Shown in pieces: positions 1 to 34,396 of a DNA stretch of 34,396 nucleotides. Location: the NCBI GenBank assembly GCA_000442015.1, contig KE561110.1:1-34396 (forward strand). Direction: 5' to 3'. The translations under genes were made by a program, and so were the position numbers. This stretch comes from Rozella allomycis CSF55 (lineage: Eukaryota). The number at the start of each line of letters is the position of its first letter. Within the stretch, counting starts at the first letter, position 1. The notes below the pieces were generated by a model that did no database searches, was not told the origin of the DNA, and was given only the letters and a program-made list of their open reading frames with translations.

Positions 1-412
1 TCAACACTAGTAGAACCAAACGCAGTTTTCAAATTATGACATAGCGCTTTTAAGGCTAGAAAATCATTATCCAATTGTGACATGTTAGGAGAATAAGAAA
101 AGCTAACTAGTTCACTAACGGCGCTAATAGTATTAGCCACAGAAGCAGATGCGAAACGTGACAAAAGAGAATTCCATATATCTGTAGCACTAGAGTTAGA
201 GAATATAAATTGACTTCTTAATGTTTTATCCATATTTAACAGTAGACATTGAGTTGATAATTTTGAGTTGATAGGAACCTGATTCATTTCATTCCACATT
301 GAAACATTAGCTAGGAGTGATTGAATTTCAAAGCACCAGTCAAAGNGCGGAGAGTAGTTTCGACTTTGAATTTATCAGGAGTGTAGGATACTAATTGACC
401 TTGAGTTGGCAT
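1..412 (-). mobile_element. Ty1/copia gag fragment (degenerate)
   Basis: Minus strand reads MPTQGQLVSYTPDKFK..(N346)..FDWCFEIQSLL...SATDIWNSLLSRFASAS, resembling copia gag (W..L, AxxIWxxL..F). Stop near 60. Confidence 0.6.
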
Positions 413-562
413 GAGTGCTGATAACGTAAAAAGAAGTAAACGTTAAAGGTAATTTATTGAATTTATGCTGAGTATATATATGAGTGATAAATTAATTAGT
501 AAATTTCCATTTTAATTAAATAAATTAATTGGCAATTAATTTAATATTCTTGACAAGAACTA

Positions 563-715
563 ACTGATATGATGTTGGCAGATATATTAACGAAATCTTT
601 AAATACTAAACAGTTTATTAAAATAAGCAATTTAATCTGTATTCGTAGTTTAGACAAAATACAGTCAAAGGTTTTAAATAATGAGAATATTGCTAATTGC
701 AATATTGATTTATAA
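563..715 (+). mobile_element. Copia pol C-terminus (RNase H end)
   Basis: TDMMLADILTKSLNTKQF...*; ADILTK is the terminal motif of copia RNase H. A polypurine tract and LTR follow. Confidence 0.75.
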
Positions 716-828
716 AATATCTGCTAATCAAGCTTTTTCCTTATGCCAAAGGTTTTAATGCGATTAGTATAATATAATAGTGATAATCATCTTCTATCAC
801 TAGCATTCCTTTTCAGCTTGAAAGGGGG

Positions 829-983
829 TGTTGAGTTACACTAGCTAATCTTGGATACAATCTTCAAAGGTTATGTTTTTGTAACGAAAACATGGATGGA
901 AATTACTTTTATTTCTTTATCATTTTTACTAAATAAATTTTAACCCTGGCTCTAAAAGTTTTTGTTTCTATCTAGGTTCAACA
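829..983 (+). repeat. Copia 3' LTR (155 bp) preceded by polypurine tract
   Basis: PPT AAAGGGGG at 821-828, then TGTTGA (829) ... TCAACA (983) perfect inverted termini, with an internal AATAAA near 932. Confidence 0.75.
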
Positions 984-1575
984 AGGTTCTTTCATTTGAT
1001 CAGATAATAATTCACCGTTGTCAAAATGTGCAAAAGAAATATGACGATTGAAAAGATTGAAGAATCTTGTTGAATATTGTCGGTATGCATCAAACGCATC
1101 CGACTTTGCTCTAAGAAGAAAAACAGTTACATATCTTGAATAGTCATCAGTAAAGGTAATAGAATATTTGAATCCATATGATAGGTTAGAGAAGATAAGG
1201 GACCGCAAACATTAAAAAGATTCTTGACAAACATCAATATGAACTGTCTCGCCTGGTCTTGATGCTTTAGTTGATACGCCTAGAGGAAACGGAATTCTTT
1301 TTGCCTTTCCGTAAATACAAGAAATACAATCAAAGTTCTTTACATCTTCCGATAATTTGTTGAAAACCACAAGACCAGTTACTAAGGATGAACCAACAAG
1401 CTTTTGTAAATATTTTAGAGATAAATGATTAAATCTATGATGAAGTTCAGATAAGGTAAGCTTATTTGGATGGTGTGAAGTATAGGCAGAATATGTCTGG
1501 CCATGCACAAGGGGCAAATCAATTCTATACAATGAATCACTTGAGCTTATATAACCTTGCAACATCAATAAATTC
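984..1575 (-). mobile_element. Copia GAG-pre-integrase/integrase fragment (frameshifted)
   Basis: HHCC zinc motif (LHHRFNHLS...CISCIYGK), VHIDVC, YSITFTDDYSRY and FDNGE. Frameshift near 1210; cut at 984 by the LTR and at N1576. Confidence 0.9.
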
Positions 1576-1695
1576 NATCTATTTGCCCGTCCTGAAATGC
1601 AAATAACCATACTCAAGTAGTAGCTGGCCTTAACAACCTATGTGCTCATTTGGCTCAATCCATTGCTCGCATGGAAGAACGACAGTTTAGAAACG

Positions 1696-2340
1696 ATGAA
1701 TTACTCTTTTAACTTATCAATCGACTCTCTGTTGCTCCGTCTATAGCCCCGGTCGCTCAGAAGCAATCGAACAATAGTAGTCGCGTTCCCACGTCTTGTC
1801 CCACATTTGCTGATCTACCTGAAGATGATATTGATCTTTGGCTCGCTAAAGTAAACGCACAGTATGATGGCTACAATACTCCGGACCGTAAACGGTTTGA
1901 ACACGTGATTACCTTTTTGGAGTGGCCTGCGTTTCATTGGTTTAGAAAGATGCAACGTGACTCTTCATCAAAAGTTGCTTCATGGAAACCCCTCAACGAC
2001 TCCATCCGGCTTCGACGTCTAGACATAAACCAGATCTGATGACCAGCTTTCTCACTATGAAAAAGGAAACACGTTCTATTAATGAGTATATCGCGAAATT
2101 CTCTAATTTGTGTGATCAACTCAAAGAAGTTAATGATTTTACCAAAGTTTATGTTTTTGCAAAAGGATTAAATGACAAGTATATTAAAGGGCAAATATTC
2201 TCAAAGAAATGTTCCAATATTGAAGAAGCTTTTGAAATTGCAAGTGATTTTTGTAATGATTTTGATCAGCAGATTTTTGACTCTAGTTTTGTTCGATCAT
2301 CAGCTCACAAAGCCTCTCCCTGCCCCTGCCCTGGATGGCT
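1696..2340 (+). mobile_element. Ty3/gypsy-type gag remnant
   Basis: PTFADLPEDDIDLWLAKV...AFHWF, then (other frame) LTMKKETRSINEYIAKFSNL...FAKGL, the retrotransposon gag MHR pattern. Frameshifted. Confidence 0.7.
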
Positions 2341-2954
2341 AACGACAAATTCACCCCGGGTGTGACACACCCCTTGTACAAAGCCGGGACCTTATTGGTT
2401 GAATTTTTGTCACGTACTGTCACGTCTTGCGTGACAGAGGCTTGGTAAAAAAGATATAAATAAATATTAGGAACAGCAATGTCGAAAAAAGGGAGGATAT
2501 AAAAAATCAATAAAAGTTTTATTAAGATTTAGTTTCATAATCTGTGTCAGAACTCTCTTCATCAACAAAGTCTACTATTGATGTAGCTACCGTGTCTACA
2601 TTGTGGTCCAGATGAGAGCATAGAAAATGGACTCTCATATTTTTATTATCATATGAGCTACCAGAGTGAGGAAAAAATCCACTGAAAAAAAATGATACTG
2701 CCTTGGCAATGTCAATTTTTTTCATGTTACTCTTTTTCATAGCTGATATTTCATTGAGACTACCCTTAAACACATTAAGCTTTGTGTTGTCGTCAAGAGT
2801 CAAAATTNTAAAAAATGTGACATTTTAAAACTGCAATGTCTAGGTCAAAAGAGAAACTTTGTCAGGGGATAAAACAAAGTAGCCTTTTCTTCTAATTTCG
2901 CTATGGAAAAGTTTTTGATGAGGGCTTGTCAAACGATTAATTTGTTGAGTGATA

Positions 2955-3388
2955 TATTTTGTCACAGGCTTATGTCTGTCTTTGTACTCCTTGACTTTTT
3001 GTGCTCCTTTTCTCTATGAGAGGGATCTGCACGATATATCTTATTTATCTCTCTCTTCATTTTGAGCTCTTGAGCTTCTTTGAAGATACTTTTCCTCATT
3101 GGAAAATGGACCAGGGGGTCTCTATGAAAAACAAAGACAATCAATGGTAGTTGTATCGAAACTTTGAAATTGTACAAGTAAATAACCTGCCATGGAAATT
3201 TTAACTAATGACATTACAAATAAAGGGATTATAAGAAACATCCAAAATGACATTGGTAGAGTAGAAATNATATTTTGTCACAGGCTTATGTCTTTCTTTG
3301 TACTCCTTGACTTTTTGTTGCTCCTTTTTTCTATAAGGGGGATCTGCACGATATTTCTTATTTACCTCCCTCTTCATTTTGCGCTTTT
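2955..3388. repeat. Two diverged ~120-bp copies (2955-3070 and 3270-3388) of an unidentified repeat-family ORF fragment
   Basis: Both begin ATATTTTGTCACAGGCTTATGTCT; the minus strand encodes KMKREINKIYRADP...KEYK. The second copy is bounded by Ns. Confidence 0.6.
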
Positions 3389-3475
3389 NGAGTAGAAATA
3401 TATAATTTTTAAATAAACAAATGAATAAATATGTGATGAAATGGAAAAAGGTATGAAAATTGGTAATCATGGTAC

Positions 3476-3720
3476 CAAGTGACTAATGTCATCTGGAAGA
3501 GATGTTTACTCTGTTAATACTGTGATGATAAACATGTATCTCGCATGTCGAAAACGAATTTTAAATAGTTTTGGACCCCAGGATCTCGACCATGCGTGTC
3601 ATGCTACACCTGCTTCAAGTGACTAATGTCATCTGGACGAGATGTTGACTCTGTTGATACCGTGATGTTAAACATTTATCTCGCATGTCGAAAACGTATT
3701 TTAAATAGTTTCGGACCCAA
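3476..3720. repeat. Direct duplication of ~105 bp, period 140 bp
   Basis: CAAGTGACTAATGTCATCTGGA...TTTAAATAGTTT(T/C)GGACCC at 3476 and 3616. Confidence 0.85.
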
Positions 3721-3851
3721 AAAGTACATCACATATTTGTGTTAAAAGTAGACAGAGTAGTAGACATAGACATGGAAGTTTTTATTAAAGGTAAATAAAT
3801 AGACATGCAGTGTATTGAAATTTGATGTGATTTAATGATTGATGATAAATN

Positions 3852-6637
3852 CCACTACCAGATAACCCACCACCTGCCCCGTGACCCCTTTGCATGCCCT
3901 TTGCCTGCACCTAAACATACTAAGTACTTTATCCCCCATATCAGCAATAAGCTATACAAAATACAACTTTCGTATCGGGAACTTCCTGTCCACTGCCAAA
4001 ATGCTCTACAAGATATCCATTTACTCATCCCGCATGACCTTTACCCCCAACTATACATGGATCTCAAAACCATGAAAATTAATACAATCCAAGATATTGC
4101 CACATCTGACGGTAAACATATGCTGTCGTTTAACCAATATAAACTCCGCATTACCAACTTAAAAACTCGCGAAAGACTAGAAGAACAAACACAGTGCCTG
4201 ATTCCAAAAGCATATCTTACTCTTCAACAATTACTATGTAACGGTCCCCCAGACTTTTTTCACCCTAACCAAGTGCGAACTTTAAAACCTACTTTTCAAT
4301 TCACAGTTGTCAGTAAGCGTCGCCGACAGCTCCAAGGCGATGAACACCAGCAAATAACATCGTTACCACCCTTTCGTACCAACATCCTCAATGCCNAAAA
4401 ATCAATACAATCCAAGATATTGCCACATCTGACGGTAAACACATGCTGTCGTTTAACCAATATAAACTCCGCGTTACCAATTTGAGAACTCGCCAAAGAC
4501 TAGAAGAACAAACCCAGTGCCTGATTCCAAAAGCATATCTTATTCTACAACTATTACTTTGTACCGGTCCCCCAGACTTTTGTCACCCTAACCAAGTGCG
4601 AATTTTAAAACCTACTTTTCAATTCACAGTTATTAGTAAGCGACGCCAACAACTCCAAGGCGACGAAAATCAGCAAATAACATCGTTACCACCCTTTCGT
4701 ACCAACATCCCCAATGCCAACTTGACTGGCCATCAGGACCTATCTCGAACATACGTTACCGATGGCTCCACGGATCTACAAACCAACAAGCAAGGCTCGA
4801 GTGCTTTAATGATTGCAAACCACAATCCAAGAGAAATCAACTCAGGATTAATGAAACGTGCAATTCTCGCAAACCTTGAATCTCCTCTCTACTTAACTTG
4901 CGCGGAATTAATTGCAATAATTAAATGTCTCACTCACACCAAGGCATCCACCAACATTNCCCCAATGCCAACTTGACTGGCCATCAGGACCTATCTCGAA
5001 CATACTTTACCGATGGTTCCACGGATCTACAAACCAAAAAGCAAGGCTCGAGTGCTTTAATGATTGTAAACCACAATCCAAGGGAAATCAATTCAGGACT
5101 AATGAAAAGTGCAATTCTCGCAAACCTTGAATCTCCTCTTAACTCAACTTGCGCGGAACTAATTGCAATAATTAAATGTCTCACTCACGCCAAGGCATCC
5201 ACCAACATTACTATTTACACTGACTCGCAAAACTGCGTTGACATTGTTGGCCAAATGCACACTAAAGCAACCTGGACAGAATCTGACCGCCTTCGGTACA
5301 ATAACCAAACTATTATTGATCTTCTTCATCACTTATTGCTTCAGCGAACCGCGACCACAACCCTCGTCAAGGTTAAGGCTCACACTAGACTTAAATGGAA
5401 TGAGAATGCAGACGCACTCGCCAAATATGCATCCACAACACGAAAACAGGAACGCCTCTACCACTATAATCGTAACGATTCATATAAGCTAACATACATT
5501 CACCACAACAATCACAGATATGAGATCCAACCCCAGAAGGTCATTGGCCTCTTATATCACAGTAACTACTCCCACACCATTCACGTGGCACTCTCCAAGC
5601 ACTTTAACACTGCACCATATACAATTGAGTTAAAACTCACACTAAAACTTATTCAACCAATTAGGAATAACATCTATTTCTTATCAACAACTGAAACAGC
5701 CTTCCGAATCAAATATTTCTCCAACGCACTACCATGAAACTGCAGAAAAAGAATACCAAGACCTTGCGCCAGATGTCACTACCCATCCGAAACAACCCAC
5801 CACTTTATCGAATGCCCTGCTAACCTTCAGCGCCTCGATGATATGCGCCTTGCACTAGAACATTCACTAGCCACGGAAGAATTTCCAGACTCACTCCCCC
5901 CATCAAGGACGTCCTCACGACACTCAGCGTTTATAACAACAACCTCCTGTTTACCCCAACCGGGAAGGCCATCATAACGTCACAACTCATTGAAGTACTT
6001 NAACCCATCCGAAACAACCCAACACCTTATCGAATGCCCCGCTAACTTTCAGCGCCTCGATGATATGCGCCTTGCACTAGAACACTCACTAGCCGCGGAA
6101 GAACTTCCAGACTCACTTCCCCCCATCAAGGATGTCCTCACGACACTCGGCTTTTATAACTACAACCTCCTGCTTACCCCAACCGGGAAGGCCATCATAA
6201 CGTCACAACTCATTGAAGTACTTCACCCTTTCGCCATCCCGCGCCATAAACTTGAAAAACTCTTTCTCATCATCATGAGCCATTGGCTATTTATCATTTA
6301 CAAAACAATATGGAAGACTCGCAACATAGTTAACAACCAATATCAACAACCACCCGCCCAACAACCACCACCCCCTCGTGGNTATGGCAGACTCGCAACA
6401 TAGTTAACAGCCAATATCAACAACCACCCGCCCAACAACCACCACCCCCTCGTGGGGGACAAAGACCCAACAAAGGCATCTTACCGAGGAAATACCTCGA
6501 CTACACTCTGAGCTAATTATGAAAACCACTCATACACAATTACCCGTATATCGACCGATTCTCCTCTTTATCCCCCCGCGCAAACGCAAGAGGAAGACGG
6601 ATCACTATCGGGAGGGAACTGTGGGACCGTAATCTCT
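3852..6637 (+). mobile_element. Non-LTR retrotransposon (LINE) 3' half with RNase H and C-terminal CCHC finger; mosaic of several diverged copies
   Basis: RNase H motifs YFTDGS, AELIAI, IYTDSQ and VKVKAH..NENADALAK; CARCHYPSETTHHFIEC at ~5766-5820. Overlapping non-identical segments restart after N4396, 4959, 6001 and 6382. Confidence 0.88.
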
Positions 6638-6996
6638 NTCATCACTAATCACAATTATTTTTCACATAGGTACATGTTTTGTATGGTAGGAGGTGGAATG
6701 TTGCGTATTTATGCATGTAAAATTAGAAAATTCACAAAGGATTTTTTCCAGACACATCTATGGATCAAAAGTGTTATCCTAGGAGTACATCATCAAGTTG
6801 AATTGTCAGTCAAAGATAAAACCGCCACTGTTTTATATTTCATTACTTAAATTACTTGTTTTTATAAGATCAATTTTAAATCTGACTATTCGATTTGGGA
6901 CTTAATCCAAAATAAAAAAATGGACTTCAAGTCTCAGAAGTAATTGCAGAAATATTCCATAACTAAAATTAATAATACCAAATTTATTAATGTGCA

Positions 6997-7598
6997 TTAA
7001 GGGCAATATTTTCGAAGCAATTCTTCGCCGACAGAATTTCCTTGCAAATACTTCTTGACATATTTTAATGACAGTGTATTATGAGTGCTAGAACATAATT
7101 CTTTAAGATATTTAGCGTCTCTGTAGCTAAGCACTTGTATTAGGACCTTTCTATCATTGGCAAATTCAACGAATTGCAAAGCGACAAGATCATTTGAATT
7201 GGCTAAACATGCATACCAAGAATCTTCTTCTACAAAAGTATTCTGATTGCTTTCAAGTACTTTGTTAAAAGTATTCAAAATAACGCGTATCGCTCTTTCA
7301 TGGCCAATCGAGGCAATTTTAGCTAACTGCTGCGATATTCGCATTTTCTCGGTTATGGCAGCTTCTCTCAAATAATCCAGGCCTAAAGGAAGAGTGTAAA
7401 AGGAGTTGAACAATTCCTCAGTGAGAGGAGCGTAAGAGTTTATAGAATCAGATGAGGCATCAAACGCAAGAGTGAGTCTGTAAAAATAATTCACTTTTAA
7501 TGTATCATCAAGAATGCTGCAAATATAGTCAGCTATTAATGAGTTTCTAAAGCACCAAAACGACGGGACAAAGCACCTCATAACACTCCATGTGATGT
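6997..7598 (-). CDS. Hypothetical helical protein (5' end possibly truncated at N7599)
   Basis: 194-aa open frame with a weak ankyrin-like segment (IASIGHERAIRVIL); no recognised family. Confidence 0.5.
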
Positions 7599-7599
7599 N

Positions 7600-8618
7600 A
7601 GTGTCGTTATTATGAAAACGTATATCCTGAAGTGGATGATGTAGTTATGGTAAACGTTCGTCAAATTGCAGATATGGGTGCATATGTGCAGCTTTTGGAA
7701 TACAATAACATTGAAGGGATGATTTTGCATTCGTAATAATAAGTTTCGACGTTATAAATAGTGAACTTTCAAGGCGCCGTATTCGTTCTATTCAAAAGTT
7801 GATCAGGGTAGGGAAAAACGAAGCTGTTGTTGTACTCAGAGTTGATAAGGAAAAAGGTATGAAGAACATACATAAAAATTATTAGGATACATTGATTTAT
7901 CAAAAAGAAGAGTATCACCCGAGGATATTAAAAAATGTGAAGAAAGATATGGAAAATCTAAAGTAGTCAATTCTATTGTTCGAATGATTTCTGAAAAAAG
8001 AGGAATCCCTATGGAAGATTTAAATGCTAAATTTATATGGCCATTATACAAACAATTTGGTCATGCGTACGATGCCTTTAAGGCTGCTTTGAAGTAATAG
8101 ATATAGTTTGAAAATATATCAGTGACGCAGAAGGCGTTTTCAAGAACGTTGATATCACCGAAGATTTAAAAAATGAATTAATGACAATTATTCAAAGGCG
8201 TCTCGCCCCTCAAAAAGTTAAGTTTAGGGCAGATTTTGAAGTTCAATGTGCTGGATTTGAGGGGATCAACGCAGTCAAAGAAGCTTTAATTGCGGGTGAA
8301 AAATGTGGAACTGAAGACACCCCACTTAAAATTAGACTTGTGGCTCCGCCATTGTACATTATGACGACATCTTCCATGGAGCGTCAATCTACAGTTGAAT
8401 TGATGGAACACTCTTTAAAAGTTATCGGTGATATTATAGAAAAGAAAATGGGAAAGCTAGATGTTAAAACTAAGGTAAGAGATTAATTTTGACAATTTTA
8501 GCCTCGTGCGATGGATGATTCCGATGATTTAGAAATTGCAGCCATGATGGAACAGGCAGAAAGAGAAAACGCACAAGTTTCTGGAGATGAAGAATCGAGC
8601 GGTTTAGATGGAGAATAA
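7600..8618 (+). CDS. SUI2: Translation initiation factor eIF2-alpha (5' truncated); introns 7733-7761, 7857-7885, 8094-8122, 8475-8501
   Basis: Spliced product [61 protein letters not shown]...[12 protein letters not shown]...[11 protein letters not shown]...[11 protein letters not shown]. Ser51 (ELSRR) is intact. Confidence 0.97.
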
Positions 8619-8641
8619 TTTTTAAAGCATTTAATAAACAG

Positions 8642-8905
8642 TTATATTGGATTTTCTTTTTTCTTCTTTTCAATGTACGTGTCTAAAAGACTGTCCATAT
8701 ATAGTTTGCTAATGAAGGCTGTTAATGTACATGTAATGAGCATGGTCAAAACCCGGCTTTTTATATTTACAGGTTCCCTTTCAACATTTTTGTATTTATT
8801 CTTTAATGCTAATTTTGAGTGCATCTAACAATTACATGCTGGAGTGAAATTCTTCCCATTGGCGTACAATAATTTCAATTCTCGTAAAACTAACTTTCCT
8901 AGCAT
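8642..8905 (-). CDS. Small single-TM protein, possibly mitochondrial (~78 aa; intron 8809-8835)
   Basis: MLGKLVLRELKLLYANGKNFTPA/SLKNKYK...VLTMLITCTLTAFISKLYM...; a 27-nt GT-AG intron joins the frames. Confidence 0.55.
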
Positions 8906-9049
8906 TAAAGTCAATTTCGCAATTTCCAAGTTTCCAACAAGTCTAAGCTCTACTTCTAACAGAAAATTGGCGAAATAAATATTGAGAAAAACAATAATTA
9001 GAAACTAGTACTACTAAAATATTCTAAATGTATTAAATTTTTTAATTGT

Positions 9050-9463
9050 TTAATAATTCTTAAATTTAGTCATCCTCTTCCATCTTTTGGCTAGATATCT
9101 TTGTCTTAGACGTTTCTTTTGCGATTCTGAATAAATTGGTTTAGGATGTGCCTTTTTTATCATCAGCTTGTGGGTTTTATACTTAAAACATTCTAACGGC
9201 CCCGTTTCAACTTGTGTACTTTCTAAAGGAAAGTTGTAGGTGTTTGGCTTTGGCATATCCATAAAAGATTGATTACGTCTTAAATAATTAAAATTTATGA
9301 GTTACACTGTAAATGGATCATTGAAATCGATCAAATTGCTACTTGTTGGAAGGACCATTTGCATTGTCGTTGCTGGTGGACTACATAATGTGGTCAATGG
9401 AGCAAGGGGCAAAATAAATTGAGCTGCATTTCTTCTCAACAGAGACAAGGAGCCCAAGAACAT
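9050..9463 (-). CDS. Small basic protein with mitochondrial-presequence-like N-terminus (possible mitoribosomal protein); intron 9279-9305
   Basis: MFLGSLSLLRRNAAQF... joined by a 27-nt intron to a K/R-rich C-terminus, FKYKTHKLMIKK...KKRLRQRYLAKRW. Confidence 0.6.
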
Positions 9464-9737
9464 TACACCAAATTTGGAAAAAATCGAAGTCCGAAGAGTT
9501 ATTTCTCATGGCTCATTCCTTTACACTTAACGTTTTAAAAGACAATTTAATAGATTATTTTAACTCTTATGCTTATATAAATTACTAAACCTTTTCTTAT
9601 TTGACGCTAACAAGATCAGGCTTGCAAATGAAACGATGTATTGTTCATATCTAAGCATGAATTTATCTATATTAAATTGGTATAACTTATTCTGAAAACA
9701 GTTATTACAGGTAAATCAGTCTGAGCAGGGGTTGGTC

Positions 9738-10710
9738 ATGAACTGGACAGGAGGAAAAAGAAGAAGGTAAACTTACACCGTTTTACTACAAAGACTTTCG
9801 GAAGCGACTAAAGCAGATTTCTTTCGTCGATTTAGAAATCGTCATTATAATGACAACAATCAAATGATTGACATCACTAGACCAGAAAGTAACGTGCAAA
9901 GTGTTTGTTATCAGATTTCATACCAATTGAAAATGATCATGCACATATTATTCCAACAGTCCCTGTAAAATTCGTAGGAACTGAAGGACATTTGATTAAT
10001 GTGTGCAAAACCCCTGATAAGAAAAATAACTTACGACAACCAGGAGAAACCAGTGAATTTCCAATAGATAGAGAATTAGATGAATATTTGTTGAATGACT
10101 TCGAGTCCAAAATATGCAATTCCAGTGTCATACCAAACCCCTCCATAGATCCAAAAGGATTTCTTAACGATATGCAAGATATGCAATTAGATGTAGCCAG
10201 TCATTCAGAATTTACAGAATCCCATGCCAACTGGGAAAGCTTCTTTCATCAAGAAGAACGAAATTCAACACCTTTAGCTCAACAAAAACAAGAAGAAAAT
10301 ATAGTACCTAACAGTCCTTATCAAACTGAAGCAACGTTTCAAACAATAATCCCAGCAGGTAGCCCTTTTAAGCCCAATGAATGGCAGCTAAAGTTAAAAA
10401 GGAATTTGGAATCACTTGAAGGTTATTTAAGAAAGAATATGGAAGAATCTAATATTGAAGAGGAAAATAAACCGGTAGAAATGCAGTTTGGCAATGTCGT
10501 TATGGATGAAGCCGAATCCAAATCCAGACATACATTTCACGAATGCAATGAACTTGCAGAAGATGACGCAGAAAAGGAATTTGATGAAGTAATTTTAATT
10601 ATGTTGATGTATAGGACCCATTGGCCCAATTGTATGAAAGAGTAACAAAACTCGAGAGCCACGTTCAAAAACTGTTTTCTGTTGTTCAAGAAATTGCATT
10701 AAATAAATAA
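9738..10710 (+). CDS. HEIP1/REDIC1(C12orf40)-like protein, 297 aa; introns 9767-9793, 9889-9914, 10589-10614
   Basis: N-terminus MNWTGGKRRRLSEATKADFFRRFR, a disordered acidic middle and a C-terminal coiled coil (LYERVTKLESHVQKL). Spliced length 894 nt is in frame. Confidence 0.6.
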
Positions 10711-10711
10711 T

Positions 10712-11836
10712 CTATTTATTTTTCCAAAAACATAAACGAGAAGTTAGTTTTTCATCAATTTGAGGATGTGAAGATGCATAGTTAACGAGTATAAAGGCGA
10801 GAGTTACTAAAAGTGCTGAAAAGATCTTAAAATTAGCAGGAATGACATTGTTAATAAGAATTTCTCCTAAAAGAGTACCTGGGGTAATTAGAGATAAAGC
10901 TACAGCCGTTACAACAGGAGTGGTGTAATTCATAGCAACATACCAAAGATAAGTTGCTACTACCGAACAACATAAATTATTAATTGATAAGTGCCCAAAT
11001 TGGGCTAGTGTAGGAAGGTAAAATGTTTCTATTCCTGTAGCATGCAAAAAGACCAAAAGAGGAGGAATCAAAATCATAGTGTTAAATCCAACGAGACCAA
11101 AAAATAGAAATGGGTCAATCTTTGATTCGTCCGGAACAAACCATTTGAACAGGACCGAGTATAATCCGTAGAACAGCGCGGATAAAATAGCACATAAGTT
11201 TCCTATCCACAAGTTTCCTTCTTGATTAAACTCTTCTCGTCCAAGAACTATCATTCCGCCAACGCTAATGTTCCACTTTAAATAGTCTTTTTACCTAATA
11301 ATGACCGATGCCAATTTTAAAGCAGTAAGTTTTTCTAACTTACATACAGCACCAATCACTAAAGTGAAAAATGCAGATGTACTCATAAGGATTGCAGCTG
11401 AACCCACATAAGTTTTGCCAAAGGCAGCATATTGAAAATATTGAGCGCCAAAGTAAAGCAACGAAAAATAGACGCTGACTATATATGTCTGTTAAATTAC
11501 CAATGTAATTTTACTTTTTTTAAAGAAAGCTGCTCTTCACTTTCAGGCTCAACTTTTACCGACTTGATACATTCAAGATTCCCCGATGTTGCTGACTTAA
11601 ATTCAAGAATTTTTTTGTTTCTGTAAAACTTGAGTATATATGTAAGCAGAAAAAGTTGAAATGAGCAGACTGACAAATAAGCCGCGAAGGCATAATTTTG
11701 GTAGGTACTTAAAACATCCTAAATAATTTAATACAGTAAAACATACGCTCAACAAAAATGATGAAGCTATCCAGATAAACACTACTGTGTATATGGATAA
11801 CAGACCTTTCTGATATGGGGAAAGAAAAGCGTTCAT
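10712..11836 (-). CDS. EamA/DMT-superfamily transporter, SLC35F5/Thi74-like; introns 11265-11294, 11489-11514, 11719-11746
   Basis: GLLSIYTVVFIWIASSFL, ILMSTSAFFTL, GNLCAILSALFYGLYSVLFK, FFGLVGF, YLWYVAMNYTTPVV; multiple TM helices. Confidence 0.88.
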
Positions 11837-11954
11837 GTGTTCCAAGCCACAAATTTGTTTCCTCCAAAAATAAAAAAATGTAAACCTAATATTTGCCATA
11901 AAACTATGACTCTAATGTAATAAAAATACTAAAAATGATAGATAGGCAAAAGGC

Positions 11955-12025
11955 TGCATCCGCTGGGAATCGAACCCAGGTCTTTCGCTTGGAAGGCGAA
12001 AATTCTACCATTGAACCACGGATGC
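11955..12025 (-). tRNA. tRNA-Gly (anticodon TCC)
   Basis: GCATCCG-TGGTTCAATGGTAGAAT-TTCGC CT TCC AA GCGAA-AGAC-CTGGG TTCGATT CCCAG-CGGATGC-A forms a full cloverleaf, followed by TTTT. Confidence 0.97.
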
Positions 12026-12057
12026 TTGTATGGGAATCGATCAGTTAAAACAGTTTA

Positions 12058-13029
12058 TTAAAATTTGAAAACTTGATCTTTCTGGTAATTCAATTTGGCT
12101 AATAACCCGCTTAATTCGCCTTGACTATAATCAGGAGCCTTTGGACCACATACAGCGCCTACCATTCCAGGCGGTCCGCAAATGAGAATCTTAGAGTATT
12201 CGTCATCAGGAGAAGGCATGTATTGTTTAACGAGTTTCTCGTTTACATACCCTGATTCGCCATGCCAATTTGGAGACGGCTTATCCAAGAGGTACACTAT
12301 GTTAAATCTTTCTGGATTATTTAAGACAAGCTTCTCTAAGTCGGTTCTCAGTAAGATGTCATCTTCAGTTACGTTTCCAAATATTAAAGTAAACTTAGTT
12401 TTGTCGTTTGGATTTCTCATAGCCTTTTGTAATACTTGAAACATTGGCGTGATCCCGGTACCCCCTGCTATCATCCCAATATGCTTAAATTCATTGCTAT
12501 GATACTCAAACTTTCCAATGGGACCCTTAAAAGATAAAAAATCGCCAACTTTTAAGTTTCCAATGTAAGATGATAGTTTTCCATCAGGATAAGCTTTTAC
12601 CACCATACTGAATTCATTTTTGCCATCTTCTTCAATTGTCACAGGTGTGTAGGGACGGACAACAGTTTCTCCGTTAATATCAGCTTTTACTAATAAAAAA
12701 CTTGACACTGGCATTTTATAAGCCTTATCACTAGGAACTTGAAATGTTATTTTGTATGTATTTGGGGATATCTGTAATTTTTTACTCACCTATTATTCAC
12801 GAGCCAAAAATCATACCTTAAAATCTCTAAATTCCTCTGGAGAGAACATGCTTTCTTGGCTACTTTTATCGTAATCGCAAAACTTATAATAGGAGTAAGC
12901 ACCCGCAAGTATGGTTGCAGCCCCGATACCTAGCGGTAGTCCAAAATTCGATTTGAAGCTTTGTTTATTGCTGTAAGGTCGGGAGAAGGTCAAAGGAATC
13001 CTAGAGGCGTACTTTGATACTCCAGTTGA
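12058..13029 (-). CDS. MCR1: NADH-cytochrome b5 reductase, mitochondrial Mcr1-type (5' truncated at N13030); intron 12790-12816
   Basis: RPYTP, YPDGKLS, GMIAGGTGITPM, CGPPGM and SQGELSGLL...QVFKF; N-terminal presequence plus TM anchor. Confidence 0.9.
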
Positions 13030-13030
13030 N

Positions 13031-13826
13031 TATCCTTAAATAACAAATTTAAGTAAAAAGAATCTTTTAAAGAATTCAACAAGTTAGAATTCTTTATCTG
13101 TTCTACCAGGAACTTCACAGCGTCAATATTCTCTGCTGTTGTTGAAATCCTTAGCGCATCTAGCAAAAGCTTTTCCATATCGACATTATTTAAATTAAAA
13201 TAAGTATTTAAAACACTCGCGAAAAATTCACCCATAATATTTCTACGAGCTCCTCCTTGAATAAGACTTTCAAGCAAACTAATTGCGTTTTTGACTGTGC
13301 TAAATTCTTCGGAATCTATTGAAAGGTCATCAGATGATGATAATGTCGAAAAAACTTTTGGCATTCGTTTTTTTCTTGAATTTCTCGATGTTGTCGTCAG
13401 CGGTTTTCTTTTTATCAATTTAATCATCATCATAACGTTTTCCATCTTACGCGCGTAAAGATAAGCCTTAATGATAGAAAATTCATTTTCCAAAAGTATA
13501 GAGGGCTTAAAATGTTGGCTGCCCATAATTGAGACAAACAATTCAGGATCTTTAACCAAACTTGATGTTTCCAACAGTTTTACATTTTGAACAAAGACTT
13601 CTTCAGATATAATGGAAAGTACATCTTTAATAATGATCATGTTGTTTCCAAGCAATGCACCTTGCATAATCTCATAGTTGTTTTGCTGCCATGCACTTTG
13701 ATCCAACGTATTCTTAAGTTCCACGAATGTTTCCAAATCACCTTTTGATACCGCTTCCAAAACCTTTGAGAATGGATCTTCTGCGGCAATAAGAAAGGTA
13801 AAGAATAACAGAGTGAAAAAAAACAT
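13031..13826 (-). CDS. Secreted helical/ankyrin-like protein (3' truncated at N13030)
   Basis: Signal peptide MFFFTLLFFTFLIAA; ankyrin-like segments EAVSKGDLETFVEL and ENIDAVKFLVE; basic patch RNSRKKR. Confidence 0.75.
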
Positions 13827-13875
13827 TTTCAGACCTGCGCCACTGGACTTAGTACAACATTAACGCACAGAACCC

Positions 13876-14160
13876 AAAAATATAAACGAGAATGATGTAG
13901 AATAGTATAATAATACCCTTCTTTTGACATGGATTGCCTTCTATGTCAACCACAGCGAAATTATTTGATAATTTTTTAACACATCAACCGAAGTTGGAAG
14001 GGGAATCGATTTGTCAAAATCACCTTGGAATCGAACCAAGCCCTCCAGTAAATTACCAAGTATAAACCGCAACCACTGGGAATTGAACAGGGGATTACAG
14101 TATTACTAGGGTTAGGGTTACTTTAAAATGCTAGTGCCCTGTCCATTGCATCACCAGAAT
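13876..14160 (-). ncRNA. Candidate structured ncRNA, possibly telomerase RNA (boundaries approximate)
   Basis: Minus strand has TAACCCTAACCCTA (14107-14120), an A-box-like TGATGCAATGG, B-box-like GTTCAATTCC and GGTTCGATTCC, a C(UUCG)G tetraloop hairpin and several further stems. Confidence 0.5.
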
Positions 14161-14212
14161 GAATAAAAAGTCAAAATGAAAATTATATCTTTTTCCAGCG
14201 ATTTATTGAAGT

Positions 14213-16957
14213 TTAAAATAGAGGCAAGTATTTGAGGCTTGAGTTTTCGTCAAATATTTTGGTTTCAGATGTATGTTCAATGTGGAAAAACCTTAAAGCT
14301 CCACAAGGAATCAAGATTTCAGAATCGACTTGGCATTCTTTGGAGAATGGATTTAATCCAAATTCACATTTTACAGATTTTGCAACTTTGTTCCCTTCGA
14401 CATACAAGTTGACTTTAACATGATCAACGATTTCATGTTTATATTTAATGGTTGGGATAAAGAACCTGTAATGAGCGCTGTGATGAAAATTGACTCTGTA
14501 GAACAAGTATCTTGAATTTTCAATAGCGTCGTCACCCATCTCCGCCATGACTGAATTTAAAATAGAATCTGATTGAGGACAGAATTTGTAACTTTCGTCG
14601 TTTAACGCGAATTTCTAACTTTTTAATGTTTGATAAATTTACCTTGACGTTGAGCTTATAATCTTCAACAAGAACAGACAATGCTTTGTATTGACTATAG
14701 AGAGCATCATTGAAATCAGAGAAAATCATTTGAGACTTCATTCTGCTGGATGGAGAGTTATTAGAATTTGGAATGGAACATTTGAGTAACTTTGAAGAAT
14801 ATTTATGAGATATTGCCATGTTACCATACCAAACCTCACCATTGTATTTTTTATCAGGCATTTCGGAATCTGAAATTTTAATTTTCAGAATGCTTTTATT
14901 CACCATGGAAGATTCAATTTTTGGAAAAGGCCCACCAGTCTTGTGTAAGCGATTAGCCCTTTGATTGTAAACCAAATGGCCAGGAAGTGTTAAATAGATA
15001 TTAGTATGTGAAATAGGAGCGTCTTTATAACTTAAATATATATTTCTCTTGTCTGTAACCTCTCGAATGTCACATAAATCCAAAGCCATAAGTTCCGGGA
15101 TGAATCTGATTTGTACGTTGGTTTTATCTTTTTCAGATTCATTATTACCCAAGGTGGCAGCAATGTATTCTTTGGGGCTGTTTGTATTCATTTGAAAGCA
15201 AACTACTTCAACTTGAACTCCGTGGACTAATATTGTGTAATTTCCATCCTCGAACGATTTTATTCCTTGCGCTATAAATTTGCGTTTAATGTCAACGCAA
15301 GATTCTATTTTCTTTATTTTATTTTTTAAATCTACCAAATTGTAAACAACAGGCGGTTTAATTTCAATATCGGTGATCGAAATAGACGTCGCAGCCAGCT
15401 TGGAGGTCATTGAGAAACCAACGTACTTGATTCCACTCAAATCACTTTTAAATAAGGTTAAATCAATCACTACAGCATCTTGCAATGTTGATTTTTGCCC
15501 TTTATTCAAAACCAAGAAATTATCGTAAATATTAATCGCGTAACTTTCATACACACCCTGGCTTACCAAAAAATTAGGAATAAAATCAACAGAACAAACT
15601 TCCTTGTTTGAATCACGAATTGAACATATTTTATAACTTGAACGGTCGAGATTCAAAGTTAAAGTGAATCGAATGTGCTGAGGAGCTGAAGCAAACAATA
15701 TGTTGATATTATCTTGAATCATTGCTTTGAATGAAATGTGGCCACTTCCATAATTCTCAAGAACGTTATTGCTAGAGAAATAGTTCTTTCCTCCTTCAAT
15801 TAAAAAATCCACATCACCAAGGGCTGGAACACCATCATGGAACATTTCAGTCGCAACTTTAACGATCGGACGTAATTTTTTGTATTTTAAATCTTCAAGC
15901 AGAAAATAGATGGGTTTTAGCGTAAATCCTATAACAGACGGATACTCCTCTACAGTAGAGAGCCATTTCTCAAATCCTTCTTTCATTCCCCCTTGATTAT
16001 TAACCTTTTAAATTTTAACGTAAAAATTACTTCTGTCACCATTTTAGAAGCTTCAGGTGATCCTCCTTGAGCGTTATAAGTTACTTTTGAATTTTCTTTG
16101 AATTTCTTGACCTTTTCTTCTTCATCGTGACCGACACTTAGAGATACTGAAGCAAATGCATTTTTGAAATAAGCTGAAGCCTGAACTCCCAGAGAATGGT
16201 GATTTTCAGAAGAAGATTTGGACTTTTCCGCTTGAACGACAAGGCTACCTCCAAAGTCGGCTGAATTAACAAAAGTTGTACCATAAATTCGAAAGAATCT
16301 GTATAAATGAGGATACAAAATTTTGAGCAATTCTATGGTAGAGGCACCTTCGTTTTGTTCAATAATATCTAGCCATTCTTCAACAAGTCCTTTAAAGTTC
16401 TCATCGGCGTATTCCATACTTAGGGGATTCAAATGAATGTGGAAACATTTAGATTTGAAAACATACACAGCAATAAAATTTTCACTTGTTTTACATTCAA
16501 TAGAAAACTTACTTTGACGTTTTTTCTGAATTTTGACTATTCACATTTGAGCTAAACCCAAAACTGGCTCCAAAATAGTTAACATCAGCCTGTGCTGAAA
16601 CTTCAAGAGATTTTGCTTTTGAATATTCTTCTTGAGATAAATATATCTCGACATCGGTATTCAAAGAGTACAATGGAAAAACGTTTCTATTACATTATTG
16701 AATTTTAAATTACAAGTCATCTGGAACAAGATATTTTTTAAATTTCTTCTTCATTGTGAGGCCAACATCCCTAAAGATGCTTCGTTTGATATTATCGTAA
16801 AACCCAAAGCTTTTGGTGACATCTTCCATTTGTGTGAGAAAGTCTCTTTACCGTAAGATTTCCCAACAAAGTTCCAACCAGGAATGAAATATTCTTTTTC
16901 ATCTGAACAATAAATGAGCGACAAATATGCAAAAGTAAAAAACAACAAAAGATTCAT
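14213..16957 (-). CDS. Secreted MACPF/perforin-like protein A (~868 aa): MACPF + FAMeT-like + GON-like domains; introns 16823-16851, 16687-16713, 16485-16512, 16005-16030, 14615-14642
   Basis: Signal peptide; IPGWNFVGKSYD; MACPF signature YGTTFVNSADFGG; AQGGSP; FEKWLSTVEEYP..LKPIY; IKYVGFS; SCVDI...DGNYTILVHG..V.C..M..PKEY. Five tiny introns give an intact 2607-nt frame. Confidence 0.88.
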
Positions 16958-16991
16958 TTTTTCTTCCGGGGTGAAAATTTTCTACCCCGGC
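16958..16991. promoter_or_regulatory. 34-bp bidirectional promoter region with near-perfect palindrome
   Basis: CCGGGGT-GAAAATTTTC-T-ACCCCGG (16966-16990) lies between the two divergent MACPF ATGs. Confidence 0.7.
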
Positions 16992-19748
16992 ATGTTGAAA
17001 ATATTTATTTGTTGCATTTTTCTTGTTCAAGTGGCACTTGGGCAAGTTCTGAGAATTGTTTCGGATAGTCTTCATGAAGCAAAGAGATTGGCTGTTGAAG
17101 ATGCCCCAACTGATCAGGCACCATCTCAACCTGAATCACCAAAAGTTGTCTACGATGCGATCCCTGGGACTATGTTTGTTGGTTCTGGATATGGTATACA
17201 TTTTATTTTTTATTAAAAAGATGCCAGTAAACAATATGGAACATTTGAAAATATGCGACATGACTTGATAATCAAACAAGGCGGTGATGTTTCGCCTGAT
17301 AAAATATTCAATGAAAAATATTTAGTTCCAAGCAACGTGTAAATTATTAAACATAAAATTGAAAGTGATGCTTTTGGAATTTGGAAAACTTTTGCTGAAA
17401 CAAATTCCTTCTCGTCTGAAGCAGAATTTATTTCTTCTCTTGGAAATAGAGTTGCTGGCGAAGGTGGTGGATCATGCTTTGGAATAAATGTTGAGGCTTC
17501 TGCTTCATTTTCATCAAAAAAAGATAAATCTTCAAAAGAGTACATTGCATTTATGAAAATTAAATAGATTAAAAAAGACAATTGTATTTGAGACAAGAGT
17601 GGAATTATTTGAATTGGTGCTGCAACCAAATAGTCTTCAAGAAAATGTTGCGCCCGTTTTTAAAGACTTGATTAAAGTGGCTCTTGACAAATATAATGAA
17701 ACCAAAGACGCAGGTGTTTCTGAAAGAATTAAGAAAATGTATGAATACTATTATTACTTCTTTGACGCCTGTGGAACTCATTATGTTAAATCTGCCGTTC
17801 TTGGAGGGCACTTATTTATAAAGATTGAAGCTTCCGTTCAAGATCAAAGTGAAATGAACAAAATTGAAGCAGCAGCTTCTGCATATGTTTCAGGGCTTTG
17901 GGGTGGCGGTGGTGCGTCAACTTCTTACAGTGATGAATCTGGAGAAAAAAAATTACAAGAAAAAAGTGTAATCACATTTCAAGGCTTTGGAGGTGATCCT
18001 TTAAGTGGCTTGGTTGTAAATGCTGACAATGATATGAAAACTGCCTTTGAATTTTGGCTTCAGACTGTTCCTGATAAACCAAATATTGCGCGGTTCACAA
18101 TCGATCCGATTTATAACCTATTAGACAAAGATTCTCAAGTTTTATATTCTGATATGAAAATAGCCTATGAAATGTATTTGAAAAGAGTCCCTCCAAAGGG
18201 AGACAGTAAGCAATTATAACGCTTCTAACTTTAGATTATTTTGATCTTCTTCCGTATGTTCCATCTGTATGGAGTTCTTCCAATGTTTTAACCACCCCTG
18301 GCAATGGATTGATAACATTTGACGCTGTTGTTTCAGATTCATTTTCCGTTCAGTTTGCAACACTTCCTCAATCGCCTGTTTTGAAAATTAACTTTGATGT
18401 TTACAAGGGTTGCTCATTTCAAATATTTCAAGAACAGAAAAATTCTATTACCGGGATACTTGATTTGGTGGTGCCAAAAAGCGTTCTAACCTCTTTTTGG
18501 ATACAACTTGAAAATGGAGAAAATTTATATGTTGGATTTGGCAATCCTCCTGGACATGGATCTAAACCTCTTTACTCTAAAAGAAACTTGGCATCTTATC
18601 GTGATTTACTGTCTAAAGTTGAATTCGTTGGATTTACTTCATCTGGTTCAAGAGCCACAAGCTTAATTGGATTAAATATTCAAGAGCCTGCTCACATTTA
18701 TCAAAAACAATTTCAAACATGTCAGGATTACATGAATGACCATCCATCTGAAAGAGGGGGTCTCAAAACGCTTATTTGGCATGGTTTTCCCGTTCAAATT
18801 TACTGTTACAAAGACAACAATGATTGGAAGGAATACTTGGAATTGCTAGTCTCTGCCACAGGTGTTTACAAAAATATTCAAAATGACTTTCGCTACATAC
18901 GAATTTTACCAGAATACATGGCCTTGGATCTTTGTGATACGAAAATGTCAACAGATACAGCGGGTTATCCGGGTGTTTTTGATGCAAAAAAATTGAATGT
19001 CGACACAAATGCATCTGCTTCTATAACATTGCCACCTTCATTTGCCTTTCACGAATTTGCTAATAACATGGTAGGCCAAGGTGATATCCAATCATTTGTC
19101 TTTCAAATAAGCGATAATAACAATGTTTTATCCATTAAATCTAACGGAGACATTGAAGAAGCTGAAATCTGGTATGGAAATCCATCATTAAGTTATTCCA
19201 TTCCTGACTTGGAAACATGCCAAACTGATATAGGTCATCCTCATAAGGTTTTAGTTGTTTACTTGAGACAAATAATGGATGTAACTGACAATCCCTTTCG
19301 AACTTCCTATGGCATGCCCCCTGTTTGTCCAGGTGGCTCATTTCAAATCCCCGTTGAAGCGGCCACTGCCATAAAGGATGAAAGCTCAATTAATGTAACC
19401 TATAATGATGCTGCTATTGAATTGGATAATTTACAAGATATTTCTTTAGTTTACCTTGTAGACTTTCCGTATTCTTCCAAATATTGGATTGGTCTGGATA
19501 TTGAAAATTTCAAAGGTGAAGTTAACGCTGTTTTAATCGACGGAATATCAGTCTTAGATCATCCTTTAAACGAAGAAAATAAGCACTTCCTTATTCATCA
19601 CGTAATTCCTTGTGGTGTCCATAAAGTCCTAATTAAATTTAACAAAAATAATAATTCTAAGATGCATTTAATGACTGAAGATGAGATCGCGGTTTTCAAT
19701 GGTTTCATACTGTCGACTGTGATCAGCATAGATGACGAAAATAAATAG
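16992..19748 (+). CDS. Secreted MACPF/perforin-like protein B (~881 aa): MACPF + FAMeT-like + GON-like domains; introns 17194-17220, 17339-17365, 17540-17567, 18206-18234
   Basis: Signal peptide MLKIFICCIFLVQVALG; IPGTMFVGSGYD; CGTHYVKSAVLGG; GFGGDP; FEFWLQTVPDKP..IDPIY; SFWIQL..LYVGFG..VEFVGFTS; TCQDY...VQIYC...KEYLEL. Spliced frame of 2646 nt is intact. Confidence 0.9.
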
Positions 19749-19977
19749 GCATAACATTTCTTTAATTCTCGCTTTAGTCTTCTGTCTTTTTGATGTCTTT
19801 CTTTCTTTGTCACCCAATTGTTTAGCCCTTCGTATTCTCAAATTCTCTTCTCAGTTGTTTCTCCTTGTATACTTAAAATATATTGTTTTGAAATGTCACA
19901 TTGTACCAAGTTTCGCTATGTAGCATAACGATTTTTCATTTTCAACTTGGACCCCTGTACCCTGGTTTCCATTTTTT

Positions 19978-22496
19978 ATGATTATTTTTATCGTGCTGAT
20001 ATTTTTTAGCCTTTTTTCCTCTTTAAACGGAAAAATACTGAAAAGAGAAGATGGTGATGATCCCACTAGAATATCAGATCGTTACCTGTCCCAAATAAAG
20101 GACTCTTTTGAAATAGGAGAAAATCATATTTCTGGAAAAAGCGATGACATTGCCTTAAATTATGGTGTATCTCTCTCTGGAAATAAAATAGACCAAATCC
20201 ACAAGGATTTCCTGTCGCTAGTCAAGCAAGCAGTTCTCTTTGGCAAAAGTCCTCAGGGCCAATGTTTTTCTTTGGTTAACGGAAAAATGAAATTTGAAAA
20301 AGACTTTGAAAATCTAATATTGTTTTTGGGATGCTTTAGATGGCTTGAGAATGAGCCCAAATTTCTAAAATTTGCCAAATTTGACGAAGATCAACTTCGG
20401 GAATGGAAAACACTTGGCGCTGAATTGGAGAAAAGGACTTTTTCGGCTATTGAATCATCTATTACAAGTAATAAGTGCAAGGATTTTATTGATGAAAATC
20501 CCAAAATTTCAAAATTATCAAACAAAGAGAAATTGAATGAGATCGCCGCGGGATATCTGGTAGGACCTTGTAAAACCGATTTTCTAAAATTTTTGGAATC
20601 ACTCATTCTCAAAAATAAAAATTTCAAACTTAAAATGAGTAAATATGCTGCAATTATGGGTAAATTCGCACATGAAGATAAAGAAAATCCTTTCCACTAT
20701 ATTGTAAATAATGATTACACATCGAGTCAAAAAGGCAATTTTAGGATTCCATTTGAACATTTAGACCTTGTTAAATACAACAGGGACAGTTATGTTAATC
20801 CTGGTTACTATTCAAACATTGAAACCTTCTACGAAATACTACAAACACAAGTCAAATTTGATGAAAAAAAAAGAATTTATCTCTTAACGATTGGTTTAAA
20901 ACCTCTGTCTAATCTCTCTGTTGAGAGAATATTGATGGACACTGAAACAAAGGTGGAAGTCAGTCCTATAAAATTCGAAAAGCTTGTACGAGATGAATTT
21001 TCCTACTTTGTCAATACCGTGATATATGAAGGAAAGAAAAGAAAAGCTAAGAGATTCGGAAGGACTGATTTAGAAGACGCATATGTACTTTAATTTATAA
21101 CTCTATAATATAGATTGGATTCCATTCCATCACCGTACCAATTGTAGCGCACAGAATCTCGACAAATGAAGTCACATTTTACGCCTACGATCCTGCGATC
21201 GTTACTTGGAATCCTAAAGTATCCAGCTCCTTTATTGAAATTAATGAATATATAGGTTTAATATCGTCTGGTTTGAGGAAGGAAAATCCGGAGAGTAAAT
21301 TGTACACCTTTATTGCCACCTATGAAAGAACACTGACCAAAGGTAGTGTTTTGCAATCCCTAAGTGTGGCTTTGTACAATGATTTTTCCCGTTTAATTAA
21401 TTTTCAAAGACATGATGATCCCAAAAAGAGACCACTCAAGCTGACAGATAAAGAGAAACCAGAAGAAATTCCACTGAAGGATATTCGTGGCGAAAGGTAT
21501 TGGTGCAGTTTTAAAGATCTGCTTGGACATTACGCTGCTCAAAACACTTTGCTAGATGGAAAGAAACGTCGAGTTATGTATGCCGCATCATTAGTTAAAT
21601 TCCAAGACCTTTTAAAGAGCACCTTGACAAAATTTAAATTCCCAAATACTGAAATTCTGGAATCTCTTCAGTTTTTAATTACTTGGGTTGCTGAAAATTT
21701 GGCTTATACACTTCCTTGTCTTGAGGAAGACGTTGATTTTTACAGTGATGGTGCCATTGATCAAATTACCATGTCTGTGAGCTTCAATGATGACATGACA
21801 GACGAACAACTTTATCTTGGGATCCATAATACGCCATATCAAAGAATAAAGAGAGCCAATCAGAAGACTGGAATTATGAGTAAATGTGCGTCCCCATTTA
21901 AATTTACGACTGAACCTTTTTTTCAGTCAAACTCAATTTTACATTACCTAGTTGATAAAGACTTGCAGTTCGAAGAGAAACCAGCTGGATGGCCGCGTGG
22001 ATCATGTGCTGAAGATCAGTGTTGTACTTTGGCCATTACGGGTGGGTTTCCGTTTAACAAGGAAAAATTGCCAAATCCTATTGTACCAGATGAAAAGAAT
22101 AGAAAAAAATCGTTAGCTGTTTTATCTTTTAGATATTACCCCAGAGATCGATTGTTTCTAACTCCAGTTGATAGATGCAAGAATTGCCAATCATATCGTC
22201 AAGCAAAGAACTCTGAAGGAATATTCCAAGATATTTCGTACCAAGGTATCTCTTTCACGGATTGGATGTACTATAATATGCTTCACACATCTGGGCAAAG
22301 CACAGCGTTTGGACTTCCCAAAGGAACAATTCTCTCTGAAAAAGATGCTTCAATCGTTGGCCATTTAAAGAAGATTAAGAAATACATGTCCGTTAAAGAA
22401 AACTACAAGGCTCTTAGAGATCACGAAGAAGATCACGTTTACGCAAAGAGCAAAGCATTTTCTTATGTCGATGTTCATCAAAATATTAATATGTAG
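19978..22496 (+). CDS. Secreted ~829-aa protein with C-terminal Zn-dependent deaminase-like domain; intron 21085-21113
   Basis: Signal peptide followed by a KR site. A 29-nt GT-AG intron fuses the 371-aa and 407-aa ORFs in frame. Motifs GWPRGSCAE (CAE at 22005-22013) and DRCKNC (22176-22187). Confidence 0.75.
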
Positions 22497-22582
22497 TGCG
22501 ATGGGTATTTAAATAAATTTTAAAATTAATTATCGTTTTTTAAAAATTTTCATGTTGAAAAAAAATCACACCCTTGTTTCAA

Positions 22583-25500
22583 ATGAAATCTTTGGTATTC
22601 TTTTGTATTCTCTTGATCTCTATTGTTTGTTTTGATATTAAACAACATATAAGAGAGGATAATGTTGAAAAGGTTCGTCAAATAGTTGATAATGCCAGCT
22701 ACTATGAAAAGCGTCGTTACTTGACTTCTGAAATTTTAAGTTCTTGTTTTTCCAACTCAAATGAAGCTAAAATGAAAATATTTAACTATTTGTTGGAAAG
22801 TGTTGATAAAGTTGGCAAACTTGATAAAGTCTTGATTGAAAATAACTTTCGAATATTGTATGATTTGAATAACAGAATATTAATGGATAAAGAACCCACT
22901 GGTCTGTGTCAAATCAGCAGTACTTTGACAAGTCGGTTTGCTTCGTCCCGGGATGTTCAGCAAGCATTAAGCCAATATGTTCTTCGTGTAGCGAAAAGAG
23001 ACTTATCAGTCGATACTGTTGGCATTCTAGTTTTGCCGATTATAAAATCTGTTCAAAAATGCTATCAGGCTAATATTGGAATGAAGTTAGTGGAAGAGAA
23101 TTGGTTATTAATGATACAAAATATTATTGAAGAAGAGAAAAATAGTGAGTTTGTGTATTCAATGATAGAATTTGTTGTTTTGACTAAGAAAGAGAACGAG
23201 TTGTTTGATGAAGAGTTTGCGATAACATTGATTGAGTCCAGGCATAGAAGTTTCTATATTCTGCATTTTCTTAAAATTGTGGAATATTTTTCACTTGAAA
23301 AGAGTTTTGGCGCATTGTTAGGCGTGCCTGAATTAAGAAAAGCGGTTGAAGAGGAAAAATTTGAAGAATTTGACAAAATTCAAAGATTATTGAAACGAAT
23401 TGGAATTGAAAAGCAAATTGCGTCTTTTGATAATTTCATTCTAGCCCGTGAAGCATCTAAAAAGAATAATCTAGATTTTCTTAAAATTCTTCTTGAATGG
23501 GATTATGTAAATTCGCTGGCTTCTGAAAAGTACGAAATAATCAAAAATGCTTTTGAAGATAAGAGATTACTGAATTATATTTGTGAAAATCCTTCATTGC
23601 CCACTGTGATTATGAAGAGCCAAATTTCCAAAGAAAATAAAGTTTTCCGATTTTTACTTGAAAACTGTAAGGTTGATGATATAGCACTTGGAAATATCAT
23701 GGACTTAATTATCAAAAACAATGATCTAGCAATTTACGAAATTTTCAAATCTGTTGAAGTGGGGAAAAGATTTATAAATGAGAATTTTCACACTTACATT
23801 CTCATGTCGGCTTCCAAAGAAAAATTAATGTTCTTTTATGACCTGTTTATAATTAAAATGCACTTTTCTTTTACAATTGTGGAATCTGACTTTCAAATAT
23901 CTCTTAACAACGCTATTCTTAAATCTGATGATCCAATCAGTTTGTTAGGAATTGTCAGCAAATTTTATGGATTGAAAATTTATCCGATTTTTTTCAATTA
24001 TGATGATTATAACTTGGTCTATTCTCATATTTTAACATCCGAAGGAGATTCGCTATTGAAATCTTGGTTTATTAATGTTATTTGTCAAAAGGAAGAATCA
24101 ATAAATCATTTCATTTTTTCTGTTGACTCAAAGAAAGCTGCAATTCTTCATCAATTTATGGTTGATCAACAATATTACAAAGACAACAACAAATTTCCCT
24201 TATATGTCCGTATATTGTTTATGGACAAGAAAGGATTTGAATATCTCTTTGACAAGGATCAAATATTCTTTTTGGAATTTTATCAATCCACCTATAAAAA
24301 TCATTTGGATGATGCAATGAACTCAATTACTAAATTGAGAAATGAAGATAACGTTTATGTATGGGTAAAGGAATATTCTCGAGATTTCAAAAATCATCTT
24401 TCATATCATACTTTGAAAGCATTTGCTGAAATAAGCTCTCAAATTCATAATGATGATGATTTTAATTCACAAATGGCCGATATTTTACAAAGTCATCTGG
24501 GGTTTATTAATCAGGGCGTGAAATGCATTGTTGAGCCTTTTAAGCAAGAAACACCAACTGAAGAAAATTCTTCTTATTATCCTGAGGTAGCGCAAGGGTT
24601 TAAAATTGGCCCAAAGTTGAAACGACAGCTATTAATTGATCACGAAATTAAATATTTAACAAATGCTTTCAAAGATCCTTCATCTTTCTGGAGACATTTG
24701 AATCATTTAAATGTGATCTATTCTGGTTTTATTGTTGTTGATGAATTGTTATATTTTATTAAATATCGTGATTTCATAAAAGGAGAATATTTAGCCAGTT
24801 GGATTGAAAGATTATTTGAAGTTTATCCACAACTGAAATCTGAAATTGCTAAGAGCAAAAATTTTCTTTCACTGCTTGAAAGTGATGATATTTCTATAGT
24901 TTTAAATCACATTTATGTTCATATAATTACTGATTTCTATGAATTTTTTACTTCGGTCAATAATTGTGATGACTCTGCACGTTTGTATAGTGACTGGGTA
25001 AGTATATTTCGAGCGTATCCAATCAAATTGAGATTAAATTCTGGATTTGGAAGCATGATCAATTTGGAATTATTTGCTGATGTGATAAGTTTGCGTTATC
25101 GTATGTTTTTCCCCTGTTCACAAGGGGATGATAAAGAATTTCTGACTTTCACTATATCGAGAATGAGAGCTGCCTTATTCGTTTCAGAGTACGAATTTTC
25201 AAAATTTAATCTAATTCGTGCGATTGAAAAGATTGAAAACAGTTTATCTTCAATCAATTTGAAATTTCATCCCTTTTTAAAAAGGGCTCTGAACCTTGTA
25301 AACGAAGATGATTTCTCATCTAAAATGTTCATCCTCTTGAAATTGGAATATCTTCAAAAAATCGATCAAAATGTTATTGAACCAAAAGTTGACTCCATAA
25401 TTTATGGCTGCGCATACTATTTTGACGTAGCTTTTCGTTATAACATCCGCGATTTCACTATATTCGACAAAAGCTATCCCTTACGTGAATTTAAAAAAAG

Positions 25501-25621
25501 TGTAGAAAGGTTTTTTTTTGAATATATGTGTGGTGGACGCTTCCATGATGCCATCTTTGCCGTGATACGTACACCAGGTGCTTTATCTAGATTTTTTCAA
25601 CAATGGCTTCCAGAAGCATGA
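22583..25621 (+). CDS. Large intronless secreted helical-repeat protein (~1012 aa) with degenerate ankyrin-like segments
   Basis: Signal peptide MKSLVFFCILLISIVCF; LAREASKKNNLDFLKILLE; 3-kb uninterrupted ORF; AATAAA after the stop. Confidence 0.85.
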   Translation: MKSLVFFCILLISIVCFDIKQHIREDNVEKVRQIVDNASYYEKRRYLTSEILSSCFSNSNEAKMKIFNYLLESVDKVGKLDKVLIENNFRILYDLNNRILMDKEPTGLCQISSTLTSRFASSRDVQQALSQYVLRVAKRDLSVDTVGILVLPIIKSVQKCYQANIGMKLVEENWLLMIQNIIEEEKNSEFVYSMIEFVVLTKKENELFDEEFAITLIESRHRSFYILHFLKIVEYFSLEKSFGALLGVPELRKAVEEEKFEEFDKIQRLLKRIGIEKQIASFDNFILAREASKKNNLDFLKILLEWDYVNSLASEKYEIIKNAFEDKRLLNYICENPSLPTVIMKSQISKENKVFRFLLENCKVDDIALGNIMDLIIKNNDLAIYEIFKSVEVGKRFINENFHTYILMSASKEKLMFFYDLFIIKMHFSFTIVESDFQISLNNAILKSDDPISLLGIVSKFYGLKIYPIFFNYDDYNLVYSHILTSEGDSLLKSWFINVICQKEESINHFIFSVDSKKAAILHQFMVDQQYYKDNNKFPLYVRILFMDKKGFEYLFDKDQIFFLEFYQSTYKNHLDDAMNSITKLRNEDNVYVWVKEYSRDFKNHLSYHTLKAFAEISSQIHNDDDFNSQMADILQSHLGFINQGVKCIVEPFKQETPTEENSSYYPEVAQGFKIGPKLKRQLLIDHEIKYLTNAFKDPSSFWRHLNHLNVIYSGFIVVDELLYFIKYRDFIKGEYLASWIERLFEVYPQLKSEIAKSKNFLSLLESDDISIVLNHIYVHIITDFYEFFTSVNNCDDSARLYSDWVSIFRAYPIKLRLNSGFGSMINLELFADVISLRYRMFFPCSQGDDKEFLTFTISRMRAALFVSEYEFSKFNLIRAIEKIENSLSSINLKFHPFLKRALNLVNEDDFSSKMFILLKLEYLQKIDQNVIEPKVDSIIYGCAYYFDVAFRYNIRDFTIFDKSYPLREFKKSVERFFFEYMCGGRFHDAIFAVIRTPGALSRFFQQWLPEA

Positions 25622-25784
25622 TAAATAAATTATATTTCACCTGATTTATCTATATTATTAATAAATACTTATCGCGTGCACAGGCGTGTGCGCAGGCGTC
25701 TAAAGTAGAATGCTTCTTTTAAATGAAGGCATGTGTCATACCTGACGAAATAAGGGTAATACGGACATTAATGTCCTAATAAGN

Positions 25785-27870
25785 ACCTCTTGCTTGCTGG
25801 TAGTTATATTCGTTGAAGTACTTGGTAAGTCGTCATCAATTACTAATGCAGGATTTGGCGAAATTGATTTTTGAGAATTTGGAAGAAAAGAAAATGGTTG
25901 TTGTGTAATTGATTCCATACGCAGTCGAAAGTAACCTTCCATGTCTGCCATTACTTTATCAATATCGTTCGGTGACGTAATAAATTTCTTTAAAGTTTCC
26001 AACGATTTTTCCTTTCCAGCAGGCTTCGCTTCAAAGTTACATGCAGCGTCAACCATGTCTTTGATGTTATTGTCAAGCCCGTTCGGTTTTATTCCGCAAT
26101 GTTGCTCAAGAAAAGTTGTTCCAATTGAAAGTAAATTAGTATCATCACGTCCTTTTCACACAAGACTCTTCCCAGCTGAAGATTCTGAACAAACGCTGGC
26201 TTCCATTTAGAAACACAACCCTCCACCGGCATTTCCATTTGTTTAGCAACCTCCAACAAATATGATGCGTCATTTTTGTACGACTTAGCAACAGCAATGT
26301 CTTTATGCCTTGCAAATTGCATTATTTTGTCAAATGTAGCACCACTCCAAACGGCCAATCAATAACCTGTTTTTGTACATGTATGAGTACCCCAAGGTCA
26401 ACTTCTTTTAAATAGCTCTCGGCAAATATTTTTAAATCTATATACGAATGCCTCATATGTTAACCAAGTTTGATATTGACCATCCTCTGGAGGATTTAAT
26501 AGCTCTTCACTGGAGGGAAACAAGTGACCTCCTCGGTGCTTTAACAAATAAAGGTAAACTTGTAAATGCAATATTGGACAAAACTCTGGATTTTCTTTAT
26601 CGGCCCACATCACCAATATTTGCGTGGACTTGTCTGTTTTAATGAATGGATGGATGGATGTCTTAAAAGATGAAAGTAAGATGAATTAAAACCAATCAAA
26701 TAGAGATTGAGGTAGAAACGAGTGTTTATTTACATTTTGTTGCTTCTTTTATCTTCTACTGTTTCCATGGATACTTCCCTTCTAGAACCTTCTAATAAAT
26801 TGTTTTCATATTCATTCTTCATAAACTTTTCTTCTTTAGTTTCTATTATTATAATTCCTTTGACTTCTTGGAGGTGTGCTAACACCTCATTAAGCTTTAC
26901 TTGAATTTTAGCTTCGTTAATTCCAGCTTCGTTAATCTCTTTGCCACCGAAGCTTATTCCAACATGTTTTTCCGTTTACTTTGACAGCAAGGGACTGAAT
27001 TATTCCATCTCGTATTATTGACAATGATCGGTCAAAACTTTCAATTGTTAACCCTGATGGAATTCTGATACTATGGTCATTTTTACAATCTCCTGTAGCT
27101 TCGTTACTCCTTAAAAAGAGTTTAATTGAAATTAACACTAAAACCCACAGCTGACAATCCTCAATATTATTTTTCGCTAACAAGGCGATTCTGATTCTCT
27201 GAAGTTCAAATTGTGTAAGAGCGCTATCACCTTCCGCAACATAATATTCGCCTTCTTTTGCAGATTTTCCCATAGCACTCTTAACAATTATATGCGTTGA
27301 CGGACAACCGTTTCGCCAAATGCACGGTTTGCCTCGATGAATAATGCAACCAAAGCCACGATTAGCAAAATCCTCATTCCAACAATCGATGGACGGCTCT
27401 GCATATTGCCCACCATTTCCTCGAAGAGTGTGTACCGACATGAACTGTTTAACATTTTTGGGATCATTCCAACCGCCACAGCACTGCACAGGTTTTCCAC
27501 AAACATCTATTACTTCATTTTGATTAATATCCTTTAAAATGGACCCTTTCATACCACGCTTGCTATTAATGTAATGGGCTACACTAGTAGCGTTGATTGA
27601 AGGGCAGAAAGGCGTTGGACAATGCTTATGCAACAACAAAAGACTCTCGTAATCACCAATTAGGGTTAAACACTCCGACAATCCCCGAAAATGCTTTTGA
27701 TAGGCAAGTTTGGTGCGCTTACTTATACCCCAATCATTTACTTGCTCCACTCTATTTTCTGACAGTTGTAAGCCCAAATAGTTTACAGTGTTTATAATGC
27801 CAAGATCTGCAGCGTCATGGTATTCTTTCGGCACAATTTTAGATTTTCTCACTTTTTGTTCACGGGGCAT
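25785..27870 (-). mobile_element. Crypton-like tyrosine-recombinase element, pseudogenised
   Basis: YR motifs LFLRSNE (R), VNGKT/DK (K), FCPILHL, GTHTCTKTGY (HxxR position reads T) and ARHKDIAVAKSY (H...Y). In-frame stops near 26360 and 26399, a frameshift, and an insertion at 26640-26964. Confidence 0.8.
26640..26964. mobile_element. ~325-bp insertion with target-site duplication (probable solo LTR)
   Basis: Flanked by TGTTT(T) at 26635 and 26965; one end is TCCAACA (TGTTGGA on minus). Removing it restores the recombinase frame GKT-DKS. Confidence 0.7.
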
Positions 27871-27942
27871 TCACAAAAAATTCACAGGGGTAGTCACAAA
27901 AATTCACGATTTATTTAGGAATTATTGGCTAAATTTATTCGG

Positions 27943-28010
27943 ATAAACCTTTTTATTCATCACAAAAGTTGGCAACTAGTAGGAACCCCTGTTGGCAACA
28001 TAGTTGCATG
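27943..28010. repeat. Copy of the subterminal repeat also found at 29855-29921
   Basis: ATAAACCTTTTTATT..CACAAAAGTTGGCAACTAGTAGGAACCCCTGTTGGCAACATAGTTGCATG is shared; cut by N28011. Confidence 0.85.
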
Positions 28011-28263
28011 NCATGGTCTACATTTATATATTTATCTAATTGTATGATATAATTTTTTTGACTTCATGCGAAATCCCCAATTTTCAAGAATGTACTTTAA
28101 TGATTCTTGTAAGGATTTCCTGAATACCAGGAAATTTCAAGAAAAATAGGTTTAGAAATGGAATTTATTTAACCATATCCGGTTGCATTGATTTGCAAAC
28201 AAGGCCACGGCAAGGGATTAGGCTTGTCGTTTCCTTTGGGCCGTCTCGGCTGCGAAAAGAAAA

Positions 28264-28893
28264 ATGGGCTTAGCCTTCCTAGAACAAATGGAAAAACTAT
28301 CATTTAAAGACTCAACAGGCGTCAAAAAGTCTCAAATTATACTTTTTGAAATACCTCTTAACGTAGATAAAATATTTTGAATGAATTTTAGTATGATCTC
28401 AAAGAACTCGAAGGTCAAAAGTTGGATCTAACATCTAATAAAAACAAAATGTTTTTAAATATCACTGAAAACAGTCTAGAAACTGAAACAAAGGCTTTNG
28501 AAAGAACTCGAAGGTCAAAAATTGGATTTAACATCTAATAAAAACAAGATGTTTTTAAATATCACTGAAAACAGTCTAGAAACTGAAACAAAGGCTTTAG
28601 TTCAAAGTGATAATGGTCTTTTGCAACTGAGTAAGAATATTGGACATTTTTAAAAAGAATCATTCAAGCATAGATTTAAAGTACTTGCTTCAAATGAACT
28701 TAAAGACATCGATTATCAATTTTATATAGAAAAGGGATTGAAAAAATTGGATACTCGTCCTTATACAAATTCCAATGTTCAGGGAAAACCGTTCGTACCC
28801 TTTGGTTCCCACTCTGTCGTACTTTCAAAAAAGAGAACTAAATCGGACCATGTTAAAGGCGAAAAAAAGTCAAAGAAATTGAAAACAAAATAA
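28264..28893 (+). CDS. RNA polymerase I subunit RPA34-like protein (two tiny introns at ~28363-28391 and ~28631-28657; assembly duplication around N28499)
   Basis: Spliced MGLAFLEQMEK...IILFEIPLNYDLKELEGQKLDL...KPFVPFGS plus a Lys-rich tail, matching the A34.5 pattern. Absent from the ORF track because of the introns. Confidence 0.55.
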
Positions 28894-28900
28894 AATATAT

Positions 28901-29422
28901 TTATGGTGTCTTTAAAAAGGCTGGCTTTGGTTCTAATTTTTCTATCGCATATGACACGGAGATTTTGGCCATGATTTTCCAATTTCTTTCCAAAAAATCT
29001 ATTAGCATTGATTCATTTGCCTTGCCAGCTTCTCGTAACACCCAACCGATTGCTTTATTTATTAAATCGTGGTCATCAAACACTCTGTCATTAATTTTCA
29101 GATCTTTGGGAGTATGAAAGAGAAAAAGTTCGAGTGCTTCAAACACAAACTTTGTGCATTCTTTTTTTAATGCTAGTAAAGACACAATCGCTATTCTCCA
29201 TTCCCAAAATTGATCAGAACTCAGCAAATCAGAGTACCAACTTGGTAACACCGCTTTAAGGTGCTGCAGTGATGTATCTTTTGGTGTGACCTTTGATTCC
29301 ATCTCAAGTACAAATTCGTCTAGCTCTTTTTTATGGTACAATAACAAAGCGGATCCTAAAATCTTATAACACCCAGTGTCTACCAAGTCCCAATTATTTA
29401 TTTGGGCGATATTTTGTTTGTA
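28901..29422 (-). CDS. AlkD-family DNA alkylation repair glycosylase (5' truncated at N29423)
   Basis: INNWDLVD, FWEWRIAIVS, DDHDLINKAIGWVLREAGK and VSYAIEKL. Confidence 0.88.
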   Translation of the reverse strand, partial: YKQNIAQINNWDLVDTGCYKILGSALLLYHKKELDEFVLEMESKVTPKDTSLQHLKAVLPSWYSDLLSSDQFWEWRIAIVSLLALKKECTKFVFEALELFLFHTPKDLKINDRVFDDHDLINKAIGWVLREAGKANESMLIDFLERNWKIMAKISVSYAIEKLEPKPAFLKTP

Positions 29423-29423
29423 N

Positions 29424-29971
29424 CAAAAATTGGAAAAGACAGGACATGCGAAGTGCTTAAGATGTGGTCACGCGGCCGGGGGTACATGTATAGACACTTT
29501 ATTAAAGAAGGGTTGGAATTTCCAGCAAAGCAAGTCAAACACTTGTTGCAGTGCTTGGACGACGATGGAAAACCAATTCCAGTATAGGAATTAAAGAGGT
29601 TACAGATCACTATTGAAACATCACGCGAGGCGGGGAAGCCACAGGTCATTACAACCCTCACCGCTAGCGATCAATATTCTCCCGTAACCTCCATCTGGAA
29701 AAAAATGTTCGATGTTGACACTGCTGTTGAGAAACTGAAACTTATGGATGAAAGCAACGAGCTGCCCGAAGGATGGGAATACGAAGATCAAGATCTTGAA
29801 GAAGATATGGACGCTGCATTCGACTCCGACTATGAGGAAGACAATGAATAATAAATAAACCTTTTTATTGACCACAAAAGTTGGCAACTAGTAGGAACCC
29901 CTGTTGGCAACATAGTTGCATGAGTTGCCAACTTTGACCCCCGGATGCAACCCGGGTTCCTGCCAACACTG
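29424..29971 (+). mobile_element. 3' end of an ORF followed by a putative DNA-transposon terminus
   Basis: ORF tail with one internal stop ends in an acidic tail and AATAAA at ~29850. A cluster of GTTG(G)CA inverted motifs follows, ending TGCCAACACTG (CAGTGTTGGCA on minus, hAT/P-like TIR start). Confidence 0.5.
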
Positions 29972-30166
29972 CTGATCAATCATAAATATAATATATTTCA
30001 CGTGAATCCACTAATTACTATTATTTTACACAATGACCATGTTTTGTCATGACTTATCTAATTCTGCTGTTTGAAACTTTTAAACAATGATATCCAAAAT
30101 TCATGTTTTAAACACCATAAAACATAATACTTGTCTTAAATGAAAGACATTTAAATTTCAAGAAAT

Positions 30167-30255
30167 ATGAGGCTCAGCCTTCCTAGAACAAATGGAAAAA
30201 TTATTATTTAAAGACTCAACAGGCGTCAAAAAGTCTCAAATTATACTTTTTGAAA
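30167..30255 (+). pseudogene. Second, diverged copy of the RPA34-like first exon, truncated by N
   Basis: Near-identical to 28264-28351, with a 1-nt insertion after the first ATG. Confidence 0.6.
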
Positions 30256-30616
30256 NTTATGGCTTGTGGGTGTGGCTTCAAAGCAAGACTTAGTTCCAGG
30301 CACAGCCACTACATGGGTTACTTTGATCCGATCCGCTGTTGTAAGCGGTAGAGCATACGAAGATAAGCAATCCTTCATTTTTCCTATGTTTGTTGTCAAA
30401 CCTTCCAAGCTCAGTGAGGTGCAAGAATTTGTTTCTACTTACTTGCATGTCAGAACTAATCCGATATTCAAAAGTTGGAGGCTCTGGAAGTACATGTGCA
30501 TAGGCAGTGCTTCTAAAAATTTTGGTTTTACAACATGTTGGGCATGAAACAGACTTGAACGCCACTTTACAATGAGGGTCACAGATGCAATCTAAATACC
30601 TTATAGAAAATTTGTN

Positions 30617-31410
30617 GTTTGTGGCCGGGGAGGGTGTGGGTGTATTTAATATTTAAATAAATTATTTAATATTGAAATAATTATTAATTTTTTTTAATAT
30701 AGCAACAACATTAAATATAAATTATACAATTGAATAAAATAGTATGTTTCGATTCGAACGATGGAAAACCAAGCCACTCATACAGCTTTGGAGCGCTCTC
30801 GAGACCCAGAATCAAAATAAAACCTTCTTTAAACCTCGAAATTTATATTTAATACTCATGAGTGGACACCTACTATCAGTTCTGGTAGTGAACAGCACAA
30901 CAGCAAGGTCGAAAACGTCCATTTGGATGCCCAAACGCAACGCTGCGCGTTTGTGCTCCTTATATCGTATAATTGCATTTAATCTTTGATATAAAAGACT
31001 ACATGGCAATGAAATTGCGATCTGACGCCTTTTGAATGAGTTGCAAATTAGAACGTCCATTTGGAGGCCCAAACGCTGCGCGTTTGTTCCCCTTATATCG
31101 TAAATTGCATATCATCTTTGATTTAAAAGAGTATATGGCAATGAAATTGCGATTGGGCGCCTTTTGAATGAGCTCCATATAGAACTTTAACGACTTTGTA
31201 CGCTCATTCCGAGCCAGATCAGCCATTTCTCGCTTCCATCTCCGTTGAAAGTTGTATATTAGGGTCTGCGTAATCGAACTATCTGATATATCTCTTGATC
31301 GGGTCCAAAAAATTGTAAGATCTAATGCGTACAAACAGACAGACAGACAGACAGACATGAGACGGCGACCCTGGTCCACGGGTTATTTGCTTATATATGA
31401 GTGTTAATGT
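30617..31410 (+). mobile_element. Non-autonomous Helentron/DINE-like element with internal tandem repeat
   Basis: Two ~135-bp tandem units (30914-31051 and 31052-31182), then GATCGGGTCC...ACAA(ACAG)5ACA microsatellite (~31331-31358), a short GC hairpin and TATATA. Confidence 0.5.
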
Positions 31411-31564
31411 GAGGTAAAAATGATGCTAACTCAAATCGAATTAAAGGTGTGTGAAGTCCGGGGCTCCCTCCCCGTCCGATAAATGTTGGTGGCTTGTGAA
31501 ATAAATAGAAGAAAAAAACTGTTGGTGGCTTGTGTGGCCGTTGCAAATTTTTTTATTCGTTGTA

Positions 31565-33457
31565 ATGGGTTCCCCTTCTACTCGCTTACAAGACTTACCA
31601 ATCGAGCTGGTTATGAAAATTCAAAGTTTTCTTCCAGAACACGACTGTATTTCATTCCTTTTATGTTTCCATTCCGTTGAGTTATTTAATGAAGCGTGCA
31701 AGATAAAATCGGATTATAATAAAATTTGTTCAGCTGGAGCAACAAGGTATCTACGCATATTTCTACCCAAATTAAAAAAAACAAGTGACTCTTTCTTAAC
31801 AAGTGCCAGTAGATTCGGACGCACTAATGTCTTGGACTGGTTCGTGAAAAGAGGTTTCGAATTGAAATGCCCTGAAGATGCTATAAACTGGGCCTGTAAC
31901 AATGGCCATGTTGATGTTCTTGAGTGGTGGAAGAAAAGTGGTTTAGAGTTGAAATGGAGTGAAGATGCTATGGATCTTGCTAGTGAAAATGACCATGTTG
32001 ATGTTCTTGACTGGTGGAAGAAAAGTGGTTTAGAGTTGAAATGGAATAAAGATGTTATGATCTATGCTAGTGGATATGGTCACTTGAATGTTCTTGAATG
32101 GTGGAAAAATAGTGGATTAGAGGTGCAATGGAGTGAAGATGCTATGGATCTTGCTAGTGAATATGGTCATGTTAAAGTGCTTGAATGGTGGAAGAAAAGT
32201 GGTTTAGAGTTGAAATGGAATAATTGGGCTATGGACAAGGCTAGTAAAAATGACCATGTAAATGTTCTTGAATGGTGGCAGAATAGTGGTTTACAGTTGA
32301 AATGGAGTATTAGGGCTATGGACTGGGCTAGTTGGAATGGTCACTTGAATGTTCTTGAATGGTGGAAAAATAGTGGTTTAGAGTTGAAATGGTGTGAATT
32401 TGCTATGAACTGGGCTAGTCAAAATGGTCACTTGAATGTTCTTGAATGGTGGAAAAATAGTGGAGTAGAGTTGAAATGGAGTGAAGATGCTATGGACTGG
32501 GCTGGTAGAGATGTCCATATTGATGTTCTTGACTGGTGGAAGAAAAGTGGTTTAGAGTTGAAATGGAGTGAAGATGCTATGGATCTTGCTAGTGAAAATG
32601 ACCATGTTGATGTTCTTGACTGGTGGAAGAAAAGTGGTTTAGAGTTCAAAGACGCTATGAACTGGGCTAGTGAATATGGTCACTTGAATGTTCTTGAATG
32701 GTGGAAGAATAGTAGATTAGAGTTAAAATGGACTTATTTGGCTATGGGTTATGCTAGTTCAAATGGTCATGTTAATGTTCTTGAATGGTGGAAGAATAGT
32801 AGATTAGAGTTGAAATGGAGTGAAAATGCTATGAACAGCGCTAGTGAATATGGTCATGTTAAAGTGCTTGAATGGTGGAAGAAAAGTGGTTTAGAGTTGA
32901 AATGGAGTGAAGATGCTATGGATCTTGCTAGTGAATATGGTCACTTGAATGTTCTTGAATGGTGGAAGAATAGTGGTTTAGAGTTGAAATGGAGTGAAAA
33001 TGCTATGAACAGCGCTAGTGAATATGGTCATGTTAAAGTGCTTGAATGGTGGAAGAAAAGTGGTTTAGAGTTGAAATGGAGTGAAGATGCTATGGATCTT
33101 GCTAGTGAATATGGTCACTTGAATGTTCTTGAATGGTGGAAGAATAGTGGTTTAGAGTTGAAATGGAGTGAAAATGCTATGAACAGCGCTAGTGAATATG
33201 GTCATGTTAAAGTGCTTGAATGGTGGAAGAAAAGTGGTTTAGAGTTGAAATGGAGTGAAGATGCTATGGATCTTGCTAGTGAATATGGTCACTTGAATGT
33301 TCTTGAATGGTGGAAGAATAGTGGTTTAGAGTTGAAATGGAGTGAAAATGCTATGAACAGCGCTAGTGAATATGGTCATGTTAAAGTGCTTGAATGGTGG
33401 AAGAAAAGTGGTTTAGAGTTGAAATGGAGTGACGATGCTATATATGAACAGCGCTAG
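31565..33457 (+). CDS. F-box-like + ankyrin-like tandem repeat protein (~19 repeats of 29 aa)
   Basis: LQDLPIELVMKIQSFL (F-box); repeats WSEDAMDLASEYGHLNVLEWWKNSGLELK (87-nt unit). The last repeat is frameshifted by a 4-nt duplication near 33440. Confidence 0.9.
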   Translation: MGSPSTRLQDLPIELVMKIQSFLPEHDCISFLLCFHSVELFNEACKIKSDYNKICSAGATRYLRIFLPKLKKTSDSFLTSASRFGRTNVLDWFVKRGFELKCPEDAINWACNNGHVDVLEWWKKSGLELKWSEDAMDLASENDHVDVLDWWKKSGLELKWNKDVMIYASGYGHLNVLEWWKNSGLEVQWSEDAMDLASEYGHVKVLEWWKKSGLELKWNNWAMDKASKNDHVNVLEWWQNSGLQLKWSIRAMDWASWNGHLNVLEWWKNSGLELKWCEFAMNWASQNGHLNVLEWWKNSGVELKWSEDAMDWAGRDVHIDVLDWWKKSGLELKWSEDAMDLASENDHVDVLDWWKKSGLEFKDAMNWASEYGHLNVLEWWKNSRLELKWTYLAMGYASSNGHVNVLEWWKNSRLELKWSENAMNSASEYGHVKVLEWWKKSGLELKWSEDAMDLASEYGHLNVLEWWKNSGLELKWSENAMNSASEYGHVKVLEWWKKSGLELKWSEDAMDLASEYGHLNVLEWWKNSGLELKWSENAMNSASEYGHVKVLEWWKKSGLELKWSEDAMDLASEYGHLNVLEWWKNSGLELKWSENAMNSASEYGHVKVLEWWKKSGLELKWSDDAIYEQR

Positions 33458-33799
33458 TAAAAATGACCATGAGGATGTTCTTGAATGGTGGAAGAAAAGT
33501 GGATTGGTATTAAATGCAATACTCGCAGAATTTACTATCTTACATTAATGGGAATATTACTTTTTCTTTTTTATATTCTTTCTTTGGACTTGTTTGGGTG
33601 CTTTCGGGTATGAGTTGTCGGGTGGTTTCACTATTATTTCATTTGAGTTTCTATTATGTATAATTTAAGTAAGATTATTACTCTGGGGACATTGAAACTA
33701 AAAAGAGTTAACTGATTTCTTTGTCGGAGTTATAATATTACAAAAAATAGTATTAAATTAGAATAAATATTTTTTTAAAGATCAAATATAATTTATTGA

Positions 33800-34300
33800 T
33801 AATAATTACTCCCTTAAGGAGGTTCGTAATGCTTGACTAAGTGTTGGAACAGGTTTATAGCCGGTTCAACACTGAATTCCTTCTTGTAAGAAATATGTAT
33901 TGTGTAAAAGGCCAAAGAGTGGACAAATCTAACTAAACCAAAATGAATGTTATCTTCCATTGATGGAAAGATATAATAAATTTGTTCTGGACTAATATTT
34001 AAAAAAATCATTTTTTGTTCTTGTAACCAGTCTGAATAAAACACATTTTTTGAGCATAGTTTGGACATGTAATAAATCGATGACATATTGTCTCTGGGTC
34101 TTCATTTGACACACATAGGGCTCATGTTCTCACAAAAATGACTTATTCTTTTGGCAGTCAGATATGATCCATTGAAAAATTTCCATAGGATTTGTTGATG
34201 ATATGGAGGGATTCCTTTTTTCATTTTCAGAATTAGTTTTTAAAATATTGTTATTAATTATGAGTTATTCAATTAAAAAGTATTTTAGTTTGAGATAATA
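33800..34300 (-). mobile_element. Degenerate LINE 3' end (zf-RVT-type CCHC finger)
   Basis: ILWKFFNGSYLTAKRISHFCENMSPMCVK* then, frameshifted, EDPETICHRFITCP, ending HYEPP*. Confidence 0.6.
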
Positions 34301-34396
34301 AAAATTCAAAGGAAATGTAGTATAAAGTTGGGTGCATTAAACATGGACGAGTTGTACACAGTACCTCATATTGTTAAAAAAGGAGAAACTATAACT

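Follow-up and report, generated by a model that had tools for sequence, protein, structure and literature searches.

The analyzed window (34,396 bp) is an entire contig of Rozella allomycis CSF55. Exactly five genes were found at positions 12990-25621, and all remaining ORFs of ≥60 aa in this interval overlap them. Each gene starts at the first in-frame ATG past a stop; removal of ten GT..AG introns, each 26-29 nt long, yields long reading frames in the gene models, and 735 of the 12,632 nt of the cluster are intergenic. The gap at 13827-14212 (386 nt) contains ORFs of ≤53 aa only and gave no Pfam, tRNA, or Rfam match. The "N-free block" described for this region in the initial annotation has nothing but a single N at either boundary (13030 and 25784). 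Comparison of one RNA run with the stretch yielded fragments of 18-21 nt only.

MACPF-A (14213-16957, minus strand, 868 aa) has a signal-like N-terminus, MNLLLFFTFAYLSLIYC/SD (the slash marks the putative cleavage site), and six exons (16852-16957, 16714-16822, 16513-16686, 16031-16484, 14643-16004, and 14213-14614) separated by introns of 29, 27, 28, 26, and 28 nt. MACPF-B (16992-19748, plus strand, 881 aa) consists of five exons (16992-17193, 17221-17338, 17366-17539, 17568-18205, and 18235-19748) with introns of 27, 27, 28, and 29 nt and is identical to the public model EPZ32826.1 (O9G_004097). All nine introns are of the GT..AG type and 26-29 nt long; three intron positions are common to both genes. 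The start codons are arranged head-to-head across a spacer of 34 nt (16958-16991), which holds a 7-bp inverted repeat, CCGGGGT (16966-16972) and ACCCCGG (16984-16990). This heptamer occurs three times in the window, twice in the spacer, as compared to 0.61 expected occurrences; three of 100 shuffled sequences also reached three.

Both proteins were identified as MACPF family members by Pfam (PF01823). Scores were 61.5 bits on exon 4 (1.6e-16) and 60.4 bits on P0001 (3.5e-16) for MACPF-B, 32.5 and 24.2 bits on two exons for MACPF-A, and 66.8 bits for P0008, all of them above the cutoff of 21.5 bits. Identity over nearly the full length was 28% between A and B, 33% between B and P0008, and 24% between A and P0008. 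The MACPF signature is (Y/W)-G-(T/S)-H-(F/Y)-x6-G-G. It reads C-G-T-H-Y-VKSAVL-G-G in MACPF-B, Y-G-T-H-Y-VKQAVM-G-G in P0008, and Y-G-T-T-F-VNSADF-G-G in MACPF-A with Thr replacing His; we counted it as present, and the profile alignment pairs it with GTHY..GG of C8-beta. Searching the PDB with a three-sequence MACPF profile gave 22 matches at E ≤5, all of them MACPF proteins and nine at E ≤0.001, including C8-beta (1e-9), PLP1 (7e-7), C7, GNIP, Mpf2Ba1, and perforin-1 (0.04). The presence of two MACPF genes, as initially annotated, was thus borne out; judged from their sequences, MACPF-A and MACPF-B are genuine members of this family and anciently diverged paralogs. An AlphaFold2 model of the MACPF protein was poor (mean pLDDT 31.9). 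In word-index searches, the C-terminal region of MACPF-B, some 500 residues long, matched only itself; in MACPF-A, a GON domain was detected with 32.8 bits, covering profile positions 3-52 of 199.

The next gene, designated DEAM (19978-22496, plus strand, 829 aa), comprises two exons (19978-21084 and 21114-22496) separated by one intron of 29 nt. A signal-like N-terminus is followed by K-I-L-K-R. The C-terminal half contains the invariant motifs CAEDQCC and R-C-x-N-C; C298-A-E300 and C355-K-N-C358 are conserved in all three paralogs, E300 and C355 being 55 residues apart and an Arg occupying the place of the Pro in P-C-x-x-C. Only three matches to this half were obtained among 1.84 billion representatives, all from Rozella. 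The gene previously described as deaminase-like is real and its C-A-E and C-x-x-C motifs are conserved, but no deaminase match accompanies them: Pfam gave no deaminase family at E ≤10 for the DEAM domain or two paralogs, phmmer and profile searches of the PDB with DEAM gave no deaminase, and hhalign against E. coli Cdd and TadA returned probabilities of 0.19% and 0.08%. Other than these motifs, nothing was found to support the designation as a deaminase. In one Atlas neighbor cluster (rank 12, score 0.86), YwqJ-deaminase is found in 11% of the members. The AlphaFold2 model of DEAM was poor (mean pLDDT 37.5). The conserved, Cys/Glu-rich C-terminal module may represent a metal-dependent enzyme or a toxin domain; the conserved cysteines of a secreted protein can also simply form disulfides. 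This 829-aa family with an invariant Cys/Glu module is an orphan which deserves biochemical study.

Two further orphans delimit the cluster. ANK278 (12990-13826, minus strand, 278 codons, with one X at the N in position 13030) has the signal-like N-terminus MFFFTLLFFTFLIAA/ED. It gave no Pfam match at E ≤0.1 and no PDB match at E ≤1, and its exact sequence is absent from a collection of 15 billion proteins. Its stop overlaps a TTG at the expected start of a cytochrome-b5 reductase gene; because it abuts this gene without any spacer, its standing as an independent gene is uncertain. HEL (22583-25621, plus strand, 1012 aa) is encoded by a single exon and carries the signal-like N-terminus MKSLVFFCILLISIVC/FD; neither Pfam nor PDB gave a match, and the sole relative found in word-index searches was EPZ31217.1 (68% identity), located on a contig of ≤6,628 nt. 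Pfam Ank models (E ≤0.1) matched neither the 278-aa nor the 1012-aa protein, whereas the true ankyrin gene of the window at 31532-33457 was detected with 3.7e-35; the label "ankyrin-like" given to ANK278 is not supported.

Signal-like N-termini were found in five out of five cluster proteins and in three out of three traced paralogs, using our own heuristic (not SignalP) which combines a 10-residue hydrophobic maximum within the first 20 residues with a small-residue site at -3/-1. The hydrophobic maxima of the five proteins reached Kyte-Doolittle values of 2.3-3.6, and no later hydrophobic segment of 19 residues was found in any of them. This result agrees with the earlier description of five consecutive signal-bearing proteins. 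We took an effector cluster to comprise ≥3 adjacent predicted-secreted genes. These N-termini could alternatively be signal anchors or direct the proteins to the ER, the vacuole, or the cell surface. According to supplement files 4 and 12 of PMC5315462, Rozella has 350 SignalP-4 proteins among 6,350 CDS. When 350 of 6,350 genes were placed at random 20,000 times, with contig breaks ignored, a run of ≥5 occurred with P = 0.0025, the number 350 being another group's SignalP-4 count in which these five genes are possibly not contained. A run of ≥4, i.e., with the paralog pair counted once, occurred with P = 0.052, and P rose to 0.57 when, in addition, 10% of the genes were assumed to be signal-bearing. 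As it stands, the run is rarer than expected at random; with the pair collapsed, it is only marginally unusual.

The surroundings of the cluster differ between its two sides. Genes to the left encode eIF2-alpha, an EamA transporter, and a cytochrome-b5 reductase, all of them housekeeping genes, as had been stated earlier for the neighboring block; to the right, ORFs of repeat-like or mobile appearance, a gene for DNA-alkylation repair, and the true ankyrin gene are located. Over its initial 6.4 kb, the contig encodes retrotransposon gag, pre-integrase, and RNase H domains. In the databases searched, the five cluster proteins occurred in Rozella only; both metagenome scans revealed no relative, and these families were not found in the genome of any related organism. 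The traced MACPF, DEAM, and HEL paralogs are encoded on three different contigs with accession numbers far apart: the third MACPF protein, EPZ34202.1, on a contig of 29,999 nt, the DEAM paralog EPZ31684.1 on one of 719,121 nt, and the HEL relative on the short contig named above. With the paralogs on three other contigs, the trio is not repeated as a unit, and the traced paralogs give no sign of a recurrent association of MACPF and cargo genes.

The locus is probably a compact cluster of five exported-protein genes found only in Rozella, and as such a secretome or "effector-type" cluster in the genome of an obligate intracellular parasite; it is termed effector-type because the small contig also carries transposon debris. 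Its core would be the MACPF pair, transcribed outward from the 34-nt spacer, each protein combining a predicted signal peptide, the MACPF domain, and the C-terminal region, part of which in MACPF-A matches the start of the GON domain. Upon secretion, this region would bind the target membrane; the MACPF proteins would then oligomerize and perforate host-derived membranes, namely those of organelles, of engulfed material, or of the host envelope at exit, in the manner of apicomplexan perforin-like proteins. The neighbors of 278, 829, and 1012 aa are presumably independent orphan secreted proteins. The genes lie together most probably because regions of this kind are where fast-evolving genes for secreted proteins collect and undergo duplication, and not because their products are delivered by the pore.

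The initial annotation had proposed that MACPF pores translocate the deaminase-like and repeat proteins. MACPF pores would accordingly move the 829-aa enzyme-like protein and the helical proteins into cytoplasm or organelles of the host, in the way perforin serves granzymes, with the genes clustered for co-regulation. The tight packing, with MACPF-B, DEAM, and HEL on the same strand at gaps of 229 and 86 nt, is consistent with this idea, and so are the improbability of the run under random placement, the catalytic appearance of the invariant DEAM motifs, and the Atlas cluster containing YwqJ-deaminases; the same cysteines can, however, be plain disulfides, and deaminase matches are absent from Pfam, PDB, and hhalign (<1%). 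Furthermore, RKP19276.1 from a single-cell assembly fuses residues 1-609 of MACPF-B in frame with the last 363 residues of DEAM, but this fusion is possibly an artefact of amplification or assembly. No upstream motif of ≥8 nt common to the cluster genes was found, and the dispersal of the MACPF, DEAM, and HEL paralogs over three contigs argues against a functional unit. We therefore consider translocation unsupported and quite improbable. A special form of it, in which MACPF-A and MACPF-B are co-expressed from the palindromic spacer and build a two-component pore admitting the orphan neighbors, including a new zinc-enzyme-like toxin domain, into the cytoplasm or organelles of Allomyces, would be highly improbable. 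If true, perforin/granzyme-like delivery would be an independent invention of a fungal parasite with fungal hosts, and the MACPF-B::DEAM fusion would represent a natural single-chain version. The genes for perforin and granzymes are not known to be neighbors in the genome. Motif labels such as "deaminase" or "ankyrin" together with gene adjacency do not constitute evidence of a delivery system.

Adjacency by chance, without shared biology and with some of the proteins residing in the ER, the vacuole, or at the surface of the parasite itself, is possible, though we regard it as rather unlikely. The missing regulatory motif, the lack of sequence similarity among the five proteins apart from the A/B pair, and the run statistics with the pair counted once or with 10% signal-bearing genes would all agree with it; on the other hand, signal-like N-termini occur in all five proteins, with the low P-value obtained at the published secretome fraction, and the five genes, in contrast to the conserved housekeeping genes which flank them, were found in Rozella only. 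Engulfment of host cytoplasm has been reported for Rozella, and perforin-2 acts in phagosomes; the MACPF proteins might function in digestive vacuoles of the parasite, where pore formers and hydrolase-like proteins would break engulfed host organelles. A signal peptide equally routes proteins to the endolysosomal system, the five proteins lack membrane anchors, and the profile similarity extends to the general MACPF core and not to one functional subgroup. Perforin-2 (MPEG1) is absent, however, among the 22 PDB matches of the MACPF profile, and a sorting motif is lacking, so that we assign only a small probability to a digestive role.

The preferred reading as an effector-type cluster can be compared with known systems. 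Secreted-effector genes of Ustilago maydis are reportedly clustered, and the locus resembles them in its adjacent, lineage-specific genes for secreted proteins without known domains, paralogs included, in a biotrophic parasite. The defining property of the Ustilago clusters is co-induction during infection. Unlike their products, four of the five Rozella proteins are large (829-1012 aa), and two are members of a pore-former family already known. Secreted deaminase toxins (YwqJ, DddA-like, and others) are said to belong to bacterial polymorphic toxin systems; DEAM likewise has a C-terminal module with C-A-E and a downstream C-x-x-C in a predicted exported protein, but differs in lacking the proline of PCxxC, in the 55-residue distance between E300 and C355, and in the absence of Pfam, PDB, and hhalign matches. 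With complement C6-C9 and perforin-1 the Rozella proteins share the MACPF core (C8-beta, the best profile match, 1e-9 at profile positions 73-360; perforin-1 0.037-0.04); complement pores consist of diverged paralogs, a parallel to the A/B pair at the level of the genes alone, whereas TSP1, LDLa, EGF, and C2 domains were not detected by Pfam in the Rozella MACPF proteins.

Rozella, a member of the lineage nearest to microsporidia, serves as a model for fungal-type cells turning into intracellular parasites. It possesses at least three signal-bearing MACPF proteins whose C-terminal region is private to it, a family for which no published description was found: the literature searched contained no pairing of Rozella with MACPF, the 15 best-ranked papers on MACPF and rozellids or aphelids did not mention such a family, and co-mentions of Rozella and perforin concerned unrelated subjects only. 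These proteins are candidates for membrane perforation in parallel to the apicomplexan perforin-like proteins, which serve egress and traversal. Similar to Toxoplasma PLP1 (PDB 5oup) and Plasmodium PPLPs, they are predicted-secreted MACPF proteins, come from an obligate intracellular parasite, and have a large C-terminus outside the MACPF domain; unlike in the PLPs, this stretch of some 500 residues is without detectable kin among solved structures and was found in Rozella only. Toxoplasma PLP1 was the best single-sequence match in the PDB (3.3e-4) and ranked third among the distinct proteins of the profile search.

The five adjacent genes at 12990-25621 form a lineage-specific cluster for predicted secreted proteins around an old pair of MACPF genes. 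Gene models were obtained by joining long open reading frames (ORFs) which abut in different frames; they are linked by ten introns of 26-29 nt located within 14615-21113. The search also permitted TG acceptors, zero of which were required, and every intron is GT..AG. Introns are present in three of the five genes. ANK278 (12990-13826, minus strand), an "ankyrin-like" ORF of 278 codons, consists of one exon without intron. MACPF-A (14213-16957, minus strand; 868 aa) comprises six exons separated by introns of 29, 27, 28, 26, and 28 nt, and MACPF-B (16992-19748, plus strand; 881 aa) five exons with introns of 27, 27, 28, and 29 nt. The gene for the "deaminase-like" protein DEAM (19978-22496, plus strand; 829 aa) has two exons, uniting former ORFs of 371 and 407 codons by a 29-nt intron. 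HEL (22583-25621, plus strand; 1012 aa) is again a single exon without intron.

The spacers between the five genes measure 386, 34, 229, and 86 nt. No further gene was found in the block, where all remaining ORFs overlap the five genes; the 386-nt gap (13827-14212) contains only ORFs of at most 53 aa and showed no Pfam, tRNA or Rfam matches. The initial annotation had described the block as N-free; it is indeed bounded by N's, but these are just single N's (13030 and 25784). The stop codon of ANK278 overlaps a TTG where the N-terminus of the neighboring cytochrome-b5 reductase is expected (12985-13040); the reductase has no in-frame ATG before that TTG, and a single N is located 40 nt upstream. 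Either the reductase has an unusual start, or the ORF is linked somehow to ANK278.

The public protein EPZ32826.1 (O9G_004097) maps to the window, which is an entire contig (34,396 bp) of Rozella allomycis CSF55. Compared with our MACPF-B model over 16914-19748, it has a different N-terminus, and two in-frame segments of 6 and 20 residues are dropped. An I-P-C-G motif kept in MACPF-A and in P0008 (EPZ34202.1), a third Rozella MACPF protein, lies within the 20-residue segment; therefore, EPZ32826.1 probably splices out real coding sequence. The single RNA run with the same-species label yielded just four unusable fragments of 18-21 nt on two contigs.

N-terminal signals were predicted by our own heuristic, which demands a hydrophobic peak among residues 1-20 and small residues at positions -3 and -1 and also checks for hydrophobic segments further along the chain. 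The five proteins all passed, and so did P0008, P0007, and P0003, the paralogs that were traced; the claim of five consecutive genes with N-terminal signals was thus borne out for signals predicted by hydrophobicity and cleavage site. The start codon in each gene is the first in-frame ATG past a stop. For MACPF-B, an alternative upstream ATG at 16914 is possible; however, both the model from the single-cell assembly and the paralog P0008 start at the hydrophobic segment. Directly after the signal-like segment (within 19978-20050), DEAM and its paralog EPZ31684.1 carry the sequence K-I-[LF]-K-R, reminiscent of a dibasic (Kex2-type) processing site.

The methods and supplementary files 12 and 4 of PMC5315462 give 350 SignalP-4 secreted proteins among 6,350 CDS in Rozella. 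From these published counts, clustering was assessed by permutation with 20,000 random placements. Runs of at least five secreted genes occurred in 0.25% of the placements and runs of at least four in 5.2%, the latter figure being applicable when the paralog pair is counted once. Assuming 10% signal-bearing genes, 0.06 runs of at least five and 0.57 runs of at least four are expected. Judged by these frequencies and the 10% scenario, the run, with signals called by heuristic and the fraction taken from the SignalP-4 count, is therefore unusual but not overwhelming: on the published counts five genes in a row are rarer than random placement would give, but with the paralog pair taken as one the run is only marginally unusual.

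The assignment of two cluster genes to the MACPF family was confirmed. Pfam MACPF scored above cutoff in MACPF-A, MACPF-B, and P0008 (910 aa), and a profile built from these three sequences matched MACPF chains alone among solved structures, including C8-beta (E-value 1e-9), Toxoplasma PLP1 (7e-7), perforin-1 (0.04), C7, and the insecticidal proteins GNIP and Mpf2Ba1. The matches were confined to profile positions about 36-360. The MACPF signature motif G-T-H-Y-x6-G-G is found in MACPF-B and P0008; in MACPF-A, Thr replaces His. A C-terminal region of about 500 residues can be aligned across the three proteins; a profile search revealed no relative of it among solved structures, and a word-index search matched only the region itself. 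Within this region, MACPF-A has a 55-residue match to the opening quarter of the GON domain (32.8 bits; cutoff 22.6), and no GON match was obtained at E≤1 for MACPF-B and P0008. Modeling of MACPF-B with AlphaFold2 from the three-sequence alignment gave an unusable mean pLDDT of 31.9, and a metagenome scan with the MACPF alignment gave 162 pattern matches, 0 of them confirmed.

Identities amount to 28% between MACPF-A and MACPF-B, 33% between MACPF-B and P0008, and 24% between MACPF-A and P0008. Hence, the head-to-head pair is old, and the closest paralog of MACPF-B is located elsewhere. Despite the low identity within the pair, MACPF-A and MACPF-B share their first three intron positions, which follow G-x-x-Y, Y-L-V-P-x-x, and the S-K/S-N site, respectively. 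The divergent start codons are 34 nt apart (16958-16991), and the spacer contains a GC-rich 7-bp inverted repeat (CCGGGGT / ACCCCGG) flanking an AT-rich core and may be a common regulatory site.

When the last 460 residues of DEAM were searched against 1.84 billion representatives with full HMMER, three proteins were returned, all from Rozella. Relatives of DEAM are EPZ31684.1 (728 aa), which has a signal-like N-terminus and 28% identity over the full length, the partial model RKP18136.1, and the chimeric model RKP19276.1. The motifs CAEDQCC and R-C-x-N-C are invariant in three paralogs and constitute the sole basis of the deaminase label, which found no further backing: no deaminase family in Pfam matched DEAM even at E≤10, no deaminase was retrieved from the PDB by phmmer or profile search, and comparison with the E. 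coli deaminases Cdd and TadA by hhalign was likewise negative. In the protein Atlas, the C-domain of DEAM scored best (0.91) with unnamed Ascomycota clusters, a cluster at rank 12 (0.86) has YwqJ-deaminase in 11% of its members, and the top score for the paralog P0007 (EPZ31684.1) was 0.82. The conserved cysteines may simply form disulfides, as they can in an exported protein, and a deaminase fold of DEAM appears possible but rather doubtful. AlphaFold2 modeling of the C-terminal half from a three-sequence alignment was unusable (mean pLDDT 37.5). The N-terminal half found nothing in the PDB at E<0.2, and a metagenome scan with the DEAM alignment gave 590 pattern matches with 0 confirmed.

ANK278 and HEL have no Pfam relatives, and PDB searches with either protein found nothing at E<0.2. 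The name "ankyrin-like" for ANK278 was not sustained, as the same Pfam search identified a genuine ankyrin gene at 31532-33457 with 3.7e-35. ANK278 showed no similarity to HEL or DEAM (hhalign probability 0.1% in each case). HEL has one relative, EPZ31217.1, with 68% identity.

Apicomplexan perforin-like proteins have a role in perforating membranes; by analogy, the MACPF proteins would most probably perforate host-derived membranes. That such pores would additionally deliver the neighboring proteins as cargo seems very unlikely. Tight gene packing and the run statistics are the only points in favor of such delivery, whereas the paralogs live apart: the third MACPF gene is located on a contig of 29,999 nt, the DEAM paralog on one of 719,121 nt, and the HEL paralog on one of at most 6,628 nt, with widely separated accessions. 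Judged by contig, the traced paralogs of the three families speak against a recurring module. Furthermore, the genes have no upstream motif of at least 8 nt in common, hence there is no sign of co-regulation; three upstream regions shared just AT-rich 7-mers, and GAAAATTTTC as a common promoter motif (at most one mismatch) occurred 6 times with 7.5 expected.

In the single-cell assembly, RKP19276.1 consists of MACPF-B residues 1-609 fused in frame to the final 363 residues of DEAM and adjoins the HEL gene on its 9,094-nt contig. The fusion equals a deletion of 2,475 nt (18930-21404) whose ends are not GT..AG; an amplification artefact and a genuine fusion allele are both conceivable.

Within the searched library, Rozella and MACPF were paired nowhere; MACPF went unmentioned in the 15 best-ranked matches when it was paired with names of rozellid or aphelid groups, and the two texts containing both Rozella and perforin were of unrelated content.

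The first 6.4 kb of the contig are transposon debris. At the right border of the cluster (25736-27870, minus strand), ORFs in shifting frames without Pfam match were observed, which by eye we take to resemble a decayed tyrosine-recombinase (Crypton-like) element. The ankyrin-repeat gene at 31532-33457 has 641 codons and nearly identical units of 33 residues; its match to Pfam SsdA_C, the C-terminal domain of a single-strand DNA deaminase toxin, reached 24.4 bits, below the cutoff of 27, and is probably a repeat artefact.

What the first reader, a model, noticed from the sequence alone, without database searches (positions are those of the whole stretch)
19978..22496. Secreted protein with a toxin-type Zn deaminase motif (CAE...CxxC) directly downstream of the MACPF pair
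Seen: a 29-nt intron joins two ORFs into one ~829-aa protein with a signal peptide and a KR processing site. The C-terminal part has WPRGSCAE, then a beta-strand-like LAVLSFRY, then PVDRCKNC, and a Lys-rich tail. Known: the [H/C]xE...CxxC arrangement defines the cytidine-deaminase-like fold, and the GxCAE variant typifies YwqJ-like polymorphic-toxin deaminases. Inference: a nucleic-acid-deaminating effector secreted into a host cell, and a possible new base-editing enzyme scaffold.
Basis: partly seen in the sequence, partly recalled or inferred. Interest (0 to 1): 0.8.

Follow-up and report, generated by a model that had tools for sequence, protein, structure and literature searches.

The report
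Secreted Rozella protein, possible zinc deaminase
A gene of the fungus-infecting parasite Rozella encodes a secreted protein family seen nowhere else; its best-conserved stretch carries the zinc-deaminase signature, but the fold could not be confirmed, so a DNA- or RNA-editing effector is plausible and unproven.

Summary
Exon 1 (19978-21084) and exon 2 (21114-22496) join across a 29-nt GT..AG intron into an 829-aa protein. It has a hydrophobic N-terminus, a KR site and the motifs GSCAE, LAVLSFRY and RCKNC. Named protein records place it in Rozella allomycis CSF55. An exhaustive search of 1.84 billion protein representatives found only three relatives, all from Rozella. One is a chimeric model of this same gene; two are paralogs at 30-35% identity. 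CAEDQCC and RCxNC are invariant and lie in the best-conserved part of the exon-2 product.

The deaminase reading is only partly supported. The motif order, the spacing and both inserts fit the published description of the YwqJ clade. A YwqJ profile that I built is the best match among seven families tested (hhalign P 0.0075; hmmsearch 5.2 bits). A language-model search returned a YwqJ-tagged cluster for two paralogs. However, the profile signal disappears when the five catalytic columns are masked. Pfam, NCBIfam and PDB sequence searches found no deaminase. AlphaFold2 failed twice (pLDDT 37 and 30), so the fold is untested. No RNA data exist for the intron.

I put a deaminase-fold effector at about 0.5 and an unrelated Cys-rich secreted protein at about 0.4.

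The parts
19978..21084 (+). Exon 1, 369 codons (P0002). Holds the signal-peptide-like N-terminus, the KR site and the N-terminal conserved region.
   Evidence: Aligns with paralogs P0004 and P0005 (tblastn).
19978..20031 (+). Signal-peptide-like hydrophobic N-terminus (residues 1-18, MIIFIVLIFFSLFSSLNG).
   Evidence: Read directly from the sequence. P0004 starts the same way (MKIFLIALSLLLGINA). No signal-peptide predictor was available.
20041..20046 (+). Dibasic KR (residues 22-23), a candidate Kex2-type processing site within KI[LF]KR.
   Evidence: KILKR here and KIFKR in P0004. Cleavage is inferred, not shown.
21085..21113 (+). 29-nt intron, GTACTTTAATTTATAACTCTATAATATAG.
   Evidence: Its removal restores the frame. 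The paralog is continuous across the junction. Neighbouring introns are 27-29 nt, GTA..AG. The DNA is confirmed in 3 runs. No RNA evidence.
21114..22496 (+). Exon 2, 460 codons plus the TAG stop (P0001).
   Evidence: Homologs were found with it.
21750..22448 (+). Conserved C-terminal domain (exon-2 residues 213-445), the candidate deaminase-fold domain.
   Evidence: Alignment A3. The conservation profile peaks at residues 291-310 and 331-390.
21831..21989 (+). About 53-residue insert between the candidate strand 2 (LYLGIHN) and CAE. It contains a His in all three paralogs.
   Evidence: hhalign places its LHxL on the YwqJ 'LHPL'. The His is not in one MAFFT column.
22005..22013 (+). C298-A299-E300: the candidate first zinc ligand and catalytic Glu, within the invariant CAEDQCC.
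   Evidence: Invariant in 3 of 3. Aligned to YwqJ G.CAE.
22113..22136 (+). LAVLSFRY, candidate strand 3.
   Evidence: Conserved L.V.S.RYY. DSSP calls it a strand in both AlphaFold2 models, at unusable confidence.
22176..22187 (+). C355-K-N-C358: the candidate second and third zinc ligands, within the invariant R-C-x-N-C.
   Evidence: Invariant in 3 of 3. Aligned to YwqJ PCxxC. It lies 57 residues after C298.
16992..19748 (+). Context: upstream MACPF gene. Its stop is 230 nt before this gene's ATG.
   Evidence: Pfam MACPF. tblastn of P0003.
14213..16417 (-). Context: divergently oriented MACPF+GON paralog.
   Evidence: Pfam MACPF and GON. 30% identity to P0003 by tblastn.

Best explanation
The gene encodes an 829-aa protein of Rozella allomycis. 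It enters the secretory pathway through an N-terminal signal peptide and is probably trimmed at a conserved KR site (inferred). Rozella grows as a wall-less cell inside Allomyces (my own knowledge), so the secreted protein would meet the host directly.

[quoted passage not shown] On this reading C298, C355 and C358 hold the zinc and E300 shuttles the proton. A ~53-residue His-containing insert before CAE and a ~12-residue insert before CxxC shape the substrate pocket.

The likeliest substrate is cytosine in host nucleic acid, as for YwqJ, which deaminates ssDNA cytidine. A free nucleoside or nucleotide is the lesser alternative.

Shown: the gene structure at the DNA level, the motif conservation and the restriction of the family to Rozella. 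Inferred: splicing, secretion, fold, zinc binding, activity and target.
For: 1. CAEDQCC and RCxNC are invariant in 3 of 3 members at 30-35% identity. They lie in the two best-conserved windows of the exon-2 product.

2. The element order is candidate strand, strand+N, long insert with His, CAE, candidate strand, ~12-residue insert, CxxC. This matches the YwqJ synapomorphies in Table 1 of Iyer 2011 (PMC3239186, section 10). The CAE-to-CxxC distance of 57 lies within the 42-60 range I counted by eye in my 33 YwqJ sequences printed.

3. hhalign of the 3-sequence family against my 33-sequence YwqJ alignment gave score 23.7, P 0.0075 and 86 nearly ungapped columns, with His, CAE, strand 3 and CxxC in register. 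0 of 100 column shuffles reached that score, and the reversed query scored 13.1. It was the best of 7 families; the next was Rhodanese at 17.5. The Firmicute subset alone gave P 0.0016.

4. hmmsearch --max with my YwqJ HMM gave 5.2 bits, E 7.7e-4 at Z=1. 1 of 334 shuffles and 3 of 1561 natural stop-to-stop frames reached it. Six other HMMs scored 0.3 bits or less.

5. In the ESM Atlas the best named cluster carries PF14431 YwqJ-deaminase (on 11% of its members). It scored 0.86 for this protein and 0.85 for paralog P0006. This is a lead only.

6. There is a local CDA-like match, A-x-Y-x-x-S-N-C-A-E against CDA AAYxxxNCAE (14 columns, P 0.046).

7. Seven Cys are invariant in the exon-2 product, which fits three zinc ligands plus two disulfides (this is inference).

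8. Precedent: a slime-mould locus holds three secreted AID/APOBEC-like deaminases beside two MACPF paralogs (PMC5889660, passages). Here two MACPF genes lie directly upstream.
Against: - Masking the five catalytic columns removes the hhalign signal (score 9.3, P 0.84). 7 of 100 block-10 shuffles that keep the motif blocks reach the real score. The profile evidence is therefore motif plus spacing, not a general likeness.
- hhalign probability is only 5.2%.
- Pfam at E<=10 shows no deaminase family for this protein or for the paralogs. NCBIfam and PADLOC give nothing, and PHROGs gives only three unnamed families at E 0.02 or weaker.
- PDB sequence and profile searches show no deaminase.
- The two paralogs have SNCAE, so the Gly of Gx[CH]xE is not conserved. 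The insert His is not in one alignment column.
- There is no Pro before CxxC.
- The actinobacterial YwqJ subset alone gives P 0.22. dCMP_cyt_deam_1 gives P 0.14.
- A tri-Cys zinc site in a protein that passes through the oxidising secretory pathway competes with disulfide formation.
Confidence: 0.5

Rival explanations
1. A Rozella-specific secreted protein of some other fold. The conserved cysteines form disulfides or a structural metal site, and the CAE...CxxC pattern is a coincidence. It would act by binding or by an unrelated chemistry at the host interface.
For: No significant match to any deaminase in Pfam, NCBIfam or the PDB. The profile signal vanishes when the five motif columns are masked. 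Secreted proteins commonly conserve Cys for disulfides. The family evolves fast and has no relatives outside Rozella.
Against: The Ala-Glu after C298 and the whole CAEDQCC block are invariant, not only the Cys. The strict CAE..CxxC pattern occurs in 8 of 20000 shuffles. Order and spacing fit the YwqJ clade, and YwqJ is the best of 7 families in two kinds of profile test. The ESM search finds a YwqJ-tagged cluster for two paralogs.
Confidence: 0.4
2. A deaminase fold that acts on free cytidine/deoxycytidine or a nucleotide (a CDA-like enzyme), secreted to reshape the host pyrimidine pool for a parasite that depends on host nucleotides.
For: Zn(Cys)3 with CAE is typical of the CDD/CDA clade (Iyer 2011, Table 1). 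There is a local match A.Y..SNCAE to CDA AAY...NCAE.
Against: The match covers only 14 columns (P 0.046). The PCxxCR motif is not met (RCxNCQ). The CAE-to-CxxC distance is 57, against 33 that I counted in the CDA sequences. The large inserts and the ~580-aa N-terminal extension resemble toxin or effector architectures more than a salvage enzyme.
Confidence: 0.08
3. Not one functional gene: either two separate ORFs or a decaying gene, with the 'intron' being a frameshift.
For: No RNA evidence for splicing. The only public model found that covers the region, P0003, is a chimera.
Against: The paralog is continuous across the junction. The intron matches neighbouring 27-29-nt introns. Three DNA runs agree with no insertion or deletion in the coding part. 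Allelic SNPs keep both frames open, 7 synonymous and 6 conservative.
Confidence: 0.02

Closest known systems
YwqJ-like polymorphic-toxin deaminases (Pfam PF14431). B. subtilis YwqJ is an ssDNA cytidine deaminase (bioRxiv 10.64898/2026.09.29.755374; abstract and section 5 read).
   Same: [CH]xE in the candidate helix 2 (GSCAE in this copy). A long His-containing insert before it. An insert of about 12 residues between the candidate strand 3 and CxxC. It sits at the C-terminus of a long exported protein. It is the best-scoring family in my hhalign and hmmsearch tests.
   Different: No significant sequence match (the Pfam cut-off is not reached). The paralogs lack the Gly. It is eukaryotic, with an ER signal peptide plus KR instead of LXG/T7SS, RHS and similar systems. 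No immunity gene was recognised. The ~580-aa N-terminal region belongs to no known family.
CDD/CDA cytidine deaminases (within Pfam PF00383).
   Same: A CAE first ligand, so a three-Cys zinc site. The local motif A.Y..SNCAE resembles CDA AAY...NCAE.
   Different: RCxNCQ instead of PCxxCR. The CAE-to-CxxC distance is 57 against about 33. There are large inserts. The profile match covers only 14 columns (P 0.046). The protein is secreted and has several domains.
Secreted AID/APOBEC-like deaminases (SNADs and the dictyosteliid AADs), including the Tieghemostelium lacteum locus with two MACPF genes (PMC5889660, passages read).
   Same: A eukaryotic, signal-peptide-bearing candidate deaminase with extra conserved Cys, expanded within one lineage (3 paralogs) and lying beside two MACPF genes.
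   Different: CxE rather than the HxE I recall as usual for that clade. No Pfam APOBEC or SNAD family match at E<=10. The organism is a parasite, so the protein is more likely offensive than an immune factor. Kinship was not tested beyond Pfam.
DddA and SsdA bacterial deaminase toxins (DddA-like is Pfam PF14428). Their use as base editors is recalled, not from a call.
   Same: A deaminase domain at the C-terminus of an exported toxin, which is the role proposed here.
   Different: No similarity was detected (hhalign score 9.5 against my 3-sequence DddA-like alignment). That shallow profile also failed to detect YwqJ, so the test was insensitive.

Membership tests
Deaminase superfamily (zinc-dependent cytidine-deaminase-like fold) | [H/C/D]xE at the start of helix 2 | tested here: met
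   CAE is invariant in 3 of 3. Its helical state is not established.
Deaminase superfamily (zinc-dependent cytidine-deaminase-like fold) | CxxC at the start of helix 3, downstream of strand 3 | tested here: met
   RCxNC is invariant in 3 of 3, 57 residues after CAE. Both low-confidence models start a helix at C355.
Deaminase superfamily (zinc-dependent cytidine-deaminase-like fold) | Three-layer alpha/beta/alpha fold with a five-stranded sheet that brings the three ligands and the Glu together | tested here: inconclusive
   AlphaFold2 gave mean pLDDT 37.5 (460 aa) and 30.4 (248 aa) with a 3-sequence alignment. Foldseek against the PDB gave no match at E<=0.001 and TM<=0.13.
Deaminase superfamily (zinc-dependent cytidine-deaminase-like fold) | Statistically significant sequence or profile similarity to a known member | tested here: not met
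   Pfam, NCBIfam and PDB gave none. The best result is hhalign P 0.0075 at probability 5.2%, and it is lost on masking the 5 columns.
Deaminase superfamily (zinc-dependent cytidine-deaminase-like fold) | Zinc binding and Glu-dependent hydrolytic deamination | not testable with these tools
   Needs protein chemistry.
YwqJ clade (PF14431) | Gx[CH]xE in helix 2 (Iyer 2011, Table 1) | tested here: inconclusive
   GSCAE in the window's protein, but SNCAE in both paralogs.
YwqJ clade (PF14431) | Insert between strand 2 and helix 2 with a conserved His | tested here: inconclusive
   An insert of about 53 residues is present, with a His in all three (ILHY, ELHE, KLHE). The His is offset in the MAFFT alignment. 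hhalign pairs it with YwqJ LHPL.
YwqJ clade (PF14431) | Insert between strand 3 and the CxxC motif | tested here: met
   12-13 residues lie between L.V.S.RYY and CxxC, ungapped against YwqJ. The strand is only predicted.
YwqJ clade (PF14431) | Score above the Pfam gathering cut-off (25.9 bits) | tested here: not met
   No PF14431 hit at E<=10. My own YwqJ HMM gives 5.2, 1.4 and 0.4 bits.
CDD/CDA clade | C[H]AE, the PCxxCR motif, and E at the end of strand 5 (Iyer 2011, Table 1) | tested here: not met
   CAE is met. PCxxCR is not met (RCKNCQ, RCRNCQ, RCDNCK). Strand 5 could not be located.
AID/APOBEC-like secreted deaminases | Match to the APOBEC, NAD or SNAD family models | tested here: not met
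   No such Pfam family at E<=10. No profile-profile test was made.

The most novel reading that the evidence does not exclude
Rozella has its own, previously unrecognised clade of the deaminase fold: a three-Cys zinc enzyme with two large inserts, carried at the end of a ~580-aa delivery region. It is exported through the ER, cut at KR and released into the Allomyces host. There it deaminates host DNA or RNA, perhaps helped by the two MACPF pore-formers encoded next to it. This would be a mutator or editing effector passed from one eukaryote to another, and a new enzyme scaffold for base editing.
Probability: 0.3. Interest if true: 0.8.

Novelty: new variant of a known kind. Interest (0 to 1): 0.55.

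Why it matters
Deaminase toxins are well known in bacterial warfare. Secreted deaminases have been predicted in animals and slime moulds. I know of no secreted deaminase effector described for a eukaryotic intracellular parasite, and my library searches found none for Rozella.

If the fold and activity are confirmed, this family would show that an early-branching fungal parasite edits or mutates its host's nucleic acids. It would repeat the MACPF-plus-deaminase gene pairing seen in slime moulds. It would also add a very divergent three-Cys deaminase to the enzymes that can be tried as base editors.

If it is not a deaminase, it is still a Rozella-only secreted family with a strictly conserved Cys/Glu site next to pore-forming genes.

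Tried and rejected
- **Structure.** Both AlphaFold2 jobs gave unusable models: A1 (460 aa) at pLDDT 37.5 and A3 (248 aa) at 30.4. Foldseek on the second model gave only noise. I did not run VIA-align, because every residue of that model is below pLDDT 50. I considered adding YwqJ sequences to the alignment to force a model and rejected it as circular. Both jobs were then spent.
- **Sequence searches that found nothing.**
  - The search for homologous proteins at near lengths: 0 of 4115 candidates.
  - The search for homologous proteins with profile A3: 0 of 1841 candidates.
  - The search for homologous proteins at longer lengths: only P0003 of 3772 candidates.
  - The search for related loci in genome contigs: 8 pattern matches, none confirmed.
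  - The search for related loci in metagenome contigs: 590 pattern matches, none confirmed.
  - PADLOC: nothing; PHROGs: only three unnamed families at E 0.02 or weaker.
- **RNA.** No RNA holder is listed for the stretch. The one RNA run laid (X8) had nothing on it.
- **Whole genome.** None is held for this window, so paralog neighbourhoods could not be examined.
- **HExxH.** The window's protein has HEEDH near its C-terminus, but the paralogs have HEETK and HEESK. I rejected a metalloprotease reading.
- **SsdA_C.** A sub-threshold hit on the repeat protein at 31565-33457 (24.6 bits against a cut-off of 27; no single stretch passes) is judged a repeat artefact.
- **Rows left out of my family alignments.**
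  - Thioredoxin: 19 of 21 listed matches used. One had no locus and one was a short match.
  - Pribosyltran: 20 of 37 used (only those with loci).
  - Rhodanese: 19 of 51 used (those with loci, less L246).
  - DddA-like: only 3 sequences, from 3 of 251 genomes searched.
- **Not tested.** The deaminase clades OTT_1508, DYW, MafB19, Pput_2613 and BURPS668_1122 were not tested by profile.
- **Supplements.** The supplements of Iyer 2011 and Krishnan 2018, which hold their sequence sets, could not be seen.
Full report
**What is in the sequence**

An ORF starts at the ATG at 19978 and runs to a TAA at 21091-21093. A second frame is open from 21114 to the TAG at 22494-22496. Removing 21085-21113 (29 nt, GTAC...TATAAC...TAG) joins 369 and 460 codons into an 829-aa product.

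The N-terminus MIIFIVLIFFSLFSSLNG is hydrophobic and uncharged and is followed by KILKR. The exon-2 product holds WPRGSCAE (residues 293-300), LAVLSFRY (334-341) and PVDRCKNC (351-358).

Pfam confirms two MACPF genes directly upstream. One is on the minus strand (14213-16417; MACPF plus GON). The other is on the plus strand and ends at 19748, 230 nt before this gene's ATG.

**Organism and relatives**

No whole genome is held for the window. An exhaustive phmmer search of the exon-2 product against 1,835,955,588 representatives found 3 proteins at E<=0.001. Their public records name Rozella allomycis CSF55.

- P0003 (972 aa, 99% identical over residues 96-460) is a gene model that fuses the upstream MACPF gene to the last 363 residues of this gene, skipping 18930-21404. 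I read it as a chimeric prediction, because the MACPF frame continues open to 19748.
- P0004 (728 aa, 35% identical) and P0005 (1029 aa, partial, 30% identical) are paralogs.

Nothing else turned up:
- Word-indexed searches at near and longer lengths and with a domain profile.
- Back-translated pattern scans of prokaryote genomes and of metagenomes.

The family is therefore known only from Rozella.

**The intron**

No RNA run holds the stretch, so splicing is inferred. Five things support it:

- P0004 is one unbroken protein. It aligns with exon 1 from its own signal peptide and KIFKR onwards, and with exon 2 from HSITVP onwards.
- The three introns implied by the neighbouring MACPF model are 27, 28 and 29 nt. 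All are GTA..AG, and one has the same TATAAC.
- Contigs of three DNA runs (three studies, though they may include the source of the assembly) cover 19900-22600 with no insertion or deletion in the coding part.
- Two haplotypes differ at 13 sites. In the proposed frames, 7 of these are synonymous and 6 are conservative, and none makes a stop.
- Without splicing, the first ATG in the exon-2 frame is at 21576. That would drop 154 residues that are conserved in the paralogs.

**Is the motif more than chance?**

In 20000 shuffles of the 829-aa composition, [HC]xE-(20-70)-CxxC appeared 328 times and CAE-(20-70)-CxxC 8 times. More telling is conservation. At 30-35% identity, CAEDQCC and RCxNC are invariant in 3 of 3. 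The 20-residue windows with the most invariant columns are 291-310 and 341-370. Seven Cys are invariant in the exon-2 product, which would fit three zinc ligands and two disulfides; that is inference.

**Tests of the deaminase reading by sequence**

Curated libraries give nothing:
- Pfam at E<=10 lists only a sub-threshold GIY-YIG match for this protein. For the paralogs it lists no deaminase family.
- NCBIfam and PADLOC are empty, and PHROGs lists only three unnamed families at E 0.02 or weaker.
- PDB sequence and profile searches show no deaminase.

Iyer et al. 2011 (PMC3239186; I read section 10 part 1, including Table 1, and some passages) define the YwqJ clade by three features: Gx[CH]xE in helix 2; a His-containing insert between strand 2 and helix 2; and an insert between strand 3 and CxxC. 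YwqJ itself is reported to be an ssDNA cytidine deaminase (bioRxiv 10.64898/2026.09.29.755374; abstract and section 5 read).

To test this pre-named family I collected 33 PF14431 matches from bacterial genomes: 4 of 301 genomes in one class and 27 of 401 genomes in another (29 matches). I aligned them.

hhalign of the Rozella domain alignment against the YwqJ alignment gave:
- Score 23.7, P 0.0075, probability 5.2%, over 86 nearly ungapped columns. The insert His, CAE, the candidate strand 3 and CxxC all fall in register.
- Controls: reversed query 13.1; 0 of 100 column shuffles reached the real score; 7 of 100 shuffles of 10-column blocks did.
- Against six other family alignments built the same way, the scores were Rhodanese 17.5, Thioredoxin 15.6, dCMP_cyt_deam_1 15.0, SelR 13.8, Pribosyltran 12.9 and DddA-like 9.5.
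- As a positive control, YwqJ against dCMP_cyt_deam_1 gave probability 91%. YwqJ against the 3-sequence DddA-like alignment was not detected, which shows how insensitive shallow profiles are.

hmmsearch --max with my YwqJ HMM gave:
- 5.2 bits (E 7.7e-4 for one comparison) for the window's domain, and 1.4 and 0.4 bits for the paralogs.
- Six other HMMs gave 0.3 bits or less.
- 1 of 334 shuffles and 3 of 1561 natural stop-to-stop frames reached 5.2 bits.

Two further results cut the other way, or complicate the picture:
- Masking only the five catalytic columns drops the hhalign score to 9.3 (P 0.84). The actinobacterial YwqJ subset alone gives P 0.22, while the four Firmicute sequences give P 0.0016 over the strand-3-to-CxxC stretch.
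- A CDA-only subset gives a 14-column local match, A.Y..SNCAE against AAY...NCAE (P 0.046).

So the sequence evidence amounts to a conserved catalytic signature in the right order and spacing. It is not a general family likeness.

**Other leads**

The ESM Atlas feature search gave two unnamed Ascomycota clusters at the top for residues 205-460 (score 0.91, 186 of 256 features shared). The best named cluster, at rank 12 with score 0.86, has PF14431 on 11% of its members. Paralog P0006 (residues 495-728) returned the same clusters (0.90 and 0.89; YwqJ-tagged cluster at rank 10, score 0.85). By the tool's own calibration these are leads only, and the two paralogs are not independent of each other.

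**Structure**

AlphaFold2 on the 460-aa exon-2 product with its two paralogs gave mean pLDDT 37.5, and 25-30 over the candidate domain. On the 248-aa domain alone it gave 30.4, with no residue reaching 50. Foldseek against the PDB gave no match at E<=0.001 and TM-scores of 0.13 or less. This says nothing for or against the fold.

**Context and precedent**

- The gene lies among candidate secreted proteins. These are the two MACPF genes upstream and, 87 nt downstream, a 1012-aa ORF with a hydrophobic N-terminus and no Pfam family.
- Krishnan et al. 2018 (PMC5889660, passages read) describe a Tieghemostelium lacteum locus with three secreted AID/APOBEC-like deaminases beside two MACPF paralogs. 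That paper does not mention Rozella, Cryptomycota or YwqJ.
- The window's copy, but not its paralogs, has three basic clusters that look like nuclear-localisation signals: KKRKAKR, PKKRPLK and GKKRRV. In an AT-rich genome this is weak evidence.

**Verdict**

- The best explanation, at about 0.5, is a secreted effector whose C-terminal domain is a very divergent three-Cys zinc deaminase of the YwqJ/CDA type, acting most likely on host nucleic acid.
- The main rival, at about 0.4, is an unrelated Cys-rich secreted protein.
- It cannot be filed as a member of the YwqJ family. The Pfam cut-off is not met, the Gly is not conserved, and the fold is untested.
- Library searches found nothing in print on this family or on deaminases or MACPF in Rozella. 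The supplements of the two comparative papers could not be seen.

Noticed in passing
window 14213-16417 (-) and 16992-19748 (+): A divergently oriented pair of MACPF genes. The minus-strand copy also matches the GON domain (PF08685, E 8.7e-8), and the plus-strand copy shares the same ...PE.MALDLCD motif. I do not recall MACPF plus GON as a described architecture.
   Followed up: partly
window 18930-21404 relative to P0003 (RKP19276.1): The public model P0003 joins the MACPF gene to the last 363 residues of the gene studied here, across a 2.5-kb 'intron'. The MACPF frame in fact continues open to a stop at 19748, so the model looks chimeric. P0005 likewise seems fused to an upstream HEAT-like gene in place of its signal-peptide exon.
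   Followed up: partly
window 22583-25621 (+) and 12990-13826 (-): Two further ORFs (1012 aa and 278 aa) with hydrophobic, signal-peptide-like N-termini and no Pfam family. The locus may be a cluster of secreted-protein genes.
   Followed up: no
window 31565-33457 (+): A 630-aa protein built from near-identical ~33-residue ankyrin-type repeats (…GHLNVLEWWKNSGLELKW…). It lies in a stretch with a very strong GC skew (+0.53). It gives a sub-threshold Pfam SsdA_C hit (24.6 bits against a cut-off of 27), which I judge a repeat artefact.
   Followed up: partly
window 4925-5737 (+), region 4001-6000: An ORF with RNase H (E 4.8e-16) and a weak RVT_3 match, in a stretch of higher GC (0.42) and GC skew -0.36. 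It is probably a retroelement remnant.
   Followed up: no
window 20575-20637 and 21213-21275: Two tight clusters of allelic SNPs (5 and 7 sites) appear as alternative contigs in runs X1 and X3 but not X2. Two haplotypes of this gene therefore exist. Both keep the frame.
   Followed up: partly
window 21034-21054, 21414-21434 and about 21555-21572: Three basic clusters like nuclear-localisation signals (KKRKAKR, PKKRPLK, GKKRRV). They are present in this copy only. The first lies in an insertion that the paralogs lack, just before the intron.
   Followed up: no
window, 19 positions (e.g. 346, 13030, 25784): Nineteen isolated single N bases are scattered through the window. None lies in the gene studied.
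   Followed up: no
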